A stretch of 61,575 nucleotides of DNA, the filler included, from Asterionella formosa (Eukaryota), in NCBI GenBank assembly GCA_002256025.1. It is 22 parts of 22 records of this genome, joined end to end, with 100 filler letters (N's around TTAATTAATTAA, not from the genome) between each part and the next. Parts side by side here need not be neighbours in the genome. Positions count along the whole stretch, not along the records: positions 33,686 to 36,387 come from NKIB01014930.1; 21 more parts are not named here. One strand, given 5' to 3'. How positions within the stretch are numbered: position 1 is the stretch's first letter; every line of letters begins with the position of its first letter. This document shows positions 1 to 61,575 of the stretch, piece after piece. Position numbers and translations under genes: made by a program. The notes beneath the pieces are model-generated. The model ran no database searches. It was not told where the DNA came from and was given only the letters and a program-made list of their open reading frames with translations.

Positions 1-2031
1 TGACATTCGAAGTCACCTTGTGTCCTTGTGCTTCAATAAATAATTTCGTCCACAACACCTTTGATATGATGTCATCGACACCAACCAATTCTGCTTCAGT
101 CGAACTTCTAGTGTTCACTTTCTGTTTCGTAGACATAGAACAGATAATTCCGTTTCCAAGTGACATTGTAGCTCCTGTGTGACTTTTAAAATCTTTGTGC
201 AGTGCAAACGCCGCATCAACGTACCATTTAATGCTCTGAGTGTCATCAGCACTCATAGATGCAACCTCGTCTTGAGTTGCTTTCAAGAAATTCATGATCT
301 TGACTAATTTTACCCAATCGCCTTCATTCGGTTTGGTAGTTCGGGTTGCCAGAAATGCAATTCCTGGTTGAATGTCCTGTCTTCCTCGCTTACATAGGAA
401 CATTCCTTTCATAACAAAAGTATGAAATAATCTTGCTTTTTCATATTCAAGCTTCTTTGATTTGGTATCAACTGTGAACAATTTATCAGTCCATGGGAAT
501 TTTCCAACACCTTCAAGTTTCACTGGAAAATCGTTAATCATTGATTTCACATATTTGGTCATGTCCACCCTCAACACTCCTGGAATAGAGTAATCTAGCG
601 TCATCGCCAAATAATCATGCTTCTTTCCACGCATGACCTTGACTTCACCAATTTCGTCAGAAGCGTATTTCTGTTTGAGCCATTCCAAAAATTGATCATT
701 AACTTTGCTGTTCACGTGACTTGATTTCAAATCGTCTACGTGCCAAGTAACTGTGTGCTGTTTGCCATTAACAATGCGATTTGCAACACATGGATCATAT
801 GGGTTTACCTTGAATCCAATTGACTCAATATCCTTCCGAAATTTCTTGTAGTATAATAATGATGACTATAACATGCCATATAATGCCTTGATCATCCTAA
901 CATATAGGACCTTGTTGTTACCTTCATAAACAACATAGTTTTCATAAGTCTCGGGGCTGAGTTCTGTCAACATATTGACAAGTAAACCTCTAATCTTCAT
1001 AATGATTCGCTCCCCTTTTTCTTTCTCATCGATATCCACTTGCACAAATGCATTTGGTATATCCACAGTCATAACGTCGCGATTTTGCTTCGCATCAATT
1101 GTTGCTGTTATCATAACAGATTCAGTCATGGTGGTTGGACTAGCTGCTTCATCTCTTTCCATGTATTCACGTTGCGAACTGCCATTGGCACATGCTCTGC
1201 CTTTAATGCTCTTATCTCTCTTTTCAACCAAAAAAATTAGACTTTCCATTGCACGTCGCTTTTCGATATCGGTTAGGTCTTCAATCCTAATCGGTTCAAA
1301 TACAACTCTATCATGTAGTTGTTTCATTTCCTTATAAGCAGCGTCTCTTCCTTTCTGGCCAAATTTCTTGAGGCCTTTCCTTAAGCTGTATGACTGAACA
1401 AAGTGAAATGCTTCTTTATCGACACACATCTCATTCATATAACACATTGTCTTTGCGATCACTTTCGCATTATCAGTCGTGTACTCTTCTTGACAGTGTG
1501 CTTGGGTATGCAAATAATTTTGGACCATAGTTAGTTTTGATGGTGGTCTTGAGACTCTTACAGACCTTGTAGTTCTAACATTTGGGTCTATGTCATCCTC
1601 AGTGCTTGGATTGACTTCTAACAATGCCTCTTCATTTTCAGTTTCATTTGCTGGCTCTTCATCCTCATCTTGGATATCATCTGCATTCATTTCGATATTA
1701 TTCTCATTGTTGCCCTCGTCAGGTTTAGGGTCATCCTCTTGAGTATCGTTTTTTAATTCGAGCTGTTCTGCTTCATATATTTCATCCGGAGTCATTTCGT
1801 CATAGTCTTCTTCTCCGAGAATTTCATCATTGCTTTCGTTATCACTAGCGTCTTGATCTTCATAATCTTCATCTTGTGCATCTTCAAATGCTTTGTTATC
1901 ATAATCCAGGCACTATCGTAAAATAGTTGTCCTGTTCGATTTGATATCTTGAGACCATCTGGCATATTTTCCTGCACAGCAAGGGCGTGTACTTGATTCA
2001 TGATTGCTGGGGTAAGTGGTAGAGGAGTACA
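1..2031 (-). mobile_element. Ty1/copia (CoDi-like) LTR retrotransposon pol fragment: IN-RT spacer, reverse transcriptase and start of RNase H; inactivated
   Basis: Minus-strand translation gives copia RT motifs (IKGRACANGS, DIPNAFVQ, KALYGML, WHVDDLK) and RNase H (WYVDAAFA, STEAELVG). In-frame TAG at 866-868 where the contig-9 copy has CAG; frameshift near 1900. Homology stops abruptly at 2031. Confidence 0.93.
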
Positions 2032-2712
2032 TCTAAGACGCCGTTTACGGCACTTTTTCGAATTTATGTGTAAAGTGACGTATTTATGCTACTTTTTTAA
2101 AATATTATGTTACTTTTCTAAAATATTATGTTACTTTTTTGAAATATTATGCTACTTTTTCCCTAATTTATTCGGGTTAAACAAAAATTTATTTCACTTA
2201 TCGAATAATTATGTGATCACACCAATAATTATGTGTGTTCGTGACAATATATGTTGACCAACTAGCCATCGCAACAGTTTAAAAGCGAAATTATGCTGCT
2301 CTGCCGCAATATTATGCTGCTTTCACCATATAATGAACGAAAGAGTCGCCAATTCCGATTCACTTATTATTTTTTCCGCTCCGACATATTTCTTTGATCT
2401 GAACTGGCAAAGAATAACACATGCAAGAGGACGATTCACACTGTAGAATTCAGCACATGTAGTAGTAGTTGATGTTGTAGACACATAATTAAGTCATTGT
2501 TGATTGTAGAGATTACAATAGCCTGCCAGATTGGAAATAAAGCACCGTTGGTACTTGTTGAGCATCGTTGAGCATTGCATGTCTCCGTAGTGAATCGAAA
2601 TTGAGATGTGCCACAATGGCCTTCTCCGTCTCGGAGCAGCTACAAATAGTCTACAGCGATAACTCTAGCAAGTACAATATAGAAAAAGAACCAGAGGATG
2701 AGTAGCTGACAA
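2032..2712 (+). mobile_element. Unclassified element end (Helitron-like A|TC start) abutting the copia pol
   Basis: Begins TCTAAG-N8-TACGNCACTTTT(T)CGAA. The same motif also cuts off the copia copy at 24366. Followed by subterminal tandem repeats. Right boundary unknown. Confidence 0.4.
2081..2160. repeat. Tandem repeat, about 4 copies of a 21-22 bp unit (AAATATTATGYTACTTTT)
   Basis: Directly visible; related TTATGCTGCT motifs recur at about 2290-2320. Confidence 0.85.
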
Positions 2713-2812
2713 NNNNNNNNNNNNNNNNNNNNNNNNNNNNNNNNNNNNNNNNNNNNTTAATTAATTAANNNNNNNNNNNNNNNNNNNNNNNNNNNNNNNN
2801 NNNNNNNNNNNN
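2713..2812. other. Artificial contig spacer N44-TTAATTAATTAA-N44 (first of 21)
   Basis: Identical 100-bp spacers start at 2713, 5525, 8336, 11147, 13955, 16762, 19568, 22373, 25178, 27981, 30784, 33586, 36388, 39190, 41991, 44791, 47591, 50391, 53189, 55986 and 58780. TTAATTAATTAA places stops in all six frames. Confidence 0.99.
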
Positions 2813-3150
2813 AAAGGTGAACCGATGATGCCAGATGCTGAGTTTGACGCATTGAAGACGGAGCTCAAGGAAACTGGATCGAAGTTTGCAGTCTCAACAT
2901 CTCCAAAATGCTAGATCGACACTGGAATTTGCACTGTCACATTGAAAGAAGACCAATTCAGATCAAATCTTCTCTACCTTCCCGCCATTATTGTTCTCAC
3001 AAGTGTTTGGCTTGGTATTGGTTTCGAACTCTTGTCGACTGTGTTGAGAATCAACCCGTTGTTCTTCCTCCTCATTGGCACTCCGTTCCTCTACACCGGA
3101 TCTAAATTTATTACAGAGGAGCTTCTCTTCCCTGGTAAATTCATTGCTTT
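2813..3150 (+). pseudogene. PGRL1: PGRL1 (PGR5-like 1) gene fragment with an in-frame stop, truncated before the C-terminal CxxC region
   Basis: Frame from 2813: KGEPMMPDAEFDALKTELKETGSKFAVSTSPKC*IDTGICTVTLKEDQFRSNLLYLPA, then two hydrophobic helices, resembling PGRL1 (GKPIMSDEEFDKLK...L). TAG at 2912-2914; similarity ends at GKFIAF. Confidence 0.75.
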
Positions 3151-3315
3151 CTCCAGTGATTTCGCCTATTGATCGACCAACACTTGCTACACTTCCTCCT
3201 GATGCACCCCCAGTTTCTTCTGCATCTCCAGTCGCTTCTCCTAGCCTAATCACAGAGGGTCCTATTACATCTGTTTCTCCAGTGATTTCGCCGATTGATC
3301 GACCAACACTTGCTA
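3148..3315 (+). repeat. 42-bp direct repeat (3148-3189, 3274-3315; one mismatch; period 126 bp) in a Ser/Pro-rich frame
   Basis: TTTCTCCAGTGATTTCGCC(T/G)ATTGATCGACCAACACTTGCTA occurs twice, encoding SPVISPIDRPTLA twice. Confidence 0.9.
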
Positions 3316-3343
3316 TCCACTGTATAATACTATCATATTAGCT

Positions 3344-3438
3344 AACTGTTGACTTTAACTGTATACATTAAACGACAAACACATATATTAATTAACATAC
3401 TTTATGATTGCTTGATTAATTTTCTATGATGTCTTGGT
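3344..3438. repeat. AT-rich dispersed repeat, inverted copy at about 56728-56821
   Basis: AACTGTTGACTTTAACTGTATACATTAAA...TTTTCTATGATGTCTTGGTA is the reverse complement of the contig-21 segment. Confidence 0.8.
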
Positions 3439-3880
3439 AGTAGCGAAGTCACTCCGCCTGTATTGTACTAAAGTCGACAGTGCACATGCCGGTACTCACA
3501 CGCTAATCGAGGTTGGACCACAGGGAGCCAGCCTTTTTTTCGTAGATGTGGTGGGGATCGCTCATCACGAGGGATTGTACGAACAAGCGCGCAATAAGAC
3601 AAGCGTTAGATGCGATATTTAAAAAAGCATCAAGATTTCGCATGTGGATGGTTTGTTTGTACTTTACATTTTATAGGTTTATTTATTTATTTCATGAACA
3701 TAAGTGCAAAAGTGTACCGGAAATAATATTCTCATTATTATTACCGGTATTATTAGACTACTGATCACGATGATTTGTGAAGATTCATTTGAACAGATCG
3801 CCCACCATGACGGCACTGTTTTTCTTGCATCGGCACTAAAATACACATGTCATAGAGCAAGAATGACGACGCAAAGGAAG

Positions 3881-4058
3881 GTACCGGTACTAGTACTGGT
3901 ACCTGGTACCAGGTACCAGAACCGGTATGTATATCGCTCCACACAAATTCAGTTACCGGTACCTGGTACCTGGTACCAGGTACCAGGTACCGCGGGTAGG
4001 CTGATACCATGTTCCTGGCATCAGGTACCTGGTACCTGGTACCGGTACCAGGTACCTG
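3881..4058. repeat. (GGTACCW)n palindromic microsatellite cluster
   Basis: Perfect palindromes at 3896-3919 (24 bp), 3957-3992 (36 bp) and 4031-4056 (26 bp). Confidence 0.95.
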
Positions 4059-4410
4059 GCATAGAATATGATGGTCTATGTGTCAATAAATAAATACCGT
4101 ATCCTGTCAATATGTACCGGTGAACGGTAGAAAGATGTACCGGTATGTATATGGCTGGTTGCAACCTGAAGATCAATATAGTAGGATACGTAGGCCTCAG
4201 TATAGATTTTCTTTTTCATTTGCATCTAATAATTAAGAGTAAAAATCGTGACACATACAAAAATTGATGCAAATTCTTTGATATATATATACCGTATACT
4301 GCCCTCCGCTCATTTCCCCTCAAAAGGTATGTAACATCGATCTGTTGTCGTCCTTCATGTTTGTTGATTTTGCTGCTTGCTTCTTGTTTGCTTCGTTGCT
4401 CTGTTGTTTG

Positions 4411-5524
4411 CTATGTTAGATCGTTGACATAGGTTGCCTTGCAGAACGTTGTGTCGAAATCGCGAGCACAGCGGTGTGTTTTGAATTGTTTGACAAGCTT
4501 CTCAACACTGATGGGGTCCGCTTCATGTGTTGTTGTGTTAACTTCGGCGTCCATCCTGTCATGTTGTTGTTCGTCCAGATCTTTCCAAATCTTGAAGTAT
4601 GCACATATATATTGTCTTGCTCGCCTTGAAAAATGTCTTATCCTTTTTGTTGTTAACACTTTTTCTGTTGACATGCTCTCTCACACCACAGACCTGAATT
4701 CTCTTTACCCTTTTCCTCTTCAGAGAAACCCGACGGTAAAAATTTTCTTGGCGCAACTCCAAGAATACTCGATTCCCTCTCCTGCAAGTTCACAGTGACA
4801 TTTCGGCGTTCGGTCAACAAGTACTCCCATTTCCTTTCCCATTGACTGCAATAGTGTCTCCTCTTCCTCGAAATCAAGACAGTTTCCCTTCAGCGACTTC
4901 AAAGAAAAATCTTTCTGCACAAATCCAAATGCATCGTGCTTTCCATTCAACATGTAGTTCTCCAATCTCAATTCGTCAATAAATCCACGCTCCCAAAGTA
5001 TCCGCAACAGACCGTTTGGTTTATTTTCCCATCCTTCGACAACTTTTGCTTTAGTCTCTTCAATTCTTGGTAAGTTGTGTTCTTGCGCCTTAGACTGTAT
5101 TGCTTGCTTCTTACCCTTTGCTAACATTCCTCTTTGCCTTAGTTGTTTAAGGAGCTCATCCTTTGTGTATTGTCTTGTGATTGTTTGCCCTTCCAGTACC
5201 AAGTCATGGCGCTTTTGATCTCGTTCAGCTTCAGTCATCCAGAATGGTCCGGTGTCATCTATTCTGAATAACATTGATTGCATTGATTGCGTTTTTTTCA
5301 GCTAAGGTAAGTGAGGTCCCAGGTAACCAGGTGTTTGCCATTTTCCTCAACCGTTTCTGGGCACCTCCATAGGACTTAGTCATTCATTCCACATTTAAGC
5401 CATCTTCTTTCTGACGGTCGTGCCCACAGGAGTGATCAAAAAGAAACAAGAAATCGAATTGAGGGTAGAGTACTTTGAGAACATCAATGCAATCTTCGAG
5501 CTGCAATACCATGTGTTGATAGGA
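4411..5524 (-). pseudogene. Degraded DDE transposase of the IS630-Tc1-mariner type with a long insert between the second D and the E
   Basis: From contig end: QHMVLQLEDCIDVLKVLYPQFDFLFLFDHSCGHDRQKEDGLN, then GWENKPNGLLRILWERG, TPKCHCELAGEGIEYSW and RHFSRRARQYICAY. One TGA near 5385; frameshifts near 5300 and 4740. Confidence 0.7.
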
Positions 5525-5624
5525 NNNNNNNNNNNNNNNNNNNNNNNNNNNNNNNNNNNNNNNNNNNNTTAATTAATTAANNNNNNNNNNNNNNNNNNNN
5601 NNNNNNNNNNNNNNNNNNNNNNNN

Positions 5625-5889
5625 ACAAAGTAGTCACAGTCCCTACCTCAACACTTCCAACAATGGGTTCGCCTTCTGTGTAGTTCGCTGCCACTTTGAT
5701 TCCACTGTCCTGCTCTGAATCTCTCAAGTTGAGTGGTTTGTGTCTGCCATAGGTGTCAAGTCTGGAACGTGTTTCTTTAACAGTAAGGAACCTCACCGGT
5801 TTAGGAGCTGTGAAACAGTTCACATACCCTTGAGAGCAGAAAAAGAGAGCCAATACAAGAAATTTGGTTTTTGAAGATTGTGATTCCAT
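5625..5889 (-). CDS. 5' part of a probable plastid-targeted protein, function unknown
   Basis: ATG at 5889; hydrophobic signal FLVLALFFCSQGYVNC then F-T-A-P (ASAFAP-like) and a basic transit-like segment; open to the contig end. Confidence 0.6.
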
Positions 5890-6246
5890 GTCTGGAAACT
5901 GTCACTGATCAGGGGTTTGCGCTGCAAATAATTCAGCAGTCTACCGGTAGTCCTCAAGAAGTTTGAGCCAATCTACTCTCGAGTTAGTTTTCGGTACAAG
6001 CTAAATCTAGAGCGATAAGAAGTTGATGCACAGCAGAACAAATGATGCACACGTTGATCATCGTCAGCAACAGCCAAGCAAAAAACAATAGAAGTGACAT
6101 ACCAAGGTAGACGGTGAGTGAGGGAGATGACGCAAGAAAACCGAGGACGAGCGTTTCATATGCATACCGGGTAGTACCTGGTACCAGTGTATGTGTATAT
6201 AAGTATGTGTGTGTGTATTTATCTTTGTATTATTAATCCTGTATTT

Positions 6247-6392
6247 CAACCCTAAGGCAAAAATTAAAATATTGATTACTGTAGGGTTGCCGAATTTCCC
6301 TGGGACTATATACCGGTAGGAATTTTAATGAGCTATTTTTGCATGACATTGATTCCAGTTGAAATATTTAAATCAGTGGAAATTTGCGCATA
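6247..6392. repeat. Dispersed repeat terminus shared (inverted) with 31130-31270
   Basis: GGCAAAAATTAAAA...TAGGGTTGCCGAATTTCC...GAGCTA...GAAATT aligns by eye with the reverse complement of the contig-12 segment. Confidence 0.7.
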
Positions 6393-6769
6393 AATACATA
6401 TATTCCTTTTCAAATTCTCTAACAAATATATGTATGTATAAATATTTATTTATATACATTCTTCATATAAATACTGTGTGATGATGTGATCAACATATAT
6501 ATGTGATACAAGCTGGCAGAATGACGGCAAAATTTTGTTGATGAATAGAAACAAAAAGCCTCAACAATCAACCATGAGAGAAATTACACATCACAACCAC
6601 CCGTGAAATGCATGAGTTGAAGCAAGGTTGACTGCTTCCTGGTACCACTGTCCCTGAAAGATGAGAAATTTAAGTGATCCATATGCGAGGTCAGACCGAC
6701 TTTTTGTAGAATGATGTACTGGTCTCATAATGATAGGCGGAGTGAAATCCGGTAATCCTACTATTCCAT

Positions 6770-6872
6770 AAAAATAATAATAGAAAATAGTTTTTGTGGA
6801 CACAACAATCGAGTAAAATAAAACACGGTTTGAAAGTAAAAAAACACATGTGTATGGATTAAAAAATATGTA
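6770..6872. repeat. Dispersed AT-rich repeat shared with 27115-27210 and 44918-45015
   Basis: Common core GAGTAAAA...ACACGGTTTG...AAAAATATG(C/T)ACT. Confidence 0.65.
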
Positions 6873-7950
6873 CTACAGTAGGACCTGGTATGGTGGAGGT
6901 ACCCCCGTACTGTATGATATGGCAATCATGTGTCGATGCCCCGGCCAGCAGAGCGAAGGAGTGAGTGAATGTCACCAGCACGCACGGACGCCGAGCAAGC
7001 AAGCCAAGGCGTTCGTGTGCGCGCAAGCCGCACCTAGGAAGGGAATTCGGGGAAAATGGAGTCGCAATGTTTTACCTACAATAGTATGTCCATCCCGGGA
7101 ATCAATATAAACCGGTAAATGTGTATTGTAAATACACGACGAATATATCAATGTATAACGACGCCGGGCAGTAAATATGTACGAGCCATTCCAGTTGGTA
7201 TGTTTTCTAGATTTATTCTGATCGATACATATGTTTAGTTCGGGTACCTGGTACCTGGTACCTGGTACCCTGGTAACCAGGTAACGGTAGTAGGGTCTGC
7301 CATCATGGTGATAGTAAGAATGAAATTGTGTTGTTGTCGTGCTCGCTGGCTGCAGATCATATCATGATTTTTGATGGACATGCCTGTGCTTTAAAAGTTG
7401 CAACCAATTGAATTACCGGTACACTAGAAACGAGTAAGTAGTATCACTTAGAAACCGGTAACAGGTACGTACAATACAGTATCGTTCTTTGAGAGTTGGT
7501 AATAAATGACCACTCCAAAAATACCGGTAACAATAGTTCGATTACCCGGTGCTGTATTACTAAAAGTGATTCCTATAAAAGCATGACGAATATATAATCC
7601 GTTGTGAATTATATGCTGCATGCAGGCAGAACTGCCTGTATAATAATAGAGACAAATATTAGCATACCGGTATCAGAAGACTTACCGGTACTGCGAGCTA
7701 GTGCACCAGTATACAGGTAGTAACTCGATAATTTATACCAAAGTCATTGAACCATTCCCATTACCGTCGCAATCAAAATCCAACAAAACAATCTGGTACA
7801 TTATTACCTAGTAGACGATATCCAGAGTCTACAGTCTACCGCACTGTAGAGTTCCCTGTGGTAGTGCAATTAGGAAGTATTGTGAAGTAGCAAAGCCAAC
7901 TAGGTTGCGTGTCAATCAATCTCTGTCTCGCTCAAGTACCTTCCATCGCA

Positions 7951-8335
7951 ATGGCGTCCGCGGATGGCAACAACCATTCTCGGTCAAGTTTTGACTTTAT
8001 GATGCAGACCGCAGAGGCTTCCGCGGCGAAGGCTCAAGACGTGCTCAAAGCATTCAAGCTCGAAATCCCCTCCATGACGACCTCCGTCAGCGAGTCGCCG
8101 TCGCCCACGAACCTGGACAGTGCCGGATTAGAAGGAGCCAAGACTCGGAGGTCCACCATTATGAAGAATAAACGACAGTATCGATATAAAGAAATAATCA
8201 GCAATGGGGACGAATTTGAAGATTGCGCTCCCACCGTTGCCACTTCCACGACTTTGTCCACACCGACCAACGCTTCGGAGACTGCCAAAACAGGAACCGC
8301 AGAGCCAGCAACGGAGAAGAAACTTGACAAGTATG
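7951..8335 (+). CDS. 5' part of a hypothetical protein with a Ser/Thr-rich N-terminus
   Basis: ATG at 7951, GC-richer coding-like sequence open to the contig end; no domain recognised. Confidence 0.55.
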
Positions 8336-8435
8336 NNNNNNNNNNNNNNNNNNNNNNNNNNNNNNNNNNNNNNNNNNNNTTAATTAATTAANNNNNNNNN
8401 NNNNNNNNNNNNNNNNNNNNNNNNNNNNNNNNNNN

Positions 8436-8550
8436 GAATGCCGGCGCCGCCTCCTGAATCCGAGCCAGCAATGGAATAGACAACGGGAGGTGGAGGCGTC
8501 ATGCTGGAAACGCAGGAACTTGTAGTCACCAATAGGAGGAAGCGAAGCAT
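8436..8550 (-). CDS. thiD: 5' end of a hydroxymethylpyrimidine(-phosphate) kinase (ThiD domain; TH1/THI20-like thiamine biosynthesis enzyme)
   Basis: Not in the ORF track. MLRFLLLVTTSSCVSSMTPPPPVVYSIAGSDSGGGAGI; IAGSDSGGGAGI is the ThiD N-terminal signature. Confidence 0.85.
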
Positions 8551-9582
8551 GCGGAGCAAAAAAGTACCAGATACCCTGTAGCAGACGGAATACCGGTAAG
8601 CACAGTTGCTTGTTTGTCGGCACTTTTGATCGAGGTTTGAACTTCATACGCCACGGGGATAAAATTATGTGACGGCGAACGGCAAGGTATGAACAAAATT
8701 TACTATGATGTCACTAAATATGCGTCCAGACTGCGGTACCGCTATTTCGTACGGTACTTGGTACCAGGTAAGCATCTCATACGTACGTATGAACATATAG
8801 ATATCAAATATAAATACCGGAATAAAGAATACTATGCCGGTAGCAGGAACGTGGCAAGAAACTCGTTGCACTCCAAGGATTTCCTGGTCCAGCATCCTCT
8901 CATCATTGATGTGTAGACGTGTGGATAGTGTAAGTTACAACTATGCACGAATACATTCACACATGAAATAAACCTTAAAGCATGCTTTTATCGAAACATG
9001 AATCTAATGGAGGACACAGTAAGTTCATTGTGCAACTCTTAGGAGTTGCAGTTTGGGGATAAAACAACCATAGAGATGGTGAGCCAGGGCAAGGAGCCCA
9101 TTTGGGGTTCTCAGAGCATTGGAATCATGTGCAGAACAGTTTAGAGAAAGAGAGCAGCGAGGAGGGTCTATCAAGAAATGGAAAGCTAGTATGAAAAATT
9201 CATAGCCATGTTGGGAGATTTTTAATTGAAAATCTGGGAATTGGAAGGACCAAATATAATTGTAGCCTGATGAAACCATAATATGAGAGCAAGAGAGAGT
9301 GGGCCTTGGGAAACACAGAAAGTATAGATGGCAAATTGCTTGGTAATTTCTGTTACTTTGAATTGAGAAGACTGGCAGTCAATTGCCAGGATATACTTGT
9401 GTTATCAAAAGGACATGTGTATGTTAAATTGGTTTCGAATAATTTATTTAGATGCAATTAATTTAATTTGTGATTGAGAGTTCATTCTCACATGTAAGTA
9501 TCACATATAAAGGCATTTTTCAAGAAAGCCGATCCTCATGTAAAAAAGCGGTACTTCGGTACCTGGTACCATGCTGATCTTT

Positions 9583-10133
9583 ATTAAACCAACATCCAGC
9601 AGCGTAGATTCAATATAACGCATAAACACGAACCATGAGCATACATGTTGGCATACTCCTGATTTATATGTGTTTTGGCATTGAGCAAAATCATGTCTAC
9701 ATACAGCAATGTAGATATAGTATTAACAACGTTTAAAAATCATTTTTGTTTGTTTGAAATGGAACTCTGTCAATCTGGCACCGATTCCTATTTAAGGTTG
9801 CGGCCCCCGGCTTAACCCTACTAGTTTGGAGAAAATATCGCTAGGGTTGTAAAAACGGCGTGGAACAGGGAGTTTCCTACTATGAATTCCCATGATTTGA
9901 GTGTCCATTTAAATTTTTGAATTAAATAGGAATCGGCGCCAGATTGACAGAGTTCCATGTCAAACAAACAAAAATCATTTTCAAACGTTAATGCTATGTC
10001 TACATTACTGGATGTAGAAATGATTCTGCTCAAGTCCAAAACACACATATAAATCAGGAGTAGCCCAACATGTACGCTCATGGTTCGTGTTTATACGTTA
10101 TATTGAATCTACGCTGCTGTATGTAGGTTCAAT
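9583..10133. repeat. Long imperfect inverted repeat (arms about 9583-9795 and 9922-10133, 126-bp spacer)
   Basis: For example CAGCAGCGTAGATTCAATATAACG / CGTTATATTGAATCTACGCTGCTG and GGAACTCTGTCAATCTGGC / GCCAGATTGACAGAGTTCC. Confidence 0.92.
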
Positions 10134-10394
10134 TTAAATCATGACGATAGAAGACAGGATGAAACTAGTACCGGTGTAACGGCACTGATTTTGCCTGCTA
10201 GTATGGTACGTCTAATACGTGTGGTTCAAGTGTGGCTGGCGTGATTTTACAAGAACGGAGTACCGGTACTTCAGCCAATCTGGAACCACGTGAGTAAAAT
10301 CAATTCAACCAATCAGAGTATGTGTAGTGACGCGGCAACGCACCCTGGAGTCTTGTCGGACTGAGAATTAACCAACAAAACATACCTACGCAAG

Positions 10395-10683
10395 ACTCTA
10401 AGTCTACGAGAACGTTTTGCATATACAAATTCCGATTCCAATATTTTGGCGACTGTTGAAAAAGCCGATTGGGTCGACTTTTAGGATGAGGATTGCTCTA
10501 CATCTGCGGGTTTCATCAAGATTAAAGTAGATAGCCGTGTACCCTATAACGTCAGGAGTCAACTTCTGGAGAGAAACTGCAGTTATTTATCGTAGATTTT
10601 TAGAAAAGCTTCGTTGCCCCTTTTTTGACTATTTTTGCGATAGCTACGATTCTACAATACATAACTGCAGTTTCTTTCCAGAA
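10395..10683. repeat. Dispersed repeat (inverted copy at 30884-31080) ending in a 120-bp hairpin
   Basis: GATTCCAATATTTTGG...GTCGACTTTT matches contig 12 in reverse. Hairpin arms 10564-10596 and 10651-10683, 3 mismatches. Confidence 0.8.
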
Positions 10684-13529
10684 ATGAGGGCCTTACCATA
10701 TCTGTAGATAGAACATACCCCTAAGTTGACCCATGACTGTATCTAAGCATGTGCAAAGTGGTCGTATTGGTGAAAGCTAATTTTACCTTAAACTATTTTA
10801 TGTACTTGTTCGTAATGTGTGGATGAAGGTACATCATAGAATTATTTTGGGAAAGAACGGACCTCGCAATGTGTAACGGCGAGCTTAAATCTGAAATGTG
10901 GCCAAGATAGGCTGAAAGATGAAGAAGTTGAAAATCGCGAAGTAACAATGGTAATTTTTTTCGGAGTTTTAGCGCTGGTATGTTTCGACGTAGTAGACAC
11001 ATCATGTAGAAGTAGTTTTATCACGATGAAGCTAGACAAAACTGCTCATTTATACAAAGGATTGTCACAACGAGGATGAGCTTGATGATTCAAGCGACAA
11101 TCTCTACTGCTAACTGGGATGTTTTGCTCCACTTTTCCACAGTGATNNNNNNNNNNNNNNNNNNNNNNNNNNNNNNNNNNNNNNNNNNNNTTAATTAATT
11201 AANNNNNNNNNNNNNNNNNNNNNNNNNNNNNNNNNNNNNNNNNNNNGGCATGTAGCCACCGAGAAGGGTATTACTGAGGCAATTCACAAACTAGCTATCG
11301 TCACTCCATTCGCTTACCTACTGCCCACTCATCGAGTGTAAATGTCAATTTTAGCTCGCTATAGCCCATCATAAAAAAAAATTTCGTATATTTCCTATCT
11401 TCACATCGAAATTTGCAATGGGTCCGATATTGCCCATCATTAAAATATTATTTGGATATTTCCTATCTTCGCATTTTGGCTTTTCAATTTACAGCACTTG
11501 CCCCTCGGTTATCCAGCCCTGGGATTGCCGAAGTCGGCAAGGGGTCTACCAGTACTGAAGGAAACAATTTTATATACTCTACAGATTTAATATTTTATAT
11601 GTAGAATTCACCTCGTTTTTGTTCGTCTCCTGAAAAGTGGACTCCGGCAATTCACCTTTCACCATGCCAATCGTCGTCCATCATGACCGGTTTGAAGCGA
11701 AATCAGTTCACTGATGATGCCAGTAGTGATTCATTTTCTAATGGATGCAGTTGGTTGTTGTATGATTGCTTGTCTTCTTGAGGGATTCATGTAGTTGCAT
11801 CGTCCATATTTCGTCGGACGAACGATGATATTGATACATCTGATGTTGGCGGCAAGTTTTTGCTCCGGTCATGCATCTGATGAGGCTGTATACTCGACCG
11901 TTAGTCACCTAGTCTACATACGTACGTGGTACTAAAAACAATCATGCATGGTTTAACCTAAACTTTAACACTTACTTTGAACACGTTATGATATATCTCT
12001 GTAGACTCGTTATTGTTTTTACGAGACCAGAATGTTAAATTAGATTGTTCACATATTGATTGATTTTATGTACCGTATGCCCGATTTCGTCCTCACAATT
12101 ATAATTCTCACTCTATCCTGCCTGCCATTGCTCAATTCGGGCTTGCAACAGGAACTTTCGACTTTCTCATCCCATCGTCTGCTGTGTGTTACGCTTGTTA
12201 GAGTGGATCGGTGAGTACAACAGTGAAACACTGAATGTAATCGTAGATACTAATTGTCGAAGTTCCGATTTGATTGCTTCCATGGTCCATTTTGATCGCT
12301 TCCATCGTTGTTTGTCGTTCCACCCTGGCTGTCGTTTTGTTTCGATAGTATATATCTATATAAGAACCAGTGTTTTTCCTGATGACTACTCTTTGACGAC
12401 ATATTGTCGTTGATCGTATTTGTTGATTTGCATAGTCGTTTACCATGATGTCAATATTGCCGCCAAGCAATGCTTTTCTTGTTCTAACGCACTTTGCTAC
12501 ATTTCTACTACGAGTTCGTATCACAAGCTACATAAATACTCAGATAGAGAGAGTCAATAGTGCTGGAGCAGCATGACGATCACGCTTGCTCAGAATGGAA
12601 TGATCAGGGTTGCTTGTTTGGTGCTGGGCAGAGTCATGACTGTGGCAGAAATACTGCTATGGTGTCAGGCTACTACAGCGATGCGCATGGTTGCAGCAAC
12701 CAGACCATTTACACTACATAACTATGCAGGTCTAAATTGGGTTCAGCTTTTTTCTTCTTCTTTCGGTCTTCGATTGTGTGGTGATGGAAAGTCAATGTTG
12801 CCAGTGTAAGTACAGTAGTACAATGGTTCACAATGCATACATCTCCGTTAAAACTCCAATTTTTCACTTCATTTCTAACCCAAAACAATTTTTTCTATTT
12901 CTCATTTGATGCAACTTATTACATCTCATTTCATTCTTTGGTTGCTCCAAACATCATGTTCAATTTTCATTGATGTTGCATGTTGTTACAATCATTCTCG
13001 TGTTTTTTATGCTTCTTGTAACATCCTATGCATATTACCGTTATTCTGGCTGTCATGCTAAAAATCGGCAATTTTAATGCCGAAAAATTCGATGTGTCCC
13101 ATATTGCCCTTAAATTAAAATTACTTAAGAAATTACTTAGAGCCTAAAAATTACTTAGAAGTACCCGAATGGCAAGACGATAGCTGGAGCGGGAATTGCC
13201 CATTCCTGTATCGAACCCCTGTATCGAGCCTGCGAACACAGTGGTACCAGCAAGTTGCGGTCATTTTGCTTAAATAAACAATTTATACGGGATAAAGAGA
13301 GCTACATGGTATTGTATATATGAGGTACAGTGTCGTACATTACCAGTGTACCGGTATCTGGTACTAGAATACCATGATATGATTGTTGTACATCCAAACG
13401 GTACACATCTAGCATAACAGCATTACGAATAAAAATATATGTCATAGTGTTCATCATAGTACATACCGGCAGCTATTTATATGACAATATTCTTAAAAAT
13501 TTCTTAGCAAATCTTGTTATTCCAAAACC

Positions 13530-13954
13530 ATGTCGAATCAATTGCATGCCAGAAAGAAACCAGTTGGGTCCGGCAACCTCGGATCTTTCGATGCGACTGA
13601 AGATCCGAGCAACAAAGGCAAATTAAAGGGGGCCGCTCAAACCATACCCGCTTCAATTGGAACTCTAGCTATTGCTCTATTCCTTTTCTATTCGTTGTGG
13701 AGGACAAGGGCAGAGGCAACACAAGATAATATTCCATCGGTACCCCGTTTTGGTACTTCCTCTGGACATTCGTACGTCACCGTGGTCATGCCCTCCGTGG
13801 TTAATCCTTCAGGAAGATCCACCCGTCTGGACACCATCGCTTCGACTTGGGGGCCGTTGTCTCATGCGATTTTTGTTTTGCACAATGTTTCTGAATTCCA
13901 ACAGGCACCGCACTTGGCGCTCAACGTTCAAACATTTCCTCAAACTCTCTTGGT
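13530..13954 (+). CDS. 5' part of a type II membrane glycosyltransferase, probably GT31/fringe-like (allele A)
   Basis: Short cytosolic N-terminus, one TM (IGTLAIALFLFYSLW), stem, then VTVVMPS...RLDTIASTWG...AIFV, resembling the GT31 R-x-TW motif. Confidence 0.65.
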
Positions 13955-14599
13955 NNNNNNNNNNNNNNNNNNNNNNNNNNNNNNNNNNNNNNNNNNNNTT
14001 AATTAATTAANNNNNNNNNNNNNNNNNNNNNNNNNNNNNNNNNNNNNNNNNNNNCTAGCCCTCCGACTGTCTAGTCGACAAGACGCCAGCAGAACAATCA
14101 ACTCCTCAAGAGATCTTTCCGCGTATGCCATGGTTGCGATATTAGGGCATGCAAACAAAAAGTAAAAACAAAATTTTATATGTAGAGTATATTTGTATAA
14201 ATAAAATATTCACATAACAATACTCGTAGAATTTTGAACTCGGCATCATCATGTTGATCCTCCTCACGGACTGAAATGATCAGTGGATGGCATTACTTCT
14301 GCTCATCATCACACAGCCATCATGCATATAATATGAATACCGGAACATTCATATCACGTGGAGTATGTTTACCCGCAGTAAATACCCTGCTGGAAGGCCC
14401 GGCAATGGAGATATTTAGCTTTGTCTTTGCATAAGTAAAACCGTATTTTGCCGGACCTTCCTGTAGATCCTGCAATTATTATTTAGACCTCTCCTACCAG
14501 TGCCTGGTAACTTGTTCGTATCAGGTACTCCTGCCAGTCTACCGCAGTGTCCAATTCTGTTCATAACAAAGTTATTGTGAATTGTTTAAGTCTAAATTA

Positions 14600-14800
14600 T
14601 ATGAAAAAATGCGCAATCGTCAGTGACTTCAATTTTCGTTGTCAGTATTAGTGTTCCTACAATAATTCTTTTACAATTGTATCGCCCATGTCATGCGACT
14701 TCATGGATGGTGTACAAATTAGGAAAGAGTCATCCTTAATTTTCGTGGAGATGTTTGCTATTTTAGTCATGGTCAAGGCTGAAATGACATAATGAGCATA
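14600..14800. repeat. Old dispersed repeat shared with about 60065-60265
   Basis: Shared TCAATTTTCGTT...ATTAGTGTT and AATTTTCG..GAGAT...TATTTT.GTCATGGTCAAGG in the same order. Confidence 0.6.
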
Positions 14801-15258
14801 GTTGGTATGTATGATGATGCTGGTAGTTCCGAATTTCAATGCCCAATGACTTGTTCGAAAATGTAGATGAAGATGCATAGGTTGTTTTCATCATGTTGGC
14901 TGGCGAAAGAGGACAATTTTGAGTTTGGAGAGAATAACGCAAAGTTTGTTTACTTTTGTGTACTACCGGTAGTCATCATTGTCATTTTCTTTTTTACCAA
15001 TTTGTCCACCTTTTGACATTTTCTTATTTGGAAAAATAAAATTAGCATAGGCTTATGTCACTGCTGGTAAGTCGTGTTACACATGATTTCAACCAGTGAA
15101 TTGATGAAATTCTCAATGTATGTATAATGAATCATGACTGCACCTGTCCCATGTCACACTGTCCATTTCAGCAAATGGCTGCAAATGCTTGCTGGTACCT
15201 GGTACCAGGTAACAGGAACTTTGGTATGGTTCCTCCACTTGTACCAGGGTACCTGGTC

Positions 15259-16433
15259 CTCCCTCCGGGCGAAAATAGTTTTGGTGATTCTTAAATTTTC
15301 TCTAGGGCCATTGTGATGCCTATGACTTTCTCCAGCTCAATTGCCCTAATGTGCGCCATCCTAAAAGCTAGCGATCTATGTTTAATATATATGTACCAAA
15401 TTTAAAATTGGCAACTACATTTCAAAAAAAATTTGGCGCTTTTTCGATTTTCACTTTTGCCCACCAGCACTATCCCCCCTTTGCTTTGCCACCACCTGCC
15501 TACTCTTAACAAGCACAGGAAGATTTTTTTTCAGTAGAATAGCGTCAAAGGTTTCTCAATTGGGGTTTACAGAACCTCAAAAGAAGACTTGATGGAAGTG
15601 ATGAAATAGAAGGTCGGCTCATTCTGTTGCTGGGAACTGTTAAATTCTTGTTGCATAGCTCAGATGTGAATAAAACAACTGTGCAACAAATATGGAATCG
15701 CGTGTCCGCCTTTTACTATTTAGCTTATCGTGAAAATTTTGCCTCGCTTTCCCGTAAACATGAGTCAGGCCAGCATCAAAAATAAGATCATGATGAGGTC
15801 GTGGTTGCCGCTTTAAAAGCAATTCCATTCCACAAATGCACCGCATACAGAAAGCTGGCTTCAGCATTTGCTAAAATCCACAGTAAATTATATCGCAAGA
15901 GACAACTGACATGGGATATCATCTGAGCACATACAAATGCCCTCCGTCCAAAGTTGACAGAGGATTGTAAGAATAGCTTGTTTTTATGTTCTTGCGTCAA
16001 TCATCTGCAATTGAATCACCCAGATCAATTTCACCGTTCGCCTGAAGTGGCTTTCAACCCAGCTAAGTTTGGGCTTTGTGACGGCTTTTACAAACAGGTT
16101 CATGTGGATGAAAAATGGTTTTAAGTTCAGGAGGTTGAACAGTGATTCTACTGGACTGAGGAAGAGAGGGGCCCCATTTGCGGGACCAAACACAAGGATC
16201 ATATTGAAAATGTAAAGTTCCTATCCACTGTTGCTTGTCTCAGATATGACGAAAATCGAGTGTGTACATTTGATAGAATTATATGGTCCTTCATTCAGCA
16301 GACTCTGGTGCTTAGGAATTTCTTAAACTGACCAGATGGGATAATGATAACAACAAATATAGCAGTAACAAAACAGGACTATGCAGATGTGGTGATTAAC
16401 AATGTGTTACTGGCAATTTGGGAGAAACGGCCA
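15259..16433 (+). mobile_element. Degraded plant-type (DD39D-like) mariner element: left TIR plus transposase pseudogene
   Basis: Stowaway/mariner-like terminus CTCCCTCCG..AAAATA at 15259. Decayed motifs HTNALRPKLTE, VHVDEKWF (16098-16121), KFLSTVACLRYDENRVCTFD and VINNVLLAIWEKRP; many stops; right part missing. Confidence 0.85.
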
Positions 16434-16861
16434 GTCCATGATGAATATTGTGGTACCACCATCATGCAATGCATGTTCTCCTGTTGTTGTCCCCATAACG
16501 TGTACTGTGGCACACCATTAATATGAATTCTTAAATTAAATATTCTGGTACTTCCCAGATTTCTTGATATGGAACACAAACCAAATTAAACCCAAAGAGG
16601 ATATCTGTAATTACTCCATTTGTAAATAAGCCTATATCTCTGGTGTGATGCAACTAAGTAAGCTAGATTTCAAAATTTATACCAGTCAATTTCTCACTTA
16701 TTTCCCACAATGACTTGGCTTTGTTCATATCAAGAGCAGTCTCGCCAACACTTTTAGCCTTNNNNNNNNNNNNNNNNNNNNNNNNNNNNNNNNNNNNNNN
16801 NNNNNTTAATTAATTAANNNNNNNNNNNNNNNNNNNNNNNNNNNNNNNNNNNNNNNNNNNN

Positions 16862-19567
16862 ACCACTTCCCAGTTGTTGCGGACCTACCTGGGCTTACCA
16901 GAATCCCAGAGATGGGGATTGCCCCACCACGGCCGGAATCACTGTACCGGCGGATTGTGATGGAGGAGAAGGAACTCAAAGTAACCGTTACTGTGGCTAG
17001 TAGTAACTATTGGCAGCCACTAGCTGACTCGCTGGATGAAGACCTGGAGGATGTAATCGAGTGTTCAAATTCACTTGAAAACCCCACCAGTTACCACCAG
17101 GAAAGGTTGGATGGTATGGCCAAGAAGTTCACTACAACATGTCACCAGGTGGCAGAGGACCTGAACCTCCACCAACGGGTGGCGGGACTAAACCCACCAA
17201 GAGTGACAGGACAGGTACGTCGGGCGATTGAGACCCGAAGGAGGATCTTCCGGGAAACCCGGAGGGCGGAGTCGCGAGGAGACCGTGAAGATGTAGCACG
17301 GCTTGGGGACATGTACAAGGCTGCCAAAGAGAGGGCGCAGAAGGTGATCCGCCTCTCGGGTAGGCGGGCATGGTATAAGGCAATTAGGGAGGCTCATGTC
17401 AATATGCGCGAGAAACCTCGCCATTATTGGCGGTGGGCCTCAGCGACTGCAGGATGGCGCCAGAAGAGCAGCATCGCAGGTGTCCAACCGGTCCTTGACC
17501 CGGATGGACGCCTGCTGACAGCTTTGACTGATATTCATCAGGCCTGGGGAGCGCACTATGCCTCTCTAGCAGCAGATGAAACCGGTCATAGCCAGGAGGC
17601 CCAATATTGGGAGAAATTTGACCCGCACCCACAGGCAAATGAGGGGATCCGTTCGCTGGACGAACCCTTCACAACCTCCGATATTTGGACTGCCCTAAGG
17701 AAGATGAAGAGCCATCGGGCTCCGGGCGGTGACGGGATACCCACTGAACTGCTACAGGCATGTTTGGCGGAGGAACGGGCCCTACTTTCCCACCTTCAAA
17801 ACTATCGGGAAGAGGAGCCCACCCCGCCACCATCCACTCCAATGACGGACTCACTAGGAACCCTACTCAACTTTGCGTATGAGAGGGGACTGGTGGCCCA
17901 GTCGTGGGCTGAGTCACTAGTCGTCTCAATACCTAAGAAAGGGGACTTGGCTGATATGAACAACTATCGGGGGATTTCGCTCATGGCCACTGTCCTCAAG
18001 GTGGTGTGTGTGATCCTTGGTACCAGGATAAATGTGGAAGCGGAATCTCGAGGGCTGTTTAGCCGAGCCCAGGCTGGCTTTCGCCAGAGAGAGGAATGTG
18101 TAACCCAGGTAGCCTGTGTCATGGAAATCATACAACGCCGGAGGATAGTGGGAGAGCCGACCTACGTGGTATTCGTAGACCTCAAGAAGGCATATGATAC
18201 GGTGCCCCACGAGGCGCTCTTTGCGAAACTATCCCGGTTTGGGATCAGGGGACGTTGCCTTGCTTTTCTACGTGCCCTTTATCGCAGCAGTACAATCAGG
18301 GTACGAGTGGGGGGTGGCTTGACTGCCCTTTACTCGGACCCCTGCAGACTGTTGCGAGGTGTGCGGCAGGGTTGCCCTCTTTCGCCTATACTGTTCAACA
18401 TCTTCATTGATGACTTGGCAGTGGGGACGGAGGAGAGCGGTGCCCTGGTACCAACTGGGGACAGTCGCACATGGCGGAACTCCACACCCAAACTGACAGT
18501 GGGATGTACCCTCTTTGCTGATGATGCGGCCGGAATCTGCCCCTCCCTGGAGGCGGCCAAACGGTTCTGTACGCACGTTACCAACTGGGTTACAGCTAAC
18601 GAGATGAGTGTGGGCATAGGGAAGTGCGGGCTGATGGAATTCCTACCGCCAGACCCAGGTTCGGCCACCGAACCGCTTGTCCCTGGACAAGATGTGGCTG
18701 GACTGGAACTGGAGGGACTTCCACTCCCTGTTGTGGACAGATATATGTATCTGGGTGTCCTCATGACACCAGGTCTGTCTATCTCGTCTATGGTGGACCA
18801 TAGAGTCAAGCAAGGGCGGGCCACAGTTGCCACCTTGGTACCGTTTCTACGGTGCCCGGTGGTACCAATGGCCATGCGTTTGCTGACTGTTGCAGGAGTA
18901 GTTGCCCCCCGCCTCCTTTTTGGGGCTGAGCTGTATGGTATGAACCGTCACCTTACGGACAAAATGCAGGTTCTTCTGAACCGATGCCTTAGGGCTAGCA
19001 TTGGAGCCAGGAGGGCAGGGGGTGTGCCATCAGTAGGCCTTTGGAAGGAGGCACGGATGTTGCCAATGTGTGCCTTGGCGGGTGCCCGACGGGCCAGAGC
19101 TTATGCCAAGGCCTCGGGTCTCAAAACCTGGCTTCAGGAATTGGTCCTAAGACCATTCCGAAGTCAGAAATGGACATGGTGCTCAGGGGGTCCGCGCTGG
19201 CTGAAACGCTATGCGCTCCCCCATGCACCGGTGTCTATTGTGGAGAGGTACTTGGGTGCTGGATGGCAGAGCCTGGAACCAAAGGTACTGGCTGAGGTAG
19301 TGAAAGCATGCATCTTGGAGAGAGAGTGTGGGATCCGACGGAACTTGACTCGTCCGTCGGGGGCCCGCACAGTGTGGTATGAGGGAGCCGGATTTGACAA
19401 GCATCCACTCACACGGTCACGTGTGGGGGGCAGTCCCAACGACCAAGCAGGACTGGCTTTGATAGTTCGGTGTCGGATTGGGGCATTTGTAACTGTCCCC
19501 ACCTTGGTGGGGTGGAAGCGAATGCCTCATAGGTATTTGAGGAAGTGTCCATTTTGTGGTATGGATG
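16862..19567 (+). mobile_element. Non-LTR retrotransposon (LINE) ORF2 region, copy 1
   Basis: Whole contig is one GC-rich open frame with APE end, RT and CCHC start. Confidence 0.95.
16864..19567 (+). CDS. LINE ORF2 protein, partial at both ends: end of APE endonuclease, reverse transcriptase, start of C-terminal zinc finger
   Basis: Frame open from 16864 ((D)HFPV, APE end); APGGDGI, NYRGISL, QAGFR, FVDLKKAYDTV, GVRQGCPLSP, LFADD, YMYLG, CPFC. Confidence 0.95.
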
Positions 19568-19726
19568 NNNNNNNNNNNNNNNNNNNNNNNNNNNNNNNNN
19601 NNNNNNNNNNNTTAATTAATTAANNNNNNNNNNNNNNNNNNNNNNNNNNNNNNNNNNNNNNNNNNNNACCTGGTACTATAATGACCGATATATTACTTAC
19701 ACGTTTACACTCACATCATCAACATC

Positions 19727-20722
19727 ATGGCAACTAGAACGACGGCGGCGAGGCCTCTTTTCATCCTACTTGCAGTGACTTTGGTGGCATCCTTTGCACC
19801 ACCTAATACCCGACCTAGTCCTCGCCATGTAGATCTTGCTGCTAGTACCACTAAAGTTGTGGACGTTTGGAGCAAATTCTTGGGATCGGCAGTGCTGGTA
19901 GCGTCACTGGTCGTAGCAGCTCCAGCTTGGGCAGATGAGATTGGAAGGGAGACAGAGGCACCGACGCTCTTTACAGGAGAATCCGTAATGGTGAGTGGTA
20001 TTTTCCATCATCGTTGCTTGATGGACCAAAGACTACTACTAGGAATTGTGTGTGAGTCAAAACAGCATTGTGGCACCATATTTGGTATTAATGTTTTTGT
20101 TTCATTCCAATCAAGATTTGCAAAAAACGAGGACCTCTGGGAGCTTGCTTGGAGACAGAAGTTCGAACAGAATTGAATGACAATGACAGGGCCAAGCGGT
20201 ACTTCAAGGACCCTGCACTAATGGTCAAGCAACGCAAGGATGCTGAGGCTCTGGAAAAGGAAACAGAAGGGAACGCTCTAATTGCCAAACTAAGACAGCA
20301 AACAGAGGACAATAAGGAGAAGAATGATTCCATTGTGCGAAGAAAGACATTGGAAAATGATCAAGTGAGTTTTTTTGGTCGTGTGCCATGTTGGATTATG
20401 TAGTTCTTGAGGCGTTGCATCCGATGCTATACATTCGTAAATGGATCACACAAACTCATGTCTTCCTTCTCTCCAGTCCGCTTCCTTTGGACCATTTGAC
20501 CGCCAAGTCGTTATTCTAAACGCAGATGGTAACAGCTATACACTGCTAGAGAATCCACAAGCTATGAGACTCAAAAAGGCAGGCTTCATCAAGGATAGAA
20601 AATTTGTCACTCAACCCACGAAACAAGAATTGGACGATGCACTTGTAGCGCCAGAAAACTTGTTCGATGGAATTTCAAAGGCAGTATTCGGTGACGCCAA
20701 GAAAGAAGTGGTGTTAGAGTAA
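19727..20722 (+). CDS. Thylakoid-lumen-targeted protein of unknown function, 3 exons (19727-19990, 20116-20364, 20477-20722)
   Basis: Signal peptide ending VAS-FAP, transit peptide, lumenal signal LVASLVVAAPAWA-DE. Two GTGAGT...AG phase-0 introns join three ORF pieces into one frame ending in TAA. Confidence 0.85.
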
Positions 20723-20893
20723 AAGCATATCACGCTGTATCAAAAAAGGAAATTGAATATTTTTTCCTAGTTTCACAATTAAATCTATCTATGTAGCTTC
20801 CTATACTCCCGGGTGCACTCCTGTAGGAGGGCAGGTTAAAAACGAGAACAGTAGGAATGACAAGTCCTTCATGATATGACAAAAACCCCTTTT

Positions 20894-22372
20894 CTAGCGA
20901 AAGAAAGGAAGCTGTAACAAGTCTCGTGCTGTCGCTGGTTTGCCTGCTGCGACTTGCTCTCGTGCTAGCCATAATCCTTCCAACATGGTCCAACCGTCCT
21001 CGGCATCTAGCCACTCAACCAAGTTCGACCAAATACCTTCTTCGGCATCCAGGTAGTCCCGAAATTGTTCAAGATCCTTGTCAAAAATATCACCCAAAAG
21101 TCTTTGAATCGAATCTTCGTCAGTTGCCGGCATTTTTATGTCTGGTGTTTCGATGTCTGCTAGTGATGTCAAGAGAAGGCCAACAATGACAAAGCCTAAT
21201 GCATGTAAATCTTCTGCTTGCATGAATGGAACCGCATTTTCTGGTGTCCTTATTTTAATTCCAAAGGTTCGAGCGCGGCCTTGTAGATCAGTGTCATAGA
21301 CTCCCAACTCAGTCGAGAATCCAAAGTCGGCCAACTTGACTACCAGCTGAGACGGATTTGTCGTGAATACATTTGACGCCACAGTCTTATCCATTTCTGT
21401 GCTGGATAGGATAATCGAGGACCTACCGATAGATTTGTGGGCGATTCCAGCCTCGTGCAGCTCCGCTAGTGCATTCAGTATTTGCTTTATAATGGCCTTG
21501 ACGTATCTTGCGCGATCTTGAAATAGTGGCAAAGGAGGTTGGCCCTGATATCCAAGAAGTCCTCGCTTCGGAGGCAAATTTGCGCGACGAATGGAGGGTG
21601 GCAAACAGTATAGCTGGAGCGAAGTGAGACCAGCGTATTCATAGACAATCCAAATCGCATTTGGTTTTGGCGGAGGGACACCCAGAGCTCGGTAGAATTC
21701 ATTGGGCTCCATGTTGCCTTCCAACTCTGCCAAGTTGACTTCACCGAGGATCCCAAGGTAGGGCGACTTGATAAGTTTCTGGCACAACATCACAACGTTT
21801 TGATTGTCTGTTCGAGACAAAACGGAGCGCGAGGAAGCAGCTTGGATCCAATCCACCCCCTTGGCAACCAAATTGGATTGGAGCTTCCCCACCGCCATCC
21901 ATTCTGCTCGAGCGAGGTCCAATGCTAATTGCCCTGTGAACTCCTTTACTAACACTCTCTTGTCCAATCCCTGCGCTCGTACGGACGCTCCAAGAGCCCC
22001 AACAAATTCTCCTCTGAAAATTCTAACAACACTCCCACTCGATGCTCTCGTGCGTTTCGGCTGTGATGGATCCATAGGATTGGGCTGCACTGCCTTCCTA
22101 TCATTGCCATCCTCGTCTTGTCGATAGTATTCCCAGTCTGTCACCTCATCAAACCCCATGCTGCCTACGTAATTTGAGAGCACCACATCTTGCCCCAGAA
22201 TGAATTGTCTCACTTGTGTCCCCGAGCGATCCTCGGGCTTTGCCACCTGAGGAAACAGGTCAGAAATCAGGAGCTCTTGATTTTCCTCGAAATAATCATC
22301 GAAATCGCCTTTCCATTCATTCGCGGAGCATTTGAAGCTATATCTCTGTGACTTCTGGATGCTTTGGAAGCA
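20894..22372 (-). CDS. Protein-kinase-like protein, probable plastid pseudokinase; 5'-partial
   Basis: Frame open to contig end 22372. Kinase landmarks VLVKEF, WIVYEY, HKSIGRSSIIL (in the HRD position), VKLADFG, EDLHALG and PATARDLLQLPFF. Confidence 0.85.
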   Translation of the reverse strand, partial: CFQSIQKSQRYSFKCSANEWKGDFDDYFEENQELLISDLFPQVAKPEDRSGTQVRQFILGQDVVLSNYVGSMGFDEVTDWEYYRQDEDGNDRKAVQPNPMDPSQPKRTRASSGSVVRIFRGEFVGALGASVRAQGLDKRVLVKEFTGQLALDLARAEWMAVGKLQSNLVAKGVDWIQAASSRSVLSRTDNQNVVMLCQKLIKSPYLGILGEVNLAELEGNMEPNEFYRALGVPPPKPNAIWIVYEYAGLTSLQLYCLPPSIRRANLPPKRGLLGYQGQPPLPLFQDRARYVKAIIKQILNALAELHEAGIAHKSIGRSSIILSSTEMDKTVASNVFTTNPSQLVVKLADFGFSTELGVYDTDLQGRARTFGIKIRTPENAVPFMQAEDLHALGFVIVGLLLTSLADIETPDIKMPATDEDSIQRLLGDIFDKDLEQFRDYLDAEEGIWSNLVEWLDAEDGWTMLEGLWLAREQVAAGKPATARDLLQLPFFR

Positions 22373-22472
22373 NNNNNNNNNNNNNNNNNNNNNNNNNNNN
22401 NNNNNNNNNNNNNNNNTTAATTAATTAANNNNNNNNNNNNNNNNNNNNNNNNNNNNNNNNNNNNNNNNNNNN

Positions 22473-24365
22473 AACATGAAAAAGCAAAAATATTTCATAC
22501 TTTTGTTATGAAAGGAATGTTCCTATGTAAGCGAGGAAGACAGGACATTCAACCAGGAATTGCATTTCTGGCAACCCAAACTATCGAACCGAATGAAGGC
22601 GATTGGGCAAAATTAGTCAAGATCATGAATTTCTTGAAAGCAACTCAGAACGAGGTTGCATCTATGAGTGCTGATGACACTCAGAGCATTAAATGGTACG
22701 TTGATGCGGCGTTTGCAGTGCACAAAGATTTTAAAAGTCACACAGGAGCGACAATGTCACTTGGAAACGGAATTATTTGTTCTATGTCCACGAAACAGAA
22801 AGTGAACACTAGAAGTTCGAAATCCAAGATTTGGATGAAGAACCAGTAAATGAAACTGAAAATGAAGAGGCATTGTTAGAAGTCAATCCAAGCACTCAGG
22901 ATGGCACAGACCCAAATGTTAGAACTACAAGGTCTGGAAGAGTCTCAAGACCACCATCAAAACTAACTATGGTCCAAAATCATTTGCATACCCAAGCACA
23001 CTGTCGAGAAGAGTACACGACTGATAATGCGAAAGTGATCGCAAAGACAATGGGTTATATGAATGAGATGTGTATAGATAAAGAAGCATTTCACTTTGTT
23101 CAGTCATACAGCTTATGGAAAGGCCTCAAGAAATTTGGCCAGAAAGGAAGAGACGCTGCGTATAAAGAAATGAAACAACTACATGATAGAGTTGTATTTG
23201 AACCGATTAGGATTGAAGACCTAACTGATATTGAAAACCGACGTGCAATGGAAAGTCTAATTTTTTTGGTTGAAAAGAGAGACAAGAGCATTAAAGGCAG
23301 AGCATGTGCTAATGGCAGTTCGCAACGTGAATACATGGAAAGAGATGAAGTAGCTAGTCCAACCACCATGACTGAATCTGTTATGATAACAGCAACAATT
23401 GATGCGAAGCAAAATCGCGATGTTATGACTGCAGATATACCCAATGCATTTGTGCAAGTGGATATCAATGAGAAAGAAAAAGGGGAGCAAATCATTATGA
23501 AGATTAGAGGTTTACTTGTCAATATGTTGACAGAACTCGCTCAGCCCCAAGACTTATGAAAATATGTTGATTATGAAGGTAACAACAAGGTCCTATATGT
23601 TAAAAATATGTTGTTTATGAAGGGAACAACAAGGTCCTATATGTTAGGATGATCAAGGCATTATATGGCATGTTACAGTCATCATTATTAAATTACAAGA
23701 AATTTCGGAAGGATATTGAGTCAATTGGATTCAAGGTCAACCCATATGATTCATGCCTTGCAAATCGCATTCTTAATGGCAAACAGCACACAGTTACTTG
23801 GCACGTAAACGATTTGAAAATCAAGTCACGTGGACAGCAAAGTGAATGATCAATTTTTGGAATGGCTCAAAAAGAAATACGCTTCTGACGAAATTGGTGA
23901 GGTCAAGGTCATGCGTGGAAAGAAGCATGATTTTTTGGCAATGACACTAGATTTCTCTCTTCCAGGAGTGTTGAGGGTGGACATGTCCAAATATGTGAAA
24001 TCAATGATTAATGATTTTCCGGATAAACTTGAAGGTGTCGGAAAATTCCCATGGACAGATAAATTGTTCACAGTTGATACAAAATCAAAAGAAGCTTGAA
24101 TATGAAAAAGCAAAAATGTTTCATGCTTTTGTTCCTATGCAAACGAGGAAGGCAGGACATTCAACCAGGAATTGCATTTCTGGCAACCCAAATTACTGAA
24201 CCTAATGAAGGTGATTGGGTAAAATTAGTCAAGATCATGAATTTCTTGAAAGCAACTCAGGATGAGGTTGCATCTATGAGTGCTGATGACACTCAGAGCA
24301 TTAAATGGTATGTTAATGCAGCGTTTGCAGTACACAAGGATTTTAAAAGTCACACTGGAGCTAAA
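22473..24365 (+). mobile_element. Rearranged, frameshifted copia pol fragments of the same family as 1-2031
   Basis: RT C-terminus/RNase H start (22473-22820) is joined back to the pre-RT spacer, followed by a second RT and RNase H start. About 44-bp tandem duplication at 23559-23645; several frameshifts; HVDD mutated to HVND. Confidence 0.93.
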
Positions 24366-24386
24366 TCTAAGCCGCGAAATACGCCA

Positions 24387-24783
24387 CTTTTCGAAATTTC
24401 GTCTACGTATGAGTGTTAATTATGTGGTACTTCACATGCATTAATGCCACTCTTCACATAAAAAAGATTACTTTTAACGGTTTCATGTGAAGTTTTAACT
24501 GCTTCAAGTGAAGTTTTCACAATGAATTTTTAACACGAGACTGAATTAGTTGATGTTTTAAATAATTCATTTGACTTTTCGAAATTTCGTCTATGTACGA
24601 GTGTTAATTATGTGGTACTTCACATGCATTAATGCCACTCTTCACGTAAAAAGGTTACTTTTAACGGTTTCATGTGAAGTTTTAATGGTTTCATGTGAAG
24701 TTTTACCCTGTTTCATGTGAAGTTTTCACAATGAATTTTGAACGCGAGACTGAATTAGTTGATGTTTCAAATAATTCATTTGA
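24387..24783. repeat. Two tandem copies of a ~190-210 bp unit containing 21-bp sub-repeats (TTTCATGTGAAGTTTT)
   Basis: Copies start CTTTTCGAAATTTCGTCTA at about 24387 and 24575; directly follows the TCTAAG terminus at 24366. Confidence 0.9.
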
Positions 24784-25277
24784 AAGTTCAACTAAGATCC
24801 TGCTCTTGAGGCTAATACATTCACAACACGCATTTTACTTAATGAAATAGTAAGGATATTTGTGGTGTCTAATGTCATCCATCTGATATCAAAGATTTAC
24901 GGTTGTACACATCACATGAAGAACTCACACTTACCGGTAAAAAAGCTCCCTCTTCCCAGTTTTCATCTTATGTAGGTTATTACCGGTACTACGTAAATGT
25001 ACTACTAGCCAGTGGTAGGCAACCCAATTTTTTTACGTGATTATTATTACTCAAAATCAACACTGGTGGAATTATGTCTACTGATGAGGATGGTACCAGG
25101 TAGTATTGTTTGCCAAATATGTGCCGAACAAGGTCCATTATTTTAGCTACCGGTTATTCTTATTTTTCTCTCGCCAANNNNNNNNNNNNNNNNNNNNNNN
25201 NNNNNNNNNNNNNNNNNNNNNTTAATTAATTAANNNNNNNNNNNNNNNNNNNNNNNNNNNNNNNNNNNNNNNNNNNN

Positions 25278-25667
25278 CAACAAGGATTGGAACCATTGCA
25301 ACCGGAAGGATTTGGTGGCTCGATGGGCACAGATTTCCAAGCATCCGGTCTGAATGCAAGCCATGGAAAAGGCATAAATACCGACAATCATAAAGGTATA
25401 CGCCAGATTGCGAACTTGCTCGAGGCCATTGGTCTGTGCACCTGCAATTTTAGAGAAGGAGCTGGCGAAGAGGTAGGCAAGGATGGGGTAGACCATCCCA
25501 TTTCCCACACCTGCAATGCATCCCACCACAAACAGAGCCCGGACTCGAGTCCCCAGTGACCAAACAAATCCGAGGACATCAGAGACGCTGGCCATGGGCT
25601 CGCTTGCCTTCTTCTTCTTCTTGTCATTGTCGGATTCCGACGGAGACGTTTCTGGAGGAGCACTCAT
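25278..25667 (-). CDS. 5' part of an ABCB (MDR/P-glycoprotein-type) ABC transporter
   Basis: MSAPPETS...VGCIAGVGNGMVYPILAYLF...FMIVGIYAF...IQTGCLEICAHRATKSFRLQWFQSLL is typical of the first ABCB TM domain. Confidence 0.88.
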
Positions 25668-27111
25668 CTTGCTAGGCGCCAGATGTGTTGACAATATTGA
25701 GAATACTTGGTACAAAGGGCGAGGAACTGATTACAATAATAATATATTATAAGCCCTGAGAGGTGGCTGAGGATGAAATGATGATTCAACAAATGCCATT
25801 TCTCTTACCGGTATCCACATTCGTAGAGGGTCTACGTCCTTTCTTTTGGTACCTGGTACCTGGTACCAGTAATTGGTTACCGGTACCAGGTACCTGGTAT
25901 CTGAGGATGGTGGGATCGAATGGAGGTACATTTTCGTACATGGCAAATTTTGATCGACTACCGGTATTCTGGTAGGACATCTGATAATAGTTGCTGCACA
26001 TAGTGACCTCGTCTGGTACTCATTATGGTTCTTGTTGTGCTCGGGAAGAATTCCCTCCAACCATGTATGAACTTCGTTATGATGTGACGATCTCTCAACA
26101 GATAAGTACCGGTATTGGTAGTCTACTACTATTTGAATATCGTCTACCGGTATGAATATCTCATGTTAAATACCAGGCGTCGGATTCAAGAAAAGAACCT
26201 TGTAGATGTTCGTCACATCCAGCGGAATCTTCGTATTACAAAAGTGAAATTTTTTTTCGTAGAACAAGACACACTAAAGTCGTGTAAGAAGTACCTGGTA
26301 CCATTTTAGTAAGTAAGTACTACCATGTATGTACCTTTCTGGCAAGTTGTTAAAACTCTACATGGCTGGATATATGTTGGTGATGGCTCACCGGTATGTT
26401 TCATACACGACCATTTGTTGCTATCCTTTCCAAACCAAGAAGCCAGCAAGTGAAACTACAGGTACACCAGCAGCTGACGGCAATTTATATTCTACATAGT
26501 GCTTTCCCCCAATACATCCATGTCGCACATGCATTATTGTTAGGCATAAGTCGTACTTCAATGGAGCACCGGTAGGGTTGTTTGTCGCGAAGCTCTTGGA
26601 GGTTCCAGGATGCAGATACAGACGACTGACTACCAGGTACCAGGCGTCATCATCCATCAGCCACGTGAATTTCAGTATGCATATACAAATATTATTTCAA
26701 CATCATGGCTGTACAGGGTACTGTGGTAGACTAGACTAAAGGGTAAACTGGTCACCAGGTACCAGGTAGTCAGTCTAGCACCAGGTACCAGGGTAGTCTA
26801 GCGGGAATTACGTCATGTTGATACATCACGAATGAATTTTTCTTATGTACCTCACCAGTATGTACATGTCAGACGAAGCGTCCTGGTACCAGGTGCCGTG
26901 GTTTTGGTACGTACCATTCATTTAGTATTCGACCACCCTCGCCTGGTCTACCGGTAAAGGTATCGCCTTTCTATATGTGTACCGGTATATGTACAAGAAT
27001 GAAAATGTTCTTCTTTCTTGATCAAATTAATTTAGTATAATTAATTGGGGGTACAAGGTCATTATGCTTTCGAATACACTATGCGTCAGAAGCATTTGGT
27101 CGCGCCTAACA

Positions 27112-27400
27112 GGTAAAGTAATACGAAAAGAGTTTCTGTAGTACAAACAGAGTAAAAATTATCACGGTTTGGGTGGAAAATATACTCATGTATGAATAAA
27201 AAATATGCACTGTAAGCCACTGCTATGCAACAAATCTGCATGGCTTTATACTCTGAATCAAAATTGATTACTTATTCATTGAGTAGAATGGCTGCATTGT
27301 CTAACATACTCTTTGTACTTTCACCAGGTTTCGATTGATAAAATACTTAAATATTTTCAGTCGGAAGGTGGAGTAAAATAATGGTGGCGTTTAGTTCTTA
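27112..27400. repeat. Dispersed non-autonomous element with internal inverted-repeat module; more decayed copy of 44915-45230
   Basis: Colinear with contig 17; left IR ACTGTAAGCCACTGCTAT at 27209-27226, degenerate right IR at 27378-27395. Confidence 0.8.
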
Positions 27401-27500
27401 ACTGGTAACCAGGTAGTACAGTACCAGTAGTCATATTATATAGGTACCCGGTAGTGCAAAAATATTGGAGGTGTAGTGCCCCCAGTGCCCCCGCCAGTAC

Positions 27501-27505
27501 AAAAA
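27501..27505 (-). terminator. Pol III oligo-T terminator of the 5S gene
   Basis: TTTTT on the minus strand at the 5S 3' end. Confidence 0.8.
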
Positions 27506-27621
27506 GAACAACACCCGGGATTCCAACGTGGTCCCCCACCGTAGTACTAACCGGGCCCGATGATGCTTGACTTCGCTGAGCAGACGGGAAGCGGTATTGT
27601 CATCATGGTATGGTCGTTCCT
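27504..27621 (-). rRNA. 5S rRNA: Nuclear 5S ribosomal RNA gene
   Basis: Minus strand AGGAACGACCATACC...CCCGTCTGCTCAGCGAAGTCAAGC...GGTTAGTACT...GGGGGACCACG...GTTGTTCT; about 118 nt, ends pair to form helix I, box A/C-like motifs present. Confidence 0.96.
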
Positions 27622-29809
27622 GTCCGTGCAACAAATTACTAAATATTTGAATGCAACACTAGTCGAGCTCCTTCATGTTCTGTGTTGGGTGAACATGAAT
27701 CAGGACTACTCCATATTTCATTAAAAATTTATTTATTTGCTGCTACAGCCAGCAACAGTACAAGCTTGGAGGACTAGATATGTATTATAACTTAGCTGTA
27801 AGTTAGAGTCTATCATTGTTGTGGTGTCCTGAACAACTATTTAGTGTTACTTCTCCCATATTATTGTGGGACTATAGTGTCTTCCTTGTTTTCCCCACCA
27901 GCATCACACATTTCAGAAAGAAAATACTGGAGAGTAAATTATTGTTACTCAAATACTTGAATATGGAGGATTCTCATGCTNNNNNNNNNNNNNNNNNNNN
28001 NNNNNNNNNNNNNNNNNNNNNNNNTTAATTAATTAANNNNNNNNNNNNNNNNNNNNNNNNNNNNNNNNNNNNNNNNNNNNTCCGAGATTTCCTTTTCTCA
28101 GGTCTTCTCATTAATTTTGTATTGTAGATAGAAATAATCCAAATAATATAAGTTATCAAGCGAGCTATTGCAGACTAAATGGTGTCGCTAATTTGGTAAT
28201 ATCTTGAAAATTGATAAAATTTACGCATGTATGCCAAGACTATATAATTTACCGCTATAAATAGCTACCAGTATGTAGTCATATAAATAGAGTGAGTTGT
28301 ACCTGTGACTAGTCGTAGCCAGTATACATGTACATGGCTCACACATCATGTAATATATCCATCCAGTAATACTAATTGTTGGTGTAACAGCAGGTGGTAT
28401 TCACATTTAGCCTGGAGGTATCATGCATCACCTTTTGGAACTAAACATTAATACCTTACTATCACCTCGCTCAGCAACACTTGGAATTGTACGTGATGAT
28501 AACTTTTCGTAAACAGTCCACAACTCCGAAATGTCTAGTTCTTCCAACTCATCTCCTAATTCCTCGCTCTTCTGAGGATGAAAGCGTCTTGCAGAGTTTA
28601 GGAGATTATAGTTTGTCAGATGATAGAGATTCACCTTCTGGAAAGAAAGTGGTTTCTGAGACCAGTAGCTTGTCCATCCTGCCATTGTCCCCTGTAGGCG
28701 ATACTCCAGCATGCATACTACACTGACCATATTTCTCTTCCACTTAGCGACATTTCTTGCTACTGGGAACCAGAGTGACCCACCTTCATTCATCATATAG
28801 ACAGTGACTGATTATTGTTAAGCTTGTCTCAATGCTGTCAAGAAGGTTTGGCAAACACCTGCATGTGAAAGAGCCGATTTCAAAGAGTGAATTGATGATG
28901 TTTTCTATTTAGAAGTAGTATGAAGAACTTCAGCGCCTGTTGGCAGCAGGTAACACAATGAATACTTCCCTAGAAATAAGGGAGTTCAAATGCGCTATCA
29001 AACAAATCATAAATTTATGTATCAAACAAGAGGAAAGTGCCAACCTCAATTTGTGGAGATATTTGATATTTTCATCTTGGTCCAGGCTGAGGCAGCCTTT
29101 TGGAGGATGCTCCAGGAACGAACAATGACTACCTACTTTTCAAATTACTCCAAGAGTGAGAATTTTCTGACAGGAAATCAACTGTTGACAGGAATCATCT
29201 AAAAAGAGTTGCTAGTATCTGAAACAATTTGCAAATTCATTGCATTCTCTTCAATACGAATAGAAGTTACCTGTAAAAATAATGTTGAAGATAATCTGTA
29301 TACTGTGGGTTTCATTGGGAAGGGTTGATTGTCGAATTACTAAAGGTAACAAGGCATTAGAGAATTTGCTGTGGCCTAAATGATGATCTACAAGAGATGT
29401 TGGGATCAATTTGCTTTAGCTAGAGGCAATGTTTAATGTCAAGCAACCTTTATTCTTTTCTTGAAGACCTATGGAATGATTTTATTGAGGCATTATGTAT
29501 GATGCATGCTTGGCTTGGTTTGGCTTCGAATAGAAATCATTTCCTAGTACCTTTGGCCATTTGTCGCTTTTCCGAAGATCCGAGGCACGCAAGGTTATCA
29601 TGAGATCACCATTCAAGGTGAAACGTCAACTTTCTGATTAAAGTAAAGCAATTTCTCATAAATTTCATTCTAATGAACTAAATGAAAGCATACTAGAAGT
29701 ATTATAAATAGACTAAGCAAGGGTGCAATGACATTGTTGTACTAGTCAAATGAATTTATGATCACAATTTCCTTCAACCTAAAGCATCAACAAAAAGCAT
29801 ACCCAATTG

Positions 29810-30077
29810 AATCAAGCTGATAGCTTCATTCAAAACCTTAAAGATTTTGGTTTGTTTTATCTCGGCATTGAAAGTAGCTATTTGGGCTTCCTTGCCGGTG
29901 TAGAGATTTTTCAACCAAGACCTGATAGGAAAATTCATTGTACTTAGACTGGAATTATTGATCTAATTCTTTCAGATATCAAATTATCTGATTCATGGTC
30001 TGCAAAAGAAAGATCTGCTGAAAAAATCTTAGAACCTACAATGATTCAATGAATCATGGAATTTCGGATCAGTTTTT
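29810..30077 (+). mobile_element. Highly decayed copia reverse-transcriptase remnant
   Basis: FIQNLKDFG...GFLAGVEIF...PDRKIHCT*TGIIDLIL...NESWNFGSV resembles the copia RT C-terminal region (FLGVEI, TQ.GLI, W.Y.SV). Confidence 0.55.
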
Positions 30078-30883
30078 CTGTATCAGCTTTTGGCCATGTG
30101 GTGTATCTCTCATCATATTTTGCGCACCAGCCTTCACCAATAATCATCAATTTTTAAGGCTTGGAATTGATCTTCTCAGTTCTAATGAGGTTTTGGCGAT
30201 TAATTATTTTTGTTCATACCTTGTGAAATTTTGTGATAGGTGACTGAACATCAAGAAGCATACAAAACACCGAACTCCTTGCTCATCGCATTGAATACAA
30301 TCACAATTTTTTCCATGCCAGCTGTGACTTGTGCGATTTTTCTTCATTCCATATTCGCATATGTTAGCATTGCTCATAATCTCTATTTTCGACAACTTTA
30401 TCCTCTCACTGCTACACATTACTAGAGCATTTCCCATTATTGCAATATGGGCATACATCCTAGTAGTGTCATTTGTGTGACAATTGCGATATTTGACTGA
30501 CACGGCAATTCCTGTCCACTCAATGGTGGTCCTATGCAACATAAAAATGCATGCTACATTCCAAATAAAAATTAGCTAAACAAGTTGAAACCTCATGGCA
30601 TTCACTCACTCATTGCTAGACCTGTGAGGAGCATTCCTTTTATTTATGCTAAGATAGGTATTTATGTTGCATTTCTTTAGATGTGTGTGGTTGGACACAA
30701 ACTTATCAAGAAAACCATGACAGTGTAGTCCTATATCACATGATTTTGCTATGATGAACCAACAATCAACCACAAGTATCTGANNNNNNNNNNNNNNNNN
30801 NNNNNNNNNNNNNNNNNNNNNNNNNNNTTAATTAATTAANNNNNNNNNNNNNNNNNNNNNNNNNNNNNNNNNNNNNNNNNNNN

Positions 30884-31270
30884 AACTTTCCCGCCGGAAG
30901 TTAACTGCTGATGATGCTGCATAGAGTTGACACACCGGCATTTATTTAAATCGTCGTCAAACCCACCTATGTCGACCAATCGTCGTCCGAAAAGTCGACA
31001 AAATTGGCATTTCCAACTGTCTCCAAAATATTGGAATCAGAATCACCATGTGCTGAAACGACATCATCGGAATAGGAGTCTCGTGAAGGAATTTTTAGTC
31101 GTAAATATTACAGTACTCCGTCCTGGTATATTGCGTTCTCGCCAATTTCAAATGATTCAATTAATTCAAACGGCATCATTGTTATTCACAATTAGCTCCT
31201 ACAAAATCTTAATTTCCAGGAAATTCGGCAACCCTATATAACGCAAATTTTTTAATTTTGCCCGGGGGTT
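30884..31270. repeat. End of an unclassified dispersed element linking the contig-3 and contig-4 repeats
   Basis: 30884-31080 is the reverse complement of about 10395-10580, and 31130-31270 is the reverse complement of about 6247-6392. Confidence 0.75.
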
Positions 31271-31636
31271 TTCACATGCAGGGAACCGATTCACTGCCGT
31301 CGCAATCGCAGTCGCTTGAAGGGCAGGATTGGACCGTCACCCTGTCACCTGTACTACCAGTCCCTGGTACCTGGTATCTCCATGGTACGACAGCAAACGA
31401 CATGATTCGTATTCGAATCACTAATGGTTTCATGGGCAATAGATATTCGGGAATCAGTTGCAATACAGTATGTACTACATAGAAATTGGAAATTTATCAA
31501 CATCGGATCATTACATGATGCCGGGTCACCTCGTTTCTATCTCTTTTCGATTCACGTCACGGAAACTAATGAACGAGCGACTCATAAAATTGCTAGACGA
31601 AAATTTAGCAAGAAACTGACAATCGAGTGAATAAAA

Positions 31637-32698
31637 ATGAAGTTGTTATCCATCCTCCCCCTCGCCTTCGCTGCTGCTCCAGCAAGGGCTGGACTTCGCC
31701 AATTGCAAAGCCCACATTTCACAAATGTCAAAGACGCCATTCAATATGCTGTTGACAATATCACATCGATCGTCGAAGCAGATAAGCGGATTGGCTACAA
31801 GTTCGTCCGTCTCGGATTTCATGATTGCGTTGGAGGATGCGATGGATGCGTCGACCTTCTAAACCCTGATAACAAAGGGCTCGACGTACCCATCAATATC
31901 CTAAGTGACATTGTTACCAATTGTGCTGTTTTGAATATCACTCGAGCTGATATCTGGGCACTCTCTGCCATGGTTTCTGTTGATCTGCTGAAAAGCGAAC
32001 CAGATGTTGTCTTTCCCTTCAATTGGTACGGTCGCCCCACGTGTGACCAGCTCCAGGCCCAGTTCCCATGTAAAGCTGGGAACTGCGGCGCCACCCGCGG
32101 CCCGGAACGTAACTTACCTTCCCCAAATTTCGATACCAAACAAGTCTTGACCTATTTCAAGGACCAGTTCGGATTTACAACCTCCCAGACTGTGGCATTG
32201 ATGGGTGTCCACGCTATTGGACTTGTTACCCGAACAAATTCTGGTTTCGTCGGACAGGGTTGGAGCAAGTCTACATCAATACTGAACAACCAATACTATA
32301 AGGCTCTGGTAGGTCCAAACAACACCCTTCAAAGTCGAATAAAGCAAACACACTTATGGCAACACCGCGAAATAGTCAACACGGATATCGTTGATATGCC
32401 GAATCGCCATCAGTGGACTTTTGATAACCTTATTATGCTGAATTCCGACATTGCCTTGGTCCGGAATTTCACTGGACGAATGAATACCACGTCTGGTAAA
32501 GTCCTTTGCGACTTCCGAGGAGTTCGTCGCTGCCCCGCAGCACGCACAACAATACTACTCATGCAAAAGTTCCGAAATGACAACTTGCATTGGTTGACAG
32601 AATTCAGTAATGTCATGAAATTAATGTTGGAGTATCCTGTCGATACAAGCACTCTTTCTTGCTCAGTCGATGGACTGTGCCACCTTCCACCGAGGTGA
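31637..32698 (+). CDS. Secreted heme peroxidase (peroxidase-catalase superfamily), complete and intronless
   Basis: 353 aa; signal peptide MKLLSILPLAFAAAPARA; distal RLGFHDC, TRADIWAL, YGR, LPSP, proximal ALMGVHAIG, NNQYY and MLNSDIAL. Confidence 0.92.
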   Translation: MKLLSILPLAFAAAPARAGLRQLQSPHFTNVKDAIQYAVDNITSIVEADKRIGYKFVRLGFHDCVGGCDGCVDLLNPDNKGLDVPINILSDIVTNCAVLNITRADIWALSAMVSVDLLKSEPDVVFPFNWYGRPTCDQLQAQFPCKAGNCGATRGPERNLPSPNFDTKQVLTYFKDQFGFTTSQTVALMGVHAIGLVTRTNSGFVGQGWSKSTSILNNQYYKALVGPNNTLQSRIKQTHLWQHREIVNTDIVDMPNRHQWTFDNLIMLNSDIALVRNFTGRMNTTSGKVLCDFRGVRRCPAARTTILLMQKFRNDNLHWLTEFSNVMKLMLEYPVDTSTLSCSVDGLCHLPPR

Positions 32699-33685
32699 TA
32701 TTTTTTCTTTTCACATCAAAAGTACATATATATTGGACTTAACATATATTCTCCTTTACAAAATGGGGCTTGGTGCTAATTTAAGAGTATCATAATGTGT
32801 TTGAAATCCATTACTTTAACCATCTTGCAGTGTGGGTACTGCATTTAAGACAATATTGGGTCAGTCTCGTTTCCCATCTATCTGGGCGCAAAAGAATTAA
32901 TGAAGCCATGATGATACAGCCATTATTAAGAGCCAACTCTGACAGTTTGAAAAGGTAAACTTTCACCTATTTCAAATACATTGCACCACCTTTCTAGGAA
33001 TGACTGTCAAACTGTTTTGCAATGCTGCATTTCTTCATAGATAGCTAAAACTGGTCTTCTATGAAACATGCGTTTATTTTCAAATGGATACCAGCCAGCA
33101 GCACAAACACTCTTTGAACATTTTGACACACTGTTCCTATCATGATCCTCTTTGTCAAGAGAACAGTACTGCCTGAACCTCCCGCAGTTAGAGAATCCTG
33201 AAACTTCAAGTGTCAAAAATAGATAATAACAAAGCCACAATCTTGGCAAGGTATACGTGGTCCCTAAGGGCTGATCTTAACAGAGATACAATTTTTTTAA
33301 ATTTTTTTGCATCTTCAGGAAAAACAAAAATTACTGAATAAGAACCTGGCTCAATAACGGCAAATCAGATTGACTTTTTTCGTGTCTCTGCAAACATGTG
33401 CATCAGATTCAGCAAAATTATAGCGATGTGGTATAATCAATCCTACTGCGCTTCACTTTTACAAACTAATGCCATTGCAGGATTTTTTGGATGCAAGGGA
33501 CTAATCATTCGACCTAACACATGAGCGCCTGTCATCGAAATGGTAAACAAGGCACAACACAATAACTAGTAAGCTAGAATCAGCCNNNNNNNNNNNNNNN
33601 NNNNNNNNNNNNNNNNNNNNNNNNNNNNNTTAATTAATTAANNNNNNNNNNNNNNNNNNNNNNNNNNNNNNNNNNNNNNNNNNNN

Positions 33686-35679
33686 TTCTTTGAGAGTCCC
33701 AAGAAAACCGCACGACGCGAACGAGGTTTCCATCTAGGAAGTTTCTTTCCATCCTGCATGGTAGAATCCAGGACATACACGGGACTTCCCCATACTTGGA
33801 GATCATTGCATTTGTGGGTGGGCCATTTAGTGCCTGAGAAAATGTCAAGAGGTGCCAGGCCATTTTTCCTGTTAGGGAGATGATTATGAATGTACACAGC
33901 ATAGTCAACAGCCATAGGCCAAAGGGTAGTATCAGCAGTGTCACACCAGCGGATGGCAGCATGCAGCATCATAGTTCGCGCCATAGACATAATGGTTTGA
34001 ATGTTCCGCTCTGCAACACCATTATGATGATGAGCACCTACTCCAGCAAAGTGGCTGACTTGTTTGAAAGCTGCCAATTCTGCAACATATTCCTTATCAG
34101 TGAAAGCCTTTCCATTGTCTGAAAGGTAAGATTGAACAATAACTCCAGAGTCACGAGCAGCAGCCTCAAATTTGTGTTTTGAAACAAGAGTTTCATGAGA
34201 GGTCAGAGAGACTTGATGTTCCACATGAACAAAACCGGAAGCATGGTCAACAAACAGACATCCTCCTGAGTACATTTGCTCTTGAACCGTTTTTCCTTTC
34301 GAATCATAGTGTCGTCCCTTAGTGTGACAAACAAAGTGATCGACTGAGACTTGCTGCCCTGGTAGGAGGTCTCCTTTCTTAAGTGCACCACAGCTTGATG
34401 GAACAGGTGTAGAAACGCTGCTGGAAGTTGGTCGACGTTTTGCCTTTCCAAATTGGCAGGAGGCACAGCGAGGTAGGACACAGTTGGATGCTGAACGGTG
34501 CAGATTCTTTTGCCCTTCACTTGTTGCAAGGGCTCCTGATCTCAACAGTAATTGTATTGATTCAAAGTGTAGATGGCCAAGACGAAAGTGCCAACGCAAT
34601 AGTTCCTTCTGAGCTTCGGTTAGATTTTGATTGTTGGAATCGGTAACACAGAGGTTAAGCTCTTGAGCACAGCGATTGACATCCACTTCATTGTATCCAT
34701 AGCTGATAGGAAGGTTGTTGTTGGTTGAGAAAGGGACAACAATGTCTGGTGCTCCACCTCCACAGATACGAATATGATCAGACTCAACTTGACCATAGGC
34801 GGGAGTTTTAGATCCAACAAAACCTTGGATATAAGATTGCCAACTGAGGAGTCGTTGGTGAGCTCCAGGAGTATAGTAAGCAGAGAGCTCAAGACAAGGG
34901 AGAGTACCATCAACTGCTGGAACCATCCACCTGACCTTGCCTTGACCTTCAATTGATAATCCTGCTGCTAGTCCTTTCAGTGTGACAGGTGTGGTCAAGG
35001 GGGTTATCCCATCAACAAAGTCCTGGATATTGTGACTGACTGTACTGGATGCTCCTGTGTCCCAAATGAAGGAGAACTGTGCTGCTGAGGAGAGCCCAAG
35101 GACAGTAGTTGGACTTTTAGTGGCAAGACAACAAAATGGACTTGGCACTGGATTACTGGCAGCAATTGTTGGTGTATAGAGAAGACTCCGAGCCTGACAC
35201 CAATGTTCAACATGTGATCTGAATAGGTTTTGTATACCTGCAATCTGGGATGAGTAAGGCACATGGGGAGTCTTGAGAACAATTGACTGTGGAACAGGGT
35301 CAGTGGCTGAGATAAACTTGGGAGGTTTCCTGATACAGTCAGACCTGCATTGTCGAAGCCGAAGTGGATATGAGCGAGAGACAATTGACATGAGACTGAA
35401 AGGTTGCTGGAGTTGCTTCTGATGTCGATAATAACGGCGACGTGTAGACCAGTGCAGCAGCTTGGCAGGAGGGTGGGGATGAGCATAGTGCATGAAGTGA
35501 AGCCAGAGCACTTGAGAGAAGACAACCAACCAGAAGCACACACAAGGTCCCAGAGAAGCAAGGACGTGGTTGTGATTCAGAAGACTGATAAGAGGGAAGA
35601 ACTCAAAGGAAAGGGTCAATCTCTGACAAAGTATCCAAAGAAGAAATGAAAGTGGATCGGGGCCCCCCCGACCCCCAAG
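33686..35679 (-). CDS. pol: Copia Pol (hydrophobic leader, aspartic protease, integrase), 3'-partial, in frame with gag
   Basis: WDTGAS protease; WHFRLGH...CASC zinc-binding motif; VSVD, SDNG, NGVAER integrase core; KLPRWKPRSRRAVFLG. Confidence 0.92.
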
Positions 35680-36387
35680 TCAAAATTGAGTTGCACAAAT
35701 TCCAAATCCATCATTGACACCAGCAAGGTTTGCACTTATAACAGGTGCTTCAATGGCAGGAGCAGGTGTGGGGGCAGCAGGAGAAGCAGGAACAACCGCA
35801 TTTGGAGGTTTTCCATGAGTAGATCCAAGGTGTGTTGAGGTCCAAAGTCCCAGGCCTTTGCGACACTTGTTACAGAAATTGAATGTTTTATCACCAACAA
35901 CTTTGACAGTTGGGTCTCCAGGCTTGGGTGCTACTTCACGCCAGTTGTGCTTCTTAGGATCTGTGGGCTTGGGAGGAGGAACAGGCACATCACCACAAGG
36001 TTTAGCAGTAATGGCTGCTTGAACAAGCGCATTGAATGATGCTTGGTCCATTCCAGCATAAAACAGGGAAGGGGCCTGCTGCATATCCTTTACAGTGCTG
36101 GCAGGGGACCAATCACCATTGTCCAAGAGAGAGCGGTAGGCTTCTTCAGCAAGATCAAGGATAGCTGTGTAGTGAAAACCCTTTCTGACCATGAACCTTT
36201 TGGCTGAATCTTTGGATAGGTAGGCTGAGTCTGAGAGAGCAGAGTCAAGGTCAAGACGCTTGGGATGCCAAATGGCACGAAAACTCTCAACTGAAACCTG
36301 ACAGAGTGCCTTAATGATTGCCAACACTAACACCCATTCAAACTGATGGGCATTTTCAAGTTCACGGCAAATTCTGCGGATCTTGTT
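35680..36387 (-). CDS. gag: Copia Gag, 5'-partial
   Basis: Frame open from the contig end. C-x2-C...H-x4-H knuckle (CNKCRKGLGLWTSTHLGSTH) and Pro/Ala-rich tail; TGA at 35682-35680. Confidence 0.8.
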   Translation of the reverse strand, partial: NKIRRICRELENAHQFEWVLVLAIIKALCQVSVESFRAIWHPKRLDLDSALSDSAYLSKDSAKRFMVRKGFHYTAILDLAEEAYRSLLDNGDWSPASTVKDMQQAPSLFYAGMDQASFNALVQAAITAKPCGDVPVPPPKPTDPKKHNWREVAPKPGDPTVKVVGDKTFNFCNKCRKGLGLWTSTHLGSTHGKPPNAVVPASPAAPTPAPAIEAPVISANLAGVNDGFGICATQF

Positions 36388-36487
36388 NNNNNNNNNNNNN
36401 NNNNNNNNNNNNNNNNNNNNNNNNNNNNNNNTTAATTAATTAANNNNNNNNNNNNNNNNNNNNNNNNNNNNNNNNNNNNNNNNNNNN

Positions 36488-38481
36488 TTCTTTGAGAGTC
36501 CCAAGAAAACCGCACGACGCGAACGAGGTTTCCATCTAGGAAGTTTCTTTCCATCCTGCATGGTAGAATCCAGGACATACACGGGACTTCCCCATACTTG
36601 GAGATCATTGCATTTGTGGGTGGGCCATTTAGTGCCTGAGAAAATGTCAAGAGGTGCCAGGCCATTTTTCCTGTTAGGGAGATGATTATGAATGTACACA
36701 GCATAGTCAACAGCCATAGGCCAAAGGGTAGTATCAGCAGTGTCACACCAGCGGATGGCAGCATGCAGCATCATAGTTCGCGCCATAGACATAATGGTTT
36801 GAATGTTCCGCTCTGCAACACCATTATGATGATGAGCACCTACTCCAGCAAAGTGGCTGACTTGTTTGAAAGCTGCCAATTCTGCAACATATTCCTTATC
36901 AGTGAAAGCCTTTCCATTGTCTGAAAGGTAAGATTGAACAATAACTCCAGAGTCACGAGCAGCAGCCTCAAATTTGTGTTTTGAAACAAGAGTTTCATGA
37001 GAGGTCAGAGAGACTTGATGTTCCACATGAACAAAACCGGAAGCATGGTCAACAAACAGACATCCTCCTGAGTACATTTGCTCTTGAACCGTTTTTCCTT
37101 TCGAATCATAGTGTCGTCCCTTAGTGTGACAAACAAAGTGATCGACTGAGACTTGCTGCCCTGGTAGGAGGTCTCCTTTCTTAAGTGCACCACAGCTTGA
37201 TGGAACAGGTGTAGAAACGCTGCTGGAAGTTGGTCGACGTTTTGCCTTTCCAAATTGGCAGGAGGCACAGCGAGGTAGGACACAGTTGGATGCTGAACGG
37301 TGCAGATTCTTTTGCCCTTCACTTGTTGCAAGGGCTCCTGATCTCAACAGTAATTGTATTGATTCAAAGTGTAGATGGCCAAGACGAAAGTGCCAACGCA
37401 ATAGTTCCTTCTGAGCTTCGGTTAGATTTTGATTGTTGGAATCGGTAACACAGAGGTTAAGCTCTTGAGCACAGCGATTGACATCCACTTCATTGTATCC
37501 ATAGCTGATAGGAAGGTTGTTGTTGGTTGAGAAAGGGACAACAATGTCTGGTGCTCCACCTCCACAGATACGAATATGATCAGACTCAACTTGACCATAG
37601 GCGGGAGTTTTAGATCCAACAAAACCTTGGATATAAGATTGCCAACTGAGGAGTCGTTGGTGAGCTCCAGGAGTATAGTAAGCAGAGAGCTCAAGACAAT
37701 GGAGAGTACCATCAACTGCTGGAACCATCCACCTGACCTTGCCTTGACCTTCAATTGATAATCCTGCTGCTAGTCCTTTCAGTGTGACAGGTGTGGTCAA
37801 GGGGGTTATCCCATCAACAAAGTCCTGGATATTGTGACTGACTGTACTGGATGCTCCTGTGTCCCAAATGAAGGAGAACTGTGCTGCTGAGGAGAGCCCA
37901 AGGACAGTAGTTGGACTTTTAGTGGCAAGACAACAAAATGGACTTGGGACTGGATTACTGGCAGCAATTGTTGGTGTATAGAGAAGACTCCGAGCCTGAC
38001 ACCAATGTTCAACATGTGATCTGAATAGGTTTTGTATACCTGCAATCTGGGATGAGTAAGGCACATGGGGAGTCTTGAGAACAATTGACTGTGGAACAGG
38101 GTCAGTGGCTGAGATAAACTTGGGAGGTTTCCTGATACAGTCAGACCTGCATTGTCGAAGCCGAAGTGGATATGAGCGAGAGACAATTGACATGAGACTG
38201 AAAGGTTGCTGGAGTTGCTTCTGATGTCGATAATAACGGCGACGTGTAGACCAGTGCAGCAGCTTGGCAGGAGGGTGGGGATGAGCATAGTGCATGAAGT
38301 GAAGCCAGAGCACTTGAGAGAAGACAACCAACCAGAAGCACACACAAGGTCCCAGAGAAGCAAGGACGTGGTTGTGATTCAGAAGACTGATAAGAGGGAA
38401 GAACTCAAAAGAAAGGGTCAATCTCTGACAAAGTATCCAAAGAAGAAATGAAAGTGGATCGGGGCCCCCCCGACCCCCAAG
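36488..38481 (-). CDS. pol: Copia Pol PR-IN, 3'-partial (copy 2)
   Basis: Same motifs as copy 1. Confidence 0.92.
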
Positions 38482-39189
38482 TCAAAATTGAGTTGCACAA
38501 ATTCCAAATCCATCATTGACACCAGCAAGGTTTGCACTTATAACAGGTGCTTCAATGGCAGGAGCAGGTGTGGGGGCAGCAGGAGAAGCAGGAACAACCG
38601 CATTTGGAGGTTTTCCATGAGTAGATCCAAGGTGTGTTGAGGTCCAAAGTCCCAGGCCTTTGCGACACTTGTTACAGAAATTGAATGTTTTATCACCAAC
38701 AACTTTGACAGTTGGGTCTCCAGGCTTGGGTGCTACTTCACGCCAGTTGTGCTTCTTAGGATCTGTGGGCTTGGGAGGAGGAACAGGCACATCACCACAA
38801 GGTTTAGCAGTAATGGCTGCTTGAACAAGCGCATTGAATGATGCTTGGTCCATTCCAGCATAAAACAGGGAAGGGGCCTGCTGCATATCCTTTACAGTGC
38901 TGGCAGGGGACCAATCACCATTGTCCAAGAGAGAGCGGTAGGCTTCTTCAGCAAGATCAAGGATAGCTGTGTAGTGAAAACCCTTTCTGACCATGAACCT
39001 TTTGGCTGAATCTTTGGATAGGTAGGCTGAGTCTGAGAGAGCAGAGTCAAGGTCAAGACGCTTGGGATGCCAAATGGCACGAAAACTCTCAACTGAAACC
39101 TGACAGAGTGCCTTAATGATTGCCAACACTAACACCCATTCAAACTGATGGGCATTTTCAAGTTCACGGCAAATTCTGCGGATCTTGTT
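38482..39189 (-). CDS. gag: Copia Gag, 5'-partial (copy 2)
   Basis: Protein identical to copy 1; TGA at 38484-38482. Confidence 0.8.
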   Translation of the reverse strand, partial: NKIRRICRELENAHQFEWVLVLAIIKALCQVSVESFRAIWHPKRLDLDSALSDSAYLSKDSAKRFMVRKGFHYTAILDLAEEAYRSLLDNGDWSPASTVKDMQQAPSLFYAGMDQASFNALVQAAITAKPCGDVPVPPPKPTDPKKHNWREVAPKPGDPTVKVVGDKTFNFCNKCRKGLGLWTSTHLGSTHGKPPNAVVPASPAAPTPAPAIEAPVISANLAGVNDGFGICATQF

Positions 39190-39498
39190 NNNNNNNNNNN
39201 NNNNNNNNNNNNNNNNNNNNNNNNNNNNNNNNNTTAATTAATTAANNNNNNNNNNNNNNNNNNNNNNNNNNNNNNNNNNNNNNNNNNNNGGGACCAGATA
39301 CGAGGGATTATGGTAGTTAAAATAATATCATGTATCTGTACAAAATCACCTACATTCGAATTTTTATTAAGTAGACTCTACATCCAACATAGTACTATTT
39401 AATTTACCCGGTACCAGTACTATCCTTCCTGCCACCGGTAGACAGAACGCGACGGACCTCTTACTTTCTATTTCACTAGCAGCATCGTCTCTGCCACA

Positions 39499-41737
39499 AT
39501 GATCAATATGAAGGTTGTTAGCGCCCTTTTGTTGTTGGTCTCTGTGGTCTCTGCGAGTTCAGGGTTTTCCAAGGTTCGAAGGGTGCGAGCAGGAAAGGTA
39601 TACGCCGAACACGATGCCGTTCACATTGTTGTAAATAAAGTTGGGTAAGTCTCGATCATTCGAACTGCATCCGAAATTGATACGGCCATCTACGTGAAAT
39701 GACGAGGTCGATCAATTCAGAAAATCATTTTTGTCAAATCTTTTGTCCGGAACGATGATGATTTCATGTACTCAATTTCTCTTCTACCGTTCCCAAACTT
39801 CCGCAATACAGACCGTTCAACAACCCCACGGAGACGTACCGATACTACAAGCTCCCCTTTTGCCAGTCGCACGCCACGACAAAAGAAGAAGACGAAGCCG
39901 CGGTGGAGGAAGAATATGGAGAAAAGCTCCGCTCGATCCCGCGTGGAGACAGACGCGAAGCTGCCATTGGCCATCGTCAGCGTTTGGGAGAGAGCATCGT
40001 CGGAGACCGTCGCGAGACGTCGCCTTACGAGATCACCTTTGGCGACTCGGTAGACTGGCGATTGTTGTGCAAGACCACCTTGGACTCGGACGACTTGCAG
40101 CAATTCAAGCATGCGATTCAGAACAATTATTTCTTCGAGATGTTTGTAGAGGACCTTCCAATGTGGGGATACATTGGAGATTCAAACGAAGGAGACATTA
40201 TTTTAAACGAGGTTGATGGCGCCGGAAAGATCTACCTTTTCCCTCATTTGCACTTTTTCTTGGGATACAATGAAGGGCGCATTGTATCGGCCAAGGTTAC
40301 CACTGACGTAAGTTGAGATCTCATGCAGCTATGCACACTGGAGTCATTCGAGGAAACTCATGTTGCCACTGCTCCCATTTCATTACAATACAGATCGACC
40401 GTCGTGTTGATATTTCTGAAAAAACTGGCATTGAGGTGCAGTTCTCTTACTCTGTTGAGTGGTTTGAAGATGACCTCGAGTGGAAGTACCGCATGTCCCG
40501 TTATGCCGATTCAAGATTCTTGCCTTCGTCATTTGAGATTCACTGGTTGTCCATCATCAACTCATTCGTCTTGGTTCTCCTTTTGACTGCCTTTTTGACC
40601 ATCATTCTCCTTCGTGTCCTAAAGAATGACTTCTCGCGTTATATGGAGCTTGATGACGAAGCGATGGAAGAAGAAGAGGTACGGTGTTTTTGGACATGAC
40701 AAATAGTTTTATCCAGTCTGCATAGCTGCTGAACTCGATGTCTCACATTTGTACTCTTTGTGTGGCTTTAGTCGGGTTGGAAGTTGATTCATGGGGATGT
40801 CTTCCGGTTCCCTCAAAACTCGACACTCTTCTGTGCTGCTGTCGGAACTGGTACTCAGTTGCTTGTCCTTACTTTTTGTCATCTTGGGTTGGCTTTGGCA
40901 GGAATCATCTCGACAAACAGGCGTGGCTCAATTCTTGCCGGTATCGTTGTTCTCTACTGCCTAACATCCATTGTTGCTGGATTTACTGCTGTTAAGCTAT
41001 ACCGACAGATGAATGGGAAGCTATGGGTCCGATGTATTCTTTTCACTGCTACCTTGTTCCCTGTCCCTGTCGTGGCCGTCTTCCTGTGGGTCAACTCTGT
41101 TGCTCTCGCTCATGGTTCCACTAGTGCCTTGCCAGTCACTGCAGTCCTTACTGTCGGAGCGCTTTACGCCTTTATCTGCTTTCCATTGACAGTTTTTGGA
41201 GGAATCTTGGCCAAGAATTTTGCAAGTGCTGAATTCAATGCACCCACTCGCACAACAAAAGTGGCACGAGAAATCCCAACAGAAATCCCTTGGTATCGCG
41301 ACAGGCCTTTCCAACTCGTGATTGCTGGATTTCTTCCCTTCTCGGCTATTTACATTGAGCTTCATTACATTTTCGCTTCAATGTGGGGACATCAGATTTA
41401 CACCCTCTTTGGAATTCTCCTTTTGGCATTTATTCTACTGGTTATTGTCACATCCTTCATCACAGTGGCACTTCTTTATTTCCAGCTTGCTAGAGAAGAC
41501 CACCGTTGGTGGTGGACCACCTACATCAATGGTGGTATGACTGGATTGTTCATTTATGTCTACTCATTTTACTATTACTACCACCGATCTGGAATGCGCG
41601 GTCTTTTACAGGGATCTTTTTATTTTGGATACATGGCTGTGGTGTCATTTGCCTTTTTCCTTATGCTTGGAAGTGCTTCTTTCCAGTTTAGTCTTATTTT
41701 TGTCAAGTACATTTATTCAAGGGTCAAGTGTGATTAG
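39499..41737 (+). CDS. Transmembrane 9 superfamily (nonaspanin/EMP70, TM9SF1-like) protein, 4 exons (39499-39644, 39812-40307, 40394-40678, 40772-41737)
   Basis: Signal peptide, NKVGPFNNPTETYRYYKLPFC, IHWLSIINS, GWKLIHGDVFRFP, EDHRWWW and C-terminal KCD. Three GT-AG introns restore one frame. Confidence 0.95.
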
Positions 41738-42091
41738 TCATAAAATGCTGATGACAAGAAAGGACAAATATCCTAATATGCTGGGATGTACACATACAGT
41801 CTGGGCAAGAATCATGCATATAAATATAATTCTCAAAAAACGTATGCAATTATAAATAATGAAAGTATAAAGCTTGTTATATACTCCTGAATATATCCAA
41901 GCAGTAGGTGCATGGTCAGCACACCTCATGAGGTGGCAGGCTTGATTCCTGCATTCTTCACCTGTCTTTCTTTTATGTACTTAGTCCCTANNNNNNNNNN
42001 NNNNNNNNNNNNNNNNNNNNNNNNNNNNNNNNNNTTAATTAATTAANNNNNNNNNNNNNNNNNNNNNNNNNNNNNNNNNNNNNNNNNNNNT

Positions 42092-42811
42092 GAAAAAGCG
42101 CTTTTGGGTGAAGAATCTGGAATTCAACATTTATGTCCGGAACGGGTTGAAATCATCCTTTCAAACCACGAGATGGACGTCGACGAAATGTCTGTTTTCC
42201 GGATGCTATCAAGGTGGTTCGAATGCCGTGAAAATGCTGATGAAGGTATGGAAGTGGCGAAACGATTGTCAGCGAAAATTGATCTTACTCGTATAGAAAC
42301 CAGGGATCTGCAAACATCCATCAAGCAGAGCGATTTCTTTGATCAAAATATCGTTGACAAGGTCATAACACAGCAATCTATTCGAGCGTCGAATGGAACC
42401 CTCTCATTTTCCTCCCTTTCGCGAAAGCAACAGCATTCCGAAGATTGTTCTCAAGAACGAGTTTTGGTTTCTGGTGCTGGTGACAGTGGTGTTAATGGAT
42501 TGTACTACCGAGAGAGTGAATGCAACGAGGAGGCAGAGAATCAAGAGGATTCAATTATTCATTTTAGCAAGGACAGAGATAGTTCAGGAGCATTTGGATT
42601 GTATCTTTGGGGGGATGTTTGGGGTATTGCCTTGGAAGTAGACTTAAGCAATACATATTACCAGTGCCAACGAACTTCAGGCAATCAAGTCCCTGAAGTG
42701 GGGTGGACAACTGGGATACAGGGGGAATCCCCACCACCCACCTGTACCTGGATCAGTGCAGGTTCATCACATGAGCTATTTTCGTCTGCTTCCCAGTTTT
42801 CAAGTAACTGA
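42092..42811 (+). CDS. 3' part of a BTB/BACK-type protein
   Basis: BACK-like IILSNHEMDVDEMSVFRMLSRW...IDLTRI, then VLVSGAGDSGVNGLYY...GW...G..PPP module; ends TGA. Confidence 0.7.
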   Translation, partial: EKALLGEESGIQHLCPERVEIILSNHEMDVDEMSVFRMLSRWFECRENADEGMEVAKRLSAKIDLTRIETRDLQTSIKQSDFFDQNIVDKVITQQSIRASNGTLSFSSLSRKQQHSEDCSQERVLVSGAGDSGVNGLYYRESECNEEAENQEDSIIHFSKDRDSSGAFGLYLWGDVWGIALEVDLSNTYYQCQRTSGNQVPEVGWTTGIQGESPPPTCTWISAGSSHELFSSASQFSSN

Positions 42812-42832
42812 GATTCATTATCATCGGCTTTA

Positions 42833-43145
42833 TTAAAGATGCGAGTGCTTTTTTAATAGAGTTAAATTGTACATGTTAAATCCATAAGAGGGGGGGGGGC
42901 TTAACCCTAGTTTAGAATAAAACATTGCTAGGGTTGTGAAATTTTCATTGAACAAGGAGTTTGTTTCTCTGAATTCCCATGATTTGAGCACAACGTTTGG
43001 AGATTTAAATTGAACAGTAATTGGTGCCAAATTGGTAGAGTTCCATTTCAATCAAATAAAAATTTCACATTCAAAATAATCTGTTTCTTTATGTGGATAT
43101 AATATAACTGCCCATCAAAACACGCATATAAACCAGGAGTAAATA
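42833..43145 (+). repeat. Single copy of the family that forms the 9583-10133 inverted repeat
   Basis: GGCTTAACCCTA...GCTAGGGTTGT...GAATTCCCATGATTTGAG...AGAGTTCCAT...CATATAAA.CAGGAGTA is colinear with 9809-10062. Confidence 0.8.
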
Positions 43146-44405
43146 CAGCAGTGCTCCAGTGGTAACACATATAATTTGAATAGCAGGCATGGTTTGGTAT
43201 GAGTGGCTATTCAAAAAGGGTCAATTATCCGAATTTGTGAAGGCTTTGCTGTTGTTGCAGGTGTTCTTGCATACTCTTTCTCAACCATGCTCTTATTTCT
43301 GTCGTTGCGGTGCTTCACTGTAAACATCTTTCTCAGTAATCCGATTTGCTTTGACTAGTAAAATAATGGCAAATTGTAATGAAGGCAAAGCTGGGGGGGG
43401 GGGCTTGAGAAGCACCAATAGGTGAGTCAAACATTTTCAGAAATTCATTATTGCTGTAGGACTCTATAATATATTTGTTTCTTGTTAAAATGTCAAAATT
43501 AATTTGAACAGTTGTAAAAGAAATTTTATGATAATCATTTTTATAGTGCTCACAATCTTATTAGTCTATCAGTTGTAAAAAGAAATAGTATTATGCTAGC
43601 TAGGTATTATCAATAGTTTGCTTAAACGGATTATCCTTATACTGTAATGGGTTTCGCAAATGAGTTATAGGGTCCAAATCAAGGTCCACCTTGTTGTATC
43701 GGCATGTTCAATGCAAGGTAAACTTTAAATTGGAATTGATGATCTGATTGGTTTACCAATACAAGTGTCAGAATATGTGTCTGTTAGGCTGTTGATGTCG
43801 ACAGGTGTCCGAAGACTAGCTAGATGTAATCTGAGGAATGTTGAAGCGGAAATAGACAGTATTTATATACCGGCGCGAGAAAGATCTTGACCGGTCATTC
43901 CAGGGCAGTACTGGAGCGCGATAGGAAGAAGCGCCATAACTTTCAACATACAAGGTGGATGCGAAGAGAGTAAAAACCAATACGCATAAGGTACACACCG
44001 TATATTGTTTATTAAACCCTATTTCGGAGAAACTGTCCATTCCTTGTATTCGAGGGTCATTTGAGAAATTGCCTTTTGTACCATTGGAGAAAAAAGAGCC
44101 TTATGAATGATTATAGCTATTTCATTGTATGGGATGAGCACGGATTCGGAACACTCTCATGACAAAGCTAGCCAATACAAGTGTACATGGTCAACCTTGT
44201 TTTGGTACCTGGTAAATTACTTTTTCAGCTTGGTGTAGTGATTCCAAATATGCAAGGTACCGGTATTTCGTTTCCTGTGTGAAATAGTATAGTACCAGGG
44301 TACCAGGTACCGTTACCACAGGTGCCATGAAATAGATGAGACATTGTCACGGCCTTGCAGTATCATTCCTAGAATAACCACTCCAGCGTTTCCTCACATT
44401 CTAAA

Positions 44406-44790
44406 ATGATCGGACACACACGGTTTACAATGCTTCATGGCGAGATTCGAGAACGGGCTAGGCGATCAAACTCGGCGCCTCCCATGCCCACGCGGGCTGC
44501 CGTTGTCAAAAGTGGCGTCCCCGTTGTTACGGATCTCATGGATGGTCTGAGCCGACCTAGGTTGTGCGACTTGTCATTCAAGAGCAAAGACGGAATAATT
44601 GTCAAGGCGCCGAGGTTCATGCTGGGTATTCAATCGCAGCAATTGGAAACGCTGCTCTATGATGTGCACAAGGATGAATCAGACCTTTCCTGCTTTGAAG
44701 GGTATTCAAGTTTAGTCCTGAACGCGATGTTGGAGTACTGTGTGTCTGGTGAACTGAATGATTCGCCGTTGGCTCAGCACGAGAGTTCAG
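44406..44790 (+). CDS. 5' part of a BTB/POZ-domain protein
   Basis: LCDLSFKSKDGIIVKAPRFMLGIQSQQLETLLY...YSSLVLNAMLEYCVSG fits the BTB fold pattern; open to the contig end. Confidence 0.8.
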
Positions 44791-45014
44791 NNNNNNNNNN
44801 NNNNNNNNNNNNNNNNNNNNNNNNNNNNNNNNNNTTAATTAATTAANNNNNNNNNNNNNNNNNNNNNNNNNNNNNNNNNNNNNNNNNNNNTGATGCTGCC
44901 CTGCAAAAGTGTAAAACGTAAAGTAATAAGAAAATAATTTTTGTAGTATTAACGGAGTAAAAATAAACACGGTTTGGGGGGAAAATATATACATGTACAG
45001 ATAGAAAAATATGC

Positions 45015-45221
45015 ACTGTAAGCCACCGCTATGCAATAATCTTAGTGACTTTGGAAAAATTATTTCTTCATGGCTAGATACACTGAATCAAAACTGATTC
45101 CTTAATAGTATAGCAGAGAGCATTGTCTAACATAAGCTTTGTACTTGCGTCAAGTTTTGATCGTTGAATTACATAAATATTTTTAGTCGAAAGATAGAGT
45201 AAAATAGCGGTGGCTTACAGT
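45015..45221. mobile_element. MITE-like 207-bp module with perfect 18-bp inverted repeats, inside a longer dispersed repeat (from about 44915)
   Basis: ACTGTAAGCCACCGCTAT (45015-45032) and ATAGCGGTGGCTTACAGT (45204-45221); second copy at 27209-27395. No target-site duplication seen. Confidence 0.7.
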
Positions 45222-47364
45222 TTTTAAGTGGTACCAGTACCAGGTAGGCTTGATGGACCTGTTCCATCGGTTTGATATTTGCGACATGAGGTACTTTTTT
45301 ACGACCAATTAATGGTACAACTCATGTGTACGGGGTGGGTGCCAGGTAGTAAAAGCCGGCATAAAATGGTGGCACCTGTTGGTAAAGCATGACCTGGTTC
45401 CTGGTACCAGGTACTGTGAGATAAAATGTATTTTGTTGCACATATTTGTGATAGTACATGTCAAACATTTTTGTTGTTAAATCCTCGTAGCTGACTTTTT
45501 TGTCAACATGCCCAAGAATCTACATATTAACACATACTCGGAGTGGTTCTTTTCTTTCATGTCTTCTTGGGCCGTAGACTTTTCTTCGGGCAATTGAACC
45601 GCTGCTAAGCACAAGTACGGTACGGTACTGTACAGAGAAATGGAATCCCATAACAAGCTTGGATGATGAGATTGCTTTGGAAGAGAGTTGGTCTGTCCCA
45701 TACAGTGTTGGCTTGCATCCTGAACAATTCACCGAAATTTCCCACTTTTGAGAGGGGGGAACTCTTATTCATGAAGTGTTATAGCATCAACAAATGTGGA
45801 ATTGTTTCTACTGTTGTCTAGCGCATTAGCTGTTTCTTGACTACTAGTGAAAAAGGCATCTTCATTAGCTATCACTTTGGATCAGATTTGAGTTAAACAC
45901 AAGAAATTCACATGTGAATACCATGGTGAGTCAAGCAAGAGGGTCGGCCATCAAAATTTAAGGCCTGAAAGCCAGCTAAATTAGTCGACTATCAGATCAA
46001 ATTGGGAACAAACTAAAAGAATCACTTCTCTCAACAAGAAAGCTTTCACTATTTCAAATGGATTAAAGCCTTATCCCCTATAGGCACATGAAACATTGTG
46101 CTGATTTTTTGCTTCGTTATTTCCTCAGAATGTTGCTCAATATCTCTCCATCATCTCTTGTGTAAAGAGATTCCCTAAAGAATTTCTAATTGTTAGTGAA
46201 TTCACGAGTGGAATTTGTTTGGGGACTCACTTTTCACAAAATAACTGTATTAACATGCCATCATGGTGTTTGGTTGGTGCATGTTGATCAATTCAGAGAG
46301 TATTTGTGGAAAGCACTCATTTGGCGATAACTTATACTTCTATATGACTAGAATTGTTAAGGGAATTCAATAAGTTATTTCCAAACCACTCCTTGGAAAC
46401 ACCAAGCAAGGCAAGAAAAAGGTGCTGGTATTCTGACATTAATATCAAATCAAGGTAAAAAGGAGACAAAGTTTATTCATAGTTTAGTAATGGCTGTATC
46501 AGTTGTTCTCAAGCTTCCTAAATGTCGGAATTGATCAGAATTGGAGGAAAAATACATTCCATTGGAGGAGAAAATGCCCAAATGCGTGAACAAGAAGTCA
46601 AAGCTTATTGACATATGGTCATCAATGGCGCCAACTTTGTCTGCAAATAAAAACTATCATATTTCCATGATGCATCATAGGATTGTGATCATCTGATCAT
46701 AATTTTTTGTTATATCATCTAATAATTTTGATAAATGCCTTTGTAATTTAAATAGTAACCCTTTTGACTACATATATTTAATTATTAGCTAAATGTATTG
46801 TTTCTATTTGATTCCTGTTTTCGAATTTCTTGGTAGGATAATGTACCAATTCAAGTAATGTAATTTTGCTCGTGATTTCCATCCGTCATCACTCCGATTT
46901 TTGCAACAACAACGAAATACTAGCGATGACAAGCGGAATGAATGTTTGCGATAACGTGCGTCTTCAATTTGTTGGTCAATTGATCTTTATATCTTCGAGT
47001 AATCGTCATGTGCAGTGAACCTTTGTTAATAGTCATTCAATTAAGAGTTTACAGGAGAGAAGAAACCATTCGAACTCGTAATGTTTCCGCACACAGCGCA
47101 CAAAGTATATCCGTTTCGTCCACTTCAGCATGACAATCTCGCCAATCAACCTGTCCCGTAAACAAACACATTCTACTTGTTCTCGTTGACATTTTCAATT
47201 CTCACATGATACTACATCTACTATTGAGATTCAGCATAGAAGGAGATACGAAAATGTGCGTAACAGACTACTGTCCACATAGCTAGAGTTATAGAATGAT
47301 TCTGATTAGAATGTATTTCATTTTCATATCGCTCGCTCGTTTCTGCATTTGGTATACTGTACTT

Positions 47365-47590
47365 GAATTAACTATTGAACTTGTCCGCATCTTTGATACC
47401 ATCAAGCAAGAGAGCAAAAGCAAGTGGCTCTTTTCATTGTTGTTTGCTCGTAGGAAGAATTTGATATCTGTATCGTCATTTGCTTGTTGGAATGGTCCGT
47501 TGCCTCAAACTTGCTTGGCGTGTGCGTGCACACACTGTCGACTTGTTTTCAATGGTATGTTGTTCTTGTATTCACTGTTGAACTTGTCCG
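47365..47590. repeat. Diverged tandem repeat (unit about 200-260 bp) continuing in contig 21
   Basis: TTGAACTTGTCCG occurs at about 47374 and 47578; 47502-47590 equals 56086-56175 except for one base. Confidence 0.8.
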
Positions 47591-47690
47591 NNNNNNNNNN
47601 NNNNNNNNNNNNNNNNNNNNNNNNNNNNNNNNNNTTAATTAATTAANNNNNNNNNNNNNNNNNNNNNNNNNNNNNNNNNNNNNNNNNNNN

Positions 47691-50390
47691 ACCACTTCCC
47701 AGTTGTTGCGGACCTACCTGGGCTTACCAGAATCCCAGAGATGGGGATTGCCCCACCACGGCCGGAATCACTGTACCGGCGGATTGTGATGGAGGAGAAG
47801 GAACTCAAAGTAACCGTGGCTAATAGTAACTATTGGCAGCCACTAGCTGACTCGCTGGAAGAGGACCTGGAGGATGTAATCGAGTGGTCACATTCACTTG
47901 AAAACCCCACCAGTTACCACCAGGAAAGGTTGGATGGTATGGCCAAGAAGTTCACTACAACATGTCACCAGGTGGCAGAGGACCTGAACCTCCACCAACG
48001 GGTGGCGGGACTAAACCCACCAAGAGTGACAGGACAGGTACGTCGGGCGATTGAGACCCGAAGGAGGATCTTCCGGGAAACCCGGAGGGCGGAGTCGCGA
48101 GGAGACCGTGAAGATGCAGCACGGCTTGGGGACATGTACAAGGCTGCCAAAGAGAGGGCGCGGAAGGTGATCCGCCTCTCGGGTAGGCGGGCATGGTATA
48201 AGGCAATTAGGGAGGCTCATGTCACTATGCGCGAGAAACCTCGCCATTATTGGCGGTGGGCCTCAGCGACTGCAGGATGGCGCCAGAAGAGCAGCATCGC
48301 AGGTGTCCAACCGGTCCTTGACCCGGATGGACGCCTGCTGACAGCTTTGACTGATATTCATCAGGCCTGGGGAGCGCACTATGCCTCTCTAGCAGCAGAT
48401 GAAACCGGTCATAGCCAGGAGGCCCAATATTGGGAGAAATTTGACCCGCAACCACAGGCAAATGAGGGGATCCGTTCGCTGGACGAACCCTTCACAACCT
48501 CCGATATTTGGACTGCCCTGAGGAAGATGAAGAGCCATCGTGCTCCGGGCGGTGACGGGATACCCACTGAACTGCTACAGGCATGTTTGGCGGAGGAACG
48601 GGCCCTACTTTCCCACCATCAAAACTATCGGGAAGAGGAGCCCACCCCGCCACCATCCACTCCAATGACGGACTCACTAGGAACCCTACTCAACTTTGCG
48701 TATGAGAGGGGACTGGTGGCCCAGTCATGGGCTGAGTCACTGGTCGTCTCAATACCTAAGAAAGGGGACTTGGCTGATATGAACAACTATCGGGGGATTT
48801 CGCTCATGGCCACTGTCCTCAAGGTGGTGTGTGTGATCCTTGGTACCAGGATAAATGTGGAAGCGGAATCTCGAGGGCTGTTTAGCCGAGCTCAGGCTGG
48901 CTTTCGCCAGAGAGAGGAATGTGTAACCCAGGTGGCCTGTGTCATGGAAATCATACAACGCCGGAGGATAGTGGGAGAGCCGACCTACGTGGTATTCGTA
49001 GACCTCAAGAAGGCATACGATACGGTGCCCCACGAGGCGCTCTTTGCGAAACTATCCCGGTTTGGGATTAGGGGACGTTGCCTTGCTTTTCTACGTGCCC
49101 TTTATCGCAGCAGTACAATCAGAGTACGAGTGGGGGGTGGCTTGACTGCCCTTTACTCGGACCCCTGCAGACTGTTGCGAGGTGTGCGGCAGGGCTGCCC
49201 TCTTTCGCCTATACTGTTCAACATCTTCATTGATGACTTGGCAGTGGGGACGGAGGAGAGCGGTGCCCTGGTACCAACTGGGGACAGTCGCACATGGCGG
49301 AACTCCACACCCACACTGACAGTGGGATGTACCCTTTTTGCTGATGATGCGGCCGGAATCTGCCCCTCCCTGGAGGCGGCCAAACGGTTCTGTACGCACG
49401 TTACCAACTGGGTTACAGCTAACGAGATGAGTGTGGGCATAGGGAAGTGCGGGCTGATGGAATTCCTACCGCCAGACCCAGGTTCGGCCACTGAACCGCT
49501 TGTCCCTGGACAAGATGTGGCTGGACTGGAACTGGAGGGACTTCCACTCCCTGTTGTGGACAGATATATGTATCTGGGTGTCCTCATGACACCAGGTCTG
49601 TCTATCTCGTCTATGGTGGACCATAGAGTCAAGCAAGGGCGGGCCACAGTTGCCACCTTGGTACCGTTTCTACGGTGCCCGGTGGTACCAATGGCCATGC
49701 GTTTGCTGACTGTTGCAGGAGTAGTTGCCCCCCGCCTCCTTTTTGGGGCTGAGCTGTATGGTATGAACCGTCACCTTACGGACAAAATGCAGGTTCTTCT
49801 GAACCGATGCCTTAGGGCTAGCATTGGAGCCAGGAGGGCAGGGGGTGTGCCATCAGTAGGCCTTTGGAAGGAGGCACGGATGTTGCCAATGTGTGCCTTG
49901 GCGGGTGCCCGACGGGCCAGAGCTTATGCCAAGGCCTCGGGTCTCAAAACCTGGCTTCAGGAATTGGTCCTAAGACCATTCCGAAGTCAGAAATGGACAT
50001 GGTGCTCGGGGGGTCCGCGCTGGCTGAAACGCTATGCGCTCCCCCATGCACCGGTGTCTATTGTGGAGAGGTACTTGGGTGCTGGATGGCAGAGCCTGGA
50101 ACCAAAGGTACTGGCTGAGGTAGTGAAAGCATGCATTTTGGAGAGAGAGTGTGGGATCCGACGGAACTTGACTCGTCCGTCGGGGGCCCGCACAGTGTGG
50201 TATGAGGGAGCCGGATTTGACAAGCATCCACTCACACGGTCACGTGTGGGGGGCAGTCCCAACGACCAAGCAGGACTGGCTTTGATAGTTCGGTGTCGGA
50301 TTGGGGCATTTGTAACTGTCCCCACCTTGGTGGGGTGGAAGCGAATGCCTCATAGGTATTTGAGGAAGTGTCCATTTTGTGGTATGGATG
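47691..50390 (+). mobile_element. Non-LTR retrotransposon (LINE) ORF2 region, copy 2
   Basis: Same ends as 16862-19567, 6 bp shorter. Confidence 0.95.
47693..50390 (+). CDS. LINE ORF2 protein, partial (APE end, RT, CCHC start), copy 2
   Basis: Uninterrupted frame with the same RT motifs as copy 1. Confidence 0.95.
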
Positions 50391-51099
50391 NNNNNNNNNN
50401 NNNNNNNNNNNNNNNNNNNNNNNNNNNNNNNNNNTTAATTAATTAANNNNNNNNNNNNNNNNNNNNNNNNNNNNNNNNNNNNNNNNNNNNTGTCTGTCCG
50501 CATCATCGGCCTGTTTGCAGCAGTCGTTCCGTTCCGTCTTCGGAAGTTGACATACCGATACCGGTATATTATTTCGCTGCATAATATATAGATGGTAGAG
50601 TACCGGTACCGGTATATATGAAGGGGGGTTGAAAACGTTTCGTACTCCTTCCCATGAGCCGAACGTTTATCTTATATCCTTACGTAGAACTTAACTGTTG
50701 CAGAAGTAGTAGTGTTATCTTCGCTGCTAGCCTTCTTTGCTAGGTTTCGCTTTTTACCTTGCTCTGTCAATTCTCACTGTTTCTCAATAACAAGCTTAAA
50801 ATTAAACCTAGTTTCAATCCCATTCATTTGTACACTTTGAGAACCTGTATAGTGGTAACTACAAAGCAAACCAGCAAGTATGACTAAAATTGTTTCTATA
50901 TTACTTTTTATAGAATGGAGCTAATGTTATTGTTCCAATTCATGTTTAACAAAGGAAGTTTGAACCAACCAGTTTGTGTGCGTCCCTAGTTTTGTTAGCA
51001 TAGGTGAGTCCCAAACCATCTTCCGTGAAAGGTGATTTTTAGTCTTAGCTGCAGTGTTGCTAGTAGGGGAAACTCCGACCGCCTAGGAAGGCGGCACAC

Positions 51100-51267
51100 T
51101 GCTTGTAGGGGGACAACCCACTTTTCCTTGCACACCAGGGAAGACCGCGCGGGACGGTGAGGAGCGTGGGAGTCGAAACCGACAATTGATTCTCAAAAAA
51201 TTGCGGGAATCGAACCACACAACTTCAAATCAAAGGCATTGTGCCCAACCAACTGAGCCATTCCCCT
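51100..51267 (-). mobile_element. tRNA-derived SINE-like element (degenerate tRNA head 51267-51196, second T-arm, GC-rich body)
   Basis: Minus strand: A box TGGCTCAGTTGG, B box GGTTCGATTCC, second B-box-like GGTTTCGACTCC. Acceptor and anticodon stems do not pair well. Body recurs at 59241-59306. 3' boundary uncertain, may extend to about 50960. Confidence 0.65.
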
Positions 51268-52564
51268 CAATGCATGCATGCATGTACCTATTTACTATCT
51301 GAAGATGGGGGGGGGCGCAGCACAGCAGCTCTATGAATGGACCGGACTTTAGTTAACAGTTTGTATGGCATCTTAACTCAACTGCATGTACATACTATAC
51401 TATTGACCAAAAGCCAAGCATCCAGTCACAATGCGATACTTTGTAAATTATCGGAGCTTGCGCTTTGTGAGATGAGGCAGTGACCTACTAAAGTTTGGTT
51501 GCAACTACGGTATGATTCATTGTTGAGTAGAAGGAGTACATATTACTTGGACCTGCTATGAATACGGTATTTTGCTTGTAGTTGCCTGTGGTAGCCCATT
51601 CTACCCCATTTTCTTAAAATGGATGATGCCAGAACCAGGTAACAGTAAAAAACTGTCATGGCCCATTGAGAATCTGTTTGTACTGCTCTTACCCATTGAA
51701 CGCAGAATAGCAAATTTTGCTATCAAAACTTAACGTAAATTTAAATTCTGAAAGCGAGTTCTGGCTCCTTCCTGAGCGTATAGGCTAGTCAGCTATGCAA
51801 TTAGTTTAAGATAAATTTTTCATTTCATTGATAGATTGCCTGAATGGTTGATCGACAAAAAAAAGCATGAAGAAAATGGATCAGGGTAAGTCTAGAAGTC
51901 TCCGCATCATATGGTATGCGATGATCAATATAACATTTCGATACTGATTTGAACCTTAACTTCATTTGCAAAAATCTATATCTTGTTTTGGTATTGACTT
52001 CTATGGAGATGGCAAATTATTTAGGCACATGGCATCATCATGCATATGTGTCATGTATGGTTATGGGTATACCAGGTAGGTAGTACATACCAGGTTCTCA
52101 CAAGGTGTTTAATAACATGCATGACAAGTGCTTTCACACATGACCTAATCCATCCTCAAAAATGTATATACATTTATCTACAAAAAAATATATTCTACCA
52201 TGACTGATTGAAATCACTTATTAGCTGTTTTATAATAATTGTGTCTTCTTATGAAATTGTTCAATGAGAATTTTAACATCAGCTTGATTGATTGATGTTG
52301 CTCTGACACTATCAAACAAATGGGACCACAATTTGGTAGAATTTACCTTTAGTCGGAGGAGTCAAACAATCACCCTAACTCAATGGGGCTGGTACCAGGT
52401 ACCCTCGTGGACAACATATGTGGCACCAGGTACCCAGCGTAATGTACCGGTACTACCGGTACGGTGGTTGAATATCACTTTTATGTAGGAAGACGAAAAT
52501 TAAAGCATGAGAGCGAGGCATGACGATCACTTTCAATTTGACGTTTCCTCACTAAAGTGTGACG

Positions 52565-52590
52565 ACACACACACACACACACACACACAC
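52565..52590. repeat. (AC)13 microsatellite just upstream of SAE1
   Basis: Directly visible. Confidence 0.95.
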
Positions 52591-52622
52591 ATCATTCCAT
52601 CATCGCTCTCTTGGCCATCATC

Positions 52623-53188
52623 ATGCCAGAAGCTGTTGTTCCGTTGCGCGATGAGTCCGACGTCTATGATCGTCAAATTCGTCTCTGGGGAGCCGAAGCG
52701 CAAGTAAGGAGCAAGAACTGCAGTGCCAATGATGGTATAGATACAACGCGTGGCTCACCTTCTCGTTACGTTCTCAGGCCAAGATTTCCAAAGCAAAAGT
52801 GCTCTACATTCATCTAACTGGAGTGTCTTCCGAAATACTCAAAAATCTAGTCTTAGCCGGGGTGCATGCGACACTGTGTGATGAACGCTCCTACCCCGAT
52901 GCCGTTGCTACCACACCTAGCTTCTTCCTCCTCAACCGCCACGACAAGAAAGTAAAGTACGAATCGGTCGCTCATGCCATGAAGGCCGCAGTGGAAGAAC
53001 TCAATCCGCTACTAGGAGAATGCCCGCTGATTCAGAAGAAGGTGCAAGACTTGGACGAGGCGACAATTGCCGAGTTTGACGTTGTCGTTGCTAGTCAGAT
53101 TGGTATAAACGAAGCATCTCGCATCAGCCAGGCAGCGACGAGCCAGGGGGGAAAGTTTTATCTTGTTGATTGTTTTGGATGGTGTGGA
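52623..53188 (+). CDS. SAE1: SUMO-activating enzyme subunit 1 (AOS1/SAE1), 3'-partial; exons 52623-52703 and 52778-53188
   Basis: VYDRQIRLWGAEAQ, GTAAGG...CAG intron, then AKVLYIHLTGVSSEILKNLVLAGV...ELNP...FDVVVAS...FYLVDCFGWCG. Confidence 0.9.
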
Positions 53189-55560
53189 NNNNNNNNNNNN
53201 NNNNNNNNNNNNNNNNNNNNNNNNNNNNNNNNTTAATTAATTAANNNNNNNNNNNNNNNNNNNNNNNNNNNNNNNNNNNNNNNNNNNNGGCATGTAGCCA
53301 CCGAGAAGGGTATTACTGAGGCAATTCACAAACTAGCTATCGTCACTCCATTCGCTTACCTACTGCCCACTCATCGAGTGTAAATGTCAATTTTAGCTCG
53401 CTATAGCCCATCATATAAAATATTTTTCGTATATTTCCTATCTTCACATCGAAATTTGCAATGGGTCCGATATTGCCCATCATTAAAAAATAATTTGGAT
53501 ATTTCCTATCTTCGCATTTTGGCATTACAATTAGTAGCACTTGCCCCTCGGTTATCCAGCCCTGGGATTGCCGAAATCGGCAAGGGGTCTACTGAAGGAA
53601 ACAATTTTATATACTCTCCAGATTTTAATAAGTTTTATATCTAGAATTCACCTCGTTTTTGTTCGTCTCCTGAAAAGTGGACTCCGGCAATTCACCTTTC
53701 ACCATGCCGATTGTCGTCCATCATGACCGGTTTGAAGCGAAATCAGTTCACTGATGATGCCAGTAGTGATTCATTGTCTAACGGATGCGGTTGGTTGTTG
53801 TATGATTGCTTGTCTTTTTGAGGGATTCATGTAGTTGCATCGTCCATATTTCGTTGGACGAACGAGGATGATATTGATACATCTGATGTTGGCGGCAAGT
53901 TTTTGCTCCGGTCATGCATCTGATGATGCTGGATACTCGACCGTTAGTCACCTAGTAGTCTACATATGTACGTGGTACTAAAAACAACCATGCATGGTTT
54001 AACCTAAACTTTAACACTTACTTTGAACATGTTATAATATTATCTCTGTAGACTCGGTATTGTTTTCACGAGACCAGAATGTTAAATTAGATTGTTCACA
54101 TATTGATTGATTTTACGTACTGTATGCCCGATTTCGTCCTCACAATTATAATTCTCACTCTATCCTGCCTGCCGTTGCTCAATTCGGGCTTGCAACAGGA
54201 ACTTTCGACTTTCTCATGAGCCCATCGTCTGCAGTGTGTTACGCTTGTTAGAGCGGATCGGTGAGTACAACAGTGAAACACTGAATGTGATCGTAGATAC
54301 TAATTGTCAAAGTTCCGATTTGATTGCTTCCATGGTCCATTTTGATTGCTTCCATCGTTGTTTGTCGTTCCACCCTGGCTGTCGTTTTGTTTCGATAGTA
54401 TATATCTATATAAGAACCATTGTTTTTCCCGATGACTACTCTTTGACGACATATTGTTTTTGATTGTATTTGTTGATTTGTATAGTCGTTTACCATGATG
54501 TCAATATTGCCGCCAAGCAATGCTTTTCTTGTTCTAACGCACTTTGCTACATTTCTACTACGAGTTCGTATCACAAGCTACATAAATACTCAGCTAGAGA
54601 GAGTCAATAGTGTTGGAGCAGCATGGCGATCACGCTTGCTCAGAATGGAATGATCAGGGTTGCTTGTTTGGTGCTGGGCGGAGGAATGACTGTGGCAGAA
54701 ATACTGCTCTGTTGTCAGGCTACTACAGCAATGCGCATGGTTGCAGCAACCAGACCATTTACACTACATAACTATGCAGTTCTAAATTGGGTTCAGCTTT
54801 TTTCTTCTTCTTTCGGTCTTCGATTGTGTGGTGATGGAAAGTCAATGTTGCCAGTGTAAGTACAGTAGTAGTACAATGATTCACAATGCATACATCTCCA
54901 TTGAAACTCCAATTTTTCAATTCATTTCTAACCTAAAACAATTTTTTCTATTTCTCATTTGATGCAACTTATTACATCTCATTTCATACTTTGGTTGCTC
55001 CAAACATCATGTTCAATTTTCATTCATGTTGCATGTTGTTACAATCACTCTCGTGTGTTTTATGCTTGTTGTACCATCCTATGCATATTACCGTTATTCT
55101 GGCTGTCATGCTAAAAATCGGCAATTTTAATGCCGAAAAATTCGATATTGCCCTTTAATAAAAATTACTTAAGAAATTACTTAGAGCCTAAAAATTACTT
55201 AGAAGTACCCGAATGGCAAGACGATAGCTGGAGCGGGAATTGCCCATTCCTGTATCGAACCTGCGAACACAGTGGTACCAGCAAGTTGCGGTCAGTTTGC
55301 TTAAATAAACAATTTATACGGGATAAAGAGAGCTACATGGTATTGTACATATGAGGTACAGTGTCGTACATTACCAAGGTACCCGTATCTGGTACTAGAA
55401 TACTATGATATGATTGTTGTACATGCAAACGGTACAGATCTAACATGACAGCATTACGAATAAAATTATATGTCATAGTGTTCATCATTGTACATACCGG
55501 CAGCTATTTATATGACAATATTCTTAAATATTTCTTAGCAAATCTTGTTATTCCAAAACC

Positions 55561-55985
55561 ATGTCGAATCAATTGCATGCCAGAAAGAAACCAGTTGGGT
55601 CCGGCAACCTCGGATCTTTCGATGCGACTGAAGATCCGAGTAACAAAGGCAAATTAAAGGGGGCCGCTCAAACCATACCCGCTTCAATTGGAATTCTAGC
55701 TATTGCTCTATTCCTTTTCTATTCGTTGTGGTGGACAAGGGCAGAAGCAACACAAGATAATATTCCATCGGTACCCCGTTTTGGTACTTCCTCTGGACAT
55801 TCGTACGTCACCGTGGTCATGCCCTCCGTGGTTAATCCTTCAGGAAGATCCACCCGTTTGGACACCATCGCTTCGACTTGGGGGCCGTTGTCTCATGCGA
55901 TTTTTGTTTTGCACAATGTTTCTGAATTCCAACAGGCACCGCACTTGGCGCTCAACGTTCAAACATTTCCTCAAACTCTCTTGGT
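55561..55985 (+). CDS. 5' part of GT31/fringe-like glycosyltransferase (allele B of 13530-13954)
   Basis: Two amino-acid differences from allele A (T/I, R/W); contig 53289-55985 is colinear with 11247-13954. Confidence 0.65.
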
Positions 55986-56085
55986 NNNNNNNNNNNNNNN
56001 NNNNNNNNNNNNNNNNNNNNNNNNNNNNNTTAATTAATTAANNNNNNNNNNNNNNNNNNNNNNNNNNNNNNNNNNNNNNNNNNNN

Positions 56086-56400
56086 GCCTCAAACTTGCTT
56101 GGCGTGTGCGTGCACACACTGTCGACTTGTTTTCAATGGTATGTTGTTCTTTGTATTCACTGTTGAACTTGTCCGCATCTTTTTTACCATCAATAGAGCG
56201 ACAAGTGGGTTTATTTATTGTTATTTGCTCCTGGAAAAGTCCTCGGTGTCCGTGTCATCCTCATCAATAGAGAGACAAGTTCTTTCGTTGGAAAAATTGG
56301 TACCCGTGGTATCATCATTCGCTCGTTCGAACCACTGTCCGTTGCCTCAAACCTGATTAGCGTTTGAGTACCGGTACCCGGTATGTGCACTGTCGACTTT
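56086..56400. repeat. Diverged tandem repeat shared with the end of contig 17
   Basis: GCCTCAAAC at 56086 and 56344; CACTGTCGACTT at about 56117 and 56388. Confidence 0.75.
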
Positions 56401-57625
56401 AGTACATTACAGGCGGAGTGACTTCGCTACTAAATTGCGTGATATAATAATATACCCTGTAGCACGATGCAGAATACAGTTGCTTCCCAATCATCTCATC
56501 ATGATTGATAAGATGATACTGTGATATCATGATAGGGTTACATCGATGCATACATCACCAAAGTATGATATGTAATATTGAATAAAGTACATCACATAGC
56601 GATGATACATTGATCATAAAACTATGATGATTTTATGAAATGTATATGATATAATTTTGATCAAAATATGATTATGTTAAAATAATACAATGACAATAAA
56701 GTACGATGTAATATATACGCAAGTGTTACCAAGACATCATAGAAAATAAATGAAGCAATCATATTTATGTTACTTAATATAGAAATTCGCTTTTTAATGT
56801 ATACAGTTAAAGTCAACAGTTAATATTTGGAATTGTCATGCACCGATACAAAATATCTTCCACAAGAATCCCATACACCTGAAGAAAATGCATCATCCCC
56901 AGATGCAGAAAAGAATTGGTTGCTTAATTTGATAGTAAAATTACGATCCATTTCAATCTATTTTGAACAATGCTTGTGATTAGAATTATGATCATGTTTA
57001 CGATAGATTTACGATGAAACAATTCACATTGATAGCATAGATTTGAGCTGATTTTAGGATGCATTGTAGTAATGATTTACATCGGGCAATCACCAGAAGT
57101 GATTATAATATGAGAAGGTTTATGATATTGACGAGAAAAGTTGTTGATCAGTTTATATACATTGTGTGATGATAATGCTCTTATTATCATTATACTTCAA
57201 GGTCGGTAACATATTTATAAATCATCATAGATACAAGATACCTTGATCATATTTTTGATCCAAAAATTATCATGTATACAAAAATCCTGTGCCACTTAGC
57301 GTACGATACCCTTGATCCTAAATGCATGATACTTTTTTTTACAGACGACGTCTCTTCGTTCCAACTCCTCTTATTCAAAACCGTTTGATACGATGGGATA
57401 CAACCTTCCTCGCTGCTTCCCAAGTCCAATGGTACCACCAGAATGCAGCAAAGTATTCTTCCCATTCATGATCCTTGGGACTTCGTCATGTTGTGGCGTT
57501 CTACCCCCTGCTCCATAACCACAGCCACCCTGTCGCGGGCCGTTGCAACGCACAATAATGGGTGATGCACCAAAATTTTCCGGTATAATAGAGGGGGGGG
57601 GGCAGCACTTTGACTTTCACAGTCT

Positions 57626-57744
57626 CTCTACAGAGCTGCGACAGAAAATGATAGGGAAAAACATAGTACCACCATAACTGTACATCGCAGCCTCTACAGA
57701 GCTGCGACAGAAAATGAAAGGGAAAAACATAGTACCACCATAAC
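57626..57744. repeat. 53-bp direct repeat, period 66 bp
   Basis: CTCTACAGAGCTGCGACAGAAAATGA(T/A)AGGGAAAAACATAGTACCACCATAAC occurs twice. Confidence 0.92.
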
Positions 57745-58002
57745 CGTTAAAGGTGCTGATAAAAGACGTAGACGTGCTACCTGGTACCGTTAGTAACTCG
57801 TCAGCCTGGCTAATTATCGCGCCAGTTAAATTCATAAAAGCAATATTATGATAACTACCGGGTAGGTATGCCGTGCATCAACACATCACGAGCATTGATT
57901 GTCTCCAATAGTACTTAGAAGTGCTGTCACTAGTAGCATATCACAATGATTTTGTTGTTTTAACAAACTTCATGATAACTTAACTTTTGCCAAACCACCA
58001 CC

Positions 58003-58779
58003 ATGTGGGCTAATCGACACAGTTCTGCATCGTTGTCTGATACAGACTCCATACCAGACAATCCTGCATCGGATGGATACGACGATTATCAACTTGAGGA
58101 GTATAATGAATTAGAAGAGAGAGTCAAAGAAGATGGGAGGTTGACGGCTGAACAAGAAAGAGATAAACTCCAAATTCTATTGTCTGAGAGTACACAGGAA
58201 ATCAAGCACCTACGTGAATTAGCAGCTGAAAACAACCGTTTAACAATTGGAGTAGTAGGTGGAATTGGTCAGGGCAAACATTGGACAAACCTTCTGGCTA
58301 GCCGGTTCAGAGAGGAATTGTTTCCAAAAGTTAAATTCGTCACAGGTGATTATGATTTGGAAATTAGGGAACCCGACAGCATTGCTGGTGCTGTTCGTTA
58401 TCATTTCTTCCCATCACTCAGAAACGGTACTGACGAAGAGTTTAAATTATTTTGGTTCACATATAAGTGTGACATCAACAAAATTATTTCTGAAAAAAGG
58501 AATGCTGTTTCAACATCAATCAGAAAGGGTTTCAAAAGTAAGTAGTTGGGATGTATGGACCCAGAACTATACAACTGGGGATACTGGTAATGAAATTGCT
58601 GGCAGTGATGGTGGTTCAGGTGTTTTGGTGAAATGCCTCTATACAAACCATGGAGGAGTTGGCAAACGGTATGGAGGGTGGGAAACAAAGGGTTATGCAA
58701 GGTTAAATACAATTTATGATCAAGTCAAGCACCTACGTGAGTCTGCAAACAGCATTGCTTTGGAGTCTATGTTCATGAA
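58003..58779 (+). pseudogene. Hypothetical protein gene, probably internally deleted
   Basis: ATG at 58003 in CCACCACCATG context. 178 codons to a GTAAGT donor at 58538, then a second frame WDVW...LYT...GGWETKGYARLN..V...R with no proper intron 3' end visible. Confidence 0.45.
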
Positions 58780-59166
58780 NNNNNNNNNNNNNNNNNNNNN
58801 NNNNNNNNNNNNNNNNNNNNNNNTTAATTAATTAANNNNNNNNNNNNNNNNNNNNNNNNNNNNNNNNNNNNNNNNNNNNATCAGCATAAAAATCTTCAAT
58901 GCAGAATTCTGAATAGATGCTTTTGATTGTATCATTCATATTTCCTCTATCACTGATAACACAATATGTTCCAAGCGCCGCTTTGATGTCGTCTACTGAT
59001 AAAATAAATAGAATCCAATGAGTCGAGAATCAAAATTTATAATGATTAGAAACCAAGACATGCGACACTTATTGACAAATGAATTAAGATGCATACTTCG
59101 TGACAAGTGAGTTAGATGGTTACTTAATGAATATGCTCACTTATTGTAAAAGCAAGGAAGATTATA

Positions 59167-59306
59167 TATACGAAAATCCTGTGCCACTTAGCGTACGATA
59201 CCCTTGATCATATTTTCATGATATTTTTTATTTACAGACGTGCTTGTAGGGGGCTAACCCACTTTTCCTTGCACACAAGGCAAGGCCATGCGGGACAGTA
59301 AAGAGT
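59167..59306. repeat. Composite repeat: 59167-59240 matches 57275-57347; 59241-59306 matches the SINE-like body 51100-51165
   Basis: AAAATCCTGTGCCACTTAGCGTACGATACCCTTGATC shared with contig 21; TGCTTGTAGGGGG..AACCCACTTTTCCTTGCACAC shared with contig 19. Confidence 0.85.
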
Positions 59307-61575
59307 TCATTAAATCCAAGTCTTCTTCTGATCATCTAAATTGTGTTCAACTACTTCTGCATGTGATAGTATTCAGGAACTGGAAGACGGTTTTGTTATA
59401 GAGTTCACAAATCGCTCAGCAAGTTCTATTTGTATTCAGCAAATTCAATTCGCAGTCAGCAAATTCTAGTCCTTGTAAGCAAGTGGACATCATGATAGAA
59501 GTGGTTGATGAAACTGAACTTACCGGGATCAAACAGCTGATTATTGTCCTGATCTGGATGGTTCAACTGCAATCTATTGATGAAGTGGAACATATCATTT
59601 AAAGCATCGTTAAATGTTAGTGAGCAAAGATTTGAAGGCATTTAAATTAGGTTACATCACTACAATATCATTTGAATTGGTGCAATGGAAAAGTGAAGTG
59701 ACAGGGAGTCCAAGCTTCTTCCCCAGTGTGTAATAAGTTCAATGCTGATGGTAGGGTATCAACTTGACAACAGCTAAAATATTTGTGGCTAACATTTTTT
59801 ATTCCTCTCCCACTCTTATTTTTCCTGGATAGTGCCTGGTAGAATGAAGTACTGTATGATTCAGTGTCCTGGCCCCCAATGTACACTGCCACGACTGAAT
59901 TTGACTGATTTTACTAATAGAGGGGGGCAGGAAAATGAAGAGATTTCTTTTATAATTGACCTACATAAATTTTTATTGGTTCTACCGGATGGCGCACATT
60001 TTTTTAATATGTATTAATATGACAATTATTTCCATCTGGTGAAAATGAGAGAGTTCTTCACCTCGCAAGAAAAATGATACTTCATGTTGCTATCAGCAAT
60101 CTCAATTTTCGTTCATCATTATAATTAGTGTTATTACTTTACTTCTTTCATCATTGCATTTTCTAGGTTATGCTCAATGTATGTAGCAAGCAGCAAAGCG
60201 TTGTTCTCAATTTTCGCAGAGATAATTCGTATTTTCGTCATGGTCAAGGTTGTGACAACATGATGCAGGATCCCCCAGCTGATCACAACCACCCTGCGCA
60301 CTCTAGTGTTTTATATGTACGATGTAGTCGCAAAATCATAGCTAAATAGTTATATACCAGTGCCTACGAGAAAAACAGAATTATGGGAAGGTTCTCTATC
60401 AGGTACCGGGTCCCAATATTACAATACCGTTATTTTATGTCCTTTCCTGCAATGCATTATCACTACTTTGTGTACCAGGTACCTGGTAGTATAGTAGACA
60501 CAGGTGGGTGTGATCCGCCTGTGGTACAATTCATTCTCGTGTGTACGTTTTGTACTGACTCTTTCGGTGTCGGTTTGACCTACATAAAATTGATGGTGTG
60601 AAGAAGTTAAAAATCAAAACGACTGCGAACAACCCTCATTCGCATCCTCGCTTGATTGCAATCATGAAACGGTATTAAATAAGGTAGCTAAGAATTTAGG
60701 ATTCTTTTTACCATAATTTTCTATTGCCCTTCCAGTCTCGAAATGATGGTTGCATGTGTGACGACGCTACCATATTAACTTAGTTACGGGACCTCGTACC
60801 AGGTAGAGCGAATGATCAATGATCTGTGTGTTTTATAACAATGTTGAAAACGGGAACAACTTTTAATCGTACATGAATGGGAAGCTATGTACCGGTGATA
60901 CGGCATTTATTCATACTCAAAACAACGGATACACATGTATCGATGAACAAAGTATCTGGCTGTCGTTTGTTTAGCTGTAGCTGGTACCTGGTAGGTACCA
61001 GGGACTCGAAGTATCTGATAGTACCAGGTACCGATTAGCACCTGCCTCGTAACTAAGAGGTACGAGGGTACTCCAGACCTCCAGGAAACTTGGGCAGCAC
61101 TCGACCTCCTCCGGTTTATGCTTGTTTAATCGTGGATTCACACGCCTTGTAACGGTTACCTTTTTCTTACATGTCATGAAGGTTCACCCGTAACAGGTGG
61201 TCCCTAAACTATTCTCCTATGACATACCAATGAAGCTTTATTGGTTCGTGCCGCTTTAATTCTTCGCAGAAAGTATGTGTCCTTGTATGAGTTGCAGGGT
61301 ACCTGGTACCTGGTAGTAAGTATGTAAGTATGTAAGCAGGTGACCAAGGAGAAGAATAACAAACTATCTACACCAAACTTTTGTTCGCAATCCATTCCTT
61401 CATCGCACAGTTAGTGACAAACTTTTGTTGCGTCTGTTTCATCGTTTGAATAAACAAATCAGTGTTTCGTCAGGAATTCAATTCGAATCACCCCATCACG
61501 TCAACAAACCATCGATTTTTAGCAGCTTTAGTCTCGAAGCGTCAATTCAGTCGATGGGGTAAGTTCATCACCATT

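Follow-up and report, generated by a model that had tools for sequence, protein, structure and literature searches.

The genome of the diatom Asterionella formosa harbours a retrotransposon of the Ty1/copia type, in which gag and pol are separated by a single in-frame UGA that is followed within a few nucleotides by a predicted stem-loop. Comparison with relatives supports the view that this arrangement, with gag and pol in frame 0, one UGA between them and a stem-loop 3′ of it, is under selection. We regard programmed UGA readthrough, with the stem-loop as an aid, as the best reading of the junction and assign it a probability of about 0.7. A structured readthrough signal setting the Gag:Pol ratio had been proposed in a preliminary description, and such a candidate signal is supported by the conserved stop position, the frame-0 TGA in four lineages, the stable predicted stems and the lack of any splice joint across the stop in the RNA-library contigs.

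The element, its junction and the hairpin

The analysed window is a stretch of 61,575 nucleotides, filler included, which consists of 22 short unplaced contigs of ~2.7 kb, ordered by length and chained artificially via N44-TTAATTAATTAA-N44 linkers. Two of these contigs carry the same piece of the element (Table 1), and differ in 3 of 2702 bases (99.9% identity). Stop and hairpin are unaffected by these differences and identical, as first described; however, because the window is an artificial chain, the "copy 2" of the preliminary description is a separate contig and not a tandem copy. A tblastn search of the window with the polyprotein revealed no copia piece beyond these two contigs.

Table 1. 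Positions of the element and of the features around the junction, counted along the window
Feature	Position	Strand	Remarks
Unplaced contig, 2702 bp	33686..36387	(-)	Internal piece of a CoDi-like Ty1/copia-type LTR retrotransposon
gag, C-terminal 235 codons	35683..36387	(-)	Ends ...GFGICATQF; 5′ end cut by contig end
In-frame UGA between gag and pol	35682-35680	(-)	Context CAA UUU UGA CUU G; +4 base C
Predicted hairpin	35654..35674	(-)	Predicted 9-bp stem 35674-35666 / 35662-35654, loop GGG
Linker past the stop, 205 codons, frame 0 open	35065..35679	(-)	Reaches to the protease motif
Earliest in-frame AUG past the stop (codon +63)	35491..35493 (35493-35491)	(-)	
pol, N-terminal part: protease (FIWDTGAS) and integrase	33688..35064	(-)	Cut by contig end
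Artificial linker N44-TTAATTAATTAA-N44	36388..36487	none	Separates both element-bearing contigs; same linker at 33586-33685
Second contig, same element piece	36488..39189	(-)	Stop at 38484-38482

On the minus strand, the contig encodes the C-terminal part of gag, the UGA, a linker, the protease and the integrase, and its ends cut both gag and pol. The D-T-G protease motif is followed by a Pfam match to PF13976 (gag_pre-integrs) and by the integrase region, and the gag part of the contig gave no Pfam match. The public protein P0002 is 100% identical over the shared part and extends into PF07727 (RVT_2); with this continuation, the order of pol domains is that of Ty1/copia elements (protease, integrase, reverse transcriptase/RNase H). 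The relative L003 possesses terminal direct repeats of 254 nt that are 98% alike. Named protein matches belong to diatom copia relatives in Phaeodactylum tricornutum and Fragilaria crotonensis, and the P. tricornutum protein shares 58% identity with the element in pol and 38% in gag. Judged from its sequence, this element is an LTR retrotransposon of the Ty1/copia type and belongs with the CoDi elements of diatoms.

Frame 1 of the contig, counted from 36387, comprises 900 codons and is open apart from one UGA. The junction reads CAA UUU UGA CUU GGG GGU CGG GGG GGC CCC GAU CCA, as first reported, and the flanking frames are indeed intact, with the gag frame ending in the UGA and the same frame remaining open through protease and integrase to the end of the contig. 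UGA as a sense codon of the host was considered and rejected by inference, since a single UGA occurs in 900 to ~2000 in-frame codons.

The linker begins with a hydrophobic, membrane-span-like stretch, which is followed by an Arg/Lys-rich stretch and then by the protease motif. The same layout was found in P0006, P0011, P0015, P0016, P0056, L003, L005, and L057. The stretch after the stop is rich in C and U, and stops are few in each of its frames. Of 20000 shuffles of matched composition, 7 kept the 205 codons between stop and protease motif free of stops. The preliminary description had stressed 60 stop-free nucleotides after the stop; these are present and in the same frame, but are no evidence alone, because the first 62 codons were open in 3757 of 20000 such shuffles. 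The first in-frame AUG lies more than 60 codons past the stop, as had been stated.

The G+C-rich stem described 5 nt past the stop is the minimum-energy fold of the 38 nt, with a spacer of CUUGG (35679-35675). This fold has a predicted energy of -18 kcal/mol and a z of -1.89, which is only a moderate gain over shuffles (7 of 200 were equally stable). Folds of 61 nt (z -0.81) and 91 nt (z -0.07) were no better than shuffles. The 45-nt window after the stop ranks among the most stable 0.8% of the 886 windows in its own contig. The Rfam scan of 35400-35900 matched no family at E up to 1. With a 5-nt spacer and a GGG loop of 3 nt, which is probably too short for further pairing, the hairpin would not form a pseudoknot of the kind found in murine leukaemia virus (MuLV) or Tca2.

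Conservation among relatives

The position of the stop is conserved in gag. Nine public gag-only proteins share the "...[QH]F" C-terminus, some of them just 49-56% identical. P0126 is a full gag-only ORF of 462 aa, 98% identical to the contig gag and with the same final residue. In the search for longer gag proteins, all five matches were gag-only ORFs ending in ...QF (P0126, 98% identity; P0127, 56%; P0128, 49%; P0129, 49%; P0130, 51%), and none was fused to pol. Of the four near gag matches, two are truncated, and P0122 (86%) and P0123 (97%) end in ...ICATQF. Among cluster representatives, P0131 and P0183 terminate with ...GLGIxxHF and P0133 with ...GLGIYQM. P0127-P0131, P0133, and P0183 are known here as protein sequences alone and bear on the position of the stop; the metagenome loci described below do not include DNA for P0127-P0130.

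The survey of relatives covered 80 metagenome loci and the window, and a protease match was obtained in 71 rows. Ten of these (the window, L001, L003, L004, L005, L057, L047, L048, L063, and L010) possess gag-TGA-pol in frame 0, and the stop at the junction is TGA in all ten. The remaining 61 comprise 27 single ORFs, two -1 overlaps and 32 uninformative rows. No further stop was found in L003 (579 + 1509 codons), L048 (687 + 1313), L047, and L004. L001, which is 99% identical to the window, has additional stops in pol. A scan of viral_contigs for relatives confirmed none.

In the tree of 52 protease-integrase rows, nine of the ten TGA rows fall within one clade of 18 rows (SH-aLRT 100); L010, which is decayed, is the sole TGA row outside it. 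The TGA rows of the clade form four lineages, 0.9-1.2 substitutions per site apart, and their linkers differ in length from 61 to 304 codons. Conservation of frame 0 holds across four divergent lineages with an in-frame TGA, in several of which gag and pol are otherwise intact. Recoding appears to be a habit of the clade, because gag and pol overlap in the sister rows L040 and L041, with correctly phased slippery heptamers for -1 frameshifting (A_AAU_UUU and G_GGA_AAC).

The leaky UGA-C context, emphasised in the preliminary description, is present in the window. Nonetheless, the +4 base is not conserved: it is C in the window and L057, G in L003, L004, L005, and L047, and A in L048 and L063. 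Since it varies among relatives, structure and not UGA-C would be the shared feature. Predicted stems begin 1-8 nt past the stop in all lineages, and the 45-nt window after the stop ranks at 0.008, 0.087, 0.045, 0.079, 0.029, and 0.006 within the respective elements, that is, among the most stable 0.6-8.7%.

Changes that bear on covariation of the stem, for which the preliminary description had suggested a check, were seen at two pairs. Pair C(35670)-G(35658) is U-A in a variant from an RNA library and U.G in a DNA variant, and each change alters the amino acid. Between L047 and L048, in which the stem starts 7 nt past the UGA, a G-C/A-U swap is present at pair 8. These three compensatory or wobble changes keep the pairs. 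A common fold across the four lineages was not obtained: the consensus fold of four sequences gave no common structure (-1.16 kcal/mol, on a poor alignment), and is uninformative because MAFFT misaligned the junctions.

Probable readthrough and other possible routes to Pol

Most ribosomes on the full-length RNA would terminate at the gag UGA and release Gag. In a minority, a near-cognate tRNA would read the UGA and translation would stay in frame; the resulting Gag-Pol fusion would continue past the hydrophobic, basic linker to the protease, the integrase, and then the reverse transcriptase beyond the contig. The probable stimulator of this event is the stem-loop, which begins a few nucleotides past the stop. 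Because relatives keep the layout of UGA and hairpin, the enzymes are probably made by such occasional readthrough. We infer the occurrence of readthrough, its rate, and the stem-loop as its driver.

An unlikely alternative is that the stop is conserved and Pol is made by another route, either from an internal AUG (codon +63 or ~+100) on a subgenomic or internally promoted RNA, by re-initiation, or by a non-canonical bypass like the one proposed for Tca2. In-frame AUGs do precede the protease and are used as starts in public ORF predictions, P0002 among them, and the constraint on the protein right past the stop is weak, with dN/dS of 0.55 over 46 codons and 0.83 over 33 codons. In addition, the junction of Tca2 is reported to contain a minor promoter and, by itself, to have directed no readthrough in S. 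cerevisiae (PMC2194720). However, separate initiation would not demand frame 0, so the finding of frame 0 and exactly one stop in four lineages, despite linkers of such different lengths, counts against it. Moreover, the 40-63 AUG-less codons after the stop are open in frame 0 and the other frames closed in L003, L004, L047, and L048, and the hydrophobic stretch ahead of the AUGs is conserved.

Much less probable is a small in-frame intron, by which some transcripts would lose the UGA and splicing would act as the control, as in Drosophila copia. A pyrimidine tract with CAG at its end (35625-35623) is found 55 nt past the stop, GT dinucleotides are present upstream at 35720, 35718, and 35696, and the combination GT(35718)...CAG(35623) spans 96 nt and is in frame. 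Nevertheless, only a weak GTCAAT donor yields an in-frame product, and the remaining combinations meet stops in other frames. Collinear passage across the stop is seen in contigs of three RNA libraries (one polyA-selected) from two studies, and no splice joint was found in four runs; this holds at contig level, at which rare spliced RNAs or DNA carry-over are possible. Splicing, the exclusion of which had been suggested as a check, is thus not seen in the RNA-library contigs, and other lineages differ in sequence there, yet retain the TGA and the stem.

The stop might also be a simple nonsense mutation of a defunct copy, or an artefact of assembly. This would fit a short unplaced fragment with a close relative that has extra stops in pol (L001) and a decayed TGA row outside the clade (L010), but is the least probable of these explanations, given the stop position shared by nine gag-only proteins down to 49% identity, the intact flanking frames, and the same TGA in independent DNA and RNA assemblies.

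Known systems and meaning for diatoms

Programmed UGA readthrough is not new for the copia group, because Tca2 (pCal), a Ty1/copia element of Candida albicans, is already on record with a single in-frame UGA between gag and pol and a predicted RNA structure a few nucleotides 3′ (PMC2194720). The preliminary description had named one ORF, splicing or frameshifting as the usual strategies of copia elements. Similar to Tca2, the Asterionella element belongs to the same superfamily and combines one in-frame UGA with a 3′ RNA structure. In contrast, Tca2 is described with an 8-nt purine-rich spacer and a predicted pseudoknot, whereas a 5-nt spacer and a simple predicted hairpin are present here, in another host.

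The Ty3/gypsy elements Tj1, Tosmo1-3, and Tcry1 of fission yeasts also carry an in-frame gag/pol TGA followed by CT, read as programmed readthrough, and transposition of Tj1 requires the stop; a C or CU directly after UGA is known to make the stop leaky (PMC10085805). The Asterionella junction shares the in-frame TGA followed by CT. However, the Tj1 group belongs to another superfamily and conserves the 8-nt GAA-TGA-CT, whereas the +4 base is C, G, or A in the diatom clade, with the stem-loop as the shared feature. In Moloney murine leukaemia virus, gag and pol are in frame and separated by one stop, followed by a spacer and an RNA structure, and ~5% readthrough sets the ratio (PMC2194720). 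Unlike the copia element with its UGA, this is a retrovirus with UAG, an 8-nt purine-rich spacer, and a pseudoknot.

Readthrough of alphavirus UGA is raised up to 10-fold by 3′ stem-loops (PMC3159437). With UGA-C and a 3′ stem-loop, alphaviruses and plant viruses are the functionally nearest model for a simple stem-loop as stimulator, but they are RNA viruses with long structures (~150 nt) of unrelated sequence. By analogy with Tca2, Tj1, and MuLV, which share the layout, the UGA and hairpin of the Asterionella element add to a known kind.

The CoDi elements of P. tricornutum and Thalassiosira pseudonana (Maumus et al. 2009, PMC2806351) belong to the same diatom copia lineage. The main text of that paper contains neither the word "readthrough" nor the description of such a signal, and its Additional file 1 may list families with a stop between ORF1 and ORF2. 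Our literature search on readthrough in diatom retrotransposons found no report, and this paper was the only relevant one.

Translational recoding is hardly studied in diatoms. The short conserved cassette of UGA and hairpin, in an expressed family of diatom retrotransposons, would lend itself readily to tests of readthrough in stramenopiles, and could be used in diatom engineering as a tool to adjust the ratio of proteins. In annotation, the gag and pol frames of these elements should be joined as one recoded gene and not taken as a broken element. Because members with putative readthrough, with -1 frameshifting, and with a single ORF coexist, the clade may serve as a compact natural series for swaps of Gag:Pol strategy. 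More speculatively, and in our view doubtful, the clade might switch between UGA readthrough and -1 frameshifting, and the long-linker Gag-Pol, but not Gag, might be membrane-anchored or directed to a compartment via the conserved hydrophobic and arginine-rich module with which the part made only after recoding begins. If true, a membrane module restricted to Gag-Pol would be an unreported way of organising the assembly of retrotransposon particles.

The element and its gag-pol junction

The downstream frame of the minus-strand feature contains the protease motif FIWDTGAS, a Pfam gag_pre-integrs match (E 2.3e-07) and an integrase region. It is identical over the shared part to the public protein P0002 (1330 aa), which extends into RVT_2. 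The order protease-integrase-RT therefore identifies a Ty1/copia-type element. The upstream (gag) frame has no Pfam match and is 98% identical to the gag-only ORF P0126 (462 aa). A Phaeodactylum tricornutum protein is 38% identical to the element in its gag part and 58% in its pol part. Relatives with a named source are diatom proteins (P. tricornutum and Fragilaria crotonensis), and element DNA occurs in freshwater or lake sample runs; the host is likely a freshwater diatom. P0022, related to this copia polyprotein of eukaryotes, is assigned in a public database to a Gaiellaceae (bacterial) metagenome-assembled genome; a binning error is the most likely cause.

The 61,575-base window contains 42 runs of exactly 44 N, paired around TTAATTAATTAA, which in these linkers is a stop in all six frames. 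The paired runs delimit 22 pieces in order of steadily decreasing size (about 2.71 kb for the longest, about 2.69 kb for the shortest). Short, unplaced, size-sorted contigs make up this artificial chain, which is no natural chromosome stretch; adjacency of features across linkers is meaningless. The preliminary description reported an identical second copy; stop and hairpin are the same in both, but 3 of 2702 bases differ elsewhere (35608, 35146, 34898) and the copy lies on a separate contig. Rather than a tandem, the pair represents one family assembled twice, as alleles, redundant contigs or two insertions. No relatives of the element were found in the other pieces of the 61,575-base window. 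Other near-duplicate whole contigs are present (11247-13954 and 53289-55985, 95.3%; 16862-19567 and 47691-50390, 98.9%), which suggests that repeats or alternative haplotypes account for many of the unplaced pieces. Inverted matches between 100-1678 in the first contig and 22473-24366 (91-96% over about 350-785 bases) probably belong to another repeat family.

Coordinates of the junction features and linkers in the window
Feature	Position	Strand	Remark
gag-UGA-pol feature	contig 33686-36387	minus	
UGA	35682-35680	minus	
Stem, 9 bp	35674-35666 / 35662-35654	minus	GGG loop, 5 nt past UGA
Hydrophobic module, then Arg/Lys-rich stretch	35065-35679	minus	between gag stop and protease
Second copy of the preliminary description	36488-39189		next contig
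Linkers N44-TTAATTAATTAA-N44	2713-2812, 5525-5624, on to 58780-58879		

The junction reads CAA UUU UGA CUU GGG GGU CGG GGG GGC CCC GAU CCA. Across all 900 codons, frame 1 of the contig has no stop but this UGA, in agreement with the proposal that a single UGA parts gag and pol in the same frame. The first in-frame AUG, placed earlier more than 60 codons downstream, is codon +63. The 60 nt after the stop are open as described, but carry little evidential value: the post-stop sequence is C/U-rich with few stops in any frame, and the first 62 codons are uninformative because 3757 of 20000 composition-matched shuffles are also stop-free. A stop-free run of the full 205 codons between the UGA and the protease motif occurs in just 7 of 20000 such shuffles. 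The previously noted stem was recovered as the minimum-energy fold (-18 kcal/mol over 38 nt, z -1.89; 7 of 200 shuffles equally good). Over 91 nt the fold has no advantage over shuffles (z -0.07), and the 45-nt post-stop window is within the 0.8% most stable of the contig's 886 windows.

Conservation of the stop among relatives

Among 80 metagenome loci found by pol alignment plus the window contig, a protease match was present in 71 rows. Ten of these combine a long gag frame with one in-frame stop and a frame-0 pol (window contig, L001, L003, L004, L005, L057, L047, L048, L063, L010), and the junction stop is TGA in all ten; the others comprise 27 single gag-pol ORFs, two rows with a -1 overlap and 32 uninformative rows. 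Long open frames flank the stop in L003 (579 and 1509 codons; terminal repeats of 254 nt, 98% alike) and L048 (687 and 1313), and the pol frames of L047 and L004 reach 1317 and 1578 codons. L001 is 99% identical to the window contig; its premature pol TAA (L001:1323-2648, 442 codons), absent from the window contig, points to decay of that copy or to an error in its assembly.

A quick maximum-likelihood tree was built from 52 protease-integrase rows; it places nine of the ten TGA rows within one 18-row clade (SH-aLRT 100), as four lineages roughly one substitution per site apart. This clade also includes both frameshift rows and three single-ORF rows. Of the 34 rows in the other clade, 24 are single ORFs and just one, the decayed L010, is a TGA row. 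Stop position and frame 0 are thus kept in divergent relatives, and, judged from these sequences, the stop is no chance mutation; that the element is a dead copy is very improbable.

The frameshift rows L040 and L041 are sister to L057 (SH-aLRT 98). In both, gag and pol overlap with pol in the -1 frame, and slippery A_AAU_UUU (L040:1682) and G_GGA_AAC (L041:2310) lie in correct phase about 12 nt ahead of the gag stop, followed by a common GCCUGGUAA(A/U)GGCG stretch. Therefore, recoding to lower Pol appears to be a habit of the 18-row clade.

Gag relatives were compared as protein sequences, a view that excludes stop codon and pol frame. Among longer proteins, all five matches are gag-only ORFs of 442-534 aa ending in ...QF (98, 56, 49, 49 and 51% identity to the element gag), none fused to pol. 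Of four matches of similar length, P0122 (86%) and P0123 (97%) end in ...ICATQF and two are truncated forms. Scanning all 1.84 billion cluster representatives produced 847 gag relatives; of the best 150, about 70 are stand-alone ORFs (400-620 aa) and 13 are longer than 1000 aa, the size expected of fused forms. Among these 150, P0131 and P0183 end in ...GLGIxxHF and P0133 in ...GLGIYQM. Gag ORFs of this family (P0126-P0131, P0133, P0183 and others) tend toward an aromatic residue right before the stop, as ...GLGIxxQF or HF, and many others end in ...W, e.g. L057 with ...CGW. Such an ending may belong to the recoding context or serve as a protease site.

Stop context, stem and linker in related elements

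The UGA-C context emphasised earlier is present in the window contig and L057, but the +4 base is G in L003, L004, L005 and L047 and A in L048 and L063, so conservation does not extend to UGA-C. UGA-N5-(G/U)GGUC(G/A)(G/A) is common to the window contig, L057 and L003-L005, and UUC-UGA-N3-GCCUGCCAGC to L047, L048 and L063. A predicted stem begins 1-8 nt past the stop in every lineage. The 45-nt post-stop window ranks at 0.008, 0.087, 0.045, 0.079, 0.029 and 0.006 within its own element, with modest z-scores against shuffles (-0.6 to -1.9).

Changes that keep stem pairs, of the kind proposed as a check, were found. Between L047 and L048, pair 8 changes from G-C to A-U and two further pairs are altered via G.U. 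In RNA-library contig X17 record 15, plus-strand 35670 G>A with 35658 C>T turns pair C13-G25 into U-A, both changes altering the encoded residue. In X1 record 3, a DNA contig of low depth, the 35670 change stands alone, giving U.G, and an in-frame CUU insertion extends the spacer from 5 to 8 nt. The cross-lineage alignment was poor and yielded no consensus fold. Variants 90-95% alike accompany the near-identical form in lake/river RNA and DNA libraries (34344-35536; X17 records 9 and 13, X1 records 2 and 3), and in one DNA variant the frame would be disrupted by a 4-nt insertion located behind 35322.

From stop to first AUG, frame 0 is open and both other frames are closed in L003/L004 and L047/L048. 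Here dN/dS is 0.55 (46 codons) and 0.83 (33 codons), a weak sign of post-stop protein constraint, and dS is below that of gag (0.73 vs 1.41; 0.70 vs 1.19). Together, the lowered dS and the dN/dS fit an overlapping RNA signal. The conserved linker module consists of one or two hydrophobic stretches resembling membrane spans (mean Kyte-Doolittle value over 19 residues 1.6-2.35), followed by an Arg/Lys-rich stretch (10-19 K+R per 40 residues). It is common to the public pol ORFs P0006, P0011, P0015 and P0016, the single-ORF P0056, the window contig, L057, L003 and L005, and is absent from L047 and L048, which have a short linker. In stop-bearing elements, the module would be translated only upon recoding.

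Probable readthrough and other possible routes to Pol

The UGA junction is a real and selected feature and, on sequence evidence, probably functional. In the most likely reading (probability about 0.7), the UGA would be decoded at low frequency by a near-cognate tRNA, aided by the predicted 3' stem-loop, and one RNA would yield both Gag and Gag-Pol. The layout is already on record elsewhere, Ty1/copia included. The textbook case is MuLV (PMC2194720), fission-yeast Tj1 and Tosmo elements have a conserved GAA-TGA-CT context (PMC10085805), and in alphaviruses a simple 3' stem-loop promotes readthrough of UGA (PMC3159437). Candida Tca2, a Ty1/copia element, has an in-frame gag-pol stop, and its junction by itself gave no readthrough in S. 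cerevisiae (PMC2194720). For Tca2, some other bypass or initiation at an internal site has been argued; here such a route is unlikely.

A small in-frame intron removing the stop is more doubtful still. Contigs of three RNA-library runs cross the stop collinearly, namely X8 record 16 (whole stretch), X14 (polyA) record 6 (34823-36387) and X17 record 15 (35621-36387), and no joint was reported in any of the four runs aligned. This shows an unspliced form in RNA libraries but not the absence of splicing, since contigs omit rare forms and RNA libraries can contain DNA.

The word readthrough is absent from the main text of the paper on the diatom copia lineage CoDi (PMC2806351), and full-text searching of the literature turned up no paper that treats readthrough in retrotransposons of diatoms. 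Recoding is unstudied in this group, for which the junction provides a cassette that is compact and testable, and one clade of these elements mixes three Gag:Pol strategies.
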